A stretch of 64,000 bases of DNA from positions 3,475,136-3,539,135 of the forward strand of contig BCIN01000001.1 in assembly GCA_039545335.1 (NCBI GenBank), written 5' to 3'. Positions within the stretch are counted from its first letter, which is position 1, and the number at the start of each line of letters is the position of its first letter. This DNA is from Kondoa subrosea. Taxonomy: Eukaryota. A model generated the notes under the pieces. The model was not told the origin of the DNA. It saw only the letters and a list, made by a program, of their open reading frames with translations, and searched no databases. The translations under genes were made by a program, and so were the position numbers. Below are positions 1 through 64,000 of the stretch, piece after piece.

Positions 1-531
1 TGCAAACTTCCATTCTCACAGAACTCGAGGATGATAAAGAGATGATCTTTCGTCCTTTTAGACCCACGGTATTGAACGATGTTAGGGTCTGTAAGATCAT
101 CTGGAGCTCGCAATCGTACAAACAATCGAGAACTCGAGTGACTTACGATCTAAGTTCTTCAGCAGCTCGATTTCTGACTGTGAATCTCGTTATAGGCCTT
201 CACTTTGAAATCGGATAGTCCAAGCTCACCATGATTTCTGGCAATTCCGACCGAGGGATATTGCTCAATCCAATCTATTTGCCTTAAGAGTCAATCTCAT
301 TGCTCTGCTTGCAATAGCAAAACGCTTACCTGCTTAACAGCTACAGTCTCTCCTGTTGTCCAATTCAAAGCTCTGTAGACCTATTCTGTCCCATTGAGTC
401 GCTGAAAACCCATAGTAGCTATAGAGACTGACAACACCGAATGCACCACGACCCAAGACATCGGCCAGCTGGTATTGAGGTAATCCAGCAGGTTGTTGTC
501 CTTCTTCCGATTCTCCTCCATGATGATTCAT
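1..531 (-). CDS. Ser/Thr kinase, Cdc15/SepH (S. pombe Cdc7) type; N-terminal exons only, gene runs off the window start
   Basis: Spliced translation YQLADVLGRGAFGVV|YRALNWTTGETVAVK..IGLSNIPRSELPEIM|SEIELLKNLD|PNIVQYRGSKRTKDHLFIILEFCENGSL. Contains the Gly-rich loop, VAVK and the Cdc15-like EFCENGSL. Confidence 0.85.
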
Positions 532-846
532 CTAAGCTCTCCCTCCTTCTATGTCATTCCACTCTCAGCTTGCGGTATCCCTCTGGTTGGTTATAGGGGG
601 TCAATGCCTTCAATTTTGTATTGCTTCGTCGTTGCTGATTGACGTCGACATCCAACTCATTTCTCGCTCTTGATCACATACAAGCCACTTGTAAAGGCTT
701 CAGAAATGGCTACGAAACCATCTGTACGCCTTAATCCATCGGTAGAACGCGTAATAACGTAAAAGTAAACATTGCACTTTTATAGGTCATCAAGTAAGCC
801 CAATGAGCCCTTGAGTCACCCAGGTTGAGTGTCCGCTTTGAGAAGA

Positions 847-1130
847 ATGCAGGAGAAGATTGCAAAGCTCAAGCAGGAAATCGAAGCCATGGAAGCACAA
901 TTTGAAGCCGATGAGAACCCAGATGCAATGGTTAAGAATCATATTCAACTCCTGCATACTTACAATGATCTCAAAGTGAGCTTTTGTCTTGTTTAATAGC
1001 CAAAGTGTCATGAAACATTTACGCGGGTGAAAAGGATTCAGGTCAAGTACTGATTGGAAAGATTGCTACTTTGGAACGAACCACTGCTTCTGAAATCTAT
1101 CAACGCTTAGGATTATCTCACGAGGATTGA
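847..1130 (+). CDS. swi5: Swi5/Sae3 family recombination mediator; start uncertain, possible upstream ATG at 706
   Basis: MQEKIAKLKQEIEAMEAQFEADENPDAMVKNHIQLLHTYNDLK|DSGQVLIGKIATLERTTASEIYQRLGLSHED*. The HIxLLHxYNxxKD motif is diagnostic. One intron. Confidence 0.85.
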
Positions 1131-1197
1131 GAGAGTGAGTTAGTTTTCAATTCTTCATTTTGCTGCATATCTGTCTAATCGGTCTAATTGTGTAAAT

Positions 1198-2527
1198 CTA
1201 CAGAATCTTTTGTTTTGGGAAAACGAAAGCAGGACCGACTGTAATATAAGGGGCATGAGCATGTACAATAAGCGCAAGAGAGTAAAAGATAAAACGCGAA
1301 CCTTGACCAACAACCATTTGACCTAATTTATGACCTGCTTCAACGGCTTCTTCCAAACTCTTTCCAGCAATCAATGCAGCAGTAAAAGCACCAGCGAAAC
1401 CATCTCCAGCTCCATTGGTGTCTACGATCGATTCTTTTGGTAAAGGAGTTACATCAAACGTTCTGACTTCGTTGGAATCGGAAGTAGCTAAAACAGTTGG
1501 GTTGGTTCCGTGAGTGAGTGCTACTATTCTAGGTTTGCTCTGATCTTCTCTTGGTGAATGAGCGATTTTGAGCGCTACAGTTGACAAATCGGTTGGTGTG
1601 ATGTTGTGGGATCCGGCATAAGCTGCTGCTTCATCTTCGTTACCAAAGACGACGTTCACGTAAGGCATGACTTCATCCAATTGAGATGAGAAGAATTGAG
1701 GGATGAAAGGTGCGGAGAGGTTAAGAGCGAAGGTCTGTAAGGCGGAAAAAGAATCGACATGGATCGTGCTATATTGATCTCGACCGCGACTTACCTTCTT
1801 AGCAGCAGCGGATTGTTTAGCTAACTTGAGAGTGCTTTCCAATCCATGAGTAAGGAAGAAGCCTTCGACATAGTAATGCGAAGCGCCTTCAATTGCTTCT
1901 TTCACTTCAGGTTTGTCCAGATGTGAAGGAGTGAATTTTTCTGCTGCTCCAAGCTTGGTGACCAGTGATCTGTGAAGAAGATCCCGCAATCAGATCTGAC
2001 AGATCGACCTACGAGAACTTGCTCACCTGTCGTGCCCAGTCAAGATGACAGCGCAAGCTCCAGTAGGTTCGCTACCCTTTGGCTGTACTTGATAGATGTC
2101 CTTTAGACCTTCCTTTTTGTTTGCAGCACGAAGCTGTTCTGCCAGATCATCTGTTCCAACAGATCCAACATAGACGACAGAGTTCTCCGGCAGGCAGTAC
2201 TACCATACACATCAGCTTCGGAAATTCAGCACATTGAGCGAGCGAAGGACGTACCTGAACAGCTCGAGCGGCATTTTGAGCAGCACCTCCAGCAACGTAG
2301 CTGATTTCATATTTTTCTCTAACGTAGTCATAGATTGACTCATGCTTGTCTTCTACCAAGATCGCATCGTTGGACTTGAGATCGTACTTCTTCAAGACCT
2401 CTTCTCCGTCTTTGACTTGCAAATCCAGCAATCTGCATTTTTTGACCTGTGTTAGCGACCCTGATTCGCGCTGTTGAGTATTCCAGACGCACGGGTTACC
2501 CATTGACAACAGCTTGTAAGACGACAT
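1198..2527 (-). CDS. ADO1: Adenosine kinase (PfkB family), multi-exon
   Basis: MGNP|LLDLQV, YVAGGAAQNAAR, VGSVGTD, FALNLSAPFIPQFF, FGNEDEA, VDTNGAGDGFAG. Confidence 0.95.
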
Positions 2528-2925
2528 CTTTGGCAGTAGTAAGATTGGTTACGAGAAGACCTCAGAGGATTGATGTGTCAATCACCTGTCATGCCAGGTC
2601 GAAGGACATTTGCATTCTGAGCTGTCGCTTCGCTTCGTCATGTGTCTTTCTCTATGCCTCGCTTCATGACTGGCTGTTCTTCTTCTGCTCAATCAGCCTT
2701 ACATGCATTTGACATAGGCTAACGTCGTGAGCTGTCCATATGTCTGGCGATTAACAAGGCTCTGTTATTTGTCCCCGGCGCAACTCCTCTCTTTCCAGGA
2801 ATACAGTTCCGTCTGCGAAGTCAACTTGAAGCATAAGTTCACGAACGTGGTCAGGTTTGGTTTCCTTTGTGCTCGTTGCCCGGGATAAGATAGCGTCCGC
2901 TATGGCTTATCCTCTGTTCTATCTC
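2421..2925. repeat. Copy A of a diverged ~500 bp direct repeat: ADO1 exon 1/intron 1 plus upstream promoter
   Basis: Colinear blocks shared with 4637-5150: tttgacctgtgt.agcgacc, gggttaccca, atctttggcagtag.aagattggttacgagaaga, aagcataagttca.gaacgtg, tttcctttgtgct. Confidence 0.9.
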
Positions 2926-3509
2926 GCACACTCCCACACACAGAGAGAAGTGACTGTTACTCGAAGTGAAGAGGAATCGCGACCACTCTATATTGATGCA
3001 GACGCCAGAACCAGTCCATGTTTGCTCCTCTTTCTTGACATCCAGACGGGACTCGAACCAATACCTCCTTCATTCAAGCAAAAGATCTTTACTACTAAGC
3101 AAATCTCGTCTACTTCTACTCAATAATCTCAGGTCGCAGCATATGTGGTACAGATCTACATTAGTCGAATGCACAAAATCTCCAGGCATGGGAAGAGTTC
3201 TTTGCGCAAAGTGATGAAGAAGAAAGCAAGAGCACTCCATTGTACATGGCTTTGAAGATGATGATTGAGACAATGGTCAAGCTTGAGGATGAGTGCAGAT
3301 ATTTGGACGGAATATGCGCAGGAAGTATAGGATGGCAGATATGGTATTCACAAGATGTTTCGAAAGAAATAATGCAACGAGGTCGATGTCTACAAATAGA
3401 GTATCAAACTAAAGCAGGCTGCTCATTGAAGAGAACAATTACAAATCATAGAACAGCTAGTCTTCTGAATATACTTTACAGCTGCCAGTTCTTGACAGCC
3501 GCTGTATAA
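2902..3509 (+). other. Possible orphan gene or gene relic starting at the ATG at the right edge of repeat copy A; 3' end overlaps the opposite-strand HExxH gene
   Basis: ATG 2902 (MAYPLFY) aligns with ATG 5129 (MSQPLLY) of copy B. Two open segments (2902-3126 and ~3165-3509). No recognisable domain and the splice path is unresolved. Confidence 0.25.
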
Positions 3510-4553
3510 TAAAGTGTTGCTCGTATAGTGGCACCGATTCTTCTTGTTCTGGCATGATATCGGAGATTTCTGCAGAATCCTCTACAAATTCCGCTTCATT
3601 AATGCTTGAAGGAACAGAGGAAGATTCCGGCAGTGGTACAAAATCGATGAGTTGAGATGTCGAACCTGGATGAAAGAGTGGGAAAGTCGGGACGACGAGT
3701 TTGGAAATATCGGAGGCGAGTTGTCTTGCTCTTGATCGCTGAAGTATCCTTAAGCCATCCGGAGTGTCCGCTACCAATTGCCAAACGACTTCATCTGGCG
3801 ACAGCTAAATGAATTGGCTATAGACGAGCAAGTGACTCTGACGTACTGTAAGCAATTAGGTGGCATACGTAGCCCATCACAATCTCTTCTGCAACTTCTC
3901 CAGCTCGCCCTTTCCCGCTGGTTGCCAAACTTCCGCGTGAAGCTTTACGGTGTGAAGGAAGTAGAGCAGTCGATCCCCCTCTCTATATATAAGGAATTTG
4001 TAAAAGACAAAACTCAGGGAATGGGAGCAGAACCACTCACCATTATGAACAACAGATGCTTGAATTCATGTAGGAGTAACCCAAAAGTACCAAGGTAAAG
4101 GTGCCAAAGCTGGGTTTGCAATTTCGATACCTCCTCTTCTGTTTCAGCACCTTCGAGCTTTTCCAACAGCTCCTTGACCGCTTGATGCAACCTCATATTG
4201 ATATGTATGGTCGGTGTTTGAACTTGCCATTGTTCGCGCATTGTGAAAGCCATGGCTTTTGGGTATTTCGGTGTTACCGCAATAGTGACTTTCCTAATGT
4301 GATTGACAACGTAACCCCTCACTTGCGCATCGCATTCCACGCTGTAATGCTCGCGCCCCAGTTTGTAGCAGCTATAAGCTGGCCAAATCACTTCTCTGAG
4401 AGGGAATGCAGAAGCGTTCTCGATAGATAAGAGGCTTATAACACTATCCATGAGTGCAGGTAGATAAGAGGACTCCGATTTCTGATCATCGAAATGCGTT
4501 GCTCTCGAGGGAAATAGAGCCAGAAGCAAGGCTTTTCGTTCGAGTATGGACAT
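3457..4553 (-). CDS. Orphan protein with a zincin-like HExxH motif (putative metallopeptidase); 3 exons
   Basis: Exons 4553-4041, 3982-3869 and 3804-3457 join in frame at GT-AG sites, giving ..GLLLHEFKHLLFIM|RGGST..GKGRAGEVAEEIVMGY|LSPDEVVWQLV.. Confidence 0.6.
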
Positions 4554-4636
4554 GTCTCGAGCGAACAAGAGTGAAAATGGAAGGTATAGCTGTTCAGGAC
4601 AAGCAAGGCTCACCAAGCCCGACGGGGCCTAGTCAA

Positions 4637-5150
4637 AGATCAAACAATCGAAATACATTGTTTGACCTGTGTCAGCGACCTGTTCCTGTTCCTGTTATTG
4701 AATATTAGATACGCATGGGTTACCCAAAGACAATAGCTTGTAGGACGATATCTTTGGCAGTAGAAAGATTGGTTACGAGAAGAGCTCTGAATTTGAGTTG
4801 GCATACGGGAGGATGTCTGCTATCTGAGCCTGTACTCCGTACACTTCGCTTCACTTCGTCGTACATCTCTGTCTTTGTGTCTCTTAATCTCTTCTCTGTC
4901 TTCTTCTGCTACTCTCAAGCAATAGACCAAGATGCTAATGTCGCGAGCTGTCATGATCGGCGACTAGGCAGCTTCAGCCTGGTCAAGGCTCTGGTTTCTG
5001 CCGGTACATTCCTTCTGCTCTTCCCAGAAATACAATTCTTCTTGTGAATTCAAGCATAAGTTCATGAACGTGCTCAGGGTTTTGATTTCCTTTGTGCTGC
5101 TTAGCCGCGACATCACGGAACGTCTGCTATGTCTCAACCTCTGCTATACT
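4637..5150. pseudogene. Copy B of the repeat: degenerate ADO1 5' fragment (start codon and 5' splice site lost) plus promoter copy
   Basis: Minus strand ATA TCG TCC TAC AAG CTA TTG TCT TTG GGT AAC CC|ATGCGT versus ADO1 ATG TCG TCT TAC AAG CTG TTG TCA ATG GGT AAC CC|GTGCGT. Confidence 0.85.
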
Positions 5151-6600
5151 GTTTCTCGTGTAATGCCTGTTGTCACTGTGATTATAGCCTGGTTGAGCGG
5201 TATGTTGAACTAGCGAGCGATTCAAGTTTGACTGATCAATGTTTGGTGATCAGCCGGAACATGCGTAAGCATTCATCTCAAAGCCTTCTATGGGTCACTC
5301 ATCCGTATGTATAGGCTCTTGGAGTAGCAACGTGCGTTACCGTCAAGCAGATCATGTACAAGATCTGAGCATCGCCTTTAGTGAAAACATCAGGATCAAT
5401 CAAGAAGCAACGATTTGGCAAGCACGGCAAGATGCAGCTGGCCAACAAGGACTCAAGTTGCTCGATAGCGGTCTATCGTGTTTGCCCTTTCTTTCTTTGC
5501 ATCAGCTTCGCTAAGATATCGAACAGCCAATTGCCCGTACTTCGTCCCATGTAAGGAGCTCACTGTCAGACCATCATACAATATGCTCAGATGTTCCTGT
5601 TTACCTAGATACAGACGTAAGCTATTCTTTCGGCATGTTCAACACGAGGTTGACTGACCTATTCGTTGACAAGGTACCGAATCAGCCTGCTTCTTGTAAG
5701 TCATGCCTAAGATCTATCCTGATCGACTGATGTTTCATGACTGTCTACAGATGGTACAGCTCCAGGTCAGTGAAGATCTCAAGACATTCAACCCAAATTG
5801 ATGCTTCGTCCTCAAATTTATAGGATGGCATACCCTAAACGCTGTCTTTCTCTTCTTCCTCTTTGTATCTGAAATACCAAAGACCAGTCAGTCGTACCCC
5901 TTCCGACTTTGTTAAGTAGCGAGCTTCGATGACATTTTGTTTCGCTAGCATTCTTTATCGGCCGCATCAAGTACATTCCAATATTCGGCAAGAAAAGTAG
6001 TACATGGCCTAGTAATGTCCCTTCGCTCCTCTGTGTCCGACCTCCAATTAAACAGAAGCATAGCGGGACTTCTGGAAATGCTTTTTGGCTTGTCGATATT
6101 AGCGATTCCCGTCGCAATCATAGGGAATGTGATAGAAATCTGGTTTCGTTTTGTAACGTGAGCGAATGGCCAGGGTAATGTATGCAAAGGCTTGACACAA
6201 TTAGCAAACAGAGGATGGATGCTTATCGGAATTGGCTTGATCATCTTCATTCAAGGATTACTGAAAGGAGGCGGAATCAGAAAAGACAGAGGTCGTGAGC
6301 TTCTTCCATTGAATCAAGTAATGTCGATTCCGCTGATCGGGCTGATTAGAATATGTCAGCCCAGCAAGTGTAACCGGCGAATGCTCAAGGCTCACTTTGT
6401 ACACAGGTGGAAGAGAAGAAGAAGGACAAGAAGAAAGACAAATTGGAAGCTACTAATGTATGTCTTTACCTAAGCTGCTTTACATTCAGCTCACTTTATG
6501 CACTAACAGACCGCTTGGTCAGTGTATCTCTCTATCGCTCGCATGTGGAGTCACTGATATCTAAAGCAGGGCTGAGTTGCATGGTAATCTCCAGACTCTA
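5129..6600 (+). CDS. Probable multi-exon membrane protein of unknown function; boundaries approximate
   Basis: Many short GT..AG introns separate hydrophobic segments (GWHTLNAVFLFFLFVSEIP, FVSLAFFIGRIKYIPIFG, SIAGLLEMLFGLSIL, GWMLIGIGLIIFIQGLL) and a Lys-rich tail (EEKKKDKKKDK). Confidence 0.4.
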
Positions 6601-6963
6601 GGTCTGTCACCAGCATAGCGAATTAAACATGAGCTGATTGGCCTGGTTCGAAGTCGCTGCCAAGTGAGCTCTCGTGCCAATGACAAATGTCGAATAATTG
6701 AACAACTCTTGCAGTGCTAATCTTGGTGCTTGTAAGGCTTAGTAAAGAATCGCTCTCCGCACCACTTATACTCATGATGTATAGATTCTTCCGCGATCGG
6801 TAAAATGGAGTCAGCTGTCAAGAAGCTGAACGAGAAGGACAAATGATCCTGGAGGGAAATCTCAATTGTACATTGGCAAGTGGAATGCTCGAAAAGAGAT
6901 AAATTAGTTTTATATGTTTACATATCACAGAGTAGAAGTGTTAATAGTCTATTAGTTGCAACA

Positions 6964-8213
6964 CTAATGCCTCGAGTTCCTGTGCCCACTGATCAGCTTG
7001 GAAATGTCAACCACGGTCCAGGACGAAACTCACCCTCCTCTTATCAGAGTCAAGAACTCGCTTCTCGTTTTATCACTCCTCCTGAAAGCGCCCAACATAG
7101 CTGAAGTAACAGTCATGGCACCAGGTTTCTGAACCCCACGCATAGTCATACACATATGTCTACCCGAGAGATTGAGCATAGATCAATCGTATACAAACAG
7201 AGATGGGAAAATACGAAGCTTCCATGACTACTGCAACACCTCTTGGTTGTATAGCTTCTTCTACAGCTAGAGCTATTTGTTTCGTTAATCGTTCTTGGAC
7301 TTGTAATCGACGAGAAAAGGTTTCCGCTATTCGAGCTAATTTCGAAAGACCTAGCACGAAGCCGTTCTTGGATGGTATGTAACCTATTGAGACCTTGAAG
7401 AACAGTATGAGAGGAGAATATGACATAATAAAAGTAAGCTCACTTTGCCTGTGAATGGGACGAGATGATGCTCGCAAAGCGAAAAGATGTCTATATCCCT
7501 AACGATAACCATTTCATCGTGATCTTCCGAAAAGACAGCTTTCCCAATCACGTCTGTGGTTGCGTGCCAAAGATGAAGCTATGTTTATAGCTATCCCAAA
7601 GACACAACCGACCTGGTAATCGTTCCTCGTAACCTTTTGTCATCCACAACAAAGCTTTCGCGTATCGATCAGGAGTCCTTTGTAAGCCTTCTCGATCTGG
7701 ATCTTCACCTATACATTCTAAAACTGTTCGAATTGCTGAAGCTAGTTTAGCTTCTCTTGCTATTGTTTGAGCTGGTGTACTGTTCAGTCGGGCAAGAGTA
7801 TGTTTTCCTATCCACGATGGAGAATTAGAGATGTATCAACTAGTCCAGCTGTAGACCGACCTGGCCAACCTAATCCGTCTGTCAATGGTCACATGAGCGG
7901 AATGCACAGGAATTGAGATATGATCAAACGAACCATTATCTACTACCGGTGTAGAAGTACCGCTAGCTCTATGTATTCCATTTGTGACATGTGTTGCATT
8001 CGTGCTCAAACCAGTTTTGCCCATTCCATGCTGACTTGCTTCTTGCCTGAATCCAGCTAGTCGACGCTTCACATCCTCTTCCTCCTCTTCCGCTAAAGAA
8101 TCTTGAGCGTGAGTTAAGGACAAACGTTGTAACAGGTCAGAATGGTTTTCCTCATTATCGCAATCTTCTGCTTCCAGGTAATGTCTGCTTGTACTGGCTG
8201 TACCATAAGACAT
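6964..8213 (-). CDS. FOL2: GTP cyclohydrolase I
   Basis: [83 protein letters not shown]. Confidence 0.95.
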
Positions 8214-8349
8214 TTTGAATAGGACTCGCTGTACCGGAGCAGAAAAGGGGAGGAGAAAGCGGCGACTTGACTGCAAGCGCATGAGTTTGCATTTGTTGTT
8301 TGGTTACAGCGATTCACTTTTTGAATATNCCCCGCCAGTCCTGTGAAGA

Positions 8350-11300
8350 ATGAGCAGACGTAGTTCTAGAGGTGTAGGGCCTAGTAGGAGTGCAACGCAA
8401 AGCAGAGCCAATACACCAGCAGCAGCATCAACGACTAACACGACGACAGTAGCGGGTAAATGCTCTTCTAAATCTCACAGCAACAAGGAAGAAGCGAGTC
8501 TGTTGGAATATGTTGAACCTGTTTCTGTGCACTCTACGAATACAAACTTGAAATTGTTGAGATCAAACACGGAATACGCTGTTCTGACACAATGGTTGGC
8601 AATGTTCTGTCCTTCGATGCATGGCATGCAAGACTATTCTACTGCTGTTCGTCGCTGTCTTTTCTGCGCAATCATAGTGGGATTCTCATGATAGACATTA
8701 GAGATTGGAAAGGGATTTAGATGATACTATGCCTGATTCTTATGTTCCGCAAGTAACGGCCAAATTACTACAGAATCTTACTTTAGATCGTTCAGTTAAG
8801 TCAGTGACCTGTCTTTCCGATCTCATACTTTGATGCAAGCTTACTTGTCTTTCGAAACAACGCTTAGCCGAGATCATTTCTTACCAAAGTTGAGAAGAGA
8901 GTTTGCAAAAAGATCACCAGACGAAATCAGTCTATTAGGTCAAGATAATGTCGAAGAAGGCGAAGAAGGTGGTCCAGTAGCATGGGAATCACTTGGACCT
9001 CTAGACAAAGTGCGTAGTATAACCTATTCTTTGGCTCTTATTTAAGCTTAATGCTGATATAATTGTGTCAAGATCCATATCCTACATTCACTCTGTCAAT
9101 GGTTCTTCTTGGAAGCAGACAAGTTCAGAAATTTAGTAGGTGAACCGGACGATGAATCAGATTGGGTACATTCCATCTCCTTTAAATCCTATCTATAGAA
9201 GCTGATCCAATGCTATAGCGCATTCAACCTGTTGGTTACGATGGTGAATCTAACGCTTTATGGTTATTTGACGATAATCGATTATGGGTTCAACATTTCC
9301 CTCCTTCTTCTTCTTCTTCTACTTCTGGAAATCGCAAAGCTAAATCTACTTCCCTTTTACCTTCTCGTCTCCCTCCTTCTACAACCACAAAGAACAAGAC
9401 AAAAATCACGAAAGGTAAAGGCAAAGGGAAAAGATCTCTTGATGCCTTATCGGAAGAAGAAGAAGTTATACCAGCATCTAAAAAAAGAAAAGCAGGCACT
9501 TCTGCTTCTGATGAAGTAAACGCTTCACCTGGAAGAAGCACGCGAACTAGTAGAGGGATGGGAAGAAATAACGATGGTTGGCAAGCTATACCTAAAGAAT
9601 GGTTGACTGATCCAGCAACTAACACTACTACTGAAGAAAAGAGAAAAGGCGGAAAAAAAGGAAAAGGCAAGGGAAAGGGAAAAGCGAAACAGAAAGTTGG
9701 GGATGAGAGTAGCGAGTTGAGTGAGTTGAGTGAATCGGAGCAAGAAGAAGTGAAACAGGAAGAAGTTGAAGAAGAAGAAGAAGGGGAAGATATAGTGGAA
9801 GCATTGCCGTTGCCTGAGGGTTTCGTTGAGTGGGAGACGGTCAGTGCCGCGATCATCTCGATCTGTCTTTGACTGATGAGTTTGAATTGCGCACCTGACA
9901 GGTCTGTGTTACCCTTGAAGATTGGGAGGAGTATATCGAAAAGCTGTCCAAGTCCAAACATCAGGCAGACAAGATCTTCCACAAATACATTTCAAAAGAC
10001 GTCTTTCCTGCTATACGCGAAGAAGTAGAGGTGCGTGACGAAGCCAGATAGCGAATTACGCGCTTACCAAGACCTTTGTCATGCACAGGAAGAACGTGAA
10101 GCCCACGAGAAAGCTCTGGCCAAAGTCCTTGCGATCGCTGCAGCTCCAGTCTATGAACCTCGTAAACGCTCATCTCGTATCGCGACTAAAGAAACGGAGC
10201 AAGCAGTGCTTAAGCAGAAAGAAAACGCTGCTGCACGATTGCTCACCAGTAATCGGCGTGGTGCGGATCGCTCTCGAGCTGGATCGGCTAGTTTGGCTCT
10301 GCTCACCGATGAGGAGAAGCGAGAACTGCGCCTGCGTGAACGAGCGGAGCGAAAGATGGATCGCCAAGATAGCGCCGTGCTTGAAGCCGTGATTTCCGCT
10401 ACCCAAAAAGACCAAGAAGATCCAGAAGAAGAAGAAGAAGGAGAAGGAGAAGAGCAGCAGCACGAGCAAGAACCTACGCAAGCAGAAGAGACTGAAGGTC
10501 AAACAGCGCCCGAAACGGAGGAAACGGTACAATCTTTACCAATCTCTCCAATGCAGATCGATCCCGCGTCAGTGATTCCGCAAGAAGCCGCTTCTGAGCC
10601 AGATCAAGTTCCAGAGCAGAGAGCTACGACGGTACAAGACTCATTGCCAATGCCACCTGAACCGGTCAGTAGCTCTTTGCTGTCTTGACGCAAAAGTTCA
10701 TTCGATGATCTAGGAATCCGTTCAGCCCGCTCAGAATTTCGACATCGTAATAGAACCTGTTGTAGAGACTACAGCATCTGGGCGACCAAAGAGATCGAAA
10801 CCTAAAGCACCACCTGTTCTACCAGAACCGCCTAAACCGGTTCCGAAGAAAGCTGCGAAACGCAAAGTGCCCAAAGCAGCTGCTATACCTTCTATCCAGC
10901 AAGAAAACGGTGCCGATGCACAGAATCCAATCGATACAGCGATGCAAGAACCTGTAGTCGCAATGGATGAAGAGGAACCGCCTGAACCTGTGTCTGCAAG
11001 CGAGCCTGAAGAAGAGGATGAGCCCGATTACGAACCTTCCCCATCTGAAGATGATTATGACCCTCGAGAGTCAAGAAAGAGCGCTCCTCGCAAAAGCACA
11101 GCCTCTACCAGAAGATCACCTGCCAAAGCCGCTTTTCCTAACAGATCTCAATCTACCAGCCACCCTCAGAGTCCTCAGCAAATGCAGGGTCCTGCGCATC
11201 AACCCGCGATAGCCTATGGTGTGCAAGCACGTCCAACAAATACTCGACCAGCAGGCTCCATAGCAAATTCTCCTTATGCTGCTTCATATGCTCAATCTCC

Positions 11301-11784
11301 TCAATCTAACAACCCTGAATATCTACGATACATGCAACAACAGCAACAAATGCAACGAATGGCAATGACTCAAGGCTTGCCATATAACGGTATGCCTGGC
11401 ACTCCTTCCTCTCAACAAAATTATATGCAATATGCCAATTATCAACCTCAAATATCGTCTCATCCACAGATGTCACCTCATCAAACACAAGCTAATATGG
11501 CCCAATATCAATATCCGCCTCAGATGCAGCAAGCTCAATACCGCAATCCACCTGCTGCGACTTCTCCTAATCAAAACTATATTCAGCGATGGCAGCAACA
11601 GCAATATATGCTTCAACAGCAGCAACGGCAAGCCTATGGTCTTCCTCAACAGTCAATGCCTCAAGGACAGAATGTGATGGTTCAGCCAACTCCTCAGCAA
11701 TTCAATGCTGCTTCACCTATACCTGGTTTGGCAATGCCAAATCAGCAAAATATGTATGGTCAACCGAATCAATATCAGTCGTAG
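8350..11784 (+). CDS. WHIM/WSD-domain chromatin-remodelling accessory protein (Ioc3/RSF1-like) with acidic regions and a Q/P-rich tail
   Basis: EYAVLTQWLAMF, WESLGPLDK|IHILHSLCQW (WHIM1-like), RIQPVGYDGESNAYWLFDDNRLWVQ, EWET|VCVTLEDW, RKRSSRIA. Confidence 0.7.
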
Positions 11785-11936
11785 CGCAGAATCCTCATGC
11801 GGTAATGTGAAGAACCAAAGCAGAATCTCTGCCGGCAGAGCACTGCTTTGTAGTACATAGCATTTTCTAATGACAAGGTTTAGTCAAAATGTATTACTGT
11901 ACTAAACATTTCCCCTTCCCCTTTCAATTAGCTTCC

Positions 11937-13807
11937 CTACTCTTCATCTACCCTTTTATCATCCTTGAGCTCCATAAACACATCTGCACTCTCGTTCAGA
12001 TTCACACTTCTCACTAACCCACCTCCTTTTCTCACAGTCTCCCATTCCATTCTCACATAAACCCACATCCATCTCCTTATCACTTCCAGCGCTTCTAAAA
12101 GGAAAACACCTTGTTCGATTTCATGTATCGAATGTAAATGTGAAGATAGTTTCAGGGACCAAGTAAACCGCAAGAGCAGATCGAAGAAGATGGCTATATA
12201 GTAGATGAAAGGATCGGCCAACAATAAAGGTTGTCTTAATAGATTGGCATGATGAATTGGTTTGTTGAAAGAAGCGGAAGAAGATCTTGATCTGGGTGAA
12301 GGTGGATGAGGAGGAGGGAAATCTAAATCTTCACTCAAAAGTGGTTGACGTGAAGGATTACTTGTTAAAGGTGGTCTTGAGACGGAATTTGATTTGACTC
12401 GAGAATGTAATCGAGCATCTCGAGTTCTCAAGGGCGAGTCTTCGTTGTACTCGTCGTCGAGAAAAGGCGTGGGCGCAGGAGATTGAATAGAAAGAAGGTC
12501 AGAGGAGGAAGGTATCGACCAGCTTGCTGGAAGTAGGAGACATAAGCCCCAATCATTCGTTACATCCCACCAGAAGGAGTATAGGGTATTGACTAGCACA
12601 GCAGCGACCCTGATAGAGATACATAAACAGATATACACACTTGAAGGCATGTGACTGACCATAATCGGGCTACACTCTTTGGGCCAAGCCACACTCCAGC
12701 TTCGGCCAGCTCTTCTGGCGAACTGAAATAATCAAAGTGAGGGCCCTGCGCAAGCCTTGAGAGCTGAAACAGAATCTACTAGATGCGTAGACTCACCTGC
12801 AAAGCAGAAAAGATGATGACAGGAAAGGCTGTTGCATATTTGAGCGCGTTGCAAAGACTGCGCGTTCTTGGATTGCTAGGAGTAACAGAAGAGTATGTTT
12901 GCGATATAGTTGAAGGTTGAGTTGAAGGTGTAGCAGTCATATATTCAGCTATGCATTGTCGGAATCGCAAAAGGTAAGGAAGACTTATTTGAGTATTAGC
13001 TACGCTCTGAAAGCAGACTGGGTTCAAACAAGATTACCTGTTCAAAAGCGGTACACCCCAATAACCTCCCCAATGCTTTTGCGTATCTGCACCGATCAAA
13101 AGACCGGTTGAAATCCATACATCTCCCAGAACTTTGGCAAACGAAGTCAAGATATCTGCTAAGATCACATCGCAAAAGGGCACTGTCGACCAAAGACCGC
13201 CAAAAACAATTCTTCGCAGTGAGCTGTTGAATACGTCAACCATTAAGCTCACATAGCAAGCAACAAGATTGAAACCGCCAAACCTGAGAAACATGAACCT
13301 TTCCCTCTTCTTCATCTTATCCCAAGGTAAAAAGACGACCAAGACAGCCGTGATAGTGAAAACAGCAGGTACAAATTTCGCAAAGTCTTCATTCACATCG
13401 AATGAGTTGACTAAGGTGTTGACTAGCCAACCGAGAAGCGTCCAAAGTGCATAACAAGCTGCTATTTGATAAATTGGTATATGAAGTCTTGATGGATGTG
13501 CGAAGGTTGCTTCGGAGCCGGAGGAGTGAAGGAGGTGCGTGTTGGATGGCGAAGTTCGACTTGACGAACTTGCACTTGTGGAAATTGTCGAAGGGTCATG
13601 AGTTGGAAGCGGTAAGTGATGATGGTGGTGGTGATCTGAATGAGATCGAATATCGAGCACGGGGGCAATGTCTATGCCAATGGCTGTCAAGAAGTGTAGA
13701 TTGCTCGCCCAAGCGAATATGCCCAAAGTGATTAAGCAGAGAATCCGCAAAGGTAAAGGGAAGAGCTCTCCAAAGGAACCCGAGTCGTGGGTATGCTCAT
13801 GCTCCAT
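11937..13807 (-). CDS. ERD1: EXS-family protein (Erd1)
   Basis: FPLPLRILCL, VPFCDVILADILTSFAKVLGD, LPYLLRFRQCI, NALKYATAFP, YSFWWDVTNDWGL, DLLLRFTWSLKLSSHL, LEVIRRWMWVYVRMEWE. Confidence 0.9.
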
Positions 13808-14030
13808 CGCAAGATCATAAGTTTCGCCAGCAAATTTGGTTCGAGGTCAAGGACGCGACAAATATACAGATGCGAAAGTTGAGCGGAAGTCGCACAATAC
13901 AAGCAACACGAGCAATACAAAGGAGCCCTCTGCAAAGCGCAAGTAATACAAATCTCCATTAAGCGGTACATCCTAGTACGAAACACGAACAATACAAGCG
14001 GTGTTGGCTTGGCAATGCAAACGAAACAGT

Positions 14031-15452
14031 TCAGCAACCTCCAGTCCTATTGAGGCAGCAGGTCAGAAAGATAGTCACTCACACGATAGAATTAGCTTAC
14101 TGTTCAGTCATGAAATCGACAAGCTGTTAAGATAATATCAGCTTCAGCAATAGGCGTTGTCACAGACTGCTCACTTCTCCTTCTTCTCCTTCCGCTATTG
14201 AGTATAAGTCAGTTGGACACCTTGCGAGGCAAGTAGCAAACGCACGAGTCGGTTCCATTTCCACCATTTTAGGGTTTTCAGTTTTCGAAAGCACTTTCTC
14301 GTCCCATAGCAGCCGGAAGGAGTTTGCGTTCACTCCTGGTATCTGATATGAGCGCTGGCTACCTGCGAACGAATTAGAATTCTTACCTATCTGAGTCGCG
14401 ATAGCTGGAGATGTGAAGATACAGACCATCAGCGATGTCGAGATATAAAGGGGAAGGAGTCAGACCATCGTACAATTTCGAGAAGCTGGTGGTCGCCTTG
14501 AGTTGCACTAATATAGGTTCGCGAGAATCTGCAAAACGCACCTGATGTGCGGTTATAGCTTATCAAGCATTGAGTTGAAGAAGGAAGGGAAAGCTCACTG
14601 TAATTGATACTTTGAGCTTAGGCTTCTCTTCTGTTCCTCCGCCGATTCTGTGAGAACATGCCGATTAGTATTGGAAATTGTGCCATTTTGAACCTATATG
14701 ACATACTGAGTTAGAACACAGTCAATCATCTTCGAAGATAACGTGTTCAGTGAATGAAATCATCTATTGGAAAGAGACTAACCTCGCCGTCTTCCATTTC
14801 GTGCATTTTGGGTGTCTCATCTGCATTGAGTCGCTTCCCATCGTAGAGCAGTTTAAATGAGTCTGGTGCTATTCCTCTTGCGTCCGCTACCGCTGTGATA
14901 CAACGGTGAAGAGTCAACATGGTCGCATAAGTAGGGAATGAAGTAAACGCTCACCCTTCATTATTTTACTGAAGGGTGTTGTCATTTTAAGCTTGAGAGA
15001 TAGAGGAGTTTCATCATTAGGGAACTTGACCTGTACAGAATCCGCAAGTTACCTCAATACTGACAGACTTACATAGTAGACATACGTTTATTGTTATCCT
15101 GCCTGGTTTCTGCTCCGGTTCTTCTTCCTCTTCTTCAGCTACACCTCCTCTTTGCTCCCACATGATGTCAAGGACCGCGTGAGGATCTTCCGTCAGCTTT
15201 TGTAAATCACACTCTTCAAGTTCTATTCGCTGTCCGTCCAGCAAGAGACGCATCTGATCAGGTCTTCTACCATATTGCGCAGCCAAAGTGGACCTCAGAT
15301 CTCCAAATTTGCTCGAATCCGATCTATACAGCAAGAATAGGGCAATCTAAGTCGAAATAACAACAAAAGAGTTGAGGGAGGGGAAAGCACGTTGAAGAGC
15401 ACATGCATTGACCAGGAAGCGTATGCAACGCGGAAGAGTATCTGTTGGCCAT
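14031..15452 (-). CDS. Tandem tri-SUMO-like polyprotein with a diglycine closing each unit; about 12 exons; 5' end uncertain
   Basis: In-frame GT-AG exons ..15086, 15030-14955, 14892-14783, 14729-14707, 14647-14599, 14541-14466, 14404-14387, 14335-14246, 14194-14175, 14123-14101, 14046-14031. Unit 1: ..SKFGDLRSTLAAQYGRRPDQMRLLLDGQRI..LDIMWEQRGG. Unit 2: ITINVKFPNDETPLSLKLKMTTPFSKIMKAVADARGIAPDSFKLLYDGKRLNADETPKMHEMEDGEMIDCVLTQIGG. Unit 3: VSITVRFADSREPILVQLKATTSFSKLYDAIATQIGVNANSFRLLWDEKVLSKTENPKMVEMEPTPEGEEGELVDFMTEQTGGC*. Confidence 0.85.
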
Positions 15453-15577
15453 TGAGGAATCCAAGCTAGGAGGTAATCGCTGTTGCAGGTCGAAACAGTA
15501 TTACATGAGAAGACGCAAAAGGAGGGAATCGTGTTATATTCATTTCAGTATCCTATACGTATGCACATTTTCCTCTC

Positions 15578-18131
15578 TTATATCTGTCCCAAGCCAAGTT
15601 CCCTCTGTAAGTCCGCTGCAGTGTCAAATCAAGACATGATTCAACTCAATCAAGACTTACCGCTTTCTGAGGATGAGCTTCCACGAAAGCAATTTGCGCC
15701 TTTGTAGCCTATGTTCACAGACAAATTAATAAGCTGAAGCCAGCATAAACATGCCTGATGACGCACCAAAGCATAAGTCAAATGGTTCTCTAGTTCAGGT
15801 TCGGTCCTAGCCATCTCCGCTCCCTTCTCAAACATAGTCAAAGCTTCCCTGATTTTGTTTTGCTGCAATAACAACTGAGCAAGAGTAGCTACTGCTATAT
15901 CGCATTGCGGATCTTTCTGCAAAGCTTCTTTACAGAGTTCTTCGGCTGCTTCGAAATTCTTGGTCGATTGGAATACTACTAGAGATTTGTTCACCATTGG
16001 TACGACGTTCATTGGAGGTGGTCTGTCAGCAGAATCACAAAACGTAAGTTGTTAAAACAACCAATTGAGTTTAGTACTGACTGTTGCTGTTCTAGCTCAA
16101 TAGCTCTAGTGAAGCATTCTTCAGCTTCGCTGAATTTCTGTTGATCTAATTGAAGTTCGCCATAATAATTATGGACCTGTACGATATCTTCTTTCGAACA
16201 TGCCCCAAACATGATTTCAAGAAAGACAAGCGCACCTCAGGTGAAGAATCGCCAAACTTATCCATGATCCTCTTGAACCTGACTTCAGCTTTCGCCTTTT
16301 GCTCGTCCTTGTACAGAGCGACTGCATGTTGGATTTGAGAGAAAATGAATGTAGGATCTAATTCAGTCGATTTCCTGTATTGCTCAATAGCGGTCTTGAA
16401 GTCGCCCATGATGAAGTGAACTTGGCCGCGATGGTAGTAGCTGTCAAGAAAGATAAAGTAGCATAAGCGCAAGCTTATGATACCTGTTATCTTACTGACA
16501 TATCTGGATCTTGGGAATCGATCTTTGAAGCTACATCAAAGTCATTGAAAGCAGCTTGAGGTTGACCTGTTCGAAAAATACAATTAGCTTAGCTGATATT
16601 CAGCAAACCCAAACATTCCACGAACCTAATTCCATATGCACGCTAGCTTTCTTTACCCAAGACTGAACGTAATTTTGATCCAGATCAGTACTCTTGTCCA
16701 AATCTTCCAAAGCGCCCTGAGCATTTCCAATGATGAACCTGTTATGATCGGATCAAACCACGATCTTCTTTCGCAGACAGCAATTTATACTTACTTGAAA
16801 GTACCTCTCAAATTCATCGCTTGAGCTTCAAGCTTAGGTTGACTGATTCCTTGATCGATAGCTTCGTTGATCAAAGTGAAAGCGTGAACGTAATCCCGAG
16901 CTTCTACGGCACCGAAGGCCATTTTAAGAGTTTGGTCGCCTGGAGGTGCATTTTCAGGGATGTCGGTAATCAAGTCTGAGGATTCTGTAAACCGACGCCA
17001 GCATCAAATCAAAGAGTATTCTGAGAAGCAATGACGACCGCTCACTCCTCCTGAATGCTTCCATATAGGCCTTGATGAAAGTGACTGAAGGTAATCTTGG
17101 TTCCCGCTCCTGTCGATTTGGAACCTGTCAGCACACCAAGGGTGCAGACTGAAACTGAACCGACCTTGAATTCCAGAGCCGCTTTCTCATGCGCCAAAAC
17201 TTTCATAACCCTATCAACGCTTTTCGTAGTCGCATCCGTTTTGAATCCATCAAGAATAGCAGCCGCAGTATAATCACAAAGCGCATCGAACAAGTTATCG
17301 ACACCTTTCAATTGTTCCCTCGCCGCAGCTCTTCTGTTCAAAGCTTTCACATATTCTGGATCTTGTTCTAAAGCAGCTGTGCAATCCGCAATAACCAATT
17401 GTGGTTTATCTAAATTCGTATAGCAAGCAGCTCGGTTTGAGTAAAAGACAGCTTGAGGTTCACATTCGATCGCTTTCGAGTATAAAGTGATAGCTTCGCT
17501 GTATCGTTTAGCTGAATAAGCTTTGTTGCCTCGAGTTTTCAGATCATTAGCTAGTGCATGTCGTTTCTGTTCGTAATACGTAAGGCTTTGACAAAGCCTA
17601 ACAAGGATAGCGGTACGAACATCTTCATCGAAACCTTCGATATCAGATAAAGCCAGATGCAACGGATCTGTCAATGGGGTTGGTCGTGCATGAGATATAC
17701 TCTCAAGCATGCAATCCCGTGTACTGACCATCAGATTCGACTTTGGCCGACCCAGCTTTCGCTATTTCACTAGCTTTCTCCTCTTCCTGTTTCTGCTCCT
17801 GCGGTACTATCTGACCTTTCTCAGCCGTACTAGGTGAAGTACTCCTTCCAGTAGAGGTTTTAGATTTTTTGGTCTTCTTTGTACGTTTCTTGAGTGAGTC
17901 TTCAGATTTCTTGCTGCCATCCTCGTTTATTGTTGTAGTATGGGTAGAAGTAGGTAAACGAGAAGAAGTGTAATAGTAGTAACCTGCTCCAGAAGCTACT
18001 GCAACACCTGCTGCTAAAGCTAAGGTTTTTCGATTGTTGGAAACGAAAGTGGTGACCCTTTCTGTGATAGTTGGCGAGACTAAAGAGGTCGCTGCTCGCT
18101 CAACGTAGGCGTCATGAGCTGGATTGTCCAT
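15578..18131 (-). CDS. TOM70: Mitochondrial import receptor Tom70
   Basis: N-terminal anchor ([18 protein letters not shown]), TPR clamp [73 protein letters not shown]. Confidence 0.95.
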
Positions 18132-18351
18132 TCTTCAATGGTCGTCAAGAGGTAATCAATTCATGCACTGAGCGTCACTGAGATTACAGAAGGGGGCCGT
18201 GGCGATTGAGATAAGGGCATGAAAGTACAAGATGGTTCAATGCAAATGTCTACTACCAAAGAGCTATTTTGCATTACAACCCGAGCCGAAGAGAAAGAAA
18301 GGGGAAACATTACAGACTTTTGCATTGTCGAGGTAGATAGTGAGAAAAGGC

Positions 18352-18886
18352 TCATGATCGTCCTCCGACCTGTCGACAGCATCAGCTGGTTTACTCGAAA
18401 TTCGAGAATCAGCCGATGGAACTGACCTGTTCTATGTGAACTTCAATTGTATCGTTATCCTCTAATTCCAACTTTGCAGGAGTATCGTCCTTCTCAATAC
18501 GTGTACCATCGTAAGTGAATCGTACTGTTGAAGCGTCCTTGCCTGTCAACACCCACAAGGCGCTCAGCATTCAGGATGCATGAAGCCTATGAATGAAGTC
18601 GAACCCGTTCTTTCAGCATACGCGCCCATCAATTTCCCTAGCTTGGTAGACATTTTAATCTTGAAGAAAGTTTCTCCTCCTTCGCTGTCTTGTACTTTGA
18701 TCTGTCGATACGGAAGATGAGAGTCAGACAAATGCACGAGGTCCAAAATGCGATATATAGCAAACATTGATGTGCTCAGATTCAGCCTTTGGCTCTTTGC
18801 TGTGCGAATTCACAGACCATCTTAGCTTAGAAAAAGCTGAAGCTATTCTGCTGTGCGCACGGAGTGTTGTCTTCTTGATCAGACAT
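18352..18886 (-). CDS. SMT3: SUMO (Smt3) precursor, 5 exons
   Basis: Exons 18886-18861, 18799-18766, 18701-18605, 18542-18427, 18369-18352 give MSDQEDNTPKEPKAESEHINIKVQDSEGGETFFKIKMSTKLGKLMGAYAERTGKDASTVRFTYDGTRIEKDDTPAKLELEDNDTIEVHIEQVGGRS*. Confidence 0.93.
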
Positions 18887-19189
18887 CGTAAATCAGAAAA
18901 TCCAAGTTTGTACGAGAGCGGAACGAGGGGGAAAGTGAGGCTAATAAGAGAGTCAGGATGGTGCTGAAGTGAATGTAGACGCTTTCTGACCTTCAGAAGC
19001 GCGTAAAAGGACAGAAAGTGGCTCTTGCAGGACAAACCATTCCAAATTGCACGAAGCAGGGTTGTAGTGACTCGGCGACTCTCTTCTGCTTCTTCCTCTC
19101 TGACTGCCTCTCGTCTCGCTTCTGATAACTCTCGTTACTTGCATCTTGTGTCTGCTTTCCCTCTTCTCTGATTTGCTGTTTGTGCCGAG

Positions 19190-21040
19190 ATGTCCTTCTC
19201 GCTCGCTTCCTGTGCGCTCCTTATCTCAACGTCTCAGTCTTATGATCTCATTCTTCTCTCATCCTAGTGAAGAGCAAAGCAGAAGATGCTCGCAAGCTTT
19301 CCGAAAACAAGCTCTCTTCCTTGAAAGCCCAGTACAATAAAGAACCGACCGCAGCACCAAATTCTCGTCCTCCTGCACCCGTTCGAACAGGTTCATCATC
19401 CTCCGTTAATCCTCCTCCGAAACCGCCAGCTCGATCTGCAGCACCTCCCTCGTATTCTCAAAACGCTCCACCTAAACCACCAGCTCGAACACCCTCTTCA
19501 TCTGGCAATGGTACTGCTCCTAGTTTACCTGGCCGATCTGCACCTTCCTTACCAGGTAGAAACACACCTACATCTGCGCCAATTCTACCGAGCAGATCCG
19601 ACCAAGACGGGAAGAAAATCGATTGGACTGCGGTGAAAGGATCAGAGAAACAAGCTTTGTTTAGTTTGTTAGATGAGGTGAATGACTTCTTCTCTCTATT
19701 ACCTATCGTATGTCGATAGAAGCGTCTATATCACAGTTCTTCCAATCACGCAAGCCTTCAGCTTCGACTTCGCACATCTCAGCTGGCCCTGTATGTTCCC
19801 TTTCACTTGTACTATGATGAATCGGACTGAATCAACGTAGTAGCCTGCAACGAACCTTAATGCTCGGCCCTCCTCTTCTATCTCTCCAGGTCCTTCCATC
19901 TCCCATAACGATTCTCTAACTTCTTACCCACCTCCAACTACCTCTTCTTCTTCAGCAGAAGATTTCGTAGCTGATTTCCTTCTTCCAAACACATGGTCTA
20001 CTTCATGGTATACTATTCCGAACGCTTTACCACCTCTGTTAAAGAATCGGAAAGATATAGAATGGACAAGCTCAACTTCTACTTTAGGACCAATGAAAAC
20101 TATGATTGGTGCTATTCGATTCAGTGATTTGTCATTTGGGTATTATAAGATCATCACCGACGGAAATGGAGGAGAACCGAAAAGAGAAGCTAAATTTGTT
20201 GGAAGACCTAAAGCTTTAGGAAGGAAAGAATTGGTTCAAGCGTGGACGGATTATAGTGAAATTATTGCTTTATTTGCTGAAGAGGCGGAAAGGTCTGGTC
20301 AACCTGTAGGAAGAGGAGAGTAAGTCGTTCATGTTGAATTCTTTTGATGAAGAATGCTAATTCTCGGGCCAATTTAGATGCTGGGATATGGCTAATGAAG
20401 CTCTGCTAGCTTGCTCGCAGTATGATGTACCTTCACCATCGAAAAGTATCAACCGAACACATGGTCATCTGATCTATGAGGCAAAAGCATGGGGTAAACG
20501 ACCAGAAGAACAAATTGGGAGATGGAGAGGCGGTGATGACTGTATCCGTCGTGGAGATATTGTCGAGTGGAATACTGTGGTATGCTTTTCAGTTCTCGCT
20601 TTTGATGGACAATAACTTCTAACACTCTGTAACAGACAATTCGTGAAGTTGGAGCACCCAGAGGTAGTTGGTCTACTTTAGGCGATCCCGAGCGTGAGTT
20701 CAACAGGGACTTCGTCAGTCTGGCAGGCTGATAAGATCTTCTGAAAACTCAAAGATACTGCTGTGATTGTTTCCGAGGCAATACCGAATAGTAATGTCTC
20801 GGACGGTCAATCTATCGCTCCTGCTACCTTTGGTAGTTTGACTGTGATCGAACAATCGCAAGGCAAAGCTCCTTCGAGATCGAGCTATCTTCTTTCTTCT
20901 TTCGAGAAGGGAGAGGTGAGTGTGCATTGACTGCAGAAATTACTGGTCGTGCTCATGCGTAAATTGTGCGATAGATGTGGGTATATCGACCAATCTCTGA
21001 GATGGTCTATCTGGGAAGAACGCTCAAAGCCGAGTATTGA
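19190..21040 (+). CDS. Pro-rich protein with a C-terminal Bbc1/Aim3-type cysteine-proteinase-fold (CHAP-like) domain
   Basis: N-terminal PPPKPPAR repeats, EKQALFSLLDE, VGRGE|CWDMANEAL, HGHLIY, IRRGDIVEW, GDPE|HTAVIVS, TVIEQS, WVYRP. Confidence 0.75.
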
Positions 21041-21352
21041 AGCGACTTTCATTAAAATGGACAATTGCTCTGTAATCTTGATCATCGGGTATTTGTAGAA
21101 AGCAGCTTTCTCTTGCTCTGCCAATGGCTTCAAAAGCTAAACGACCTGACATTCGCTGGTGACAATGACTTTGCTGACATAATATTCGCAACGCTTTTTA
21201 TGCTGTACCATCATACCCTTCTTACACAGAACGCATAGTACACCGCCATTCTGCGTCCACTAGGCATCCGTTCTTGGTTTAATACCTGCCGTTCATCTCC
21301 TCGCACTGTCGGCGCTCGACTGCAATTTTGCCCATTCTTTCCCCTCCGCACC

Positions 21353-22345
21353 ATGTCTTTGAAATACTTGAACGCGCAAGAAGCTCAACAGATTGATGAG
21401 ATCTTAATGGACCCGGAAAAGGGCGCATTCACATTGAATCAAGTCTGCTTTACTTCCTCGCTGAACTCTGCACATCTCATGTCATCTCGGTAGCTTATGG
21501 TTTGTCGACCTCATCTCTCTTCTATCTCCTTCCTTCATGCATATCCTAGGAGCTGGCTGGTTTGGCTGTAGCTCAGGCTGTCTACGAGACCTATCCTAAA
21601 GCAACGAATGTACTTGTATGTTGCGGGCCAGGCAATCAAGGAGGAGACGGTCTGGTTGCGGCTAGGCATCTATGTATGCTGTTTTGCTATACCCCATTCT
21701 CTTGATTTACGCTCACTCAAAGGGCAATTCGGCTACAAGGTATCATTATTCTATCCCAAAGAAGGCAAGAACGAGTTCTATCAAGTATGCTGCAAACCCT
21801 TGATTTAATTCCTCACTGATGTCCCTGAAGCAATTGAAAAAGCAAGCGCTCAATTGTGATATCGCTCAAGGCGAGCTTTTGTCGATAATGACTTCTACTT
21901 TCTGATGATCAAGTACAGTTGACGAATCTGACTTTGGCGCCGCACTCAAGATTACGAACCTCGTTGTCGATTCTATCTTTGGTTTCAGCTTCAAAGGCGA
22001 CGTGCGCGATCCATTTAAGACCGTCATTTCCGCTTTGAAAGAAGTACAAGGCAAGATACCTATTCTTTCTGTCGATATACCTTCAGCTTGGGACATCTCT
22101 GAAGGAGTAAGTGAGTAACTAAACCCATATCTCACAAGCTGACTTCTTGACAGAACATCGACAATAAGAGTTTCACGCCAGACGTTTTACTTAGCCTTAC
22201 AGCACCCAAGCTTGGGGCCAAGAAGTTCCCAAACAGGCATCTGCTTGGAGGTCGCTTCGTTCCGCCTTCCGTAGCTAAACAGTTTGAGCTTGATCTGCCG
22301 GATTATCCTGGAAGTGCTCAAATCGTGGATATCTCGAATTTATGA
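21353..22345 (+). CDS. NNR1: NAD(P)H-hydrate epimerase (YjeF N-terminal)
   Basis: [76 protein letters not shown]. Confidence 0.93.
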
Positions 22346-22565
22346 AATGTATGTTGTATAATAGGCTCTATCTACATTCCGTTACCGATACGAATCCTTC
22401 CGCTTGTCCGCTCTCAGCTTGACTTCAAAATCCAATAAGGTCTTTAGTGTGAAAATTTTCTGCTGTCAAAGATTAGAAGAGTATATCACCTGTTTTCCAA
22501 GCGTGGACCAGAAGTAGCGGGGCACTCTTGTCCAGATACGATTCACAGTAGAGCCCTAGTACAAA

Positions 22566-23951
22566 ATGCCTCATGCAAAACCAATTGTCTTCGCTGGTGA
22601 GCAGAATCGGAGAAGAAAGAAATTATACACATTGATAAGGCAAAAATAGAACGCAGAGAATTGCTTCTCGAGCCTGAGAAAGCTGAGCTGGAGAGAGTAT
22701 GACGTACAGCTCCATGGTTTGATGTTGCTAAACAATTGAAACAGCGCGAAAGACATCGCCTTGAAGTGGAGAAGACGCGACAAATGCTCGAGAGGATGAA
22801 CGTGCAATCTTTGCGGCAGAAAAGAGCACAGGCAGCGGCAGCACAAGCACGCAGAAACGAAGAACTGGCTTTGATGCAAGCTGGACAAGAAGCAATCATG
22901 GAAAGACGGAGGGCAGCGTCATTCGCACAGGCCGATGCGAGCGACAGAGCAAGAGCTATGGAGCTGGTCGGATCAGAACAGCTTGCTTTAAGAGAAGCTG
23001 AAGCGATTGTGAGGTCGAATCGCTGAAGCTGCATCGAGTGAAACTAATGATTTCTGGTAGAGAGCCGAACGAGAAGCGATTGAATTGCGACAGCGTGTGA
23101 GGTCTGCACAAGGGGTAACTTTCAATTCTGTGTCCTTCTTGCGCTGCTGACCAAAGGCTAGTCGCCTCTTCTGGACCTTCGAACTTCGCCCTCGATGAGC
23201 ACGCTTCCTTCTGCAAGCTTGTCTCCCAGCATGTCCATGCGAGGATCTCCAAGTCACATGCGAAACAACTCAAATCCGAACGCAATGTATTCACCTGGAT
23301 CTAGTTTCGGTGATTCTGCAGGTTTTCTGGCTGTCGGTCCTCCTCTCGGCTACAGTCATACTCGACACCGTTCCTCTCCAAACGCCATGTCTATCTACGA
23401 AACCAGATCAGCTCCCAGTTCACCGCATCGCTCACCTTCCATCACACCTCAGAAATCGCCAAAAACCTTCGCCATTCCCGACTTCTCTCCAGCTCGTTCG
23501 CCAGCCCGTTCTCCAGCTCGATCCCCTGGTCGCTCGCCTAGAACTTCGACTTATGGCCCAGGTCAACCACTCTTTGGTCGAGATGATTTCGACAGCGATC
23601 ATGCTGCATTGCTAGCAGACGCGCTGATGGCCGCACAACAAGGAGGAGCAGGCAGAAGACGAACAGCGTAAGTTCTCTGTTATGCCAGTACTCATGATCT
23701 TTGTTGAGGGGAGTACGTTGTTTGCGTATAGATCTTTGAGTTCCAATCGTCCAGAATTACGACATTCTCCCTTACAGCAGCAGCAAGCTGGTTACCAGCA
23801 ATTCGACCGTCGTTCACCTCTCCAGCAGCAGCAGTCATACAATTCAGACCGACAATCTTTTGACCAAGATCCACGAAATCGATATGCACATTCAGCTTCG
23901 ACTTCACCATTCCAGGCCGAAAGGGCGCAACAAAGCAACAGACTCTTCTAG
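22566..23951 (+). CDS. Hypothetical protein with a coiled coil and an S/P-rich low-complexity region; 3' end uncertain
   Basis: Spliced ORFs 22736-23026, 23195-23671 and 23682-23951 are joined by GT-AG introns. SPAR repeats. No domain recognised. Confidence 0.5.
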
Positions 23952-24303
23952 GCCTATGATAGCAGAAATTCGGTCGGATGGTGTTCAACCTCGTTCTCCT
24001 ATTCGTGTTTAAATCCGCAAGGCGTTTCAATGTGTTATGCTGCATGGTGCCAGGACTCGTACATCAGGCTTTGCGCGGGGAATGGCGTGAAGGAACCGCC
24101 GTTCCGCTCAATTCATTTAGATCCATTGTTATGATGATGCCGCATTTGGTAATTCCTTTGGTCTCGTCAGGTCTCGTCCTTTTTCGTTCTTAATTTCGTT
24201 CGATGTATATCGGTGAGATAGCCATGTTCTCTTCTTGTCCGCTCGAACATCAAATCCCACACGTGCCCTGCGACATCCTTCGCAATACCCTCATTTGTCG
24301 AAC

Positions 24304-25930
24304 ATGGCAACTTTCTCGCCTGAACAAGTCCAGCAGTTAAGAAGGCAACTTATAGATGTCATCTGGGCGCGGACCCATGATCCATTTACCATTCAGACAG
24401 CGATTTTGTCTTGCCTCTTTGGCATAACTCTGATTCTCGATTGTATCACTTTGTTATTACGAGGACGGCGGAAGGAAGAACGGTGGCTTATCAAGCGAAT
24501 AAAGCATAATGGCCATACGTATAGATCACCGAAGTGAGTCATTTGCCTTCACCTAAAATCTCGCGCTGACATGTCTATTAGCGGGAGTTTGATATACAAT
24601 CTCACTGCGGTGCCTTATCATGCTCGTACGCCCATTGCTGGCTTTCATTGTTCAAGCTAAATTGATGAACAGTCTTACTTGCGCAAACTGTAATCAGCTG
24701 CAATACGAGTAAAGCAAAGCATCGGTTTCCTAGTGCAAGTCATTCAAATATATTTCCATACGCCATCGTCTTTATTGCGAGTAAGCCGTTTGTCATCACC
24801 AAATGATGTGTATTTTCATCGCCTCCCACAGTCGGCGGTTGGGCTCTGATCATGTCTCGCATATACGCTGTGTGCATCAGGCATAATAATGTTCAGAGCA
24901 ACATCAAATTACCCTCCGCCAAACAACTCAACTTTCTCGCTTATTGGTTTCCTTTGCCTGTATTAGCTGGAATCATTGCAACTTCGTATGTTTCCTTCCC
25001 TCTGCAGTGAACTTCCGCTCAGCTGGACAAATAGTATACTATGGAATGTTTCTTCCGCCCGGTTCTTTAAAGCTGTATCGCAAATTATGGCAATAATCGA
25101 TCCAGCTTCTTCGACTGGCCTGACGGGCGAAGAGATTGGATTTCTTACCGTTCGAGTCAATGAAGCTATAGCCCAAGGCGATTTATACACCTTATGCAGA
25201 CGGATCTACCAATTCTTTGCTATTGGCGTATGCGCTTTCATCCTGATCGTGAGTGCTCCTCTAGCCACTCGGTTTTTGCATTGACAGAGCTGTTCAATAG
25301 GTCTACACTCCTTTCTGTATCGCTCTGCTACGAATCCTATCCCACGCCATTAGTGCTCATCACAGAATACTGAACCAATCCCCTGTTGGCATCAACAAGA
25401 CGTCTACTGCGCACGCGACTTCATCATACCATAGCGCAAAATCTCGCTATACTTATGTGAGTCTTTTAATATCTTTGTCCGTTCACATGAGCTTAGAATG
25501 AGTACAGGTCATGTTTCATTCTGCTGTGATATATCTTTATGCTACTTGTTTGATGGCAAGCGCCGCTATGTCATTAAGAGCAGGAGTGGGAATGAGATTA
25601 TATTCCGTTCCAATCCTCTTTTACTTCTGGTAAGTTTTGCTTTCTACTTTCGGGATTGAGTGACTTATTTAGAATTTCAATAGGATCAATGCAGTCTTTG
25701 GTCTTTCAGTCGCTATTCCCTTCACTTACGATGCAATTAGGAAAAAACGACAATTAATAATACCTAGACCTTCACCAAGCATCAAAGGGAAACCGTTGAT
25801 TGGATTTGTTGAAGTTCAACAATCGTTTACGGTGACGATAGAAGAGCATGCGAACGCAAGGGAGATTCGATTGGCGAAGGAATTGGAATTGGCTTTTGAG
25901 AGGAAGGAGAAGACTGAGTTGGAGAAATAG
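24304..25930 (+). CDS. Multi-pass membrane protein of unknown function (about 6-7 hydrophobic segments)
   Basis: AILSCLFGITLILDCITLLL..WLIKR..YRSPN, further TM exons (FFAIGVCAFILI, SAVISLCYLF, PILFYFW, AVFGLSVAIPF), charged C-terminus. Confidence 0.55.
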
Positions 25931-26026
25931 AATGACTGCTGGTCAGTCAAGCGGGATTGTAAGAGCATAGCACTGTGTATTATAGAACTGCATTTCAAAC
26001 ACTTTACCTGTTTTCGAAAATCCGTA

Positions 26027-27893
26027 ATGCAAGGTCAACTGAATACCATGACAGCTGTTGCATCCACTTCGAGCCAGCCTTTGGAGGTTATACCTACTCT
26101 TATGGAGGATGATACACAGACAAGTGCAGCTGCAGTCGAAGCGAATCCTCTGGACAATTTACCACCTTTATCAGAATTGATCAAACGTTCCGTTCAACGC
26201 ACTCGCACATTGTTCCATTCTCCAGCTGTAGCAGATCCGGATGCAAACATAGAAACGACCAAAGTGAAGGTTGCAGCCAAGTTATCGAGCGAATACAGGG
26301 ATTCTCAAACTTTACCTGCTGCTCTTCTGGCTCAACAATCTGGTGCTTCTGGTCCTGCTAGACCTGGTCCAAGTGCTGCACCTGCTCCGCCAAGTAATAG
26401 GAAGATGATTACCGCCGGAGGAACAGAAGCTATAGTTGATCAAGTTTCAGCGAAACAAAGGTTTGTCGTTCATGCCCTCTCGTGGATGCTTGAATTGTAG
26501 CTTAAGCGTTGCTTCATCGACGACAGTTCTGCTATGACTTTACATGCAGCACAAAAACAACCTTCCCTCTTATCCCAATCCTTAATCAAACGAAAAGAAG
26601 CAAGACAAGTCAAACCAGATTATCACCCTCAATGGAAACTGCATCGTGTTTTATCAGGTCATTTAGGTTGGGTTAGAGCAGTAGCTGTTGAACCTGGGAA
26701 TCAATGGTTTGCTACCGGTGCTGGAGATCGGATCATCAAGATATGGAATTTGGCAACGGGCGAACTCAAGTTATCCCTGACGGGTCATATTTCTACCGTG
26801 AGAGGATTGGCAGTTAGTCCTAGACATCCGTATCTGTTCTCTTGTGGTGAAGACAAGGTTTGTTGATACACTACCTTTCGCCCTGTTCACGGCTGAGGCG
26901 AGTGTAACATCACAAACAGATGGTCAAATGCTGGGATTTGGAAGTCAACAAAGTCATTAGATCGTATCATGGACATCTTTCAGGCGTCTACTCTCTTTCT
27001 TTACACCCTACTCTCGATGTGCTGGTTACTGCTGGCCGAGATGCTTCAGCAAGAGTTTGGGATATGCGAACGAAAGCTCAGATTCATGTTCTTGGAGGTC
27101 ATACGGCTACTGTGTCAGATGTCAAGTGCCAAGATAGCGATCCTCAAGTAATTACTGGAAGCATGGATTCGACCATCAGGTGTGTCCCATCCAGTTACTT
27201 TTTCAATCTTATCTGACTGGTCAATGTAGGTTATGGGATCTGGCGGCAGGTAAAATTCAATTCCCATCTATCATTTTCTGCAACTGATGGGTGAGCAAAG
27301 GCAAAACTATGACTCAATTAACGCATCACCACAAATCCGTTCGAGCGCTTACAATACATCCAACGGAGTATAGTTTCGCTTCTGGATCAGCGGGAGGCAA
27401 CAACATCAAGAAATGGAAATTCCCTGAAGGTTCTTTCGTTCACAATTTCGCTGGTCATGATGCTATCATCAACTCTGTGAATGTCAATCATGATGGTGTC
27501 TTCTTCTCGGGAGGTGAGAGTGGATACGACCAAGCTTCAGACTCGACTCTGATGCTCGAATAACCCCTTCTTTCACAGCCGATAATGGTACAATGACATG
27601 GTGGGAGTAAGTCTCGCTCGTGTTGTGCCTATTGAATACGTACTAATACCCTTGTGTCCAGCTACAAGACTGGTCTACCTTTCCAAACAATGTCAGATAT
27701 CCCTCAACCTGGTTCATTGGATGCGGAAGCTGGCATTTTCGCTTCATCTTTCGATCAGACAGGATCTCGCCTTATCGTAGGCTGCGCAGACAAATCAATC
27801 AAAGTCTACAGGGAGTTGTGTAAGTGCTAATGCTCTCCTGCTGCGTCTCATACAAATGACTACCACTCTACAGAAACACAAGCAGGGAAATAA
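26027..27893 (+). CDS. PRP46: Pre-mRNA splicing factor Prp46/PLRG1 (WD40)
   Basis: [80 protein letters not shown]. Confidence 0.96.
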
Positions 27894-28040
27894 GAGGGTA
27901 TTGAGAATGCATGCTAAGTATTGTACAAAAGGAAATGCATCTTCATGGTGCTGTGTCATTGTCTCTCTACTGCGCTGACCTATTGTTTCGGTTTCACGAA
28001 AAGCTCATAAGACGTCTAGCAAAGATTTGAGCTCTCGTAT

Positions 28041-29733
28041 TCAAGCCGTCGGCAGTGATGCGACACTCACGTTCGCTCGCGCAGCACCAGCATTGTTCCC
28101 TCTCCAGTTCTTGTCTTTCCCTGGCCAAATTCCGTTGCTTTCTGTGCCATCAAGGTCGATCATTTTGAACTCTTCTCCTTGTTCTCGTATACCATTCTTC
28201 TTCATCTCTACCAAAGACGTATCAAAGTCAAATCTATCTAGCAGTAAGACCAAAGCCAGCAGAATTTCAGTGAAAGCAAAAGTCTTTCCAGCGCATTTCG
28301 AGACTCCTCCACCAAAGCTGAACAGATTCTTGATTCTTTTCTCTCCTTCTGTTCCTAAGAATCGATCCGCTTTGAAAGTGAGGGGCTCTTCCCATATTGA
28401 TGGATCGGTATGGATTGCTCGCATAGGCGCCAGGACCATTTGACCTTTGGGTATATAAACTTGATGATCTTTGGTTGCCAAAACAGTATCTTGCATTGCC
28501 CTGCGAGCTGAGATGACAGTAGTCCTCAATCGAAGGATTTCATTAATCAAAGCGGTGAGATGTGGCAAGGAAGACAGAAGAGTTGTTGCTGAGACATCTG
28601 GTTTGCCGTCATCCGTTCGAGGCAGAGATGAGATCTCTCGTTTGACTGCTGAAAGCATAGCAGGTAATTGAAGTAGATGTATGAGAGTGAGAGCGGTAAT
28701 GGGCGATGCGTTTGTGACCGAAACTGTAGCATATTTTCCATTAGTGGTCTACAAAGCAGAACAGATACAGCGCTTACCCCAAAGTAGAATCGCGTAAGAA
28801 AGGCCGACTTCATGATCGTTCCAGCCTGCTCCTTCACCTTGCATCCGACCGGCTTCCTGCATAACGACAGAGGCCTGCACTTGTCCATTCTGCTTCACAT
28901 ACTCCTCACAAACAGCCACTAAATCCTTGTACGCTTTCGTTCCAGGACCGCCAAGGAATCTCTCCGCAATGGGACGGACTTCAGGTCTAAGGGTAGCTAT
29001 CATTGCCATCGCTCCGAACTCATTTTCGAAAGCCTTGACGAGTGTAGGTATCTTCTCCACAGGCATCTTAGGTCCAAAAAGCGCCTGAACGGTGACTCGA
29101 GTCATCAACTCGTAGATAGAAGCGTACAGGTCAAGCCGAGCTCCTTCTGGTCCGATCTTCTTGCTGAAGCTGGCTAGTTCTGCATAACTGTATTTTGCGA
29201 AAGCGCCAAAGAGCTGGTCCAATGATCCCAATTGTAGTTTCTTGTGCAGCATATGTTCTACATCTTGGAAAGCTTTGAAGAACACATCATCTGTTCGCTT
29301 CTCTTTCGGTAAGCCCAGAAGATCGAAATCCTGCCCGTTCTATAAGACAGTGAAGCATACAAGCGTAATTTAACATACCATGTCTCGCTTGACTGGCTCA
29401 TATGACAAGGATTTGTAGTCGGAATAGAACTTCCGTACTAAATCAATAGAGAAGATATAGGTCTGAGGAGGCAAGACATTCAAGGGAACTAGCGATCCAA
29501 GATGAACTAGAGATGAGATGCAGCGACGACTGAGCGAAACGAAGCGCACAGATAACATCAAAGTATGGCTTCGACCTGTGCTTTGAGAAGAAGTCATCTG
29601 GTTTCTCGTTCATTTCGCCCAAGGCAGCCAATGCAGCCAATCTACTCTTGATTCGAGGGATAGCATAACAAAGCAAGATAGTTGAGCAGATTGCGATTAA
29701 CGTGTAGGCGTCTTTGAACAGCAAGGAAGCCAT
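28041..29733 (-). CDS. Cytochrome P450 with CYP7/CYP8-like signature
   Basis: N-terminal TM, I-helix LLW|VSVTNASP, ExxR (NEILR), FKADRF, haem motif FSFGGGVSKCAG. Confidence 0.9.
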
Positions 29734-30079
29734 CTTAGAACGGAAGCAGCTGTGCTCTTGTTGGAGACGGTGGTTTCACATAGAGGCGTCGCAGGCGAAG
29801 AGCTGCAGCGCTAGTGCAAGCCTCACGTGGCCGTATCAATCGAAGCCAGATTCATTAGTAAGCGAGCTTTCGACCACAATCCATGACTTCGGTCCTGAGC
29901 CAGACAGATGCTTGATGCTTCTCTTGCAATAGTGTACCGCAGTCATGCGCGGTGTATCAGACGGACGTTATGTTTCTCCCATTTCAGACTTTCTAGCTCT
30001 CGCTCTGCGCTTCTGCGCAGCCGTACTTGAAGACTCTCTCAGCCTCTCTCGTAGAACAATTCATTTGATATTTATCTTC

Positions 30080-31194
30080 CTGCTCAGAATCTCGATTCTG
30101 TCTCGCTATTTCCTGTCCAATACCACGAACCTAGGGTTCGCTGCAAATATAAGCGAATTGATGGAAATCCTGTTGCCAACTGCGCCATGACTTAGAAAAA
30201 GTTAAAACGTATAAGAAGTGACCTTACTGCGTGCAATAATATTGGCTTGCTTCTTTAATTTTTGGTTTTCCGCCTGTTCCAGATCCTCTTTCGTAGCGTA
30301 GACAGCTCTCAATTCCTACAAACAGCGAGAAAATTGATTCTATAGCGGAATGGTGCTAATACAAGCTTCATCATAGCTTGGAAGGTCAACCTCTTTCCGC
30401 TGTCTAGTGAAGCCTTGAGACTGGGTAATACAGGACAGCGACACGACTTACCTTTCAAAGTATAGACGACGAGCAGCCAAGCAGTACTGCAATGCTAACT
30501 CATCCAAGCCAGGTCCAGCAATAATGCCTTTTGAAGTGACCTGCAGCAAGCGGCTTGTCGACCATTCCTCCTTCTACCATTCAATCTGTGAAAACATGAA
30601 AACCAAGGAGATACAACGGACGGATAACCTACTGGACCCTTTGGAAGCAATCTGAGCAAATCGGATAGTATCTCTGAACAAGATATGAGCTATAAGTCGG
30701 ACTGGAACAGGGTGCAAGTACGTTGGAAGGCATAAATCTGGAATGCACACAAGCTTAAGCTCTCGCAATACTACAGACGAGTAGTGCTTCACCTTTGCGT
30801 GCTTTACTGAGAGCAGTACTTCTCGTTTCCGTTCATGATCCAGCCCAGCCGACAAAGCGCATAAAGCCGCTTGTAGATCCCTCTGCTGTCGCTCAATGAC
30901 GCTCCGCTTGATTTTAACGCCATATATGGTAAATGTTCTCGTCCAGGTATGATAAGCAAAGGTATCTTGCTGCGACATCGGAGAACGAGATCAACCCTAG
31001 CAAAGTTCGGAATTCTCAAATAGGGGGGATGATCGATGATGTCCCACACTTGTCCCACTAACGTCCCACATCCACTTACAACATCCAATGTCCAGCAAGT
31101 CTCTGCTTACAATTCGCAAGGCTGATAGTGTTTGGACTTCGGAGCCCGGAAGCCTTGAGGTCAAGAACAATAGTAGCCATGATGTAATAGACAC
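30080..31194 (-). other. Poorly resolved hypothetical gene or relic with an F-box-like fragment
   Basis: LSALRIVSRDLLDIGC..W segment and several exon-like pieces flanked by GT/AG. No ATG or consistent frame found. Confidence 0.25.
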
Positions 31195-32877
31195 TATTGT
31201 AATGCATTTTCTTTCTTTTGATGAGCCGCCTCTTCGTCCTCTACATTGAAAACAACTTCTTCCACTCTCGCATCATCCGCCTCCTTCACCGCAGCCTTCT
31301 TCCCGCTTTGTTTTTGCATCACAACTCCTATTGCACTTCCAACAATAATCGTGCTGCCCAACAATGACAATAGATCTGGCGAGCGATGGAAGACGAGATG
31401 TTCCAGTACTAGAGCCATAGGCATTTGGACATAGCCCGCTGTAAACAGACTATTGAGGTTTCGGATAAATTGGGAACGCCAACAAAGCTTACCGATAGTC
31501 GCTCGACCTGCTTTCTCGCGCTGTAATCCCATCGTGAGTAATACTTGGGCTAAGAATCCCATCACTCCGATCTACAGCAAGAGCGTCAGTACAATTTGAA
31601 ATAATGTAGCATGAGAAGATTTACGAGTAGCAGAAGTAGCAACAGATTGGAGTGAGGCATCACAGGTCTTTGCGATGGTATCACGAAAGATAAAATGGCG
31701 GAAATGACACACTGTAGGGGGAAATCATCAATGAGATTAGCGAATGAAGCTAAACACGTCAAGAACCACCTACGGTATAGTACGAAAAGTATAGAATACT
31801 ATGTAAAGCTGTTGCTCGTTTCCCTATCACGCGTATGGTAAGATAGGCGCCTGTCAAAAACTCTTGAGGTCCGACTGGAGCAACAGAAATATCGAAGATT
31901 GACCTGTCGCCCCGCAAACTCCAACAAGACTTATCAAAACAGCTGTGACCCTCTCTGATTCCGTCACTAGTCTTCCTTCGCTATGGCAGTCAAAAAGCAT
32001 AAACATGAGCGGACATTGATGCTGTTGTAGTCTTGACATACTGCATTATTGGTGTCGCATCAGCGGGATCGAAGAGTGCAGAAGGTTTGGCAATCAGAAC
32101 AACGCCTAGAAGGGACACTACTGCCGCTAGAGCTTCTCTCATAGTATAAGGTTCGTGTAAGAGGAAGAAGGCGACTATTCCTGTCAGAAGTGGTGTGAGG
32201 AAAGTGAGACAGACGGAATCTGATAGACTGAGATAGCCAAGAGACTAGAATTGCAAATTTGAATCCGAATCAGCAGGAGAAAGATGTAGAAGGAACGCAC
32301 GTAGTAGAGAGACGCAATTCCAAAGAACCCGACAGCGCCCCGAAGAACGAGCAGTTTTCTGACTTCCGGCGGACCTAAAGCAGGATGCTCGATTCCAGCC
32401 GCTCGCATGTATCCATAGCATCCAGCTCCAGTGATCAGCATGCGTACTGGGTAGTAATTAAATCAGCATGATACTGTAGTTCTATTTTGGCATCGACTTA
32501 CTGAACATCAATTCACAAGTTGGTATCGAATCCTTGTTTGTTGAGAAGATCGCAACGAGGACATTGATAGTACAGAAAAAGACCGAAGCAGCACAGACGA
32601 GGAGAAAGCCGACATTGCGCTGCCAAAGAAGTTGCGCTTTAGCCCAATACTGATGCGCAGCTGAACCTGGAGATAATCGGGAAGCAGGAGAAGAAGAAAC
32701 TGAAAGAGGTAGCAGCAGAGGCTCTCTGCTTTGATTGCGACTGTGTTTGCTAGGTAATCGAGCTGCAGTTGAGATTTCTGGCTCATCTTCGTTATCGGAC
32801 TCGTAATCGACTGTCGATGTCCTGTTGGCTTCCGTCAGATGGACTGCACCTTGCTGCTGCTGGGATAGTCGGCTCAT
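31194..32877 (-). CDS. EamA/DMT superfamily transporter (YMR253C-like)
   Basis: NVGFLLV, RMLIT, LGPPEVRKLLVLRGAVGFFG, AAVVSLLGVVLIAKP, TIRVIGKRATALHS, GFLAQVLLTMGLQREKAGRA. Confidence 0.9.
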
Positions 32878-33017
32878 CGCTGCCTATGTCCAAGATTTGG
32901 TCCTTTTCTCTTGTCGTCGAGTCAGCGATATACCTCTCTCAAAGATACCTCTGTCGGGTTGCTAGACCAGCTAGGCATATAGTTAGCCCATGCCTGCGCA
33001 CTGACAGCCTCTTCAAG

Positions 33018-33887
33018 ATGGTGTCAAAGGCCAATGACGCGCTCGCAGGCTTTCTGGACTTACCCTCTGAATTGCGGTCAGCCTGCTTGGAATGGCTAGA
33101 AGCAAAGTCTCTCTTGCCTATGCTCTCCGTATCGCATGATTTCTCCTCCCTCATCGATTCCATTCTGAGGCAACGCTTTCTGGATCTGATAACTCCTTCT
33201 CGACGCGATCCAGATCTACAAGCTTCTTTGCACTTCGAATGCAATACACCATCAGATATAACTAAGATGCTTCAACATCCTTTACGCTACGACTCCTTCT
33301 CCTCCTTTGATCCACTCAAATCTACTCTTGCACAATTTCAATTCATCACTTCCTCCTCTCAAGAACCTCTATCAAATCGCGTACGCTTTCAAATGGACGC
33401 AACGCAATCGTTTGAAACTTTCCTACTGGCAGTTAAATTAACTTATCAACGCTCTTCACGTCTTTCTTACGCACCAAACGATTTCACAATTGCCGAAGGG
33501 TTAGAAAGGGTTTGGCGTACATGGTTTGACGTCTTTAATAAACAAGATGACGATGATCTGGATTCTGGGTTCAGCGCATTAGGGTTGAAGGAAATGAAGA
33601 GGGATGAAATTGCTCCGATGCACCATTCAACAAGAGAACTAACAATCGATTCAACTATTGCAAAAGCTACGCTGTATCTACATCGACCACCTGCCGCAGA
33701 TCAACAGGGCAAACAACAGAGTGAGAGAGGGTCAGCGTTGTTTCATCAATTGGAATCGTATGAATTCTCTTGGGAAGAAGTCTGCTTGAATGTTGCTAGG
33801 GTGATAGTTGCGGTCGAAGAGGCTGAGAAAAGGAAGACGCAAAGGGTCGTCTTGTTTGTTGGTGGTCATTTGCTTCCACTCATCTAA
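33018..33887 (+). CDS. Intronless F-box protein
   Basis: FLDLPSELRSACLEWLEAKSLLPMLSVSHDFSSLI is an F-box consensus. Uninterrupted ORF. Confidence 0.75.
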   Translation: MVSKANDALAGFLDLPSELRSACLEWLEAKSLLPMLSVSHDFSSLIDSILRQRFLDLITPSRRDPDLQASLHFECNTPSDITKMLQHPLRYDSFSSFDPLKSTLAQFQFITSSSQEPLSNRVRFQMDATQSFETFLLAVKLTYQRSSRLSYAPNDFTIAEGLERVWRTWFDVFNKQDDDDLDSGFSALGLKEMKRDEIAPMHHSTRELTIDSTIAKATLYLHRPPAADQQGKQQSERGSALFHQLESYEFSWEEVCLNVARVIVAVEEAEKRKTQRVVLFVGGHLLPLI

Positions 33888-34143
33888 CAGATTTCCCGAA
33901 AGCTCATTGTTTCGTCTAGGCGGAAGAACGTCGACTAACGTCACCGCAAATACAAATAATGAAACCGCAAATACTGCTCGCACAGCAAGAAGCGCAAGTT
34001 GGGCGAGATCGTTGATGGACAGTCTTAATAATCGCTAGGTCCCCGAATATCGTTTGTAGGTACACCGTCAAGAGACCTAGCGTGTTGTGTATACTGTAGA
34101 GCATGTGTGGCATATTGTAACATTCGCTTGTAATAAGGTTCTC

Positions 34144-35368
34144 ATGACACAATCACTCGCTCTCGATGATCTTATTGAGCAGCTGAAGAGTTCCAATATC
34201 GCTGTAGCAGATGAGCTGCTTGCTCTTGACTCCATCTTTGAGCCTGGATCAATCAGTCCTCTCGATTCAACTTTCACACCCAAATCTACTTTACATTTAC
34301 GCTTCTCTGCCTCTCTTCCTGAGCATAATGTACCTGTCTCTTTCATCATTTCTTTGCCTCCTGAATATCCGGACTCGAAACCTCCGATGTTGCAGCTCGA
34401 GAGCAAGTACATAGGTGCGCACATCCAAGTCAATCTAGGCTCTATGCCTTATCGTGAAGGATTTGTTGCACAGGCGACTTTGCGGTCGACTCAAACCTCT
34501 TTGGGTCGATCACTCGAACGTATATGCATGAAGACGCAGCGTGGACAGCAGGAACAGAAGGACTTTATGAAGGCCTGTCGATAGCTCAGACACTCTGTCA
34601 AGATTGGTATGAAGATCACTTGTCTACTTTAGCTGCTCGCCAACCTGCTACGAGAAGTCCTTCGCCTGAACCTTCCTCTGAATCTTCACTTCCGCCCGTT
34701 CAGATATCTCAAGCGGAAGTACGATTGCCTCCAGGCGTTTCTATCGTGAGACACAGTTGATCCTTTAGCTCATGGTGAAGCTGAGATTCGATTGCTCGGT
34801 GCTCACAGACATCCTCTGAACCAATATTGGATCGGAAATCAGTCTTTATCGGTCATTGCGCTTCACCTATTTCGAATCCAGATCAAATACCGCAGATTAT
34901 AGCCTACTTACTAAGGGATAAGAAGATAGCCAAAGCTTCGCATAATGTTTCGTTCGTTTCTGTCTTCAGCTTACTTATTGTCCATTTAAATGTGCATTTC
35001 CAGAGCCTGGAGGTGTACTACCGCCGAGGGACTAGTCTATCATGATTCAGATGACGATGGAGAATCAGCTGCAGGAGGCAGATTGGCTCATTTGCTTGAA
35101 TTGATCCCGGTTGAGAATTGCTTGGTCGTAGTTAGCAGGTGGTTCGGCGGCATTCATTTGTCAGTTCAATCAAGTAATGCATCTGGAGTCTACTGATGGG
35201 ATGAAACTGGGATGACAGAGGAGCAGACCGCTTCAAGCACATCAATTCTGTAAGTTCAGTACTGATGTATTAGCATCGCTTGACTCGTCAGCACAGGCAG
35301 CGCGTTCGGCGATAGAAGCAGCGGGACTGCTAGAGGATAGTAAAAGCAGTAGAAAGAAGAAGAAATAG
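34144..35368 (+). CDS. YIH1: IMPACT/Yih1 (RWD + UPF0029)
   Basis: DELLALDSIF, LPPEYPDSKPP, DRKSVFIGH, IAKASHN, DSDDDGESAAGGRLAHLL, VVVSRWFGGIHL|GADRFKHIN. Confidence 0.93.
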
Positions 35369-35433
35369 CCTCGAAGCACTTTTGTAATTAGCCTAGCCCG
35401 CATAATTTTGCATGTCACCACTGTACAAGAACC

Positions 35434-37242
35434 TCAATCATAGTCTTTCCTTGATTTTTTACTTTTGCTACCTCGACTTGACTCCTTGTCGTCTTCAGCT
35501 CGCCGTTTCCTAGCGCATGGGACATCAAGCTCGTTTCGAATTTCTTCTGATGTACATTGACTCACGATGACGCAGCAGGACTATGACTCCTGCTTCGACT
35601 CCTCTCTGGAGACTGGCTTCTAGACTTGTCTTTTCTACGAATGCGCTGAAATTCGTCCTCGCTGTCATCCGAGTAATCCTTTCTCCTGCTACCTCTTGAT
35701 CGTCTACTTTTCCTTCCACTTCGACTGCTCTCAGAAGGTTGATCTCCGTAATCAAGCCCATCGCCATTTGCTGCCGATCCGGAAGCATCTTTATCTCGAT
35801 AGTAAGAACTTGATTTCCCTCGCCCTCCACTGCTCGCTGCTCGAGGTCCTTCTGGTATAGGTCCTCCAGCTTTTCTTGGACCGGTAGGTATATTTGCTGG
35901 TAGAGGCGAAACAGCTCTTGGACCAGTCGGCACAGCGACAGGTGCAGCATTGGTTCCACCTTTTGCAGCAAGACCAAACGGATTGCTTCCTTTTGCACCG
36001 CCGAATCGTTTCCCTCTTCCTCTTCCGCCTCCTTGACTGTAAGCATCATCGTATCCACCATACGGGTCATAGCCTTGAGCATAACCTTCTTCGTCATACT
36101 GTTCAGCTCCAGCCATAGCAGCCATCCCACTCATGTCCTGCATACCAGCCATAGCCATTGCAGACATATCAGGCATCATAGCAGGATTCATCATTCCCGG
36201 TGCACCAAACGGCATCATTCCACCACCAGCAGCAGCAGCACCAAAAGAAGACATGATTGTTTGCATCATGACACCTTTCAATTCAGGAGGTAAAGAATTC
36301 CAAGCTTCTTGAACCGAAACTTTTGCAAACCCTGAAAAAGGGTTCTCCTTCATCTTTTCGGATTCTTCTCGACTTTGTTTTTGTTGAGCTACGTAAACTC
36401 GCCAAGAAGTTTCGTCGAAACCGTAGTTGAAGTAATCGGCTACATGAGCTCCTGGTAAAGTCCATGGTTTGGATTCGAGTGAGTCAAGGTCTACATCTAG
36501 AAGTGAGGTTTGGTCATCTACTAAAGCTGGAGTCGTGAGATCTGGTGGATTGGCTGGGTCGTCGTAATTTATACTGGGTGAAGGAGCATTGGTTGGTGGT
36601 AGAGTGCGAAGGAATTGAGTGTTTGAAGGAGGCAGAAGAGGGAAAGTAGCTTCTTGTTGAAGCTGGGATTGTTGATCTTGTATTTGCTGTTGAAGTTGTG
36701 CAGCATTGACTGTCAATCATAGGTGTCAAAACATCACTCATACTGGTTTTCGACAAGCAGACTGACTATTTGGTGCTGCTCCCCAAGTCCGATGCGGGCC
36801 TCTCCTGCACAACAACAAAGGTCAAGAAGAGCTCACGCCTCCAGACTGAATGTTACTTACCTGACCTCCTGCGCAGGTACAGTAGGCGCAGAAGGATCAG
36901 CTTCCAAGATGATTTCGACATCCTATCGCGAATTCGTCAGACTAGCGACTGAGATCAAACATACAACGCACAGAATCGCTTTCTGCTTCATCCATGTCCT
37001 CGCCTGAATCTTGCTGAGCTTCATTGCCAGATTGCGCTGTTCTGTATGCAGGTTGACAAACTCTTAGCCAAACGAACGGCAAAGCTGTGCATGACATACG
37101 AAGCAGGAGCAGTTTCTGTTTGAGCTGTCGTAGTCTCGGCTACAGCTTCAGAGTCTCCGTAGAGAAATGCGTCGTCTTCATCCCTGGCCGAATTTCATGA
37201 CTTTGAGCGTGAATACCGCCTGGTGTAGCGTAGTACGCACAT
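35434..37242 (-). CDS. FIP1: Polyadenylation factor Fip1
   Basis: [11 protein letters not shown] start, [30 protein letters not shown]ip1 motif, RS-rich tail. Confidence 0.92.
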
Positions 37243-37466
37243 TTCGAGCTCGCTAGGTGTCTATGAGACCAATGTGGAATCTAAGGACTTGGTATAAATC
37301 GCTGTGCGAGCAAGAAATGTTGCTTGATCCATCTCGGCGAAGTCATCGTCTAGCTGTTCTGCTGCTGTGCCTTCTACTATTCCCTTTGAGACTCTCTATT
37401 TTCCTAATAACCATAGCTATACTGTTTCGTTGTTTTCTCCCTCGCTCAAGTTCCAATTTCAGAAGC

Positions 37467-38315
37467 ATGTCTTACTATCCTCTTTATGGCTATTCTTCTG
37501 CTCCATGGCTACCAGGCGTATGCTCTTGCCCTTACTACATCCTGTCCACATCTCATCTTTCGCCTAAACAGGACTTTCACGCTGCTGATGATCGAGTACG
37601 AGGAGGCTCTTCCACCTCGTTCATGTCACTACCCAAAGAAGACGAAGAGAAGTCTGGACGGTCTATACGCTTTTATGGTCATCTAGGTCAGTCTCAGTGG
37701 AAGTTCTGTTAAATTTATTCCGATTCCTTATATCTATAAACTACAGACATCAAGACCTTGGGCGGTGCTGGCTTCGCTTCACAAGTGACCAACTCTTCAC
37801 CAGATCCTTTGCCGGCAAACAGATACACTGGCATTCAATTTACTTTACTCCCCTTACCTCTTACCTCTGTTCCATCGCCGAACTCACCAACCGATTTCGT
37901 TCTCATACTCAAGACAGATCAACCAGAAACCAGACCTGACGGTCGAATCCAATCTCGGATCTCCTATGAGTATCATTTCACTTACCCCCCTACCTCTACT
38001 ACTCCATCGACATTGGTCGCAAATTGGGAAGATTTCCAACCTACATATAGAGGTCGACCTGTTGAAGGAGGAGAGGCAAAGAAATTGGATCCGAGTGAAT
38101 TGACTGAATTGAGTTGGATGTGCCGAAGTGGTTTTGGCAAGCAGGAAGGAGATTTCGAGTTGCATATAGGCCAAGTGTGCGCTTTGGAACGTGGAAGAAG
38201 TGGGGTCTTCGAATGGGCGAAAGGATGGCTGTGAGTGATCTCATGTACAGAGGTTGATAGAGCTGAAGATTTGTCCAGGAAATGGATCTTCAGAACGCGA
38301 AATTGGTTTTGGTAG
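37467..38315 (+). CDS. CIA30-family protein
   Basis: DDRVRGGSSTS, FYGHL|DIKTLGGAGFASQ, WEDFQPTYRGR, ELSWMCRSGFGKQEGDFEL. Confidence 0.88.
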
Positions 38316-38901
38316 TAGCTTCCAATTGAAAGAATGCGAATGAATTATAAGCGAGTCAGTAGTATTGCAAGTTTTGATGGATATGACTGATAGTCTTAAC
38401 GGTGACAGCATATGTCCAGCTATGTACAGGATTCATCATTTCGGTTTCAGCGTTGTAATATTTTTGGCAACTGTAATACGCTATAGGCAATTGATTTGAT
38501 TGTCAATATACTTTCTGAGCGCTTCATCTTGCAGCCTTACCCTGCGAAAGTCCGGGATCACACGGCTTACGTCAGCACACTGTGACTTAATTTCTTGCGC
38601 CTTTCTTCTGAAGGCAAGCATACTCTACTATGTCACACTGTAGCGTGCATGCACAGCTATCTTCTCGGCGCCTTCATGCGCGCGAAGATGCATCTAAAGC
38701 TGAAACTTCTTACGAATTCTCGTCGCCATGTGCGCTTGAGCTCAGCCTCTCCTCGCAAGCTTGCTCTCCTACTCTATCATCGCATTCGTCCAGCTTCCAC
38801 CAGCTCGGCTGCTGCCAGTGCCCATTTCCCGTGTATCACCTATTGCAGAGCACTAGCGTTTTCAATTCTTTCCATTCCTTTCTGCTCAATCTCGTACCTC
38901 G

Positions 38902-40214
38902 ATGCTCTGTTTAGCTGCTCTCTTGCTCCTTCCCAGTGTACTGGCTTTGATCGAATGGGATGATGCCAATCCAGCTATTACGTACCAAGGTGAGTCAGCA
39001 TTCGACGCGCACATGGTGAGGGCTGACTTTTGTTCGCAAGGAATTTGGGCGCACGATACTCAACAAAACACCGCTGGTTTGAATAATGGCACTATCTCTT
39101 ATTCAAATGATCCAGCTGGAGAATGTGTGTTAAAAGTCACTGTGGTAGCAACCCCGTTCGCTCATGTCCATGCTTCTTAATTGCCATAGACGATTTCAGC
39201 TTTACTGGCACAGGTTTCGAGATCTTATATGGAACCAAGCAGGACAGAGGAAAGTTTCTGGTGTATATCGTATGCTCTTTTGAACTTTGTTGAACGTCAG
39301 TTGATCAGCAATGCCAAGGATACAATTCTTGCTGGGACAGGCGACGGGTTCGAAGCTGGACGCAATGAATCTGGACCTCTTTCTACTCGCTATGCCATCG
39401 AAAATATTCCAGCAGCTCGGCATGACGTTAGAATAGTCAACCGAGCAGAATTAGACGGAAGATTTCCTGGTCAAGGGTTCTTATGTGCCGATCTGATACG
39501 CATCACCGATGCACCAGCCACTACTACAGTCAATACTGCGTCCTTTTCCTCTTCAATAGCTGCAGCAGGCGAGACTGGAGGATATGTGAAAGGTGCTGAA
39601 GGATCGAAAACTAATGTTGGAGCTATAGGTAGGCGCAGGTCAAGCTTGTCTAGTTCTATCTGACTTTAATTTTGAAAGCTGGAGGCGCCGCCGGAGGTGC
39701 TGTCGCGCTAATAGCGATTGGTCTCTTCGTATTCTTCTGTCTACGAAGGAGGAATCGTCGCAATGCAGCTTCATCGACTCGACCTGAGATTGATGAGACT
39801 GGCGACATGTCAGAACTACCTCATCCTGCACCTTACAGTATTACAAATCATCGTCAATCCGGTCCTTCCAATTCTGGAGGAGAAACCAATCGAGCCTCTG
39901 TCCTACCAAATCCTCATGGTTCTCCAGATACGCCAGAATCTCAACGCACATCCTACTTCGGTGGAAGACCTTACAGCTCTTATTCTGCTTTACCGGTTAC
40001 CGATTCTATAGGACCTGGTTCAAGGCGATCTGCATTGGAAGAAGATATTCCAGAAGTAGAAATGGATCATCATCAAGGTCGATTACCTCCTGCTTATCAA
40101 GATGCGGCTGTGGTGCCAGAAGAGAGCTCGCCGACAAGGGAAGGAAGTTCGAATGGGTTGCAAGCGCCTGCAAGATTCGGAGAAGGTCAAGCGGCGAAGG
40201 GTAGATTGGTATGA
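38902..40214 (+). CDS. Type I membrane protein: signal peptide, beta-sandwich-like ectodomain, one TM, disordered tail
   Basis: MLCLAALLLLPSVLA signal, WDDANPAITYQ|GIW motif, NVGAI|AGGAAGGAVALIAIGLFVFFCLRRR, LPPAY. Confidence 0.75.
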
Positions 40215-40573
40215 CGGACCGTATAGTACCACTGAGCGTGTGTAATTCCAAAAAAGTATGATTACAAAGCGATTACATAAGCAATCGCTCTTGCTCAAAA
40301 ACGATTGCCGAGCTTCTTCATGCACCATACATTCGCCTGTGCTGAAGTGGTTCTGCTCGTCCACTGGCAATTCGACATCGTCAGAATTCTCGTCGAGTCA
40401 CAGCTGGTCATCAGTGTACACCTTTGCCTCACTTCATCTGTATTTCCGAAGAGCTCCCTTACTCTCATCTGCTAGATTCTCTTTCGCGTGTGTGAGGGCA
40501 ACCTCTGGTAGTAATGCTTGCACTCATATCTGCTCCCAGCCTGGGCCTCTTGAGGGAAGCTAAATCATCAAGA

Positions 40574-42036
40574 ATGATGGAAGCCAAATCATCAAGAAGT
40601 TGGCCATTCATGTTGCTCTCTGGCTTGCTTTTCTTCATTGTCATCTTACAATACTTGACGTCCACTCGTGCGTCTTCTCTTCAGAGTGCAATCCCAGACT
40701 CAGAAGCATGTAGAAGCGATAACAATAGCTCGACCTCTTATCCGTTCAGATTCAACGATCACGCGGCAGAAGAATTTCACGATAGCTGATGAGATCGCAC
40801 ATATGAGACTCAGGCAGGATGTACTGCTTCAATACCCTGTATGACTCTTCTTTCAGACGAAACATTCGGGCATTACTGAACGAGATCTCCAGACACGATA
40901 TACCCAAGGCATTGTACCTGTCAATGTGCACTCGCACAATGACTGTACGTATATCTACCGCTGTCTCGAGCATAGGGCTTACCCTCCCGTTCAGATTGGC
41001 GAGACGTTCCTGCATTGACTGCTATAAGTCTGGGCTGTGCATCTATTGAAGGTTCATCTATCTGACTCATAGTGATTCTAACTTACCACGCTCGTAGCTG
41101 ACGTTTGGCTCAAAGATGAAGCTCTTCTAGTCGGGCACGAGTTCGTTCAACACCTCACTCCTGCCGCACAAGTCTGAGCTAGCTAAACAGGCCAGCTGCT
41201 ATAGTCGCAGCAAGAACTTTCCCTTCTCTTTACATCGAGCCGCTAGAGCGTATCTTGGATCTCATGAATTCAGCTGCTCAACCTGATCATGTCCGGAGAG
41301 GTGTCTTCGACATGGATCCAGGGAAAGTCTTAAACCTTTTGGTAGATTTTAAGACCGACGGCCACAAGTCTGTTGATTGTCAATGCGGTTGAACAAGCTG
41401 ATCGCGCAATGACAGACTGTATCCTTACATTCTCAAAGCTTTGGAGCCACTTCGAAATAAGGGATACTTGACGTCGTACAGTTCCGTCAAAGGCTGGACT
41501 AAGGGACCAGTGTGAGTCCACCCTGTGTAGTCCTGTTCTGTCTAATTGAACAGCACTTCTTCCTAAATCAGTATGGTCATCAGCACTGGTCTAACGCCTC
41601 TAGATTTGGTACAAGCAGAAGAGACCCGCTATCTCTTCTTTGACGGCCCTTTGGACAACATTACTGGGCCAGAATGGACGAACGAAATCGCTCCGCTGGC
41701 TTCCGTTGATTGGAAGAAGGTAGTGACTTGGAACGGCATAGGCTCCATTTCAGATGTGGATCGCCAAGCTCTGAAGAATGTTATTGATCAAGTAAGTCCG
41801 CTGGTTCTCATTTTTCTGTCATCACTGACGATATACCCAAGGCTCATGTGAAAGGACTTCAGACTCGATTTTGGGGAGAACCGCTTAGACCTACCAGAGC
41901 GAGGAACGCAGTATGGGATCTATTAGTTGAGTTGGGGTCAGATTGGATCAAGTGAGTCTCAACTATGCAATGCTTTGATATACATCTTCATGTGTTCTAC
42001 AGTGCCGATGATCTAGCCGAAGCAGTTCGTATATAA
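40574..42036 (+). CDS. AIM6: Aim6-like PLC/GDPD-fold phosphodiesterase
   Basis: N-terminal TM, VNVHSHND|YWRDVP, GCASIE|ADVW, LLVGH, LYIEPL, LLVDFKT, RYLFFDGPL, GSDWI|NADDL. Confidence 0.85.
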
Positions 42037-42079
42037 GCTATGACCGGATATACCTTCACATATTATTCCCATGCAACAA

Positions 42080-43211
42080 TTATAAGGATGCCTTGATCCA
42101 ATTGCTGCAAGCAGCTGCGACATGCAAAGCATGACTCTCTTGACAACAAAAATCATGCGGCAGATCTTCTTCGCAGACAATGTATTCTCCTTGACCTTTC
42201 ATTGCTTGAACAATCTCTAACCTATCTTGGTCCCGAATCCAACCATCTTTCCCAGATTTTGCAAAGTAGATTTTCAATTGAGGGGCTACTTTAGCCATCA
42301 GTCCATGATCCAGTTTTCCGACCAACAACATCTCGCTATGAGCTAGTTGCAGTACATCTTTGATCATAGCAGGTCTGGAGCATAGCTGAGTTGTGAAGTG
42401 ACTTGCTGCTTCAGGTTGACCAGTAACGAGTTTGACTATACGTTTCCTCATACCAAAAGTAGTACAATAGAGAAGAAGAGTAATAAGGCCAGCCGCTATT
42501 GAAGCACCACCGTAATTGAGCAGAGGAGTAATTCGACGACCTTGAGGAGTCAGAGCTATGTTGGACAATGTAGGGAAGAGCAGGTGAGCAGAGTAGATCT
42601 CAGATCTTCGAGCTTTCAGAATCTGCTGTGATGATGAGACTGAACAGCAGAGGAAAAGAAAGTCACTAACTTGTAAGATCATGTAAGTTCCAATGCTATG
42701 GCCTAAAAGTATGATCTTGGATTTCGGATACTGGCTGAGAAGGATAGAGAAGTACCACTGTGTGAGAAAGGAGCAGAACATAAAAGTGGTTTCATGCTGA
42801 CCTGCGAAGTTCGTCTACTTTCTCAATCTTGGCATCAATTTGCTCGTATAGCGAAGCGCGACGCGCAGATTGCGGTGAATGTAGGTTATGACCGAGCTGA
42901 GAGATGGCGATCACAAGAGCTTGAGGTATCTCAGCAGCAATGGCTCTGAGGAAGATTTCATAATAGTCAATCAGACCTGCCCAAGCGTCCTCAGCTACAA
43001 GTAGCAAAAGGAGCAGCAACAGAAGGCACCGGGATTCCCTGGAAGCAAGCAACTTATGAGTCCTCGTTCTGCGAACAGTGCTTTGCGTTGTTGACTGACC
43101 AGGTATGAACAGGATGATCACTTCAGGATCGCTGTCATTGGAAGACAAGCTGTAGGTATCTGCATAGAGACGTCCGCGATTCGTTCTTACGCAAGCAATG
43201 TCACGCTTCAT
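42080..43211 (-). CDS. Lipid droplet-associated hydrolase (LDAH/YPR147C-like alpha/beta hydrolase)
   Basis: ILFIPG|NPG|LIDYY, SLYEQIDAK, ILLGHSIG, LLFPT, DGWI, PHDFC. Confidence 0.9.
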
Positions 43212-43269
43212 TTCCCAGTTTCCGTTGTTATGAGACAACTATCAACACCTCTATGAGAACGAAAACCCA

Positions 43270-45456
43270 GAGTCCCAAAATTATTCACAATTTCTTTGTT
43301 TCGCCTGTTGCGACTCCGCTGATCAAGGACACCTGTGATTGCGCTGGCAATTGCCGTTGACACAGACGATATCCGAGTAATCTTTGAAATCAGAGATGCT
43401 TCTCTTGGAGCAGAACTCTCCCTGCGGTCAAGTTAGTCAACGCAAGTAGCCTCAAGGAAAGAAAGCTAACCTGTTCAGCGAAGCGAACACATGCTGGACC
43501 AGTCATCAAAGGGTTTTGAGAGTATCCAGCCTTGTCACACTTGTCGCGGCAGCTGTTGTCTTGAGCGATGGTACCAGGAGGACAGTTGCATCCGCCGTCA
43601 TTGGATTGTGGAACTCGGCATGACAATAGTCCGCAATCTTGATATTGGCATTTAGCGACACATTTTCGGTTGTCGCCAGTTCCGCGGATCACGTTGCCAG
43701 GGGGACATAGGCCACAGAGACCTGATGAACCTCTGAGGAAGCCGTTGACGCATTGCACTTCACATTGAGCAACTCCCAAGGGGTTGGTGACCAAGTCGAA
43801 GAGTGATGGATCGCAATGACAATCACCGCTGAGGAGGTCGCGAACGAAGTTGCCAGTGCATTTGTCCTTACAAACACCGTTGACTAGAGATGTACAAATG
43901 AGTTGGAAGTTCTTGATGAATTCACAAATGAACTTACCTAGCTCCTTGCTGCCGGTACAGACAGGTTGACAGATACCATGGGCATCTGATCATATCAATC
44001 AGTATTGCACAAGATGAACAGGGTTGTAGCTGACCTCTTTTCTGAGTTCCGGGGCACTTAGGTAAGCACTTGCCGCCGACAAGATCGTTCGTGCTTGTAT
44101 CGCAGGTGCATTGAGTTCCATGTCGCGTGAAGCCTGTCTGGCATGCGAGTACACAGTGTCCAGATACTAAGCATAAAAAGATTAGTGATAATCCTCGTAC
44201 AGAGATGTAAAGCTCACCGTTCTCGTAGCCTTCATTGCAGGCACACTTGTTGTTGACTCTGCACTGATTCTCTCCGCAAATTGGAAGGCATACACCGTTG
44301 ACTAGTGATCGCATGTAGATCAGCCTTGCAATAGTAGAGCCGATGAGATTGACATACCATCTTCAAAGCCTTGATTGCATGTACACTTGGTGTTCACTCG
44401 TGACTCGTTGATTCCGCACACAGTCTTGCATGTACCTCCGACTAGCAGAAAGATAAGTCTTCGGCCAAAGCTGAAAGGATACGACACTGACCATTTTCGT
44501 AGCCATCTTTACATTGACACACACCATGCACTCTCATCTGGTTTGGTCTACATTGCTTCTTGCAGACTCCATCAACTGTAGGCGAAGATTAATTTTGCTT
44601 CGGCTGTCGAGACACAAGACGTACCATTCTCGAAAGTTGCATCGCAAGTACAAGAACCGTGGATCCTAGAAGAGTTTGGTCCGCAAGATTTCTGGCAAGT
44701 TCCACCAACTAATCTAGAATTCAGCCCGTGAAGGAATCAAACAGCCAAGGGGCGCACCATTCTCGTAGCCAGGCATGCAGCAGCAGCTTCCATTTTCTCT
44801 GTGTTCATTGATACCGCACTTAGGCACACAGGTTCCATCGACTATTCAAAGAGCAATAAGCATCAACGGTAACAGTGTAAAGCCAACAAACCTCGCTCTT
44901 CATTGTGTTTGCAAGCAGGTTTGCAGTAACCATAGACTACATCGCCGTTGCAAACGCATCCACCATGCTCTGGATCTAGCAAAATTTGAGCTATTGCAGA
45001 GACAGAACAAAGATAGACAGACCTGTTGTAAAACCGCGATGCAATTTGTATTCTGAGCAAGCTGGAACACAGCAATCGCCAGACCTAACAGCATTGTCTG
45101 CACAATCACATCCTCCATGCTCAGCTAAAGTGGAAAAACCATCAGAATCAGGAAGAAGAAGAAGAAGCTTGGTAGTCCTGACATTGCATATAATACTGCG
45201 ATGGGGTTTGCGTGCATTTGGGTACACAGTCGCCTGCGTGGTTCTTGTATTGGTGGTCATTGCAATAGACAGCTGATCGTTTGGCCAGAGCTATCGTGGT
45301 CTTCCGTCTACTTGTGCGAGGGTTATATTGATTCCGCTTGATACGATCAGCATCACTGCGTCGAAGAAGGCTGCCAGCTGTGTTCTCTGCGTTGCCAAGG
45401 TAGGCCGAAACCGCAGAGATGCCGAGCAGGGTGATCAGCAATTCTTGGATCCGCAT
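43270..45456 (-). CDS. Secreted Cys-rich repeat protein with EGF-like 28-aa modules; 3' end approximate
   Basis: Signal peptide MRIQELLITLLGISAVSA, Kex2-like KR sites, repeated VxGxCx3Cx5Rx2GxCxCx2G[YF]E[ND]. Confidence 0.8.
44218..44841 (-). repeat. Array of five 84-nt phase-1 exons, period 133-140 bp
   Basis: Exons 44841-44758, 44708-44625, 44575-44492, 44441-44358, 44301-44218. Confidence 0.85.
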
Positions 45457-46473
45457 CTTCTATCTTCTACAGGAACCAAAGACAGTAATGTGGAGCGGAA
45501 GCGGATTGCTGAAGTAGTAATGATACAGGCAGAGACTGAGAAAGAATGACAGAAAGGGAGCTGAAAAACGGTATGGAAAGAGGGGCAGACTAGAAAAATG
45601 GGCAAGAACAGGCAACATAGCCGCGAGCTGGTTAATGCTGTCTTACGGACCACCAAGATTGCAGATCCAACCGAGAGACAGAGTGTACGAGACATAGACA
45701 AAAGAAGTGACTTTCCCAATGGATTGCGCAAAACCGAAACTCTTCATGCAGCACTAGTTCTGCTTGCATAGTAATAAATAGCAATCCAAAAAGACATTGT
45801 TCTGATCATGAAATGATAGCTGTGTAGCTAAAATTCAAGAGAAAGCAATAGCTCGACTTTGAAAATGAGAGACAGTAACCGGTATCTTGACGGCCTCGCA
45901 GGGACAAACATAGATAGCTGTCCAAAGCGAAGACAAGGCAGACAAAGGCTTGTTACCTTGTGATGCGATCGAGACTTGGCACCATGGGCCAGTGTCAGCG
46001 ATTTTCCATAATTGGCAAGTGGAAGAAACAAGTCCTTGTCCAGTTTGACAGCTTGAATCTGCAGAATATCGAAGGTTTCCCTGGCATACACCTAGACGCT
46101 ACCAAATCACGGCAAAAGACAGAGAGCAATGGCTGCAAAGCGGCCAACTGAAGAAATAACAGATCAACCAATTGTTCGGGTGTAGGCAGAGCCAAAGGTC
46201 GCAGCAAATGGCTATCACCAGTACCACGAGACAATATTAAGCTCTCTTTGATGGTAGTGGTGCGTCTGTGTAGCTCGCTGGTGGATTTGTAACAACTTTA
46301 CTGCCTTGGAATGCGAGCTGTGTGATCAGGTTCACTATTACGTCGACTCATGCAATTATGACTTCTATATTGACAACGAAACGAGCATACACATCCTTGA
46401 GTTTGAGCACATGAAAAGTCTGTATCTAAATGAAAATGTCCGATCATGCATGCCCGTTTAAATCGTCCATTGT

Positions 46474-49295
46474 TTAGTTGTGTGAGGTAGTACTCCATGA
46501 TGAGAGAGCAACGCTTGGCGGCGTAACATAGTCCGATGAGGAAAGACCAGAGTATTGAGGGTTGAACAAAACCTGTTCAACAAAGTCAACCTGATTCGCA
46601 AGACAAGTGAAAGCAACATACCTGAATGGTGCTGTCGCCTTGTGGTACATTGATTGCCAATACAGAGACACCAGTGTTGGCCAGGTTCTGACTTGCTGAA
46701 CCGGATGGTACAGCTGGGTCACTTGCGAAGGGAACAGGTTGTAATGTGACGAAGCCGGCACCGGACGGAGAGAGAAGCTGAACTTGCAGGGTCTCGCCAC
46801 CGAGAGCTAATGAAGCTGTGGCATTGTTGTTCGAATAGGTGATAGTCGCGTTAGTGCTGAAATAAAAATCAGTTTGACAAGCGAGAATGACACAGGCAGG
46901 AACGTACTGCATTCTCCATTGAACGGCATCTTCTGCTCCGACAACTTCATCTTGCAACAGCATTTGGCGGCGAGCATTTAGTAATCGCATTCCACGGTTG
47001 ACAGACCTGCTCTGGACTGTCAGAAGATTTCTATAAGCCCAAGAAAGAGTACTTACGTTGCTTGCCCAGCATAAGCAGAAGACATGTCAGTAGTGAAGTA
47101 AACTGCTGAATCGGTAGGAACAGTGTAAGCGAGCGAAGTTTGATCTTCTCCAGTCGAGCCAAACGATGTATCGGGATCAGCAGTGACTTGCTGATTCTGT
47201 TCACCAATGAGAAGCGTGTTCTGACCCTCGGTGCGAGTTCGGTAGTAGAGCCATCTTTGAGAGTCTTGAGCTTCCGAAGAGAAGTAACCTGTACCCAGGT
47301 AATTCGCTTGGCAAAGTCCGCCACTGTGCGGTCATTGTCCTCATCAGTCACTAACTTGAAGAAGGTCAGAAAAATTCACGCACGCCCATCTCTGTCCAAG
47401 AGCTTCAAAGTTGAAAGTACCAACATCCAAGAAGCCATGAGTTTGATGACCGGTGAGTTTGCCAGCCTTGATGGCAGCGTATGTTCCATCAGTATCAGTC
47501 CATGAGCTTCGCATAGCTGACCAAGAATCGGTGTCGTTGGTGAAATAATGGTCTAGAGCCAAGTTGTCCCACCAATCGCCTTGAGTTTCAGGGTTGTACC
47601 AGAACATCTATCAGTTGATATCGGCTTGAGCTCATGACGGAGCACATAACAGAGTCAGACTGACCGCTAAAGGTTCGGCAGCATCATCCCGATCACGCTG
47701 GTAAAGAGTGTATCTTGGTTCGTTGAAAGCTTCGCCGAAGAAGAGCATGCAGTTGGCAGTAGCAGTGTACTTGTTTGGTCCACAGTCCTAAACGACGAAA
47801 TCAGACAAGTTCTGACAGTCTAACATATGGTAACTCACACCATAGTGGAATTTCTCAACGAATCCAGTTCCGTACATATGGAACAGACCGGTCTTGTTGT
47901 AGTTAGGGTTAGCTTCAAGGAGACCATGATCAGATCCAGTAGCGGTTTGTAAGCTGCTGATCATTTGAGCAGTTGCTGTTGAACCAAAGTACCAGTAATC
48001 TGAAGTCTCTGACCAAGTTCCATCGGAACTGACGGCTCTCATGCAGTTTCCTGCTGCGTTGGGAACAGTGTAGCCTAGAACTTGCTGAGCGATACCAGTT
48101 GGATCGTCATCCAGAATAGCCAAAGCGCCCATAGTCAATCCACCATTGCAAACACAGTTCCAGTTTCCGTTGGTTGTTTGCCACCAGCTGTAACCGCTGT
48201 TTGTGTTGGTGTAAGAGTTGAGACCGTAGCTGAGACCAAGATTGAGAATAGACCACATAATTGCGTTACGTTGATCAGGTGTCCATGCATCATACATCCA
48301 ATCGTAGGCATAAGCGAAAGCAGCAGTGAATTCAGCAACATCAAGGAAATGTTGAGTGTTCCAGTTGTCGGGTCTTGCTCCGAAAGATTGATCCGTATTA
48401 TTGCCAGCAGCGGTCTGTCGGGTAAGAAGCAGGAATTAGCAACACAATGTGCTACCTCGCTAGATACTGACCAGGATCTCAGTCCATGCTCTGTCTGACC
48501 ACTTAGTATCGTTCGTCATCCTCCATGCATATCCCCTAGAACAAATTCAGTCTACACTTGCTTATCGGAAACGCCAAGCTTACCAGTGTTTCAACCTCAA
48601 TTGTACTTCTCTCGCTATGTCAAGCACACCGGATCCTGACAGCCCGCCGTCAGTACTGTCTGAGACGTTAGTGGATTCCAGGAAAGGACGAAAGGCGAAA
48701 CTTACACGTATTGAGTAGGACCCATGTCTGCATAACGACTAGCGTTTGCAAAGATAGTTTCATTCCACGCTTGCAAATGAGCATCATTGGCAATCAATTT
48801 CGTCCGCAGACAATCCCATTTGTACTGAGGAGCGAATAATCTTGGGTGATCTTGTCTGACATTGAAAGAGTTTCCGCCCGAACCAGTAAAAGGATCATCA
48901 CCGCATGATAAATCCGCACTTGATCCAACGGTAGGTGCTACACCTGCAGCTGTTGAAGTTGCAGAAGCGTAAATAGGGTTTCCATTACCGTCCAAGCTCA
49001 CTCCAGCCACAGCAGCATTACTTCCACCCTTTCTCGCTTTGTCCGATGACGAATTATCATCGCTACTTTGAGAACCAACAACTCCTCCTACTACGGCACC
49101 TGCAATTACTACAACAGCCACGGCAGAAATGATCCAGAACTTCTTAGAGTGTAAAAGACCTTGACTGGATCGTCCGCCGCGTAAAGGTGAGGAACTGTAG
49201 TTGACTGGTGCATAGCCACCTGAAGAACGGGCTGCTATTCCATCAGGATACTGATGTAAGGCAATTTCAGAGTCTGAACCGCTTTTGTAGACCAC
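46474..49295 (-). CDS. Membrane-anchored heparinase II/III-like polysaccharide lyase
   Basis: TM FWIISAVAVVVIAGAVVGGVVG, DHPRLFAP, GSGVLDIAREVQ, WNTQHFLDVAE, NGNWNCVCNGG, GTWSETSDYWYFG, HQTHGFLDVGTF, YYRTRTEGQNT. Confidence 0.88.
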
Positions 49296-49742
49296 TGTCG
49301 GGTAGGTATCAGGATATGTTCATGAACATATACTGAGGCAGTACTGACTGTTTGAATGAGGTTGCGCTCGCGATAGAGGCTTTGTGAGGTAAAAAGAGAA
49401 TCGGACGAGCGGACTTCAAAGAGCTTGTGTTTTTTCTTCTTCACAAGTTCAGTCGAAGTTTGCTTGGCTTCTGGCAAAACGGTCTTGCTGAGATCAACGG
49501 GAACGAACACAGACAAGAAAGCAAAAGGAGACTGGGAACAGAAGAAGGAAAGAAGGGCCGAGCTCCAATAAAGGAACACGGTGGCTAATGTCTGCCGAAG
49601 TATGAGGCTATGATTATGCATTACAAATAGACACAGGATTGCCCACTTTACGTATCCGAGATAGCTATTCATCCAATTCTGACGCGTTCGTTAGCTTGTC
49701 GAGCATTACATGATTAATCATCAACGATAAAGCTGTTCGTTG

Positions 49743-50946
49743 TCATGCCGCATTTTGAGCTGCTTTTGCTCGTTGATAAGCTTCTCTAGCAATGTTCTGC
49801 GTCTGCCTTGATTTCCTGTCAGCGCAGACACATGCTATCAACTTACAATCTGATTTGCTGTCCATCGCACTGACCTGAACAAACCGAATAGCCTATAGAA
49901 GCAATCTGTCAGCTCAACTCAGCAAGAGGGAACAATAAGAGAACTCACATAACCGAAGTAGCAGCACTCAAAGAGAACCATGTAATAGCATAGGTCATAT
50001 GCATGTTTCTCAATTCCACAGTTGGCGCTCGTCCGATCGGTAGTCCTCTAGAAGTTCTTTCAGCCATTTCTCCTGCCGTCCCCTCTGTGCTTCTTCAGCC
50101 ATCACATCTCACCAACGAGAAGTGAAAGCTAAGGAACCTACCAAAAATCTGATCCACTAAAACAGGAGTGACGGAACAGAAAGCTGCCATTTGAGCTATA
50201 TCAGGGAAATTCCATTGTCCTTTCTCTGGTGCGTTATCTGGCGTGAAAGCGTTCTTGGGATCTTGATTCCTTAGTAGGCCAACCAAGTTCTGAGTATCTT
50301 GAGTCTATCTCACCATTAGATCAAATCGGAGTAGTAGAAAGGAGTGATAAGGACGAACGAGTGATTCTGGTCTATCTATTTGATTCATCCTTTCCCTTGG
50401 AACAAATCCTCGATCCACCAGAATAGAATCACTTCCTTCCCCTCTGATCAAAGGTGTGATAACATGGTAACCCAATTTGTTGTCCCTAGTCCGAGGACCA
50501 AGCAGAATTTCTTTACTGTGATCGAACCTCCCTTGAACTCTTACTTTGCGGTAATCGAATTCAGGTAATACTTCAGGACTAACGTTCCCATCAATGAGGA
50601 CTTAATACGGAACATTGTCTAGCTCACTTGATACGTCTTGGTAGACCCATTACTTCTCGCGACATCTTGTCTTCGAGCGATTCGATCATACTGACTTTCC
50701 AATTCAATCGTTTGACTTGCCATACACCCAAGAAGAAAGTGAAGATAGGCTATCGACCAGTCCATAGCATAAGAAAACAAATAAATATAGCAATAAGAGA
50801 GGGAAACTAGCAATAGTGATGAGAACAAGAGTAGGTCCACGAGATGAAGAGCCTTGATTAGAAGCGAAAGAGGACGCAGGCCGAACAGCTAAAGGCTGTT
50901 GCCTTGCTAAAGGCTCAATAGAACGAAAGACAGAGCGGCGTAGCAT
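49743..50946 (-). CDS. SHY1: SURF1/Shy1 cytochrome c oxidase assembly factor
   Basis: Mitochondrial presequence, TFFLGVWQVKRLNWK, EFDYRKV, LLGPRT, ILVDRGFV, FTPDNAPEKGQWNFPDI, ELRNMHMTYAITWFSLS. Confidence 0.92.
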
Positions 50947-51192
50947 CTTTGAAAGATTATAAGCGAGTGCTTGTTGAAGACGAACCGTCATACAATCCCT
51001 TGGACTATCTGACCACCCTGCTGTGGCACTGCTGTGGCTTGGATCCGATCTACTGTGCCGTGTCTGTTCTATTGGGCTCGCTTGTCTATGGTCATTGCTG
51101 GATTCGAATTACCGCATTGAACGAATATCGCCCTCCGGCTGTGTTTCTCGCTTGCTCTCTGCTCCTTCGTACTTCTGTTCCCTCTATCTTGA

Positions 51193-52112
51193 ATGTCTCA
51201 ATCCCAAACACAATCGCAAACGCAATACAGCCCTTCTCCTTCACCGAACAAGACAAGCTATCCATCTACAGGTGGTCGGAATCCAGCTGGTCAGATCGTT
51301 TGCAAGCACGATATAGCGGCTAGGGAGTTAGTTGTCAAAAAGGAAGGGAAGAATCAAGGCAAGAAGTTTTACAAGTGCACTCAAGCGCAAGATTGTTTGT
51401 CTCGATATCCCATTCAGGTAGTAATAGCGTTTTGGCTGACATACTTTTGTATATAGGTCAATTCTTCGCTTTTGGTGATTCTGTTCAACCAGCTCGATCT
51501 TCTTCTGCTTCCTCATCATCACCAAGTAAATTCACTCCTCGTCCACCTCAACGACCTTCAACACCAACTTCTTCTTCTACTTCTTCAAATCGGATGCAAT
51601 CCACGCCTACCACTACTCCGCGTCGAGCAGTTACACCAGATGAATACGATGCTTATTTAGAAGAAGCGATCCAATCTTCCCCCACTGCACCTATCTCACC
51701 TACTAAAAGAGGAAAAATGTCAGACCCATTTGAAGATGTTGATGATCCGATTCAAGATCCTATTGAACCTGTTTTGAAGAAACAAAAGTTTGAAGGATTT
51801 GGAAATACTTACAATACTACACCTGTGAAGAATGGTAGTCCGATGAAGAATGGAGGTGTTAGTCCAAGTAAAGGAGAAGGTGTATTAGCGAACATGAGTG
51901 AATTGGCTAGTATGTTGGGTGGGAAAGTGGAAGAAGCGTACTTGGAAATCAAAAAGGAGTTTGAGAAACAAAGTCGTTTAGCCATTTCGGCGAACAAGAG
52001 CAAAGAATACAAGGATAAATTGATTGAGCAATTGAGAGCGGAAATGGAAGTGCTTAGAATCAAGAATAGGAGTTTGGAAACGGAATTGAGTCAGTACAAG
52101 ATGGCTTCGTGA
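51193..52112 (+). CDS. GRF zinc-finger protein with C-terminal coiled coil
   Basis: CKHDIAARELVVKKEGKNQGKKFYKCTQAQDC|QFFAF. Confidence 0.8.
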
Positions 52113-52174
52113 TCTCTTTTTGGTTCAGTATACATATAGTACATGTAATTTTGCCCCTTTGTATTTCTTCAGAT

Positions 52175-52685
52175 CAGGTGACTATCATAACCCATGAAAT
52201 AATGAAGCCCATTAGAACTCTATGCGATAGTCAGAATCTCTTTACTTGATATGGATGACAGCGATGATGACTAACCCTCCAACAGAGAACCAAATATCAG
52301 GAGCAGACCACCCTTTCCCTAGCGTGTGTCCATTGTTCTGTTCCGGGCTTGACGAATACAATCCAGTCCCGGGCCAAAACGTTGTGCTATCTACGCTTGC
52401 ATTGGACGAATCGAGAAAGAGGAAGCTCGGTTTTGTTGAAGATGATGAATCAGTAGGAATAGATTCCGTTGATTGTCTTTTGGCTCTGTGACGGATTCAT
52501 TAGTGAGGCTGAGATTTCAGTAGCAATATCACTGACAGGTTCGAACTGGATAGTTGCCGAGGAGGCAGAACATAGACTGGTTTTCGCATCACGGCCAAAT
52601 TGGCTTGAGCAGGTTGGAGACATTGAAGTAAGGTGAATAAGAAGCCTAAAAGTTGAAGTATTGTTGCATAAGATGAGATTTGCAT
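52175..52685 (-). CDS. Small secreted or membrane/GPI-anchored protein; boundaries approximate
   Basis: Signal-like MQISSYATILQLLGFLFTLLQCLQPAQA, an intron, AKRQ site, S/T-rich middle, hydrophobic C-terminus (WFSVGGLVIIAVI). Confidence 0.45.
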
Positions 52686-53393
52686 TTGACTGATACAGCG
52701 AGGGTAAGAGCAAGAACTTAGAGATGATGAGAGTCATGATAGCAGAATAGGAAGATTCATTCTCAGAAGACAGTCTGAGTGAAGAAGATGTGTCGAATCC
52801 GAAAAGCCTTTTGTTGAGAGAAGATGCCGTCTAGGTCAGAGTAGTGCGACGAAGAGGTTGTGCTGATTTGCAGAAGGTCACCTCGCCCTGCCTCAGCTAC
52901 GAAAATGAAGCATAAGGAGAAACGATCCAGAAAGAAAGTATGCCAAAGAAGAAGATCAGTGAGTTAATGCCACTGCTGTTATATTGATCAGATCCCGTGA
53001 TATCCAGATGTCACATCCAGTCCTCTCCTTGCGCGCAAAGGAGCGAATGCGAAAGCCAAGAGAACGCACGGGCTCAAGATCAGCAGAGACATTCGCGAGA
53101 ATGGAGGTGTTTATTCTCGCTAGGAGAGGAAGCAGTATGGGAAAGGATACAGACAAGTATCAGCAGGATCTGGTTAACAAATGACAACACGGTCGAGAAT
53201 GAAAGTGGTGCACGGACGGTTGCAACGCTCAAAGGGCCTTGTTTCTTCTTTCGAACTCTTCACATTCTTTTCTCATTTCAAGACCACCATCACTCGAGGC
53301 AGACCCTCAAGCCACCACACTCAGCATCAAGCATCCCTTAGAATCGTTACACGGCTGGCCGTATACTTAAAAACAAAATAACATCTCTTAAGA

Positions 53394-54650
53394 ATGATTC
53401 CCCCTAAAAGACCAATGCGAGCTGCTGTGCTCTTACTGGTGCTCTGTTTGGCTGCTAGTACTACTGTAGAGGGTAGAATGGAGCAAGTAGTAGGACTCAA
53501 GCGAAGGGCGACGTTGGATTTGCATCGCGATATCAAGGCTAGACAAGTCCTTGGTGGTCCAGGCGATGTTGGAACCAATCAAGCGTCCTCAGCAGGTGGA
53601 GGCGCAGGTCAGCAAGCATCTCAAGGCAGCGCTGCCACGCCGAGTGCAGATTCTGAAGACACACCTGCACAAGCAACTTCAGCTGGCACAAACACGCCTT
53701 TCAATCCCATAACCGCTTTGTTCCCTGGCAAAACTACAGACGATACTCCTGAAGCTTCATCCCAAGTTGCATCATCAGCCAATACTGCGGCTCAAACAGC
53801 TCGTACCTCTCAATCTCAAGCTTCTGTTCCAGCTTCATCCGCAGCTACAGCTCGCAGTAGCGCGGCAACAGCTTCAGCCGACGATTCCGAATCTGTAGAT
53901 GTGGTCAATGTATACTCTACATCTCTAATTGCAGCTTCACTCGCTTCTGCTTCAGCTTCGGCTCAAGCGGCCTCTGCTTCAGCCAAGAAGGATGCGAAAG
54001 ACGATAACTCTGGACTCAGCAAGACTTCAATCATTACTATTGTAGCTATCGGTTCAGGTGTTGCTTTGATTGCTGCCATTTGGACGTATGTTCAACCCTG
54101 TTTCATGTAGGGAGAGCAAAGTCTGATTCTGATCGTATAGCATCTTCCGGAAATGGAAACTCTCACCTTCACGTCAATTCGAAGACAAGCTGACTCCGAT
54201 CGATTGGACACCTGAGCAAGATAAACTCGCTCTCACTCGAAGCAACTCAGATGGATCAGGTGTGTCGAGCATGCACAAAGGAAGCGGTGTCGGTGTTGGA
54301 GTGAGAAGGCAGAATTCTTGGGGCAGCGCAAACGGTTCGATGAAAGGTTATGGTTCAAGAACTGACATGTCGGAAATGTGCGTACTCAGGCTTCAGTTGA
54401 GCGCATCAGTGTGCTGAACCAGACCAAACGTACAGCCCCTACAACAACGCAATGCCTGCTTATCCACCTGCTAACTCCAGCTACGGCTATAATGATCAGT
54501 ACTCTCAACAACCTTCGCGCTATGAGAACCTTCAACGTCAACCGACTGGTGAGTCCTTGCGTTGATCTTTGCTTGTGACTTTGCTGATCTGATCTATCAG
54601 GCTTCACCAACGGTGGTCGTTATGGCGAAGGTTATCGATCAAACTACTAA
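53394..54650 (+). CDS. Mucin-like single-pass membrane protein (Mid2/Wsc-like architecture)
   Basis: Signal peptide, A/S/T-rich ectodomain, TM IITIVAIGSGVALIAAIWT|IFRKWKLSPSRQFEDKLTPIDW. Confidence 0.75.
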
Positions 54651-55677
54651 TCATCATCATCGTCTTCCTCTTTCTGTATGGGTCTTGCAATAGTGTCAAT
54701 ATTTTCTTCCTTCTCAATACTCCTATCATTATGTAAACTTCTTCTCTTCTCAAGCAAGAAAAACCAACTGCAAATTCGCTCCTTTCAACCACAACGCTCA
54801 TTTCAAAGTTTTAGCAAACGAAGAAAGAAGAAGAGCTTGGGAAGTGATTTAAGAAGAGAAGAAGAAGTTCACGACCATTTCTGGCGAAAGGCATAGAAAA
54901 AACGGACGCTTTGATTCGGTTTTCTTTCTTTCTTTTTTTCGCTTCCTCTTCGACGTTTAACTATGCTGTCGAAGAAACCTTGTAAGGCTTTTTTAGTTAG
55001 ATAAAGTATATGTGTGCGCGTGCAAAGTGGCTGGTTTACTTTGTGCTTGCTTTTTGCAAAACTCTCTTTAATCTGTAGCAATTATGTCTAGTATTCATTT
55101 TCATTTGTGTTGCTAGTATGTCTTGTTTGGCACATCTCTTCTCTTCTCTCCTCTTCACTATATCTCTGAGCCTCCCTCACTTCTGATGCTGATTCGTTCG
55201 AACTGTCAAATATATTCTCACGTTGTGCTAATCTCTGGGATTTTATTTCATGTATCGCGCTCGCTTAGTTACTGTTGGATTGACGAGCTGGTGTACTGCT
55301 TGGGGTTCCGGTAGTCAAGCAATCACTTTCTTCTGTTTGGGATTTCTGATGTGTCCGGAAACATCGGTAGCAGCCAGACAAGTAGATGGACAGAATACAG
55401 CCGAATGATGGATTCAAGAGTTTTTATGGAAATCAAAGCAGGGAGCTTTCTACATATAATGAGAGAAAGCGCACTAGCGCTTCGAGAGCTCAACTGGCCG
55501 AAGAAGCGGAAATCATTAAGACATTGATGATTCACATATTGTCACTTGCCATAACGTATTCTCTTACACTTCAGCGCTATTCATTGATTTTGTCACTTCC
55601 CCTCACGTCACATTTTGAATTTCGGGCGTTGTCTTATATTGTCTCGCCTTACTTTCGAACAGCGAACTCTTACAAAG

Positions 55678-57716
55678 ATGGCAGAACGATTCATTAGAGC
55701 TGCTATGAATTCCTGTATGTCCCTGATCGAGCGCGAACAATAGAAAGCTAATTGAAATTCCATGTGCGCATCAAAAGCTGGAGATCATAAGCCAAACACT
55801 GCGATAACGGATTGGATAGGTACGCTTCTCTCTCTCTCCGCTCAGTCTTGCTCGTATGCTTATCGAGTGCCATTTTCAGAGAGACTGTGTAGCGAGAGAT
55901 ATCAAAAGGATGACTATGATGGGATTGTGGATTTGATCAAGAGCATTAATTTGCAAAGTACAGGGTTCGGGTCTTTGTGCTTCTGCTTGCTCGTTAATCG
56001 GGCTGAGGAATTCGGTAATGCGAACAGGCCTGCGGAAGCTAGTAGAGCTATTCGCAAGAAACTCAAGTATGGCAATGTGCACAGGCAGACTCGAGCTCTA
56101 GTGGTTCGTACTGTCCTTTTGAATATATGTCTATACTCAAGTGCGAGTCGCAGATACTCAAAGCGCTAGTTGAGAATTGCGGGCCAAAGTTCCAAAGTGC
56201 GTAAATGCTCAACTTAAGGCTTGCATACGAAAGTTCACGATGGGGCCAATCGCACAGCCAATTTCGCCAACGAAAGACTACTCGAACGTATCAAGATCAT
56301 GGCTGGTGATCCATCAGTAGACGAAGGTGTCAAAAGAACTCTATTCTCGGTCCTCATTTCATGGCGTAATCAGTTCAAAGACGATCCTAAGATGTCCCTC
56401 GTTGCTGGATTGTATGATCAATTGAAGGTTAGCAGATGGTTTAAAGTGATCTAAAGAATATCTGATCTTAGAGATTCTGCATCTGCTATCAGCCAAACCG
56501 AGCTGGAGCAGATCAAGCCTTCCGAGCGGACCAAAGAAGGATAGAAGAAGAGAATCGAGCGAAAAGAGAAGCTCAAGCTGCTGAAAGAGCCGAAAGGGAG
56601 AAAGAAAGGATTGCTCGAATCCAAGCTGAAGAAGATGCTAGACGGAGAGAAAAAGAGGAAAGGAAACGCATGAAGGAGCAAAGTCGATATGGTAATCAAC
56701 CTGCTGCAAGACCTACTCAACGGAGAGCTCCTTTCAACTTCCAGCAGGTAGGCGGGATTGATCGCGCCAGCATGATAACTGCTAAAGCATTTTCCCTTCT
56801 GCAGGAAAAGCCAAACATTCTTGCTTCGGTTGGTGAAGCAACTCAAGCCTGTAACGGTCTTGTCAACGCTTTGCAAAGAGTCAATCGAGAATCAGAATCG
56901 GTCACCACTAATTTGGCTGTGCAAGAATATCTCATGAAAGTCAAAGATACTCGCAAAAAGGTCGTCAGATATACTCAATTGATCGAAGACGATCCTTCGG
57001 GCGATTTCATCGGTACTTTGCTTTCGACGAACGAACAGATTCTAGCTGCTTTATCTCTTTACGATCGCTGGTCTGTACCAGCCGAACACGATAGTGATGA
57101 TGAGGCTGTCGATGCGGCAACAGTAGCAGCAGCAACCAACAATCGTCAACCAGTTCAACCAGATATGGCAGCCAAACTGGCCAAGATGTCCTTGGACCAC
57201 GAAACGGAAATCATGAAGTTGCAAGATCGACAGAAAGCTGAAGTGGAACGATTGAACAGGAACAGAAGCGCTAATACTCCTTCTGTCGATTCTGATTTGC
57301 TGGATTTGGACTTCTCTGCTTCTGGATCTTCATCAAGAGGCGGTGGAGCTAATTTACCTAATCCTATGCAACCAAAACATGCTGCTTCTCAAGATAGACC
57401 GGCCGATACTCTTTCCCTGTACTCTGACTACAGCAGTTCGGATGAAGAAGATCATCGTTCCCCTACTACAAGTACTACAGCCAGTTCTTCTCATGGTCGC
57501 AGTTACTCGCAGTTTCTACAAGAGCAAGAGAAAAAGGATTTGGGCAAGAAGGGGATGCTGCAAGATCAGGATGAAGACCCTTTTGCGGATGTAAGCCTTT
57601 TCTTCTTGCTCAAGTATCTGTGCTGAATTTCATTGTTTTATTCTCAGCCTGATGACATGTCCGACGGTGCATCGACGCCTGGTATCGGTCCTCGTTCGGG
57701 ATATGCTGTAGTATGA
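55678..57716 (+). CDS. LSB5: VHS-GAT endocytic adaptor (Lsb5-like)
   Basis: AITDWIE, GPAEASRAIRKKLKYGNVHRQTRAL, LKALVENCG, GAT region LVNALQRVNRE..FIGTLLSTNEQILAALSLYD, DPF motif. Confidence 0.85.
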
Positions 57717-57998
57717 TCAGTGCAACAATTACATGATGCATTTCCACTCAAATGTAAAGATGATTTCAGAAATATGCATTGTCGTCTATACGCCCTTAAC
57801 GTAAAGAAACTGAACTCCATATTAGGAAAGTGTACAAGTCCTCGGATATCGAGAGTCTAATGATGACATATGTGAGGTATGAAAGTATTTGTTGGCCTTC
57901 TTGCCCAAGATGCTATGAAGCCGAACCCAAATGCTACAAGAGGAATAAGATCAGACGAGATGATATTAGTCACGATGACTACTCACCCATGCAGACCC

Positions 57999-60900
57999 TC
58001 AAATAGAAGATATCAGCGAGTTTGGTCGCAAGTTGAAGAACTCCTGGCATGTCTCGCCTTCCATGCGTTGGAAGCAGTAACCGCTGCACATGAGATGTAA
58101 GAATGGTTGCCTATGACCCCGGAAAAAGCGGAAGGCCTTACTTGTAGGACCAGCCTTCTCTTTTCTGAGTTCTCAAATCCCAGATACACCCTGAAGCAAA
58201 CAATCAGAGATAGTAGAAATAGAAGTGATCAGAACTCACAGTATCCGCATTGTTGAAGCGCACTTCTCCGAAGATTGACCACATCCAGCTTAGTCGACGA
58301 GTCACAGCCTTTCGGATCGACCAGATCATCGATCCAACTACCCATTTCTTCCGACCCTTCTCCGCATCTCAGCTGCAGCTCTCTGCCAACCCCATTTCTT
58401 GGCTTAACTGAGAGAGCATTTTGACCGGATGCGAAATCGACAAAGCTTCTTGACTCTAGCAGTTGTGTCTGGATAGCTAGTTGAGCTGCGGGATGAGGTA
58501 GAGCTGCTATTTGTTGAGCCGTCCTTGGCTTAGCATGAGCGGCCTTCGCCTTTGCAAATTCAGGGAATAGATCCATCAGAGTGTGGTGCCAGTCTGAGCT
58601 GCGAACACGACTTTGGCCATTTTGAGAGTAGAGTTTCATCAAGGCGTTGTTACCGAGGAGATTTGCTACAGCAGTTGCATATAGTATACCATCCTTGGCA
58701 TCGTCTAGAGTGTTGAGCACCAATTCACCAGCGCGATCGGTGTCTGTAGATCGACCGACTTGTTCAGGAAGAGCACCAGCTGCTGCAGTAACGAGTGGTA
58801 GTCCAGCAGCCATGGCTTCACTGACGGCAACTGATATACCTTCAGACATCGAAGGAAGAAGGAACATGTCGGCTGATTGATAGAAATCGGAAGTCTGAGT
58901 TTGGATGCCCATGAGACGGAAACAGGCTTCAAGTTTGTATTGTTTGATATGTTGACGAAGTTGTTCTTCAGATGGACCTGCGCCAACCATGACCATGAGA
59001 ATTCGAGTCTTCTTGGGTTGAGCTTCTGTTCCGCAATAGTATTGGTGATCTTGAATTAGCGATCGGATGATTTCTGGTACCACGAGCGGTCGTTTCTGGG
59101 GATCGAGACGGGCTACAGAGAGAAGGACTGCTGTATCTGCTGGTACACTGTATAATTCGTCCTTGAGCTGAGCCTTGAGAGTAGCATCTGTCGTCAAGCT
59201 GTTCTCTTCTAGATCCACACCAAGCTTGACTACTCCAACTCTGCTTCCATCCATACCTCGATCGACCATCCATTCCCGAAGATGGTGAGAGCAGGTGATA
59301 GTTCTGTCCAAATAGCGTTGACTCATGATCGAATAGGTTGGATAGCCTCCAGACTTCCATCCATCGTATGCTTCATTGTGCAAGTAATCGACGAAAGCTA
59401 TATTTGGGAGTTGTTCTCTGAGAGCAGGTAGCATTTCGTATGCGAGCATGGAATTGCTGAAGAGTATCATGGAAGCTTCGCGAGAGTTGGCCAGGTATGT
59501 GATGTATCTTGGGAAATCGCTAGCTCGAAGGAAGCTGGGCATGACATGTACGTCGTGAGTCCATTGCATGACTTGTGGTCGAAGTTCAAGACCTTCCGGT
59601 ACTTTTTGCAGAGTACAGACCACTGTGACACGATAGCCAAGTTTGGAGAAGGTTTCGATCATCCGTAATGCACCAATATCAGCACCGCCAACATATAGCC
59701 ATGGAAGGATAAACAGAATGCTTTTGCCCTGGGATGAATCAGTAATACGATTGATGAACGGTGCTTTCCAAGAGACCGGTTCCAGAGCAACAGAAGGAGG
59801 TGGTGTCTTGTTAGGAAATTCGCCAGGTTGCTTATCGAAAGCTTCATGTTTGGATTGAACTTTGGATCGCAATTGTGAAGTACCAGTCGTGAAGGTTTCT
59901 CCCCATCTCTCTTGACGGAACTTTTGATCGTTCACACGATACCTGCAAGCAAGTGATGAGGCTTCGGTCATTGGCCTGCGATGATGAGCTTTGCTTACCA
60001 GTATGCAAGTTCAGGGACTGTTCCTCCCCATTCACCTCTTTCAGCAAGGCACATCCAGAAGTCCCTGATCAAAATTTTGAGTCATCTCGTAAGGTCATCG
60101 GCAGAAACAAGGCACTCACCAGTCCTCTCCACCCAAAGCGAACGCAGTATCGTACCGACATTCGCCAATAGCTTCTCGTCTGATGACAGCGGCATTGGAG
60201 ACGTAGTTTTCCTGATGATTAGAACTGAGCGGAAGACCATGCATAAGGGCAGGACACGCGAACCGAAAAGTAATTCGCTACACCAAGATGAACACCTCTT
60301 CGTTCCGTTACATTCTGAGCACCAAATTTGACAAAGAAGAAGGATGCCAAAGACCATTGAGGATTGCTTTCGAGCATCCAGACAGCTTTTTCGAAAGCAG
60401 TCAATTCCAACAAATCGTCATCGTCCAAAGGTGCAACATATGGCGTGTAATGTTCCGGACTGGAAAGATAGTATTCGAGAGCCACATTCCGAGCACTTGC
60501 GAGCCCTGATTGACCGCTATTGCTGAGTAAGATGATTCTCGAATCGCTCGCTGCAGCCTCTTTCAATCGAGCTAAAGAATTTTGGTCGTCTGTATGATCG
60601 TTGACAATGATCCAGCGGAAATTTTGTAGACTTTGCTGTTGCACATTACGGTAGGTAGTTTCAAAGTTCGGACGAGGGTTCTGAGTTGCTGTAATGATTG
60701 TCAGGACCGGTTTTTCCTTTTTGTGAATAGCATAGCGAGCGCAATCTGTGAATTGATTTTGAGGTCTGTGTAAGGAGAGAGGATGGTTCGAATAGTCTAG
60801 ATGTGCTTCGTCTTCCCACACAGGTCGCGGATCGGAAGAGGCATGAAAGCTGCAAGATGATCCTTTCGAAAGCGAAGAGAACCTGGGACTTGATAAAGAG

Positions 60901-61249
60901 CTGCTTAGACTTGGTAGGATTCCCACGACCACAGTGTTGACCACATAAAAGGCAAGTAGAAGCAGACAGACCAATGTCAAACATCTTTTTGGTGTAAAGG
61001 AACGCGCATTGACGTGAACAAAGGGCTGGCGTGATGCTGCAGCGCTGGATTTGCTAGGAGAACGGTAAGAGCGACTTGCGAGGTTCCAAGATCGACTTCT
61101 AGGTGTACTTGGGACTTGACCTGAAAAGATATCTGTCGAAATGAAATTGGCCATTTAGCAACGCGAAATTTCATGCGCATTAGAAGATGGGAATCACCTA
61201 TCCCTGTAGATACCGAGGTTTGCCTTCCGTGTCCATGCAAGCTTGACAT
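57999..61249 (-). CDS. Membrane-anchored bifunctional glycosyltransferase (GT2 + GT4)
   Basis: TM anchor. GT2: LTIITATQN..WIIVNDHTDD..GLASARNVAL..APLDDDD. GT4: ILFILPWLYVGGAD..VARLDPQKRP..FLLPSMSEGISVAVSEAMAAGLPLV. Confidence 0.88.
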
Positions 61250-61580
61250 GACTAGAAGACCCGAGAAGTTTGACCTGAAAGAAGAGAACCTGTCGCGGTA
61301 TTTGCTTGAAATGCTTGTTTGGGTAGATCTCAGGGCTGCAGGCACCACAAACAGAGCGCTTAGTCGGACAAATGTCCACGATCGAAAGTACGGCGCCGAT
61401 AGGGAAAAAAAAGGCTCCAACGCGTTTTGCTCTCCACGAGAACACGGCATTCAGGCGAGCGGCACACAACGAAGTCGTGAGACAAATACCAAGCGCTTCC
61501 CTGTATCAGTGTGTGTGTGCAATGCAATTAATCCCGTCTAGTGTTACAAACAAATAGGAACCATGAGTGTCCTGAACCTT

Positions 61581-63363
61581 TCACTGACACTTGAGTCTTT
61601 CTAGTTGTGTCCAGTACGCTTGAGCCCAGCTCTCGAGTACACCAGCTCCAATAATCCAGTGCAGACAATCTCCGTCACTGCAATGAGCGTCCGGTCTTTG
61701 CCATGTTCCTGGATAAGGGCTATCGAAGAAGGTGCTTAGTAAGGTTCACATTATTGCCAAGACGGGAGAGTACTCACTCTACATAGTAGAAGGAAGGAGA
61801 ATCAATATTTTTGCCTTCCGAGGCCCATTTGACCCTTTCTATTTCGTACTTCCAAAGCGCGTTTTGTGAACTGAAGCTCGCCCAATTGTTCATGGTTGTG
61901 CGACCTTGTTCTCGATAAGGTGAATAGATAGCAGGCGGTTCAGGCGAGAGGAACATGGGTTTTGAGTAGCGTTTGCATTGTTCATGTGCAGCAGCTCTGC
62001 AAGCATAAATGAGGTTCAAATCCGAATGATTAAAAGCATAAGACGCTCACGTTCCACGGACAAAGACGATCTGATCGCTGCGAAGATGCTTTTGGGCCAG
62101 TTTAAGTGCTTTGGCAGCAATAGCTTGATAAACGTTGAGGAACTGATCCGCTGTGGAATCGTATCCGTCACCCAATACTTTTGAGAACCAAGCACCAGTG
62201 TTCAAGATGACCACGCGTTGTCCTCTGTATCTCATGTGAGCATTATTGCGTAGGGAGGAAAAGCAATGAGACTGACGGATCTTTACCGAGTTTTTGCAGA
62301 ATCGTTTCCAGATCAGGCGTGAAAGCGGGATCCCAGAATTTCTCTTGCTGAGCGGTCAGATTCGACAGAGGCTTGATGTACAGCTCGTTACTTTCCGCGC
62401 GACTGAGCAAGAAGCGAGAAAAGACATGTTGGACTAGAGGTCTATCGACTCCGCCTGGCAGAGTCTTCATATGTTCGTATAGAGGGTGAGAAGACGACAT
62501 CTTTCTAATCATGTTGTTGGGGCTTAGATGACCGCTGGTTTGTGTTGTTGCTTGCCCTAAAAGACCAGCAAGAGAATCTGAGATCAAGGCCTTAGTGTAG
62601 CACTTTGCTGCGAGAAGGCGGAAGCAACGTACATAGCTCGTGTGACGAAATGCTGTCGCCAATGAATGTCCATGATCCTTCTCTAACCAAAGATTCTATC
62701 ACATCGTCTTTGTTCATTGGTGCCAGATGACACATCGAAGCAGGAGGTGCAAATTGCCATTGATGAGCTTGCTTGTCCTATCATGCTCGCTCAGCATAAA
62801 CGCCCATCATTCGAAGAAGTCTAACAAACCCTGGCAAACAGTACTTTCTCCCTCTCTGGATCTGGTATGGATGCGCCTGGTTGCGGCAAACAGTTACCAT
62901 ATCTCGGAGGTGCTGGATCCAATCTTCCTGGCCAGCTGGATAATTGTGGACTGGACAAATATAGCTCTTTCCATGTTGACGCCTTTGAGGCTCTGCCAGA
63001 ATAGAACCATTCTCCAGCATGTGCCCATTGATCCAGACTACAGAGTGCTAGACAAGTGCTGTTGTCATTTTGATGTAGCGCTATCGACGATTACCATGAG
63101 CGACGCGTTTTGAATGATGGGTTAATTCTAGATTTACCAGAAAATGGTGCATTCGAGATTCGCTGGTCTATCACTTGAGTCGCGTGACTTCGAGTCCAAG
63201 CCAGGTATACCAAGCTAGCAAGAGCTACCAAAGGTGGTATGCTCCTTCGCTTATTCCTAAAACCCATAAAATTACGCGTGCTGCAGGAATCAACAGGTTC
63301 TGAACTTGATTTTGACAGCAGCAAGGGAGATGGATCCTCTGTCAGACTGATTTCTGCAGGCAT
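61581..63363 (-). CDS. PC-esterase/TBL-like (SGNH) putative polysaccharide O-acyltransferase or esterase, type II membrane
   Basis: TM, WQFAPPASMCHL, WTFIGDS, VVILNTGAW, IVFVR, RPDAHCSDGDCLHW (GDS plus DxxH). Confidence 0.82.
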
Positions 63364-63884
63364 TCGGTGTGGAATCATCGGATTCTTGTTAAGGAGAGTT
63401 AGAAGTATAATGGGCGGGAAGAGGTCCATGAAGCTTTTTTATGATCGCGAATGTAGCGAAATTCGTTGGAACAGCAAAAGTAAACAAATTGACTCCATAT
63501 ACACCTGGACTGAGAGAAACGGGTACCCGAGTGCTATATTTTGCACCAGGCTCTGCAGTTGTCACTAAAAGCAGCCTGCTATTTCGAGGGCAAGATGAAA
63601 GCGCGTCGCTGAGGTTGTCTGCCAAACATATTCCAAGCACCTCAATTCGAATATGACGGAGGCCAAGATTAGGCAACGAGCAGCAGAAAGGTGAGCAAAT
63701 CATATGAGGCTGTTCATGGCCATCGCTTCTGATCGAGATACAGCTAATGGCCCAATTTTCCGCGTCACCCGAAGGTTGTTTGGAAAGTAGATGCGTAAGA
63801 CGAGCGAGGGTCGATGAAGGACGCCATCAAGTGCCATTCATTGCTCTTTGAATTACATTTCCGAGATTTTCGGGTTACTAAAAG

Positions 63885-64000
63885 CTATTGGTCAATTCCG
63901 CCCGGACATGCATTTCGCCAGTGAGCTCACATCGTATCTTGGACATTTAAATCCGATGCAAGGTATACTACTGCTGCAGCGTAGGCGAAAAGAACTTTAT
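63885..64000 (-). other. Possible 3' fragment of a gene entering from beyond the window end
   Basis: Open hydrophobic frame KVLFAYAAAVVYLASDLNVQDT followed by a gtgagc donor. Confidence 0.2.

What the first reader, a model, noticed from the sequence alone, without database searches (positions are those of the whole stretch)
14031..15452. Poly-SUMO precursor: three tandem SUMO-like units, each ending in a diglycine
Seen: splicing at canonical GT-AG sites gives one reading frame with three SUMO-type units ending EQRGG (GG at 15143-15148), TQIGG (14638-14643) and EQTGG-C-stop. Short acidic/Lys linkers separate them (VAEEEEEEPEQKP, GTEEKPK), resembling SUMO N-terminal tails. The ORF track hides this because most exons are 16-110 nt. 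Established: ubiquitin is made as head-to-tail polyproteins, whereas fungal SUMO is normally one single-unit gene. The known tandem SUMO-like proteins (Rad60/Esc2/NIP45) have two domains and lack the conjugating diglycine. Inference: this may be a polyubiquitin-style precursor cut by Ulp1/SENP proteases into three distinct conjugatable SUMO paralogues, or a genetically encoded linear SUMO chain conjugated through the terminal QTGG. I cannot confirm novelty without a search.
Basis: partly seen in the sequence, partly recalled or inferred. Interest (0 to 1): 0.9.

Follow-up and report, generated by a model that had tools for sequence, protein, structure and literature searches.

The report
Fungal-type gene encoding tandem SUMO-like units
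Next to the organism's ordinary single SUMO gene lies a second, intron-rich gene that strings one partial and two complete SUMO-like units head to tail, each still ending in the Gly-Gly needed for cutting and attachment; this layout is known from grasses but was not found described for fungi.

Summary
On the minus strand, 11 exons (15323-14031) joined by 10 GT-AG introns of 51-62 nt give one open frame with units ending EQRGG, TQIGG and EQTGG-C-stop, separated by acidic/Lys linkers. Against a SUMO profile built from outside sequences, units 2 and 3 match end to end (77.5 and 40.8 bits). Unit 1 matches only from helix 1 to GG (24 bits), and its start is unresolved. All three score higher as SUMO than as ubiquitin.

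ORF fragments from two other assemblies keep the internal "EQ[IV]GG-VAED" junction and the same exon end.

The gene fails the Rad60/Esc2/NIP45 test because every unit keeps its GG. Head-to-tail SUMO-like concatemers are published for grasses (DSUL/GSUL2). Public protein sets also hold unrelated multi-SUMO ORFs with two to nine profile-matched units.

Cleavage by Ulp-type proteases after the diglycines is the most likely mechanism, but it is inferred. I had no RNA data, no whole genome and no biochemistry. Verdict: a real gene, a new member of a known kind, of moderate interest.

The parts
15403..15452 (-). Candidate first coding exon (model A). ATG at 15452-15450, then 16 codons plus 2 nt, with donor GTGCTC at 15402. 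Uncertain.
   Evidence: joined to 15323 it stays in frame. The intron would be 79 nt, longer than the other ten, and the added residues raise no SUMO-profile score.
15086..15323 (-). Exon 1. Unit 1 from helix 1 to EQRGG, then linker 1 and the start of unit 2 strand 1 (GRITIN). The ORF stays open up to 15346.
   Evidence: Relatives P0007, P0008 and P0018 align over it at 37-43% identity.
15143..15148 (-). Diglycine codons of unit 1 (EQRGG).
   Evidence: The GG is invariant in the 5-sequence alignment A2.
15104..15142 (-). Linker 1 (VAEEEEEEPEQKP), resembling an acidic SUMO N-terminal tail.
   Evidence: Relatives have VAEDEDDE[SA]EPKPEPG at the same place.
14955..15030 (-). Exon 2. Unit 2 strands 1-2 and the first half of helix 1.
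   Evidence: The only PDB match is SUMO2 (4bkg_A, E = 0.034).
14783..14892 (-). Exon 3. Unit 2 from the end of helix 1 to the loop before strand 5 (VADARGIAPDSFKLLYDGKRL...).
   Evidence: Pfam Rad60-SLD 29.8 bits and ubiquitin 31.2 bits, both above cut-off. The best single-domain PDB hit is SUMO 5xqm_A at 32.2 bits, Smt3 chains score about 24 bits, and ubiquitin scores 7.4 bits per domain.
14707..14729 (-). Exon 4 (23 nt). Unit 2 strand 5 (MIDCVLT-Q).
   Evidence: Covered by the end-to-end profile alignment of u2.
14599..14647 (-). Exon 5. IGG of unit 2, linker 2 (GTEEKPK) and the start of unit 3 strand 1.
14638..14643 (-). Diglycine codons of unit 2 (TQIGG).
14617..14637 (-). Linker 2 (GTEEKPK).
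14466..14541 (-). Exon 6. Unit 3 strands 1-2 and the first half of helix 1.
14387..14404 (-). Exon 7 (18 nt). Unit 3 end of helix 1.
   Evidence: The intron after it (phase 1, in Gly) is at the same place as an SMT3 intron.
14246..14335 (-). Exon 8. Unit 3 strands 3-4 (VNANSFRLLWDEKVL...).
   Evidence: The only PDB match is SUMO2 (4bkg_A, E = 1.1, weak).
14175..14194 (-). Exon 9 (20 nt). Acidic loop insert of unit 3 (EGEEGE).
14101..14123 (-). Exon 10 (23 nt). Unit 3 strand 5 (LVDFMTE-Q).
14031..14046 (-). Exon 11 (16 nt). TGG, then Cys, then the TGA stop. The terminal diglycine codons are 14042-14037.
15504..15533 (-). Possible relic of a further, decayed unit (HDSLLLRLLM), bracketed by stop codons.
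   Evidence: 8 of 10 residues identical to HDPTLLRLLM of P0018, with E = 3 in the window-wide search, so it is suggestive only. Stops on both sides are seen.
18352..18886 (-). Context: the canonical single-unit SUMO (SMT3) gene. It has 5 exons and 96 codons and ends IEQVGGRS-stop.
   Evidence: It scores 115.9 bits on the outside SUMO HMM. PDB hits are SUMO2 and Smt3.

Best explanation
This is a real, intron-rich protein-coding gene for a head-to-tail concatemer of divergent SUMO-family modules. It is an extra paralogue of the canonical single-unit SMT3 gene, which lies 3.3 kb upstream on the same strand.

The gene most likely arose by duplication of an intron-containing SUMO gene, followed by internal duplication of units. 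The product has an N-terminal partial module (helix 1 to EQRGG). This is followed by two complete modules, each with an acidic/Lys tail, a beta-grasp domain and a Q-x-G-G end. One extra Cys follows the last GG, as in ordinary SUMO precursors.

The most likely mechanism is inferred, not shown. Ulp1/SENP-type SUMO proteases would cut after the terminal diglycine and probably after the internal ones. The gene would then work as a polyubiquitin-style precursor that delivers one or more divergent SUMO-like modifiers (unit 2, unit 3) for E1/Ubc9 conjugation. The partial first module would serve as a leader.

Shown here: the gene structure, SUMO-family membership, GG retention here and in relatives, and the neighbouring SMT3 gene. 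Inferred: expression, cleavage and conjugation.
For: Gene model: 10 of 10 introns have GT-AG ends and are 51-62 nt, close to the 57-64 nt of the four SMT3 introns.

Profile matches: u2 and u3 align end to end with a SUMO HMM built from 16 outside units, at positions 5-90 and 9-90 of 91. This includes the parts encoded by the 16-23-nt micro-exons.

SUMO versus ubiquitin HMM bit scores:
- SMT3: 115.9 / 4.1
- u2: 77.5 / 15.9
- u3: 40.8 / 1.3
- u1: 24.0 / 8.8

PDB phmmer: the exons hit SUMO and Smt3, not ubiquitin, on a per-domain basis.

Intron positions:
- All 4 introns of u2 are shared in place and phase with u3.
- The strand-1 phase-0 intron is shared by SMT3, u2 and u3.
- The phase-1 intron in the Gly after helix 1 is shared by SMT3 and u3.
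This points to duplication at the DNA level from a SUMO gene. u2 and u3 are 44% identical and pair in the tree with support 85/77.

Internal GG in relatives:
- P0008 and P0018 carry YEQ[IV]GG-VAEDEDDE.EPKPEPGKVCFK.
- P0007 and P0019 carry WEQIGG-VAEDK, followed by the start of another unit.
- P0008 and P0018 are identical at 71 of 83 residues up to the point that matches the window's exon end, and at 3 of 11 after it. This shows coding constraint and a conserved exon boundary.

Ulp1-contact positions, as named in Table 1 of PMC5319795 and mapped through. For R64/D68/G69/R71 the residues are:
- SMT3: R/D/G/R
- u1: R/D/G/R
- u2: K/D/G/R
- u3: R/D/E/V
The two units followed by internal junctions therefore keep these residues better than the last unit does.

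Module ends: each GG is followed by an acidic/Lys stretch like the SMT3 N-terminal tail.
Against: I obtained no transcript evidence, so the start codon and all junctions are predictions.

Unit 1 lacks a detectable beta1-beta2 hairpin in every 5' model and in all three upstream frames. It may not fold, and so may not be recognised by a protease.

Unit 3, the only unit whose GG is exposed by simple C-terminal trimming, has lost G69 and R71. R71E was lethal when integrated at the SMT3 locus in yeast, though remedial from a plasmid, and R71 contacts both E1 and Ulp1. R55 of the SIM surface is replaced in all three units: Q in u1, A in u2 and Q in u3.

The units are 26-44% identical to one another and to SMT3. 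Recognition by the canonical enzymes therefore cannot be assumed.

A possible stop-flanked relic of another unit lies upstream, which hints at ongoing decay.

Only four related fragments, probably from two contigs, were found among 1.84 billion representatives and 5.8 billion clusters. Conservation is so far shown only in near relatives.
Confidence: 0.5

Rival explanations
1. The protein is an uncleaved linear multi-SUMO modifier. Only the terminal Cys is trimmed, and the whole protein is conjugated through the last QTGG, as the two-domain modifiers ISG15 and FAT10 are and as the maize di-SUMO-like protein DSUL may be. It would act as a ready-made poly-SUMO signal read by proteins with tandem SIMs, such as SUMO-targeted ubiquitin ligases.
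For: The terminal QTGG-Cys-stop is a normal SUMO precursor end. The units are divergent, so the internal junctions could escape the canonical protease. Di-Ubl modifiers and plant SUMO concatemers are named as precedents in PMC6680281. u2 keeps most SIM-groove positions: K38, K40, T43 and a Lys at R47.
Against: If the junctions were never cut, nothing would hold Q-x-G-G in place at internal positions. Yet it is kept in both internal junctions here and in the four related fragments. The conjugating unit u3 is the one that has lost R71 and G69.
Confidence: 0.25
2. The protein is a non-conjugated SUMO-like-domain protein, working like Rad60/Esc2/NIP45. Its domains would bind Ubc9, STUbLs or other SIM proteins non-covalently as a poly-SUMO mimic.
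For: It has several SUMO-like domains in one chain. The enzyme-contact residues are divergent. RENi proteins set the precedent for stable SUMO fusions (PMC549199, passages read).
Against: [quoted passage not shown] There is no long N-terminal region: at most about 17-34 residues precede unit 1 in the models. The protein ends one residue after GG, like a modifier precursor.
Confidence: 0.1
3. The locus is a decaying or silent duplicate, a young pseudogene of a formerly longer multi-SUMO gene with no present function.
For: The first unit is truncated and has no clean start. A stop-flanked relic lies upstream. The only in-frame donor for the first exon is weak. Functionally important residues have been lost.
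Against: All 245 codons across 11 exons are open, and 10 of 10 splice sites are intact, including five exons of 16-23 nt where any slip would break the frame. u2 still scores 77.5 bits. Relatives show protein-level constraint that stops at the exon end.
Confidence: 0.12

Closest known systems
Grass DSUL / GSUL2 SUMO-like concatemers (maize DiSUMO-like, rice Os07g38700 and Os07g38710)
   Same: These are head-to-tail fusions of SUMO-like UBL domains. They arise by tandem duplication and gene fusion at a locus of SUMO paralogues, alongside a canonical SUMO. Some keep internal and terminal diGly, and the unit number varies between related species (PMC6680281, passages read).
   Different: They are from another kingdom, so the origin is presumably independent; I had no plant sequences to test this. 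Here there are three modules, the first partial, with spacer tails, 10 or more introns and micro-exons. The paper reports that several grass concatemers have lost diGly motifs, whereas all three units keep them here.
Polyubiquitin precursors (UBI4/UBC type)
   Same: One ORF carries head-to-tail Ubl units, each ending in GG, with an extra residue after the last GG. The proposed maturation is by a GG-specific protease. Examples turned up (P0010, P0012).
   Different: Ubiquitin units are identical or nearly so and abut without spacers, as seen in P0010 and P0012. Here the units are 29-44% identical, are separated by 7-13-residue tails, and belong to the SUMO family by profile.
Canonical SUMO/Smt3 precursor (the window's own SMT3, 18352-18886)
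   Same: The fold family is the same, with a Q-x-G-G end and a short C-terminal extension. It has an acidic/Lys N-terminal tail and shares intron positions.
   Different: SMT3 has a single unit. It is 26-34% identical to the units and is far better conserved, at 115.9 bits.
RENi family (Rad60 / Esc2 / NIP45)
   Same: Several SUMO-like domains sit in one polypeptide, and they match the same Pfam model (Rad60-SLD).
   Different: RENi proteins lack the double glycine and are classed as non-conjugatable, and they are tripartite with a long N-terminal part (PMC549199). Here every unit keeps GG and there is no long N-terminal region.
Unnamed multi-SUMO ORFs in public protein sets (P0002, P0003, P0004/P0017, P0005/P0014, P0006, P0011)
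   Same: They have two to nine profile-matched SUMO-like stretches in one ORF. Many stretches end in GG followed by acidic or Gly-rich spacers. P0003 (286 aa) has 3 of 3 units ending in GG.
   Different: They are not sister to the window's units in the unit tree. Their organisms are unknown and none is characterised. Some may be assembly or annotation artefacts.

Membership tests
SUMO family (Pfam PF11976 Rad60-SLD; Smt3/SUMO) | A beta-grasp domain that matches a SUMO profile better than a ubiquitin profile. | tested here: met
   SUMO versus ubiquitin HMM bits: u2 77.5/15.9, u3 40.8/1.3, u1 24.0/8.8. u2 and u3 match end to end, while u1 matches positions 34-90 of 91 only. Exon 3 passes the Rad60-SLD cut-off, but also the ubiquitin cut-off. 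Per-domain PDB hits are SUMO and Smt3.
SUMO family (Pfam PF11976 Rad60-SLD; Smt3/SUMO) | A C-terminal Q-x-G-G followed by a short extension that is removed on maturation. | tested here: met
   The ends are EQRGG, TQIGG and EQTGG-C-stop. The window's own SMT3 ends EQVGGRS. Removal of the extension itself was not tested.
SUMO family (Pfam PF11976 Rad60-SLD; Smt3/SUMO) | Conserved contact residues for Ulp1, E1, Ubc9 and SIMs (Smt3 R64, D68, G69, R71, K38, K40, T43, R47, R55). | tested here: inconclusive
   R64/D68/G69/R71 are R/D/G/R in u1, K/D/G/R in u2 and R/D/E/V in u3. R55 is Q, A and Q in u1, u2 and u3. R47 is D, K and K. The numbering rests, the alignment, and the residue list on PMC5319795 Table 1.
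SUMO family (Pfam PF11976 Rad60-SLD; Smt3/SUMO) | Activation by Aos1/Uba2 and transfer by Ubc9 to lysines. | not testable with these tools
   This needs biochemistry. Spliced sequences could not be given to the fold or complex tools.
RENi (Rad60-Esc2-NIP45) | [quoted passage not shown] | tested here: not met
   3 of 3 units end in GG. The family definition is taken from PMC549199.
RENi (Rad60-Esc2-NIP45) | Tripartite build: a long N-terminal region followed by two C-terminal SUMO-like domains. | tested here: not met
   There are three modules, and at most 17-34 residues precede unit 1 in either 5' model. The upstream same-strand gene ends within about 100-200 nt.
Polyubiquitin-type polyprotein | Head-to-tail Ubl units, each ending in GG, with an extra residue after the last unit. 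| tested here: met
Polyubiquitin-type polyprotein | Spacer-free, (near-)identical units of the ubiquitin family. | tested here: not met
   There are spacers of 13 and 7 residues. The units are 29-44% identical. The profile is SUMO, not ubiquitin.
Plant-type SUMO concatemer (DSUL/GSUL2) | Head-to-tail fusion of SUMO-like UBL domains formed by duplication beside other SUMO genes. | tested here: met
   SMT3 lies 3.3 kb away. Intron positions are shared between units and with SMT3.
Plant-type SUMO concatemer (DSUL/GSUL2) | Common descent with the grass genes. | not tested
Independent origin is expected, but that is inference.

The most novel reading that the evidence does not exclude
Fungi of this lineage make SUMO-like modifiers the way all eukaryotes make ubiquitin. 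One transcript would encode a polyprotein that Ulp1 cuts at each Q-x-G-G into distinct, conjugatable SUMO paralogues in fixed stoichiometry. A SUMO-derived partial domain would serve as a cleavable leader. Together with the unrelated multi-SUMO ORFs in public data, this would point to a recurrent and overlooked class of 'polySUMO' genes.
Probability: 0.3. Interest if true: 0.65.

Novelty: new member of a known kind. Interest (0 to 1): 0.45.

Why it matters
SUMO is usually described as encoded by single-unit genes, in contrast to ubiquitin. The fungal survey I read lists one Smt3 gene in 36 of 41 species and mentions no multi-unit form (PMC7691676, section 3 and its supplementary table).

A natural gene that keeps cleavable Q-x-G-G junctions between divergent SUMO units offers a direct test of three questions:
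- whether SUMO proteases process polyproteins in vivo;
- whether fungi have specialised SUMO paralogues;
- whether genetically encoded linear SUMO chains are used as signals.

It also shows that annotation pipelines can miss such genes. No full-length protein for this gene was found in the protein collections searched, probably because half of its exons are 16-49 nt.

Tried and rejected
RNA evidence: the look-up of sequencing runs (kind rna) on 13900-15700 listed no RNA holder.

Whole genome: none is held for this window. I could not count SUMO-family genes, look for a Rad60/Esc2 orthologue, or identify the species. The taxon is undetermined. I can only say that the introns of 51-64 nt are of fungal type.

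Homologue searches that found nothing:
- The search for homologous proteins, lengths 'longer', with exon 1 scored none of 191 candidates.
- The same search with the ORF holding exon 3 scored none of 16 candidates.
- The metagenome-contig scan with alignment A1 gave 600 pattern matches, none confirmed.
- Earlier findings of this scan gave nothing in 3 look-ups.

Taxonomy by the protein-atlas search on a neighbouring 593-aa glycosyltransferase ORF returned only bacterial GT4 clusters, which was uninformative.

Models for the 5' end of unit 1:
- Model A: ATG at 15452, donor at 15402, acceptor at 15324.
- Model B: ATG at 15543, two 39-nt exons, acceptor at 15347.
- The plain ORF extension to 15346.
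None of these adds profile score (22.6-24.0 bits), and no upstream frame matches the beta1-beta2 part of the profile (best -3.1 bits). The apparent FLL[YP]R conservation with P0007 may simply be a translated polypyrimidine tract, so I do not rely on it. A phase-1 donor at G|GTCAAT (15412) fits no in-frame acceptor.

Structure: AlphaFold2 on the contiguous exon-1 translation with a 5-row alignment gave a low-confidence model (pLDDT 64.2, pTM 0.50). Foldseek against the PDB gave only weak beta-grasp hits to ubiquitin, Elongin B and SUMO, with best E = 6.4e-3 and none at or below 1e-3. This is compatible with a Ubl fold but does not separate SUMO from ubiquitin. Spliced proteins cannot be given to the fold, complex, Pfam or database tools, so the whole units were analysed only with my own HMMs in the script box.

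Literature: four full-text searches for natural multi-unit SUMO genes, plus one for DSUL, found only the grass concatemers. No fungal case was found, but subscription journals are not covered.
Full report
WHAT IS THERE. The feature lies on the minus strand. I assembled exons by coordinates in a script. This gives 11 exons:
- 15323-15086
- 15030-14955
- 14892-14783
- 14729-14707
- 14647-14599
- 14541-14466
- 14404-14387
- 14335-14246
- 14194-14175
- 14123-14101
- 14046-14031

They are joined by 10 introns of 55, 62, 53, 59, 57, 61, 51, 51, 51 and 54 nt, and all 10 of 10 have GT...AG ends. The frame is open for 245 codons and reads as follows:
- Unit 1 ends ...DIMWEQRGG.
- The linker VAEEEEEEPEQKP follows.
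- Unit 2 runs from GRITINVKF... to ...CVLTQIGG.
- The linker GTEEKPK follows.
- Unit 3 runs from LKVSITVRF... to ...MTEQTGG.
- One Cys and then TGA follow.

IS IT SUMO, AND IS IT MORE THAN CHANCE?

Single exons:
- Exon 3 (36 aa) passes Pfam's curated cut-offs for Rad60-SLD (29.8 bits against 23.8) and for ubiquitin (31.2 against 25.4).
- Exon 1 gives only a sub-threshold ubiquitin match (13.3 bits).
- The three other short exons tested gave nothing. This makes 5 exons scanned.

Against PDB sequences, the best single-domain hits of exon 3 are SUMO (5xqm_A, 32.2 bits) and Smt3 (about 24 bits). Ubiquitin scores only 7.4 bits per domain, and the high polyubiquitin totals are sums over repeats. The only PDB hit for an exon of unit 2 (25 aa) and for one of unit 3 (29 aa) is human SUMO2 (4bkg_A, E = 0.034 and E = 1.1).

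Whole units: I built a SUMO HMM from 16 SUMO-like units of outside proteins, none from the window, and a ubiquitin HMM from 6 distinct ubiquitin units. SUMO versus ubiquitin bit scores are:
- the window's SMT3: 115.9 / 4.1
- unit 2: 77.5 / 15.9
- unit 3: 40.8 / 1.3
- unit 1: 24.0 / 8.8

Units 2 and 3 align with the profile end to end, at positions 5-90 and 9-90 of 91. This includes the segments encoded by the micro-exons of 16-23 nt. It argues against those exons being artefacts of free choice among GT/AG sites.

UNIT 1 IS ONLY PARTLY A UNIT. Unit 1 matches the profile from position 34 (helix 1) to the GG. I tried three 5' models:
- an alternative with two 39-nt exons starting at 15543;
- the plain ORF extension to 15346.

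None adds score (22.6-24.0 bits). None of the three upstream frames matches the beta1-beta2 part of the profile (best -3.1 bits).

In the relatives P0008 and P0018, the called ORF starts with Met two residues before the point that aligns with the window's exon start. This would fit a family whose first module is natively truncated, but it is inference. An AlphaFold2 model of the contiguous exon-1 translation has low confidence (pLDDT 64.2). It gives only weak beta-grasp matches (best Foldseek E = 6.4e-3).

A 10-residue stretch at 15533-15504, bracketed by stops, resembles the helix-1/strand-3 junction of P0018 at 8 of 10 residues. Its window-wide E-value is 3, so it is suggestive only of a decayed further unit.

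A tblastn of the units against the whole window found one more SUMO-like locus at about 18576-18418 (E = 5.7e-5). Reading it and splicing it gives a canonical single-unit SUMO gene:
- It has 5 exons at 18886-18352 and 4 GT-AG introns of 57-64 nt.
- It encodes 96 residues, with an acidic/Lys tail, and ends IEQVGGRS.
- It scores 115.9 bits on the SUMO HMM and hits SUMO2 and Smt3 in the PDB.

Between the two genes lies a TPR gene on the same strand (TPR_1/TPR_2 hits). Its name "Tom70-like" is my recollection, not a tool result. Downstream lies an EXS-family gene. The multi-unit gene is therefore an additional paralogue and not the organism's SUMO gene.

ORIGIN. Intron positions tell the history:
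- All four introns of unit 2 recur at the same residue and phase in unit 3. These are phase 0 inside strand 1, phase 1 in an Ala of helix 1, phase 0 before strand 5, and phase 2 in the Gln before GG.
- The strand-1 phase-0 intron is also in SMT3.
- The phase-1 intron in the Gly after helix 1 is shared by SMT3 and unit 3.

Units 2 and 3 are 44% identical and pair in the unit tree with support 85/77. Each unit is 26-34% identical to SMT3. The simplest reading is a DNA-level duplication of an intron-bearing SUMO gene, then internal duplication of units, then divergence. Unit 1 has a different exon structure, with helix 1 through to the next unit's strand 1 in one exon. In the tree it groups with the related fragments at support 82/73.

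RELATIVES. A full HMMER scan of 1.84 billion representatives with the exon-1 ORF gave 13 proteins at E <= 1e-3:
- Two are orthologue-like ORF fragments (P0007 at 40% identity, P0008 at 37%).
- Six are multi-SUMO proteins.
- Three are polyubiquitins.
- Two are unrelated repeat proteins.

A profile search of the 5.8 billion-cluster set added P0018 and P0019.

P0008 and P0018 read ...YEQ[IV]GG-VAEDEDDE[SA]EPKPEPGKVCFK. They are identical at 71 of 83 residues up to that point and at 3 of 11 after it. The break matches the window's exon end exactly (ITIN|GTATGT), so the coding constraint and the exon boundary are both conserved.

P0007 and P0019 read ...WEQIGG-VAEDK. In P0019 this is followed by the start of a further unit (IRFPDGDEEVEMAVKPTTVFRKVFK), which resembles the start of units 2 and 3.

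Each pair comes from a contig of the same length, 81,192 and 1,351 nt. They are probably two loci with at least three units each, which is inference. The internal GG plus acidic tail is thus kept outside this genome, but so far only in what look like close relatives.

MECHANISM. The SUMO C-terminal tail is not part of the fold. That is established knowledge and is recalled here, not taken from a tool result. Retention of Q-x-G-G at internal junctions, each followed by a SUMO-type N-terminal tail, is therefore best explained by use of these sites by a GG-specific SUMO protease.

I mapped the units onto yeast Smt3 numbering through the PDB coordinates and the alignment. The residue list comes from Table 1 of PMC5319795 (passages read).
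- The Ulp1 contacts R64/D68/G69/R71 are R/D/G/R in unit 1, K/D/G/R in unit 2 and R/D/E/V in unit 3.
- The tail positions E94/Q95/I96 are E/Q/R in unit 1, T/Q/I in unit 2 and E/Q/T in unit 3.
- The two units that precede internal junctions therefore keep the protease surface better than the last unit does.

On the SIM surface, unit 2 keeps K38, K40 and T43 and has Lys at R47, but Ala at R55. Unit 3 has Q38 and Q55. Unit 1 has lost the basic residues (D at 47, Q at 55).

My best reading, at about 0.5, is a polyubiquitin-style precursor cut after the diglycines. It would release unit 2, and less certainly unit 3, as divergent SUMO-like modifiers, with the partial unit 1 as a leader. The rivals are:
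- an uncleaved linear chain conjugated through the last GG (0.25);
- a non-conjugated SUMO-like scaffold (0.1);
- a decaying duplicate (0.12).

Nothing here shows expression, cleavage or conjugation.

COMPARISON WITH WHAT IS KNOWN. The gene is not a RENi (Rad60/Esc2/NIP45) protein. That family is defined by SUMO-like domains without the double glycine and by a long N-terminal part (PMC549199, passages read). Here 3 of 3 units keep GG and there is no long N-terminal region.

It works like polyubiquitin in layout, but it fails the "identical, spacer-free ubiquitin units" test.

The closest published kind is the grass DSUL/GSUL2 locus. It holds head-to-tail SUMO-like concatemers generated by tandem duplication and fusion, with variable unit number, and some have lost the internal or terminal diGly (PMC6680281, passages read).

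Public protein sets also hold uncharacterised multi-SUMO ORFs. The counts below give profile-matched stretches that end in GG, out of all stretches listed, weak ones included:
- P0003: 286 aa, 3 of 3
- P0002: 4 of 6
- P0005: 4 of 5
- P0017: 4 of 9
- P0004: 3 of 8
- P0006: 3 of 4
- P0011: 2 of 2

These do not group with the window's units in the tree. The layout has probably arisen several times. Their organisms are unknown and some could be assembly artefacts.

For fungi, the survey I read (PMC7691676; section 3, Table 1 and the Smt3 sheet of supplementary file 1) reports one Smt3 gene in most of 41 species. It reports two in Trametes versicolor and Schizophyllum commune, all listed as single-domain proteins of 91-100 aa, and it mentions no concatemer. 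Four further full-text searches found no fungal case. Subscription journals are outside that library.

VERDICT. The gene is real and well supported at the sequence level. It is a SUMO-family concatemer with conserved internal diglycines, sitting beside the canonical SMT3 gene. It is a new member of a known kind (natural SUMO concatemers), possibly the first noted in a fungus-type genome. The polyprotein-processing idea is plausible and easy to test, but it has not been tested. Interest is moderate at 0.45.

Noticed in passing
window 18352-18886 (-): The canonical single-unit SUMO/SMT3 gene. It has 5 exons and 4 introns of 57-64 nt, and its 96-aa product ends EQVGGRS. It lies 3.3 kb upstream of the multi-unit gene on the same strand.
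   Followed up: yes
window about 15553/15646-18134 (-): A TPR-repeat gene (TPR_1/TPR_2 hits) lies between the two SUMO genes. Calling it Tom70-like is my recollection. Its 3' end is ambiguous: a perfect GTAAGT donor sits just before the first in-frame stop. This leaves only about 100-200 nt before the multi-SUMO gene's candidate start.
   Followed up: partly
window 15504-15533 (-): A ten-codon stretch (HDSLLLRLLM) between two stop codons resembles the helix-1/strand-3 junction of the related fragment P0018 at 8 of 10 residues. It may be a relic of a lost extra unit. It is not significant on its own (E = 3).
   Followed up: partly
proteins P0002, P0003, P0004/P0017, P0005/P0014-16, P0006, P0011 (public sets; no loci): Uncharacterised ORFs carry two to nine profile-matched SUMO-like stretches, many ending in GG followed by acidic or Gly-rich spacers. 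One is named 'small ubiquitin-related modifier' and another 'hypothetical protein' by their sources. The organisms are unknown. Multi-unit SUMO genes may be more widespread than the literature suggests.
   Followed up: partly
window 11940-13846 (-): An EXS-family (PF03124) gene in at least two large exons lies immediately downstream of the multi-SUMO gene.
   Followed up: no
window 35565-36716 (-), 56472-57623 (+), 58232-60010 (-): Other large exons in the window carry a Fip1 motif, a weak GAT-domain match (below cut-off) and a GT4 glycosyltransferase domain. They were seen while looking for a taxonomic marker.
   Followed up: no
PMC7691676, supplementary file 1, Smt3 sheet: Trametes versicolor is listed with a second, 91-aa Smt3 homologue. 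Its accession number is only 33 away from that of the canonical one, which hints at a nearby paralogue there too. Whether it is a mis-annotated piece of a multi-unit gene could not be checked.
   Followed up: no
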